Virus genome (UHGV): UHGV-1968440
From: a virus
Reading direction: 5' to 3' (one strand)
DNA length: 14,431 nt
In this document: positions 1-14,431 of the stretch, piece by piece
How positions within the stretch are numbered: the stretch's first letter is position 1
Layout of the letters: the number at the start of each line of letters is the position of its first letter
Notes under the pieces: generated by a model
What the model was told of the DNA's origin: nothing
The model's database searches: none
Seen by the model: only the letters and a program-made list of their open reading frames with translations
Program-made: the position numbers and the translations under genes

Positions 1-57
1 GGTATCCGTTCTGCTGAAGTGTCATGGCGTTGATTTTACGGTGACTCTTCGACAGTG

Positions 58-83
58 AAAAGAAAAAAGGCCGCAGAGCGGCC
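58..83 (-). terminator. Rho-independent terminator closing the leftward int-cargo operon
   Basis: 6-bp GC stem ggccgc/gcggcc (69..83) with 3-nt loop; on the minus strand it is followed by TTTTTTCTTTT (plus-strand A-tract 58..68); lies ~125 bp downstream of the stop of the 209..646 gene. Confidence 0.6.
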
Positions 84-208
84 ATAAACACAAGTAAAAA
101 TCAATAAGTTAGATAATTATCAAAGGCTTACAGACACACAAAAACACAGCCAACCACAACAAATAACAGGGATGTGGTCACTTTGTGGATCATATCGCCG
201 CCATAAAT

Positions 209-646
209 TTACTTAATAACAGTAACCACAGCCACAAGCACAGCCATCGCAGACAGGACAATACCTGTGAGTAACCAAGTCTGATTTGCAAATGATTTCT
301 GAAGTTCAGTACGATGCTCAGCCATCTCAACTTTCAGAGACTGGCGTAAATCAGCCATCTCAGACTTCAGGGATTGGCGCGATTCTGCCATCTCAAGCCT
401 CAACCCTTCGCGAATCTCCAGTACATCAGATTTGGTAGCAAAGGATTCGCTTCTTGTGGTGAGAGTAATCAGGTTGTTTTTGATTTCAGTCACATCACTT
501 TCCAGGCAACTGACCCGCCGTTCAAGGTCGTCATTCATGCCATCACCTCCATCATTACCACTTCCTGTTACTTGGTTGTTGGATACATTATAGGCATTCT
601 CTTTCTTTTTTCTGAACCGCGAAATATGTGCAACATTCTCTGCCAT
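209..646 (-). CDS. Hypothetical coiled-coil, C-terminally membrane-anchored protein (prophage cargo downstream of int)
   Basis: Track ORF 209..649; ATG at 644..646 is the likely start (the GTG at 647..649 is the track start). Translation has three tandem ~11-residue repeats (LRLEMAESRQS / LKSEMADLRQS / LKVEMAEHRTE) and a hydrophobic C-terminal segment WLLTGIVLSAMAVLVAVVTVIK. Start overlaps the stop of the upstream gene (TGATG). Confidence 0.55.
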   Translation of the reverse strand: MAENVAHISRFRKKKENAYNVSNNQVTGSGNDGGDGMNDDLERRVSCLESDVTEIKNNLITLTTRSESFATKSDVLEIREGLRLEMAESRQSLKSEMADLRQSLKVEMAEHRTELQKSFANQTWLLTGIVLSAMAVLVAVVTVIK

Positions 647-1008
647 CACTTCTCATCACCCTGCTTGCCTACCCAGTTCATAAAGGCCCGGGCCGAGTAA
701 CGATGAACAAACCCACATCTGTTACAGGTAAGTCGGAATTCATAGTTATGGATATTTTCCCGATCATGTCCCTCATATCCCGGATACCCAGTAAATGGAC
801 CGATATAATCAAGCATAACAAGAGTGCCTAAATCACACTCCTCAGCAGTTTTCGGCTCAGACCCCACCTCAACAATATTCGTCAAATACATGTACATATC
901 CGTATCGCCACACGACAAACATTTTTCATTCGTAGACGACTCATTGAGAAAACGCGCAAAATTATCGAGCGTTGCCATTCTTTTAAGTTCATCTATATCA
1001 AACTTCAC
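646..1008 (-). CDS. Hypothetical Cys-rich protein (possible zinc ribbon), co-transcribed with int
   Basis: Track ORF 646..1008; GTG start preceded by a strong SD AGGAGGTG (reverse complement of 1016..1023) placed inside the int 3' end; two Cys pairs (CLSCG and CNRCG); starts 2 nt after the int stop. Confidence 0.55.
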   Translation of the reverse strand: MKFDIDELKRMATLDNFARFLNESSTNEKCLSCGDTDMYMYLTNIVEVGSEPKTAEECDLGTLVMLDYIGPFTGYPGYEGHDRENIHNYEFRLTCNRCGFVHRYSARAFMNWVGKQGDEK

Positions 1009-1010
1009 TC

Positions 1011-1988
1011 TTAAGCACCTCCTAGTGGATTAAACCTCACCGCATCCTGCAGGTAATCCGGCGCAAGATGGGCATAAATCATCGTTGTCTGAATCTTTGC
1101 GTGCCCCAGAATTTTCTGGAGCGTCAGAATATTGCCGCCGTTCATCATGAAATGACTGGCGAAGGTGTGGCGCAGCGCATGAACAGCCTGGCCGTCAGGA
1201 ACATCAGGTGCGACCGTTTTGATGACATCGCGAACCAATGAATAATCCAGCGTCGGAAACACCAGTTTCCCGCCCCGTTTTTTGATCTTTTCAAACAGGC
1301 TTTCAGAAATAGGAACGGTACGGTTTTTGCTGTTCTTCGTTTTTGAAAAAGTGATTCGACAATGAAGAACACGGCGCTGCTCCAGTGCCGCTACCTCGCC
1401 CCATTGCGCCCCGGTCGACAGAAGGATTTCGACAGCCAGCCGTTCATCGGGATTTTCAGCCAGTGCATCCAGCAACTGAACACATTCAGACTTACTCAGG
1501 TATCCCATTTCGCGCTCGTTAACCTTCATTCCTTTAAGGCCTTGAACGGGGTTATCGTTAAGAAAATGGCCGGATGAGATGAGTGCGGTAAACATCGCGC
1601 TTAACGCCCCAATCTCTCGATTTATGGTGCTGGGCTGTATCCCCTGCTCTATCCTGGACACACGTAGCTCGGTGAGCATCGTTGTATTAAGTTTATGCAC
1701 GCACGGGTCATCCATTGCCTCACTCAAGCGCAGCAATTTAAGGCGCGTGTTATGCCCTGACTTCATTAGCTGGCCGTGGTATTTCCACCACAAGTCAATA
1801 AGCACTGACAGCGGACGGCGATCAATAGAGTTTCCTTTCCACTCATTGTTATGCTGTTGCGCCAGCACCCACCGCTCATATAAAACTGCATCCGATTTCG
1901 TTTTAAATTTTTTACGAATGCGTTTGCCTTTACGCCCCTCCGGGCGTATGTCAAGAAGATACCCTCCCGGAATTGATTTTATGCTCAT
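1011..1988 (-). CDS. int: Tyrosine integrase, P2 Int-like
   Basis: Track ORF 1011..2138; likely start at internal M (MSIKSIPGGYLLDIRPEGRKGKRIRKKFKTKSDAV...) at 1986..1988, giving ~325 aa. C-terminal catalytic region HALRHTFASHFMMNGGNILTLQKILGHAKIQTTMIYAHLAP carries the R/H..H/Y signature of tyrosine recombinases. N-terminal segment resembles P2 integrase as I recall it. Confidence 0.9.
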   Translation of the reverse strand: MSIKSIPGGYLLDIRPEGRKGKRIRKKFKTKSDAVLYERWVLAQQHNNEWKGNSIDRRPLSVLIDLWWKYHGQLMKSGHNTRLKLLRLSEAMDDPCVHKLNTTMLTELRVSRIEQGIQPSTINREIGALSAMFTALISSGHFLNDNPVQGLKGMKVNEREMGYLSKSECVQLLDALAENPDERLAVEILLSTGAQWGEVAALEQRRVLHCRITFSKTKNSKNRTVPISESLFEKIKKRGGKLVFPTLDYSLVRDVIKTVAPDVPDGQAVHALRHTFASHFMMNGGNILTLQKILGHAKIQTTMIYAHLAPDYLQDAVRFNPLGGA

Positions 1989-2037
1989 TCGTGAAACCCC
2001 AGCGTTACAAGACCACCATGCCCCCAGCGCTCCATGA

Positions 2038-2346
2038 TTAGCCGGGCTGTGTGCCAGTCTTGCGGGGTTTTTGAGAAGGCGATGTGCTTTTTGGCCCATC
2101 AGGGGAGAGAGACGGACTGATCTGCCCAGCAGCCTCATTTGTTTTTCCCGTCATAAGCCAATTCATGTACTTAAAAAAGCGAGGGTGATTAACAATCTTG
2201 ATAAGCACTTCGCCCCCTATGTTTTCAATCCGCCCCGTTTCATAACGACGCAAAGTGCCGATAGGCACATCAATCAGGCCGCAAAATTCTTCGCGCGTTA
2301 AATCCTCTGATTCACGAATCACTCTAATTTTTTCACCGATAAGCAT
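2038..2346 (-). CDS. Immunity repressor, P2 C-type small HTH protein
   Basis: Track ORF 2038..2382; probable start at M13 (MLIGEKIRV..., ATG at 2344..2346). HTH-like segment LTREEFCGLIDVPIGTLRRYETGR. Sits between int and a divergently transcribed Cox-like gene, as in P2-like phages. Confidence 0.75.
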   Translation of the reverse strand: MLIGEKIRVIRESEDLTREEFCGLIDVPIGTLRRYETGRIENIGGEVLIKIVNHPRFFKYMNWLMTGKTNEAAGQISPSLSPDGPKSTSPSQKPRKTGTQPG

Positions 2347-2442
2347 TGACAGTGTTCCTATAAGTACACTAAGCTTGCGCACAAGGTGTACTTATAAGTA
2401 CACCAAGTCACAAACAACCACAGATAGCGCAGGTTATCACAC
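2347..2442. promoter_or_regulatory. Divergent immunity-switch region with operator-like repeats
   Basis: Direct repeat TATAAGTACAC at 2359..2369 and 2393..2403 (34 bp apart) plus an inverted copy GTGTACTTAT at 2386..2395, in the 96-bp gap between the divergent repressor and Cox-like genes. P2-type repressors are known to bind direct repeats around the early promoter. Confidence 0.5.
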
Positions 2443-2721
2443 ATGGCAAAAGTCCTGAACACACACGAACAGGCAGACTTTGAGCGTTTAGCAGCGTTCT
2501 ATCCCTACCGCGATGAGCATGGGTTACCAGTACTTGAAGAAAGCCTGAAAGATTACGCAAAGCGTACCAACCAAGCTGTTAACACAGTGAAAAGACAGGC
2601 TGACAGAGGTTCAATTCCCATCAACCAGGATGAAAAGAACTCAAGACGCACAGTAAATCTCTTCGCTCTTTTCCTGAAAACAATCAGGAGCGCAGAAAAA
2701 TACGTGCAGATGACAAAATAA
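2443..2721 (+). CDS. Cox/Apl-like small DNA-binding protein (excisionase / early regulator), putative
   Basis: 92-aa ORF, first gene of the rightward early operon. Segment YAKRTNQAVNTVKRQADRGSIP fits the AlpA/Cox-type HTH pattern. Position is equivalent to P2 cox. Confidence 0.6.
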   Translation: MAKVLNTHEQADFERLAAFYPYRDEHGLPVLEESLKDYAKRTNQAVNTVKRQADRGSIPINQDEKNSRRTVNLFALFLKTIRSAEKYVQMTK

Positions 2722-2735
2722 CGAGGTGTCATTTT

Positions 2736-3074
2736 ATGCTGAAGCAACGCCGTAATTTTCGTACCGGAACAGAACGCCACGCTAACCGTTTCACTACCAG
2801 TGCATCACGCAGCAACTCTCGCTACAGCCTGAGTGATACACACGCAACGCCGGATGGCTACCCAGTAAAACAAATCGGCGAGCACGCCTGGCTGATTGAG
2901 AAAGCTGGAATCGTGATCCACAAATGCCCACGCAATCCGTTTACCGGAAACCGCATTTTTGCATTGAGCTGTGGCGACAATCAGTTCGGGCAGGATTTCA
3001 CATTATACGAAGCACTTCGCACGGTTGATCGTCTGCTTCGCGGGCAAAGTTTTATTAAACAGGCTGATTTATAA
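2736..3074 (+). CDS. Hypothetical early protein
   Basis: 112-aa ORF; SD GAGGTG at 2724..2729, 6 nt before the ATG; begins 15 nt after the Cox-like stop. Confidence 0.6.
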   Translation: MLKQRRNFRTGTERHANRFTTSASRSNSRYSLSDTHATPDGYPVKQIGEHAWLIEKAGIVIHKCPRNPFTGNRIFALSCGDNQFGQDFTLYEALRTVDRLLRGQSFIKQADL

Positions 3075-3084
3075 CAGGCGCTTT

Positions 3085-3372
3085 ATGACCAAAGACCATG
3101 CACAAGGTGTATTTATCCGTTTTATTGATTTTCGCGGTGAACTGTTATTACGTGCATCCGCTATTGACGGAGTGACTCCGGCGGGTAAAAACGGAACCGA
3201 CGAAGCCACTTACGTTTATCTGAACGGCACGCGACTGCTTGTGGAACTTCCGTACCAGACCGTACGAGAAATCATTAGCGAAGCTGAAAAGGCACGCCAG
3301 GTTAATGCCGATGAACCCTATATCGAAATTATTTGTATGGATTCAGAAGCTGAAATACAGAAAGCAGATTAA
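3085..3372 (+). CDS. Hypothetical early protein
   Basis: Track ORF 2971..3372 overlaps the previous gene; in-frame ATG at 3085 (MTKDHAQGVF...) starts 11 nt after the upstream stop, giving ~95 aa. Confidence 0.5.
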   Translation: MTKDHAQGVFIRFIDFRGELLLRASAIDGVTPAGKNGTDEATYVYLNGTRLLVELPYQTVREIISEAEKARQVNADEPYIEIICMDSEAEIQKAD

Positions 3373-3383
3373 AGGGCGTTGTG

Positions 3384-3626
3384 ATGGGCAAAGAATATAA
3401 AACTCTCATTAACAAAGCACTTGAGCGTTTTTATTTTCGCTTAAGTGCATCAGGCGCTCATGCTGAACGTGCGGCCCGTGACTCATTGACCAGAGCAATC
3501 CGAAGTCTGTATGACGTGGCTTTTTACGCTGATGATCTGGATGCACTTAACGAACTTTCCGAGCTGATCTGTGCCGCAGAATGCGGGGAACATATTGAAC
3601 CGTATAAGTTGGGAAATATCGCATGA
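3384..3626 (+). CDS. Hypothetical early protein
   Basis: Track ORF 3381..3626; ATG at 3384 with AAAGGG 7 nt upstream; ~80 aa. Confidence 0.5.
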   Translation: MGKEYKTLINKALERFYFRLSASGAHAERAARDSLTRAIRSLYDVAFYADDLDALNELSELICAAECGEHIEPYKLGNIA

Positions 3627-3736
3627 GTATATTTATCTCATGGCTTGTTCTGATTATTTCGGTGGTCTGCGCCATTGGGATTATGCGAATTATTAATTCA
3701 GTGAAAAAGATCGAGCGTTTTTTCTCTGATGAATAA
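3623..3736 (+). CDS. Small hydrophobic membrane peptide (37 aa)
   Basis: Hand-translated (below the track size cutoff): MSIFISWLVLIISVVCAIGIMRIINSVKKIERFFSDE. ATG overlaps the upstream TGA (ATGA). One predicted transmembrane helix followed by a basic tail. Confidence 0.4.
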   Translation: MSIFISWLVLIISVVCAIGIMRIINSVKKIERFFSDE

Positions 3737-3828
3737 CGATACAAATAAAACATCAAATTAAATAAGAAAACGTGAAAACCATCCGTATTAATGGAGGTAT
3801 TCGCACGCGTAAATAACGGAGATATAAA

Positions 3829-4245
3829 ATGAAAGCAAAAGAAGAAGGCATTATCGACACATTTAAAAAAATATCAGAAGCGGAAGATGAAATGGCTAAA
3901 GATGCCGTGAAGCGTAGCCAACATATGGCAGCACTTCACGCACTGACCATTGCAAAAATCACCGCTGACGCAGCCAAAATTATTGAGGAACAGGGCAAAG
4001 AAATCGATACTCTTAAAACACAGTCAACAGTTGCAGCCATGAATCCGTCCAGCATTGGACGCCGCATTTACATTCTTGGTTCGGCAATAATGACGCAATA
4101 CACCATTATTGCCGAACTGCACGGCAAATACCTGATAACGCCTTACCACACAAAAGAGTCAGAGCTTCTGACAAATCTCCGCCTGATAGAACGCTCTCAA
4201 GCTGTATTCATTGATGACGCGCAACGTGCCGTATTTAACGCATAG
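3829..4245 (+). CDS. Hypothetical protein in an AT-rich segment (possible moron)
   Basis: 138-aa ORF; SD GGAG at 3818..3821, 7 nt before the ATG; preceded by a ~90-bp AT-rich stretch (3738..3828). Confidence 0.6.
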   Translation: MKAKEEGIIDTFKKISEAEDEMAKDAVKRSQHMAALHALTIAKITADAAKIIEEQGKEIDTLKTQSTVAAMNPSSIGRRIYILGSAIMTQYTIIAELHGKYLITPYHTKESELLTNLRLIERSQAVFIDDAQRAVFNA

Positions 4246-4268
4246 GGTTACTGGACAAAGGGGGCGCA

Positions 4269-4472
4269 ATGGCAATTAAGCATTTTCCCGTCGTTCGCTT
4301 TACCTCCAGAGGGCGCGAATACGAGGTCGACGAACGCCTGATTACCACTATCGACAAACATCGTTCGGAAAAGGATGCACACCACATCTACCTCACTGAC
4401 GGCACTTACTTCTGCGCCACCAACGTGGCGCGAGTAAATCTTATCCGACAGGTACAGGAGCCACGCAGATGA
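4269..4472 (+). CDS. Hypothetical small protein
   Basis: 67-aa ORF with G-rich SD before the ATG; its stop overlaps the next start (ATGA). Confidence 0.5.
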   Translation: MAIKHFPVVRFTSRGREYEVDERLITTIDKHRSEKDAHHIYLTDGTYFCATNVARVNLIRQVQEPRR

Positions 4473-4735
4473 CCATTCTGGACTACATCGCTACTCATCC
4501 GGGGTGTAGCGGCGGAGAGATCGCCGCAGCACTGAATACCCCAACCACAGCCATTAATGCTGAGTTACGCCGACTTTGGCGCGGCGGCTTAGTCATCAGA
4601 ACAAACCGCAGCACAGGTGGTCGCGCTCGCAAAACAGGAGGCCAGGCTTCTTACCACGTAAACCCGATGCCGTTCGGGTGTAGCAATCCACTTACTCACA
4701 TGTTTAACCAGCTACTGAAGGAAGCCAGAGCATGA
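4469..4735 (+). CDS. Small winged-helix-like DNA-binding protein, putative
   Basis: 88-aa ORF; SD AGGAG at 4456..4460; N-terminal MTILDYIATHPGCSGGEIAAALNTP resembles a winged-HTH recognition segment; ATGA overlap with both neighbours. Confidence 0.5.
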   Translation: MTILDYIATHPGCSGGEIAAALNTPTTAINAELRRLWRGGLVIRTNRSTGGRARKTGGQASYHVNPMPFGCSNPLTHMFNQLLKEARA

Positions 4736-5031
4736 GCACCATCAACCACCAGAAGCTACGCGAACTGGCATTTGCCCTGCAACGAATGGCAACGCCTCAA
4801 AAATTACTGGCATTTCGCGCAATGCTCTCGCCGTCTGCTGTGCTGGCACTGCTGAATGAGCTGGAGCACGCCAGAACCACGGCTCCTGCCATTCGCCTGA
4901 CGCTCCATCATGAAATCGCTGATTTCTGCGCGACGTTGGAGGCGCCGGGCGAACCGGAAACGCCGGAAGCAATACAGCAAGAGCTGCTGCAACGCATTGA
5001 CAAGGTTTTTGATTTTTTTCTGAACCAGTAA
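4732..5031 (+). CDS. Hypothetical early protein
   Basis: 99-aa ORF translationally coupled to the upstream gene (ATGA at 4732..4735). Confidence 0.5.
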   Translation: MSTINHQKLRELAFALQRMATPQKLLAFRAMLSPSAVLALLNELEHARTTAPAIRLTLHHEIADFCATLEAPGEPETPEAIQQELLQRIDKVFDFFLNQ

Positions 5032-5153
5032 GAAACCAGAACATGCACACACAAAAAAACCGCTTGCCATGCCGCAATCAGTCAGGTTACATTTCCGCTG
5101 CACCTCATAAAACGGGTGCCGGGATTTCCACCCCGCTGACAACCAAAGCGCAC

Positions 5154-5174
5154 AACCGCGCCAGCGGTTTTTTT
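5154..5174 (+). terminator. Candidate intrinsic terminator inside the early region
   Basis: Stem aaccgc/gcggtt with 4-nt loop followed by a run of seven T (5168..5174), ~120 bp after the stop at 5031. Confidence 0.45.
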
Positions 5175-5353
5175 GTGCGTACCGTATCGCCACGTCTTTT
5201 TCGCACACGAATTATGGTGGGGCGTACAGGGCCGACTTCGGTCGGGCCGGGTTCTTTGGTTGCCGGTTGTGGAAACCCTGTACGTCTCACCACCCCGAGT
5301 TTTCCACCTCTGGATGGTGAGTTTTCAAAACTTACAACCAAAGAGGCCACCCC

Positions 5354-5584
5354 ATGGCAAACCGCAAACAACAGCGCGCATACGCTGCGCGTCGTCACAT
5401 CCAGACTGAAATCAACCGCAGACTTTACCGCGCATCACGCGTCGCTCGTATCATGTTCATCAACATGTCACATGAGCACAGCCACGTGCTGTCAAACGCC
5501 TACTCCGCCGCAGTATTTAGCTATCTGGCGGATGATCTGCGCGAGCTTCAGCAGCTCATCGAGCAGCAAAACAAACCCCATTAA
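5354..5584 (+). CDS. Hypothetical small basic protein
   Basis: 76-aa ORF; SD AAGAGG at 5341..5346, 7 nt before the ATG. Confidence 0.55.
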   Translation: MANRKQQRAYAARRHIQTEINRRLYRASRVARIMFINMSHEHSHVLSNAYSAAVFSYLADDLRELQQLIEQQNKPH

Positions 5585-5656
5585 TTCCTGTTCCGGGCCT
5601 TTCCTGCACCTTGCGGCGGGAGGCCTTCGCACATCTGTAGTAAAGAGAATTGCAGC

Positions 5657-6046
5657 ATGATTGACGCTCATGACTTCACAAGATGGGTGCGCACACAGGA
5701 CACCCGTCTGGCTCCCGTTCTTCAGGGATTATTTGATCTCTACATCCGTGGTCGTGACAACAGAGCACGCACCACAAAACCGGAGAATGCAGACACCCTT
5801 TATTTCACAGTAGACGACTGCTACCGCGTGGACTTCACACCACACGGGCTGGCGTTGCACTGCCTGACACCACACGGAGAATCACTGCTGGCGTATTACG
5901 ACTCCCCGACCTCCGTATTTGCGGCAATGCTGGCGCATCGCACTGCTGGCGGGTGTGCCTCGCTGAGTGAATACACCGCTGAATTTAACCGCCTTTCTGC
6001 CCTCTTCTCGCAGGAGTGGCAGCGCGTGACGGGATACCAGCCATGA
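5657..6046 (+). CDS. Hypothetical protein translationally coupled to the replication initiator gene
   Basis: 129-aa ORF; its TGA (6044..6046) overlaps the ATG (6043..6045) of the downstream large gene. Confidence 0.6.
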   Translation: MIDAHDFTRWVRTQDTRLAPVLQGLFDLYIRGRDNRARTTKPENADTLYFTVDDCYRVDFTPHGLALHCLTPHGESLLAYYDSPTSVFAAMLAHRTAGGCASLSEYTAEFNRLSALFSQEWQRVTGYQP

Positions 6047-8883
6047 ATGAGTTTGCATGGAGCTGGAATGAACCACGGCCAGCCATTGATCCGGCCAGAT
6101 TTACGGAGCACAGGCAGGAAACTGAAACCGACCTGCAACGCGCCATCCGTTACTACCTTGAGGCAGACAAAAAGGCTCTGGAAGAACAGGAAGCGAAGGA
6201 GGAAGCCTTTTTCGCACAATCCACCGTGGGTAAAAAACTCATGGCATCCCTTGAGGAAGCCGGACAGCGTGAAAAGCTGGCACAAAGCATCATCAGCAAG
6301 CGTCAGGCAACAGAACAAGACCCGGTGGCCCGTGCTTTTGCCACACTGAAGGTGCTTCCCGTTTATCTGCGTAAACCTCTGAGCCGCCACCTCTCTTTCC
6401 TGCGCAAAAAACAGGAAGCCGATCGCCAGAAAGGCAAAAAGAGCTGGCAGGCTGAACGCTACGCGCGCGGAACCCTGCGCAAAATATTCGAACGCCTGGA
6501 CCGCACCGACCACCGCTGGCTGACACCGGGTTATCGCTCCCTTGCCGGACGCGAACGCCTGGATGATTTGCTTTACCTGCCGCAGCTCAACAAGCACCAG
6601 ATACAGACGCTGGCCACCATGACGGCGGCGATGTTCAGCAGCACCTTCGAAAAACTCTGCGATGGCTTTGGCGCGACCGATGGTGAGCTGACCATGGATG
6701 TAACGCTGAAGGCGTATCAGATGCTGGCCCGCATGGCGTTACACCTGCACGCCATGCCTCCACATTATGACGCACTGACAACAGACAAAGACCGGAGGAA
6801 CGAACCGGACACGGAGCTGCTGCCGGGCGCAACCCTTCGCCTGACCTGTGCGGAATGGTGGAAACGCAAACTGTGGCTGTTACGTTGCGAGTGGCGGGAA
6901 GAACAACTCCGCGCCGCCTGTCTGGTTTCCAGAAAAACATCACCCTATCTGAGCCAGGACGCGTTAAGCGAGTTTCGCGCACAGCGCGAGAAAACACGCG
7001 ATTTCCTGAAAAGTTTCATGCTGGAAAATGAAGACGGGTTCACGATTGATCTCGAGACGGTGTATTACGCGGGAGTAAGTAACCCGGTTCACCGTAAGGC
7101 AGAAATGATGGCCACCATGAAGGGGCTGGAACTTCTGGCCGAAGCCCGTGGCGACAGAGCGGTGTTTCTGACTGTCACCTGCCCGTCAAAATACCACGCA
7201 ACAACGGAGAACGGTCATCCGAATCCCAAATGGAACGGGGCCACAATGCGCGACTCCAGCGATTACCTGGTTAACACGTTTTTTGCGGCGGTCCGCAAAA
7301 AACTGAACCGCGACGGCCTGCGCTGGTATGGCATCCGCACGGTGGAGCCTCACCATGACGGCACTGTGCACTGGCATATGATGGTCTTTGCACATCCGGA
7401 CGAGATTGAAACCATCGTGTCCCACGTCTGCGATATTGCCATTCAGGAAGACCGCCACGAGCTGGGCGATGACATAACTCCGCGTTTTAAGGCGGAGTAC
7501 GTCGACGGCTCAAAAGGCACGCCAACCAGCTACATCGCCACCTACATCGGAAAGAACCTGGACAGCCGCGCCGTGGATGGCATCGACCCGAAAACGGGCA
7601 AGCCACGCGTTGACCACGAAACAGGTAAATCAATGGCCGAGAGCGTGGAGCGCGCCATCGGCTGGGCGCGCCTTCACCGGGTCCGTCAGTTCCAGTTCTT
7701 TGGCATCCCCTCCCGTCAGGTGTGGCGTGAACTGCGCCGCCTTGCCAGCCAGATGGCACGCAATCCGGAAGGCCCGCAACGGCTGAAGGATGACGCAATG
7801 GACGCGGTACTCGCTGCCGCTGATGCCGGATGTTTTGCCACCTACATTGAGAAACAGGGTGGCGTACTTGTTCCACGCAAAGACTACCTGATTCGCACCG
7901 CCTACGACCTCGCAGATGAGCTGAACGATTACGGTGAACAGAGCGTACAGATTTACGGGATCTGGTCGCCGCTCATTGGGGAGTCTTCCCGCGTATGCAC
8001 GCATCCGGATAACTGGAAGCTGGTAAGACGCAAACCGGAAGCGGAAGACAGCGCCCGCGAAAATGGTTTTGACCTTCAGGGCGGCCCTGCCGCCCCTTGG
8101 ACTCGTGGCAATAACTGTCCCCGTGTACAGGAAACAGGCAACAACGGGACAGAACAGCCGGAAGAACGGCCAGCACCGTGGCCGCAGCTTCCTGACGGCG
8201 TTGAAGTAAATGAATGGATGCGCTCACTGAAACGGCACGAACGCCGGGCGCTGATGCGTTCGCTTCGTGACAAACAGGCAAAAAACAGCAGCGATGAAAT
8301 GCAGAACTGGACACAGAGCCGCAAACAGCAGCGGCCTTTGCCTGATAACCACGAGTTACTCGCTAAAGAATGGCGGGAGTCTGCTGAATCTCTCGGCCTG
8401 CATATCGGTGAACAACAGATGCAGCACCTGTTACGGGGCGGCAGTCTGTACGTTGACGGCAGCATCATTGCACCGCAGGGATTTGAAATTGTACGCAAAC
8501 CGGATACCCGCCCGGACAGCCGAATCACGCAGCTCTGGCAGCGTCTGAGCCGTAATCATGGCGTAAGCAGCACGGAGATCCGCCATAACCCGGTCGCCAG
8601 CTATCTGGCACAGCTGGGGGCATCAGACCCTGAAGCCGCCGCACGCCTGGCATCCACACTTCAGCAGGACCAGAACACCATGAAAACACCCGTTACCGTG
8701 CTTTCTGACATGCTGCGCGCCATCCGCGACGCAGAGCACGCACAGAGAATCAGTGAAACCACTGAACGCGCCAGCCGCAAAGCAGACCTGCTGCGGGGTG
8801 GCCTGACCAGTGGAAACAAAAAACAGACAGAAACGGGACTCACGAATCCCGTAAATGAGCAAAAAACGCGCAGCGATATATGA
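6043..8883 (+). CDS. A: Rolling-circle replication initiator, P2 gpA-type HUH endonuclease
   Basis: Track ORF 6016..8883; likely start MNEFAWSW at 6043. HUH metal-binding motif VHWHMMVF (codons 7366..7389) and a paired-tyrosine motif YIATYIGKN (7531..7557), as in phiX174 gpA / P2 gpA-type initiators. Last large gene of the early operon. ~946 aa, longer than P2 gpA as I recall it (~760 aa). Confidence 0.85.
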   Translation: MNEFAWSWNEPRPAIDPARFTEHRQETETDLQRAIRYYLEADKKALEEQEAKEEAFFAQSTVGKKLMASLEEAGQREKLAQSIISKRQATEQDPVARAFATLKVLPVYLRKPLSRHLSFLRKKQEADRQKGKKSWQAERYARGTLRKIFERLDRTDHRWLTPGYRSLAGRERLDDLLYLPQLNKHQIQTLATMTAAMFSSTFEKLCDGFGATDGELTMDVTLKAYQMLARMALHLHAMPPHYDALTTDKDRRNEPDTELLPGATLRLTCAEWWKRKLWLLRCEWREEQLRAACLVSRKTSPYLSQDALSEFRAQREKTRDFLKSFMLENEDGFTIDLETVYYAGVSNPVHRKAEMMATMKGLELLAEARGDRAVFLTVTCPSKYHATTENGHPNPKWNGATMRDSSDYLVNTFFAAVRKKLNRDGLRWYGIRTVEPHHDGTVHWHMMVFAHPDEIETIVSHVCDIAIQEDRHELGDDITPRFKAEYVDGSKGTPTSYIATYIGKNLDSRAVDGIDPKTGKPRVDHETGKSMAESVERAIGWARLHRVRQFQFFGIPSRQVWRELRRLASQMARNPEGPQRLKDDAMDAVLAAADAGCFATYIEKQGGVLVPRKDYLIRTAYDLADELNDYGEQSVQIYGIWSPLIGESSRVCTHPDNWKLVRRKPEAEDSARENGFDLQGGPAAPWTRGNNCPRVQETGNNGTEQPEERPAPWPQLPDGVEVNEWMRSLKRHERRALMRSLRDKQAKNSSDEMQNWTQSRKQQRPLPDNHELLAKEWRESAESLGLHIGEQQMQHLLRGGSLYVDGSIIAPQGFEIVRKPDTRPDSRITQLWQRLSRNHGVSSTEIRHNPVASYLAQLGASDPEAAARLASTLQQDQNTMKTPVTVLSDMLRAIRDAEHAQRISETTERASRKADLLRGGLTSGNKKQTETGLTNPVNEQKTRSDI

Positions 8884-8928
8884 GGCGCGCACAAAACAGG
8901 CAAAAACGGGATTTCAGAATCCCGTAAA
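8821..8928. repeat. Two copies of a ~35-bp iterated dyad element (parC-like centromere/operator or ori-associated site)
   Basis: AAACAGRCARAAACGGGAYTYASGAATCCCGTAAA at 8821..8855 and 8893..8928; each copy contains the inverted pair ACGGGA/TCCCGT; spacing ~72 bp. Copy 1 lies inside the 3' end of the A gene, copy 2 in the parM upstream region. Confidence 0.6.
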
Positions 8929-8959
8929 CGATTAATTAATCAACATAAGGAAAACCGAC

Positions 8960-9919
8960 ATGAAAATTTACATCGACGACGGCTCCACCAACATCAAGCT
9001 GGCATGGACTGAGAACGGCGAACGCCGCAACGCCATCAGCCCGAACAGCTTCAAGTCGGAATGGTCTGCGCCGTTCGGTGGCTCGCAGCCTGCTAACTAC
9101 ATGCTTGATGGCGTGCGCTATGGTTTTGATCCGGTCAGCGATCGCTTTGTCCAGACGACCGACACGCAATACCAGTACAGCGATGTGAATGTCATTGCCA
9201 TTCATCACGCGCTGGTCAAATCAGACATCACGCCACAGGAAGTGGATGTGGTTGTTACCCTGCCACTGAGCGAATATTTCGACACAAACGCACAGCCGGA
9301 CATGGCCAACATCAACCGCAAAAAAGCGAACGTCATGCGCCCGGTGGAGTACCAGAACGGCGAAGCATTCACTATCCGTAACGTACGGGTTATGCCTGAA
9401 TCCATTCCGGCTGGCTTTAAAGCACTGGCTGACATGAGTCCGTTTGAATCCCTGCTGATTGTGGATTTGGGCGGAACCACGCTGGATGTGGCAAAGGTTC
9501 AGGGGCAACTGGCAGGTATCAGCCAGGTGTTTTGCGATCCACACGTAGGCGTTTCTCTTATGGCCGATGCCGTACTGTCGGTGATGGCCACTAACGGTAT
9601 GCGCACCAGTCACCACATCGCCAATACCATTATCGAACATCGCCATAATGAAGCCTGGCTGCGCCAGCACATCCACAATGACGCGCATTACGCCAGCCTG
9701 ATGGCGGTTATTCGTGAAAAGGAAGAAACACTGAAACAACGCGTGATCCGCGCGCTGGCGGTTTTTTCGGGTTACGGGCGGGTGATGGTTGTCGGTGGCG
9801 GGGCGGAGATTGTGGCACCCGCTATCCGCGAAGCCTGCGGAGTTAATGCGACTTTCATCGCGGACGGGGTGCCACAGTTTGCTCTGGTTAATGGGCTGTA
9901 CGCAATGGACAAGGAGTAA
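8960..9919 (+). CDS. parM: ParM/StbA-like actin-type segregation ATPase
   Basis: 319-aa ORF. N-terminal MKIYIDDGSTNIKLAW, then SPNSFK, YSDVNV, HHAL, MPESIPAGF, DLGGTTLDV, GVSL, VVGGGAE and LVNGLYAM match, in order, the motifs I recall from plasmid R1 ParM (actin/ASKHA fold). SD-like AGGA 8 nt upstream of the ATG. Confidence 0.85.
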   Translation: MKIYIDDGSTNIKLAWTENGERRNAISPNSFKSEWSAPFGGSQPANYMLDGVRYGFDPVSDRFVQTTDTQYQYSDVNVIAIHHALVKSDITPQEVDVVVTLPLSEYFDTNAQPDMANINRKKANVMRPVEYQNGEAFTIRNVRVMPESIPAGFKALADMSPFESLLIVDLGGTTLDVAKVQGQLAGISQVFCDPHVGVSLMADAVLSVMATNGMRTSHHIANTIIEHRHNEAWLRQHIHNDAHYASLMAVIREKEETLKQRVIRALAVFSGYGRVMVVGGGAEIVAPAIREACGVNATFIADGVPQFALVNGLYAMDKE

Positions 9920-9923
9920 ACCA

Positions 9924-10235
9924 ATGACGACACCAACCAGACGGATAAGTTTCTATCTGAAGCCCGCCGCCGTCAAGAACGAAGGAGAAGCATGCGCCTG
10001 GCTGGACAGCCTTACACCAGAAGCCCGCAAAAGCGGCCAACGCGTGGCTTTTCTGGCCGGGCTGGCACTTCTGAAGACGAATCCGGCAGAGGCTTACCGA
10101 CTGGCCGCATGGGCTGATGATGAGATGTTACCTGTGACACAAATCAGCTCAAAAAAGTTTGAAGCACAGTCTGCACCAGTGGCTAAGATAACCAGCCAGA
10201 TGGCTGGGAATATCCGGGCGTTATTTCCTGAGTAA
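9924..10235 (+). CDS. parR: ParR/StbB-like centromere-binding adaptor
   Basis: Track ORF 9789..10235 is an upstream-extended version; ATG at 9924 has SD AAGGAG (9911..9916) and follows the parM stop by 4 nt. Translation MTTPTRRISFYLKPAAVKNEGEACAWLDSLTPEARKSGQRVAFLAGLALL parallels the N-terminal region of R1 ParR as recalled (RTIAFKLNP...LDSIPQGERSRLNRAALTAGLAL). Confidence 0.75.
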   Translation: MTTPTRRISFYLKPAAVKNEGEACAWLDSLTPEARKSGQRVAFLAGLALLKTNPAEAYRLAAWADDEMLPVTQISSKKFEAQSAPVAKITSQMAGNIRALFPE

Positions 10236-10355
10236 AAGCATCTGCGCGAAAAATGCTCACGTTTATAGAGACAGTATCATTCCATTTGGCACACTTACTT
10301 CAATAATCGATCTGTTAAACAAATAGATTGTCTATTATCTATCGATTAAAACGAT

Positions 10356-10420
10356 CAATTATCTTGACAGTAATGTGCCTTTTTGTAAGATCGTTCGCAT
10401 TGTGAGCGACAAGATAATTG
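10356..10420 (+). promoter_or_regulatory. Sigma70-like promoter bracketed by 11-bp inverted repeats (operator-controlled promoter)
   Basis: TTGACA at 10364..10369, 16-bp spacer, TAAGAT at 10386..10391. Flanked by CAATTATCTTG (10356..10366) and its inverse CAAGATAATTG (10410..10420). A 15-bp palindrome AATAGATTGTCTATT (10322..10336) lies just upstream. Confidence 0.5.
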
Positions 10421-10441
10421 CGCGGCATTGTCCATGCAAAA

Positions 10442-10469
10442 CGCCCCAATAGCAGCAACTATTGGGGCG
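10442..10469. other. Perfect 11-bp stem hairpin in the leader of the 89-aa gene
   Basis: cgccccaatag / ctattggggcg with 6-nt loop. On the minus strand it is followed by TTTTG, so it could act as a leftward terminator or as an RNA/DNA structural element. Confidence 0.45.
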
Positions 10470-10599
10470 TAAAACTCGGTCGGGCTCACTTAACCTGATA
10501 TGCGTGCCTTCCGAAGTAAATCAAAATGTGCGTCGTATATTTTATTGCTTACACGCACCTCTGTAAAGGCACGCATATTTTTCCTATGAGGTAAATAAA

Positions 10600-10869
10600 G
10601 TGCGGGCTAAAACAGGTATTTGCAAGAACCCTCATCGTTATAATCCAACATTTCTGTCTCTCCCTGAATATCAAGGACAAGAAGGTCGGCACAAATGCGC
10701 TGCCTGTGCTTTTGAGCTAGGCATAAAAGATGCGCTTGAAGGACGCGCTATGGCTCAGAATGATTTAGTTTTAGCTAACATTCCGTTTAGCCAGGCTGGA
10801 ACTGTAAGGCACAGAGATGCCTATGAAGCATATGTTCGTGGTTGGCGATTAATAAACAGCAACAATTGA
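10600..10869 (+). CDS. Hypothetical small Cys/His-containing protein (accessory island cargo)
   Basis: 89-aa ORF with GTG start; SD GAGGT at 10588..10592. Residues C8, H12, C34, C37 (CKNPH ... HKCAACAF) could form a small metal-binding site. Followed by a clear intrinsic terminator. Confidence 0.5.
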   Translation: MRAKTGICKNPHRYNPTFLSLPEYQGQEGRHKCAACAFELGIKDALEGRAMAQNDLVLANIPFSQAGTVRHRDAYEAYVRGWRLINSNN

Positions 10870-10877
10870 TACTTTTG

Positions 10878-10901
10878 AAGCGCCGATAAGGCGCTTTTTT
10901 T
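10878..10901 (+). terminator. Rho-independent terminator after the 89-aa gene
   Basis: Stem aagcgcc/ggcgctt with loop gataa, followed by TTTTT (10897..10901); starts 9 nt after the stop codon. Confidence 0.7.
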
Positions 10902-11294
10902 GTTTGCACGATAGTGCACAAGTTTGCACAATTTTTTTGAACGACTTTTTGTACTTCCGGCCCGCGTGGTGGCTGGATCCGTCAAGGATCCGTACGTGCA
11001 CAAAAAAACGCGTTTTTTCTGCGCGCAGGTGACGGGGGAACAGCCCGCGTTTCAGGGGGTAAATAGCATTCCCTGAACGATGTCGCAGAGACACAACAGA
11101 ATGGCCATATTTCTCACGCTGAGCATGAAAAAGGCGTGAGGGCTTTTGATTTGATGGGGTGAAAGGTAAGGCCGTCAAAATCGCACTGAGGCAGCGAGAA
11201 CATACAGTCAACGCGGTGGAATTGCGTAAGAGTCTGACCGTCGATGGTGGCGATAAACTGGAAGGCGTCGTGAAATTATCTGATTGATACAGGA

Positions 11295-11339
11295 GCTGCT
11301 TCGCCGGGGCATAAATTTTTTATGCCCCGGCGAAGCAGC
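11295..11339. repeat. Perfect 21-bp inverted repeat (45-bp palindrome)
   Basis: gctgcttcgccggggcataaa / tttatgccccggcgaagcagc around a 3-nt centre; GC-rich arms with an AT-rich centre; no flanking T-tract on either strand; ~90 bp upstream of the 174-aa gene. Confidence 0.7.
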
Positions 11340-11430
11340 AGACAAGCGAAGCGCGTCAGCGATACGGCACCTTGCCGACCATACTTCATAAGTGCAAAAT
11401 ACGAGCAAAGAAATCAATGGAGGCTGTCTT

Positions 11431-11955
11431 ATGGTCATTAATTACAAGCAGTTAAGAGAAAAACGGGAGCAGGTAAAGGAGAGCTTTCGCCGCAATGAAG
11501 ATCTGACCCCGCTTGTACGCCTTGCCCAGGGCATTGTTGATGCTTATGAAATCTCGCTGGAGCTGCCATCACAGACCTGGACAGATAGCGACGGTAATCG
11601 CCAGCATTACGTTTCATGCGGACTGGAAGCAGCCGAAGGATTTCGCAGAATGCCTTTATCCCAGATCCCTGCCGCTACCCCCAAAGCACGGGGCAGCAAT
11701 GATGAGCGAAAACTGACTTTTAGTATTGAAACGGTGGTTGACGACACACCTGGCGAAGTCGCGTTCGTGCACACGCCTGTTTCGATCGCAATGTATAACG
11801 ATGAAATACAGGTTCGCGTTAATAATAATATCGTGCCACTTAAAGAAGGTAATTCACCCTACACCACCGTTTGTGAAGCCATTCAATATTACGTTCTCTC
11901 TGAAATTGATAATCTCAAGCCTGACGGCACCCAGAAAATGGTTCAACTCTGGTAA
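11431..11955 (+). CDS. Hypothetical protein (orphan cargo gene adjacent to the portal gene)
   Basis: Track ORF 11392..11955; ATG at 11431 with SD GGAGG (11419..11423) at 7 nt; ~174 aa; no motif I can recognise; convergent with the portal gene. Confidence 0.6.
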   Translation: MVINYKQLREKREQVKESFRRNEDLTPLVRLAQGIVDAYEISLELPSQTWTDSDGNRQHYVSCGLEAAEGFRRMPLSQIPAATPKARGSNDERKLTFSIETVVDDTPGEVAFVHTPVSIAMYNDEIQVRVNNNIVPLKEGNSPYTTVCEAIQYYVLSEIDNLKPDGTQKMVQLW

Positions 11956-11961
11956 AAAGGA

Positions 11962-11986
11962 CAGCCCCATCACGGGGCTGTTTTTT
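11962..11986. terminator. Bidirectional intrinsic terminator between convergent genes
   Basis: Stem cagcccc/ggggctg (11962..11980) followed by TTTTTT on the plus strand and by CCTTTTTAC on the minus strand; overlaps the last codons of the portal gene. Confidence 0.7.
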
Positions 11987-13016
11987 CATCAAGAAGAGCA
12001 TAAGAGTTAAAACGGATCACCTCTTCGCCAAGCCAGTCATTGATGTGCTTCATAGCCTCCATGACGGGCATCAGCTCGTTAATTGCGTAAACCCGCGCTG
12101 CCTTCTCCACATCGCCAAACGCACTTTTTTCGCCCGGCATCGCCCCCATCAGTTGCGGCGGAACGCGGTGCGCAGCCAGCACATCATCACGGGATGCCGC
12201 CTTAACATTCATGAATTCATCTTTTGCGGTGATCTGCTGGAACGGCAAAATTTGCACCCCCTCTTTGCCCCCGTTGGGCGCATGAATGAGCACGTTTTTA
12301 AACGCACCACCACCACGTGCCCCCTGTAGCGTTTCTTTCAGGGAGTCCATGCTTTCGCGGTTTACCTGCGCTGCACCGATGTAGATGATGCACCCGGCGT
12401 GGGATCCGTTGTCGTAGTACAGTTTTCTGAACATGTCCGCCGAATGAGAAAGGCTGGCCGAGAGTAATGCGCCAAGATATTCCGGCATGCCGTAGATTTC
12501 CTGGTTAATATCCGGATTCATCAGGTGGCACACTTTGCCAGGACGAAACTGAAACGCGTCCTTGCCATCCTGCACATACCACCATGATTCAAGATCGCTT
12601 CCGCGTCGCATGTATTTCGCCAGGGCGTGCCGTAATTTAAGCGGTTCGCCGAGCATATTGCTTCGAAGCTCAAGGAATGCGTTACCGAACACAAACCAGT
12701 CCAGCGCCAGCGCCGAGAAATCCTGCCGGGAAAGCAGCGGGTGCGGGATGTAGCAACCGAGTAATACATTGCGCTTAAAGTAAAGCGCAGACTGATGCCA
12801 GGACGTTTGCCGGGCTGCTCTTGCCAGACCGTACCAGTCCACCGGGGTTTCATACCACCGCCCGTTATCAGCACAGTACATATTGTCCAGCAGGTCATGC
12901 CCGGTCAGGCGATAAGGACCATCAAATGTGAATGCACTGAGCGATGATTCTTTCCTGAGCGCATCAGCGAGATCAATGCGTGAACTCATGCGCACTTTTT
13001 TATTTTTTCTGCTCAT
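11970..13016 (-). CDS. Q: Portal protein, P2 gpQ-like
   Basis: 348-aa ORF beginning MSRKNKKVRMSS; segments GRWYETP, LESWWYVQ, HLMNPDINQEIYGMPEYL, YYDNGSHAG, SRDDVLAAHRVPPQLMG, GDVEKAARVY and NDWLGEEVIRFN resemble P2 gpQ as I recall it. Start overlaps the stop of the upstream terminase gene (ATGA at 13014..13018). Confidence 0.8.
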   Translation of the reverse strand: MSRKNKKVRMSSRIDLADALRKESSLSAFTFDGPYRLTGHDLLDNMYCADNGRWYETPVDWYGLARAARQTSWHQSALYFKRNVLLGCYIPHPLLSRQDFSALALDWFVFGNAFLELRSNMLGEPLKLRHALAKYMRRGSDLESWWYVQDGKDAFQFRPGKVCHLMNPDINQEIYGMPEYLGALLSASLSHSADMFRKLYYDNGSHAGCIIYIGAAQVNRESMDSLKETLQGARGGGAFKNVLIHAPNGGKEGVQILPFQQITAKDEFMNVKAASRDDVLAAHRVPPQLMGAMPGEKSAFGDVEKAARVYAINELMPVMEAMKHINDWLGEEVIRFNSYALLDEKTAP

Positions 13017-14428
13017 CAGAACTCCATAACCGTGAAACGCTCGTTTTCTCCTTCGCCGCCAATTGGTTCGTTAATGACAGCAAGCATGGTTGCCCACGCA
13101 AGGTCGCCGTGGCTGATCCCCCTCGCGCGGTCCGTTTCGTAAGTGATAAAGCCGCCCGGTGTTTTCACCTTACGCACGGCGTTAAAGGCTGCGACCAGCT
13201 CGCGTTCGGCGCGATCGTATTCCCACCGCCCGGCACGCATTATTTGCAGCATTTTCAGTACCAGCGACCGTTTTGATGACAGCGTGAAGGTGTACGGAAT
13301 AGCAGCAGGGAAAAACCGTTTCACTATCTGATAAACAGCCTCCCCGTTCCCGCCTGTCACATCAATGCCGATGTGTTCCACGTTGTAGCGACACGTGAAC
13401 TCTTCAATGACTCTGGCCTGTTCTTCAAACTCCAGCCCCTGAACGCGTCGCGTCTCCACCGTTCGAAAACGGCCGCCAGGAACAGCCGGAGGAACCACCA
13501 CGGACACAGCGCCGCTGTCGCCGTTTCCACTGCTGCCGTTTGCGTCATACCCAATCCATACCGGACGATTCCCCATCGGGCGGGGAGCAAAAGGTTTCCA
13601 GTCTTTCCAGTCGTCGTATCCGTCAACACCACAGCCAATCAGGATATTCAGGTTAAATGCCGATTCCCCTTCGCGGACAAACTCACACATATAGAGATTG
13701 AGGAACTCGTCTTCGGTGTTTTCATCACGAATTTCATCAATATCGGTGTGTTTCCAGCCGTGATTAACCACATCTTCCAGCGTGACAATTTGCCGCCACG
13801 TCCGGTCAGGGCAGATAAGCCCGTTATGCAGCGTTTTCCAGTCCACAGAAAAACGCTGGCGTTTATGCGAGGCCTTTTTCTCGTTCCAGCGGTCGCCGTT
13901 CCAGTAGGCGTATGCCTCGTGCGTTTCGGTGGATGGCGTGGAGAAGTAGGTGCGCCGCAGTCCGCTGAGGGTTGCCATAGCGCCAGCCACCTTGCGCAGT
14001 TCAGCAAAGCGACTGACCCAGAAAAATTCATCAAAATAAAAATTGCCCGTGTAGGACTGTGCCGTCGCAGCAGAAGTACCAAGAAAATGCAGCTCTGCGC
14101 CGTTGGAGAGGATGATTTTATCGCCCCCTTTCAGCTCCACATCAACTTCAGATGCAGCCTCCTGAATAATGCTTTTAAACTGGAACGCCTGACGACGCGA
14201 CGCAGACAAAAAAATCTGGTTACGCTGGTAAGGTTGCGCCACATCGTCACGCAGCGCCATCAGCAGTGCTTCCTGAGCAAAATACCAGGTCGCCCCAATC
14301 TGTCGGGATTTCAGGACCATCCTGTTACGTATCCCGGCTTCCCTGCAAAGGGTCCTGTCTCTTATACACAAATCCCCACCCGGGGATTTGTGATGTCTGT
14401 CAGTCTGCTTTAGGGGGACTCTTTCCAT
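13016..14428 (-). CDS. P: Terminase large (ATPase) subunit, P2 gpP-like; 5' boundary uncertain
   Basis: 470-aa track ORF in-frame to within 3 nt of the window edge. Walker-A-like KSRQIGAT near the N-terminal end of the recognisable region and a Walker-B-like hydrophobic-DE segment (NFYFDEFFWV). The first ~36 track residues translate a hairpin / IS-end-like sequence and look non-protein-like, so the true start is either the Met at about 14318..14320 or lies beyond the window. Confidence 0.75.
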   Translation of the reverse strand: MERVPLKQTDRHHKSPGGDLCIRDRTLCREAGIRNRMVLKSRQIGATWYFAQEALLMALRDDVAQPYQRNQIFLSASRRQAFQFKSIIQEAASEVDVELKGGDKIILSNGAELHFLGTSAATAQSYTGNFYFDEFFWVSRFAELRKVAGAMATLSGLRRTYFSTPSTETHEAYAYWNGDRWNEKKASHKRQRFSVDWKTLHNGLICPDRTWRQIVTLEDVVNHGWKHTDIDEIRDENTEDEFLNLYMCEFVREGESAFNLNILIGCGVDGYDDWKDWKPFAPRPMGNRPVWIGYDANGSSGNGDSGAVSVVVPPAVPGGRFRTVETRRVQGLEFEEQARVIEEFTCRYNVEHIGIDVTGGNGEAVYQIVKRFFPAAIPYTFTLSSKRSLVLKMLQIMRAGRWEYDRAERELVAAFNAVRKVKTPGGFITYETDRARGISHGDLAWATMLAVINEPIGGEGENERFTVMEF

Positions 14429-14431
14429 CCG

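What the first reader, a model, noticed from the sequence alone, without database searches (positions are those of the whole stretch)
14355..14392. Tn5/IS50 outside-end-like 19-mer and 11-bp hairpin at the 5' side of the terminase gene
CTGTCTCTTATACACAAAT (14355..14373) matches the IS50 outside end CTGACTCTTATACACAAGT at 17 of 19 positions and the engineered mosaic end at the first 16. It overlaps a perfect hairpin CACAAATCCCC-ACCC-GGGGATTTGTG (14367..14392). The terminase frame reads through this sequence, but the encoded N-terminal ~36 residues look non-protein-like, and the recognisable ATPase region starts just downstream. Possibilities are an IS4-family element (or a laboratory Tn5 derivative) inserted into the 5' part of the terminase gene, which would make the prophage packaging-defective, or a native late-promoter element.
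Basis: partly seen in the sequence, partly recalled or inferred. Interest (0 to 1): 0.5.

Follow-up and report, generated by a model that had tools for sequence, protein, structure and literature searches.

The report
ISEc13 insertion splitting a prophage terminase gene
The last 77 bases of the window are the left end of ISEc13, a known Tn5-like jumping gene of E. coli, which has landed inside the DNA-packaging (terminase) gene of a P2-type prophage; this is a real but ordinary event.

Summary
Window 14355..14431 is 77/77 identical to the first 77 nt of ISEc13, a catalogued 1550-bp IS4-family, IS50-subgroup element. ISEc13 occurs in 1375 of 5426 complete E. coli genomes, with up to 31 copies per genome. 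Similarity to intact P2-family terminase genes (583 aa) stops exactly at 14354. The IS therefore sits in codon 138, between the N-terminal gpP-like HTH domain and the ATPase domain. The window ends inside the IS, so the transposase gene, the second end and the target duplication are not visible.

This is a natural IS, not laboratory Tn5 or Nextera sequence, and not a phage late promoter. The left end resembles the IS50 outside end (17/19). The right end of reference copies equals the IS50 inside end (19/19).

The 11-bp hairpin belongs to the IS. In about 20 relatives (transposase 42-77% identical) a hairpin starts at about the same position (IS nt 13-16), covaries, and in most is followed by T6-9. 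That looks like an intrinsic terminator shielding the transposase gene from outside transcription. ISEc13 itself has lost the T-run.

Seen in passing: this IS clade inserts into the loops of hairpins, often terminator-like ones. The terminase site fits the ISEc13 motif CCCY-N8-11-RGGG. Interest in the finding itself is low.

The parts
13016..14354 (-). 3' 1339 nt of a P2-family terminase large-subunit (gpP-like) gene. This is the last two bases of codon 138, then codons 139-583 and the stop. It encodes the Terminase_6N ATPase and Terminase_6C nuclease domains. The first 413 nt (137 codons plus the first base of codon 138, including the Terminase_5 HTH domain) are missing.
   Evidence: 99.9% identical to intact 1752-nt genes in complete E. 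coli genomes over exactly these coordinates. Alignment and translation. Pfam domains of the intact protein.
14340..14354 (.). Target site. It holds the left half of the interrupted palindrome TCCCTG-N8-CAGGGA. The presumed left copy of the target duplication is CAAAGGGTC, 14346..14354, if the duplication is 9 bp, or 8-10 bp as in other copies.
   Evidence: The intact gene reads ...CTTCCCTGCAAAGGGTC|AGGGAGTCAAACC. Eight reference ISEc13 copies have 8-11 bp direct repeats flanked by CCC(C/T) and (A/G/C)GGG. The second copy of the duplication lies outside the window, so the duplication itself is inferred.
14355..14431 (+). Left (IS50 outside-end-like) terminus of ISEc13, nt 1-77 of a 1550-bp element. 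The transposase gene would run rightwards, on the + strand, opposite to the terminase gene.
   Evidence: 77/77 identical to ISEc13 of E2348/69 (L001 3008..3084). Matches in 1375 of 5426 genomes, up to 31 places per genome, all starting at about query position 13-16. The adjacent CDS in reference copies is annotated 'IS4-like element ISEc13 family transposase'.
14355..14373 (+). 19-bp terminal inverted repeat, the presumed transposase-binding end. It contains TTATACACA (14362..14370), the same 9-mer that forms the DnaA box of the IS50 outside end.
   Evidence: 17/19 to the IS50 outside end. It fits the IS50-subgroup end consensus CW------Y---CA-A--W- given in PMC2266710. The sequence is conserved in relatives. 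The DnaA-box role is established knowledge for IS50 and was not tested here.
14367..14392 (+). Subterminal hairpin of ISEc13 (IS nt 13-38), with an 11-bp stem and a 4-nt loop. Its 5' arm overlaps the terminal repeat.
   Evidence: Fold. Pairing is kept in ISEc13 variants through a G-U change, a different loop, or an extended stem (L010, L011, L006). A hairpin starting at about the same position (IS nt 13-16), with covariation and in most a T-run, is present in about 20 relatives.
11970..13016 (-). Portal gene (gpQ-like). It lies immediately downstream of the terminase gene on the same strand, with the stop and start overlapping. It is therefore exposed to polar effects of the insertion.
   Evidence: Pfam Phage_portal. 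The same arrangement with an intact 583-aa terminase is seen in all 10 places shown for this exact portal protein and in L003 and L096.

Best explanation
Window 14355..14431 is the left end of a copy of ISEc13, a natural 1550-bp IS4-family, IS50-subgroup insertion sequence of Escherichia. It has transposed into codon 138 of the terminase large-subunit gene of a P2-family prophage integrated next to btuC.

The IS points away from the terminase 3' fragment, so its transposase gene would be on the + strand. The insertion separates the N-terminal gpP-type HTH domain and the phage late promoter from the ATPase and nuclease domains and from the downstream portal gene. It should therefore abolish DNA packaging by this prophage (inferred).

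The 19-mer is the transposase-binding terminal repeat. Like IS50, the element has an outside-end-like left end with a DnaA-box 9-mer. In reference copies it also has an inside-end-like right end with two GATC sites.

The hairpin is an intrinsic part of the IS. In related elements a hairpin starting at about the same position (IS nt 13-16) is in most followed by T6-9 and then GAAC. That arrangement looks like a Rho-independent terminator placed just upstream of the transposase promoter, which would stop transcripts that enter from flanking DNA from driving transposase synthesis. In ISEc13 the T-run has been replaced by TTTGTG, which pairs with CACAAA and lengthens the stem. A second imperfect hairpin followed by GATTTTTTGAAC lies about 60 nt further in. 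The visible hairpin is therefore most likely a derived, possibly weakened, version of that insulator (inferred).

The window probably stops where a short-read assembly broke in the repeat (inferred).
For: IS identity:
- The window tail is 77/77 identical to ISEc13.
- ISEc13 is multi-copy and dispersed on chromosomes and plasmids.
- Reference copies are annotated as ISEc13 transposase.
- The transposase has the Tn5-type domains and is 39% identical to IS50R and 50.7% to ISVa18.
- The right end of the reference copy equals the IS50 inside end at 19/19.

Insertion point:
- Megablast similarity to intact terminase genes covers query 1..1339, which is window 13016..14354 and nothing beyond.
- The three-way alignment shows the switch from terminase to IS at 14354/14355.
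- The intact gene is 1752 nt / 583 aa, with Terminase_5 at aa 6-63, Terminase_6N at 150-374 and Terminase_6C at 405-566.

Phage context: integrase, gpA-like replication endonuclease, ParM, portal, and in intact relatives GPO scaffold, P2-family capsid and gpM.

Target site: it fits the CCCY-N8-11-RGGG pattern of eight other ISEc13 copies.

Hairpin:
- Stable fold.
- 18 distinct sequences all pair at IS nt 16-27/28, with 4-5 pair types at nt 24-28.
- RNAalifold finds compensatory changes in 5 of 7 pairs.
- A T6-9 run followed by GAAC is visible in the relatives.
- The second structure plus U6 appears in the ISEc13 fold.

Assembly break: ISEc13 assembles as a stand-alone contig of about 1.55 kb in draft genomes (L010, L011), consistent with assemblies breaking at this repeat.
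Against: - Only 77 nt of the IS are in the window. A full element, the second end and the target duplication are not seen.
- Truncated ISEc13 pieces exist elsewhere. Some plasmids carry only nt 1-206 or only the right end, and O157 carries a degenerate copy.
- The junction was not found in any collection searched, so nothing independent confirms it.
- For the terminator idea: ISEc13's own hairpin has no T-run after the stem.
- The simple terminator scanner flags neither the ISEc13 hairpin nor those of ISVa18 or the Scandinavium relative. For the relatives this is because the scanner extends the stem through AAA/TTT and then counts too few T in the tail.
- No termination was measured.
- A minus-strand ORF stays open from IS nt 183 into the terminase fragment, with ATG codons at IS nt 149 and 74. 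An N-terminally truncated fusion protein is therefore not excluded.
Confidence: 0.93

Rival explanations
1. The IS end marks an IS-mediated rearrangement, or a solo IS fragment, rather than a simple insertion. On this view the DNA beyond the IS is not the remaining 413 nt of the terminase gene, and the prophage is a truncated remnant bounded by ISEc13 (adjacent deletion, inversion, or recombination between two ISEc13 copies).
For: The right side is invisible. ISEc13 reaches up to 31 copies per genome, which gives ample substrate for recombination. Truncated ISEc13 pieces are common on plasmids and in O157. No record containing both junctions was found.
Against: The full symmetric target motif CCCT-N10-AGGG exists in the intact gene exactly at the break. 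That is what a primary insertion into an intact gene predicts. The left 14.35 kb of the prophage is collinear with intact prophages. These points show that the original event was an insertion. They do not exclude a later rearrangement.
Confidence: 0.2
2. The sequence comes from laboratory Tn5, a mosaic end or a Nextera adapter. It would be either an engineered mini-Tn5 insertion or adapter read-through at a contig end.
For: The first 16 bases equal the mosaic end, and the feature sits at the very edge of the window.
Against: Positions 17-18 differ from the mosaic end. The next 58 bases are ISEc13, not IS50 interior (L007...AAGTAGCGTCCTGAACGG) and not adapter sequence. The identical 77-mer is present in 1375 natural complete E. 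coli genomes.
Confidence: 0.01
3. The 19-mer and hairpin are a native regulatory element (late promoter or operator) of the P2-type phage, lying upstream of a shorter terminase gene.
For: The hairpin is strong, and an ATG at 14428 gives a 470-aa ORF.
Against: Intact homologues are 583 aa, with a conserved Terminase_5 domain encoded where the window has IS sequence. Phage similarity stops at 14354 in every best-ranked record. The 470-aa and 471-aa products are on record nowhere.
Confidence: 0.01
4. The hairpin is not a terminator. It would act at the DNA level or on transposition, for example as a subterminal inverted copy of end nt 13-23 that modulates transposase binding or end choice, or as an mRNA or antisense stability element.
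For: ISEc13 lacks the T-run. The 5' arm overlaps the transposase-binding 19-mer. The right end of ISEc13 and of most relatives also carries an inverted copy of its own end nt 3-13, so both ends can form hairpins that include end sequence.
Against: In the left-end hairpin the conserved lower stem is A/T-rich and continues into a T6-9 run, while the upper stem varies freely with compensation. That is the signature of an RNA terminator rather than a protein-binding repeat. The left and right hairpins cover different parts of the end, nt 13-23 versus nt 3-13.
Confidence: 0.3

Closest known systems
ISEc13 (ISfinder name; IS4 family, IS50 subgroup; reference copies in E. coli O127:H6 E2348/69, transposase WP_000244358.1)
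   Same: The 77 nt in the window are identical to its left end. The insertion site has the same target-site flanks as other copies.
   Different: Nothing differs in the part that can be seen. This particular insertion site, a P2-family terminase gene, was not found in 5426 complete E. coli genomes or the other collections searched.
IS50 of Tn5
   Same: Tn5-type transposase architecture, 39% identity. Asymmetric ends: the left end is 17/19 to the outside end, including the DnaA-box 9-mer, and the right end is 19/19 to the inside end with its two GATC sites. The transposase stop codon lies inside the right end. The direct-repeat size class is the same (8-9 bp per PMC2266710).
   Different: The interior sequence is different. 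IS50 has no hairpin overlapping nt 13-38 and no T-run; it has a different, weaker structure at nt 19-58. From established knowledge, IS50 neutralises read-through transcripts by occluding translation initiation rather than by a terminator. IS50 is not known for the CCCY...RGGG or hairpin-loop target preference seen here.
ISVa18 and unnamed relatives in Vibrio, Shewanella, Alishewanella, Pantoea, Scandinavium, Xenorhabdus and others
   Same: The first 19-23 nt are the same (CTGTCTCTTATACACAAATCCC). A hairpin starts at IS nt 16. The right end is inside-end-like and has a subterminal inverted copy.
   Different: In the relatives the hairpin has a longer G+C-rich upper stem and is followed directly by T6-9 GAAC, and the transposase ATG lies about 100-128 nt from the end. 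ISEc13 has a shorter upper stem, TTTGTG instead of the T-run, about 60 extra nt, and its ATG at nt 166.
Left-end transcription-terminator hairpin of IS200, and read-through protection in IS10 and IS50 (from the literature, recalled; not retrieved here)
   Same: The logic is the same: a structure at the transposase-proximal end stops outside transcription from activating transposase.
   Different: The IS families and sequences are unrelated. Function in the ISEc13 clade is inferred from sequence only.

Membership tests
ISEc13 / IS4 family, IS50 subgroup | Terminal sequence identical or near-identical to reference copies of the named IS | tested here: met
   77/77 nt to L001 3008..3084. 647 records match at 99% or more.
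ISEc13 / IS4 family, IS50 subgroup | Repeated and dispersed in genomes (mobile) | tested here: met
   1774 places in 1375 of 5426 E. coli genomes, up to 31 per genome, on chromosomes and plasmids. The flanking genes differ between copies.
ISEc13 / IS4 family, IS50 subgroup | IS50-subgroup end consensus CW------Y---CA-A--W- with a 5'-CT terminus (PMC2266710) | tested here: met
   CTGTCTCTTATACACAAATC fits at all specified positions (sequence, consensus).
ISEc13 / IS4 family, IS50 subgroup | Adjacent Tn5-type DDE transposase gene | not testable with these tools
   The window ends at IS nt 77, and the transposase ATG is at IS nt 166 in reference copies. In reference copies the gene has Tnp_DNA_bind, DDE_Tnp_1 and Dimer_Tnp_Tn5.
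ISEc13 / IS4 family, IS50 subgroup | Second, inverted end and an 8-10 bp target-site duplication | not testable with these tools
   Both lie outside the window. The predicted right junction was not found in metagenome contigs. Reference copies show 8-11 bp repeats.
IS50 proper / laboratory Tn5 (outside end, inside end or mosaic end) | Exact 19-bp outside end or mosaic end, followed by IS50 interior or adapter/vector sequence | tested here: not met
   17/19 to both the outside end and the mosaic end. The interior differs from IS50R (L007).
Rho-independent (intrinsic) terminator | G+C-containing stem-loop | tested here: met
   11-bp stem, 4-nt loop, -18.6 kcal/mol.
Rho-independent (intrinsic) terminator | Run of U immediately 3' of the stem | tested here: not met
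   The tail is ATGTCTGT, and the TTTGTG is inside the stem. The scanner does not flag it. The feature is present in most relatives, as GGGGA followed by T6-9, although the scanner misses them because of its stem-extension rule.
Rho-independent (intrinsic) terminator | Measured termination of transcription | not testable with these tools
   Needs in vitro transcription, Term-seq or a reporter assay.
P2-family terminase large subunit (gpP) | Terminase_5 N-terminal domain plus Terminase_6N ATPase plus Terminase_6C nuclease in one reading frame | tested here: not met
   The window copy lacks residues 1-137, including Terminase_5. Intact homologues have all three domains. It is a disrupted member of the family.

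The most novel reading that the evidence does not exclude
The ISEc13/ISVa18 branch of Tn5-like insertion sequences may be a structure-targeting clade. It inserts into the loops of hairpin-forming DNA, very often bidirectional intrinsic terminators; for ISEc13 the motif is CCCY-N8-11-RGGG. It also carries its own terminator at the left end, with the 5' arm built into the transposase-binding repeat. One insertion would then both land in a 'safe' site and replace the terminator it splits. The window's hairpin would be the derived ISEc13 form, and the terminase hit an off-target landing in a weak palindrome inside a gene.
Probability: 0.35. Interest if true: 0.45.

Novelty: already known. Interest (0 to 1): 0.15.

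Why it matters
The finding has limited consequences for the genome in hand.
- It marks this P2-type prophage as probably unable to package DNA, and so as a candidate cryptic prophage.
- It explains why the sequence stops here: the assembly likely broke in a multi-copy IS.
- It warns annotators that the 470-aa 'terminase' ORF is a chimera, whose first 25 residues (24 full codons plus the junction codon) are read from IS DNA.
- It shows that a near-match to the Tn5 mosaic end in E. coli sequence need not be adapter contamination, because ISEc13 shares the first 16 bases.

The broader point lies outside the finding. If confirmed, hairpin-loop targeting and a built-in terminator in this Tn5-related clade would be useful for understanding target choice by Tn5-type transposases.

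Tried and rejected
- I searched for the exact left junction in GTDB representative genomes, JGI metagenome contigs and IMG/VR, and for the predicted right junction in metagenomes. All returned nothing.
- I looked up the fused 470-aa and 471-aa products by exact sequence. Neither is on record.
- I looked up the exact portal protein. It is on more than 20,000 blocks, and the 10 places shown all have an intact terminase, so the source strain was not identified.
- A five-sequence transposase alignment was too divergent for the search for related loci. A three-sequence alignment worked.
- MAFFT misaligned the ISEc13-lineage hairpins against the relatives. I therefore counted covariation from per-sequence folds anchored at IS nt 16. 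This makes 'all paired' partly true by construction, so I cross-checked with RNAalifold.
- The simple terminator and promoter scanner gave no call at the IS left end in ISEc13, ISVa18 or the Scandinavium relative.
- Rfam gave no family for ISEc13 or ISVa18.
- Literature searches for ISEc13 returned only lists of IS names. Searches for terminator or hairpin targeting by IS4-family elements found only ISRm22 in REP sequences and nothing for the IS50 subgroup.
- Laboratory Tn5/Nextera and late-promoter readings were considered and rejected, as set out under the rival explanations.
Full report
**What is in the sequence**

CTGTCTCTTATACACAAAT lies at 14355..14373, and CACAAATCCCC-ACCC-GGGGATTTGTG at 14367..14392. 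The second is a perfect 11-bp stem with a 4-nt loop. Folded as RNA it gives -18.6 kcal/mol, z = -4.25, and none of 200 dinucleotide-preserving shuffles folds as well.

On the minus strand an ORF runs from the window edge to a stop at 13016. Its product reads RMERVPLKQTDRHHKSPGGDLCIRDR and then TLCREAGIRNRMVLKSRQIGATWYF..., which is terminase sequence.

**What the 77-nt tail is**

I ran megablast of 14340..14431 against 5426 complete E. coli genomes. It finds 1774 places in 1375 genomes, on chromosomes and plasmids, with up to 31 per genome. The matches begin at query positions 13-16, which is at or just before 14355.

In E2348/69 the match is followed by a CDS annotated 'IS4-like element ISEc13 family transposase'. 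That copy spans L001 3008..4557, 1550 bp. The window tail is 77/77 identical to its first 77 nt.

The transposase has the Tn5 domain set: Tnp_DNA_bind, DDE_Tnp_1 and Dimer_Tnp_Tn5. It is 39% identical to the IS50R transposase and 50.7% identical to that of ISVa18.

- The left 19-mer is 17/19 to the IS50 outside end, which I read from an annotated IS50R copy (L007 position 394).
- The right 19-mer of ISEc13, CTGTCTCTTGATCAGATCT, is 19/19 to the IS50 inside end.
- The end fits the IS50-subgroup consensus CW------Y---CA-A--W- of De Palmenaer et al. 2008 (PMC2266710).

ISEc13 is therefore a natural close analogue of IS50 with the same outside-end/inside-end asymmetry. It keeps the TTATACACA 9-mer that is the DnaA box of the IS50 outside end, and the two GATC sites of the inside end. 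The roles of those motifs are established for IS50 and were not tested here.

**Where it sits**

Megablast of 13016..14431, and of the whole window, gives best matches that all cover up to window 14354 and no further, at up to 99.9% identity. A three-way alignment shows the window following an intact terminase gene up to ...GCAAAGGGTC and then switching to ISEc13.

The intact gene (L003, WP_000613754.1) is 1752 nt and 583 aa. The window keeps its last 1339 nt, so the IS lies after nt 413, inside codon 138. Pfam places Terminase_5 (the gpP-type HTH domain) at residues 6-63, Terminase_6N at 150-374 and Terminase_6C at 405-566. The insertion therefore cuts off the N-terminal domain and the promoter side from the ATPase and nuclease domains. 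The foreign part of the ORF is 25 2/3 codons, not about 36.

The surroundings are a P2-family prophage next to btuC. It carries an integrase, a gpA-like replication endonuclease, ParM and its partner, and a portal gene. Intact relatives continue with the GPO scaffold, P2-family capsid and gpM genes.

The transposase gene would be on the + strand, opposite to the terminase gene. Late transcription from the terminase promoter would therefore have to cross 1.55 kb of antisense IS before reaching the terminase 3' part and the portal gene. Loss of packaging is inferred, not shown. A minus-strand ORF stays open from IS nt 183 into the terminase fragment, with ATG codons at IS nt 149 and 74. A truncated fusion protein is therefore conceivable, but it would lack the Terminase_5 domain.

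**What cannot be seen**

The window ends at IS nt 77. The transposase gene, the second end and the target duplication are all outside it.

- No complete E. coli genome holds this junction.
- The left junction is absent from GTDB representative genomes, JGI metagenome contigs and IMG/VR, and the predicted right junction is absent from metagenomes.
- The fused products are not on record.

Truncated ISEc13 pieces do exist elsewhere. A later IS-mediated rearrangement, or a solo fragment, therefore remains possible; I put this at about 0.2. In draft genomes ISEc13 assembles as its own contig of about 1.55 kb (L010, L011). It is thus a plausible inference that the window stops where a short-read assembly broke in the repeat.

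**Rejected readings**

- Laboratory Tn5, mosaic end or Nextera adapter: the 19-mer differs at positions 17-18. The following 58 nt are ISEc13, not IS50 interior or adapter, and the same 77-mer is in 1375 natural genomes.
- Native late-promoter element: intact homologues have coding sequence at this place, and the 583-aa architecture is universal among the copies examined.

**The hairpin**

It belongs to the IS (nt 13-38), and its 5' arm overlaps the terminal repeat. ISEc13 variants keep the pairing through a G-U change (L010), a different loop (L011), or an extended stem with a different loop (L006).

A scan of GTDB representative genomes with a transposase alignment gave 80 loci, 42-99% identical. 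About 20 distinct left ends share CTGTCTCTTATACACAAATCC. After that comes a variable upper stem and loop, then ...GGGGA followed in most by T6-9 and GAAC. These come from Vibrio, Photobacterium, Shewanella, Alishewanella, Pantoea, Scandinavium, Xenorhabdus and several MAGs.

Anchored at IS nt 16, all 18 distinct sequences pair at every position, with 4-5 different pair types at nt 24-28. The pairs come from each sequence's own fold, so the pairing itself is partly true by construction; the diversity of pair types is the informative part. RNAalifold on an ordinary MAFFT alignment finds compensatory changes in 5 of 7 pairs.

A G+C-rich stem with an A-tract before it and a long T-run after it is the anatomy of an intrinsic terminator. 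The run continues into TTGAAC. About 17-20 nt further lies GATC(T/A)GATC, which resembles the Dam-overlapped transposase promoter of IS50; this comparison is from memory and was not tested. The most economical reading is a terminator placed directly upstream of the transposase promoter, shielding it from transcripts that enter from flanking DNA.

In ISEc13 the T-run is TTTGTG and pairs with CACAAA. A second imperfect hairpin followed by GATTTTTTGAAC lies at IS nt 51-116, and the ATG is at nt 166. The visible hairpin is therefore a derived form whose terminator activity is doubtful.

The simple scanner calls none of these hairpins. For the relatives this is because it extends the stem through AAA/TTT and then finds only four T in its tail window. 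Rfam has no matching family.

A DNA-level role cannot be excluded. The right end of ISEc13 and of most relatives also contains an inverted copy of its own nt 3-13.

**Seen in passing: target choice**

I rebuilt the empty sites for 21 distinct copies of the relatives. In 18 of them the 8-10 bp direct repeat is centred on the loop of a strong hairpin, z = -2.6 to -5.7. Many have an A-tract before and a T-tract after, so they look like bidirectional terminators.

Eight ISEc13 copies have CCC(C/T) immediately left of, and (A/G/C)GGG immediately right of, an 8-11 bp repeat. The terminase site, read from the intact gene, is CCCT-GCAAAGGGTC-AGGG. It fits that motif, although it is only a weak palindrome (z = -0.6).

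I found no description of this preference for the IS50 subgroup. PMC2266710 gives direct repeats of 8-9 bp and no hairpin targeting, and PMC1525189 reports REP targeting only for ISRm22 of another subgroup. My search was limited to open-access text.

**Verdict**

The feature is a copy of a catalogued insertion sequence interrupting a prophage gene. That is a common kind of event, so it is already known and of low interest (0.15). The only part that might deserve separate follow-up is the side observation on the clade's built-in terminator and hairpin-loop targeting.

Noticed in passing
L004, L016, L020, L022, L035, L037, L038, L041, L044, L045, L047, L052, L062, L074, L076, L077 (IS flanks); window 14340..14354 plus L003 4340..4352: Relatives of ISEc13 sit with their 8-10 bp direct repeat centred on the loop of a strong hairpin. 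Many of these hairpins have an A-tract before and a T-tract after, so they look like bidirectional intrinsic terminators. This holds for 18 of 21 reconstructed empty sites, z = -2.6 to -5.7. It suggests structure- or palindrome-directed target choice in this Tn5-like clade.
   Followed up: partly
L001, L006, L090-L095 (ISEc13 flanks); window 14341..14354: All eight ISEc13 reference copies examined, and the window site, have CCC(C/T) directly left of and (A/G/C)GGG directly right of an 8-11 bp direct repeat. This looks like a symmetric target motif, CCCY-N8-11-RGGG.
   Followed up: partly
L001 4526..4556, and the right ends of most loci L004-L079: The right (inside-end-like) end of ISEc13 and of most relatives carries an inverted copy of its own nt 3-13 (...TCAAGAGAC) 8-20 nt further in. 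This gives a 9-14 bp hairpin that overlaps the last transposase codons (conserved K-S-L-D) and the stop codon. IS50 itself lacks it.
   Followed up: partly
L001 3058..3119 (ISEc13 nt 51-112, just beyond the window edge): ISEc13 has about 60 extra nt compared with its relatives. They form a second, imperfect hairpin followed by GATTTTTTGAAC, the motif that directly follows the first hairpin in the relatives. This suggests an insertion or duplication in the ISEc13 leader.
   Followed up: partly
window 14355..14431 (minus strand), continued in L001: A minus-strand ORF reading out of the IS left end stays open from IS nt 183. It has ATG codons at IS nt 149 and 74, the latter preceded by GGAGGAAGG, and it is in frame with the terminase fragment. 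Gene callers will therefore report a chimeric 'terminase' of 470-495 aa.
   Followed up: partly
window 14431 (right edge); L010, L011: The window ends exactly 77 nt into a multi-copy IS, and ISEc13 forms stand-alone contigs of about 1551 nt in draft assemblies. This is consistent with a de Bruijn assembly break at a repeat, where k = 77 is a common setting. That is an inference only.
   Followed up: no
window 8960..10235: The prophage carries a ParM-type actin-like segregation protein (319 aa), followed by a small partition/stability protein, between the replication gene and the portal gene. This is plasmid-style partition cargo in an integrated P2-family prophage. The region between it and the portal gene varies between related prophages.
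   Followed up: no
window 1..about 200: All 5426 complete E. coli genomes match some part of the window. The related prophage in strain PS1Thumoskin9 lies next to btuC, so the left edge of the window is probably core chromosome at the attachment site. No tRNA gene is present in the window.
   Followed up: no
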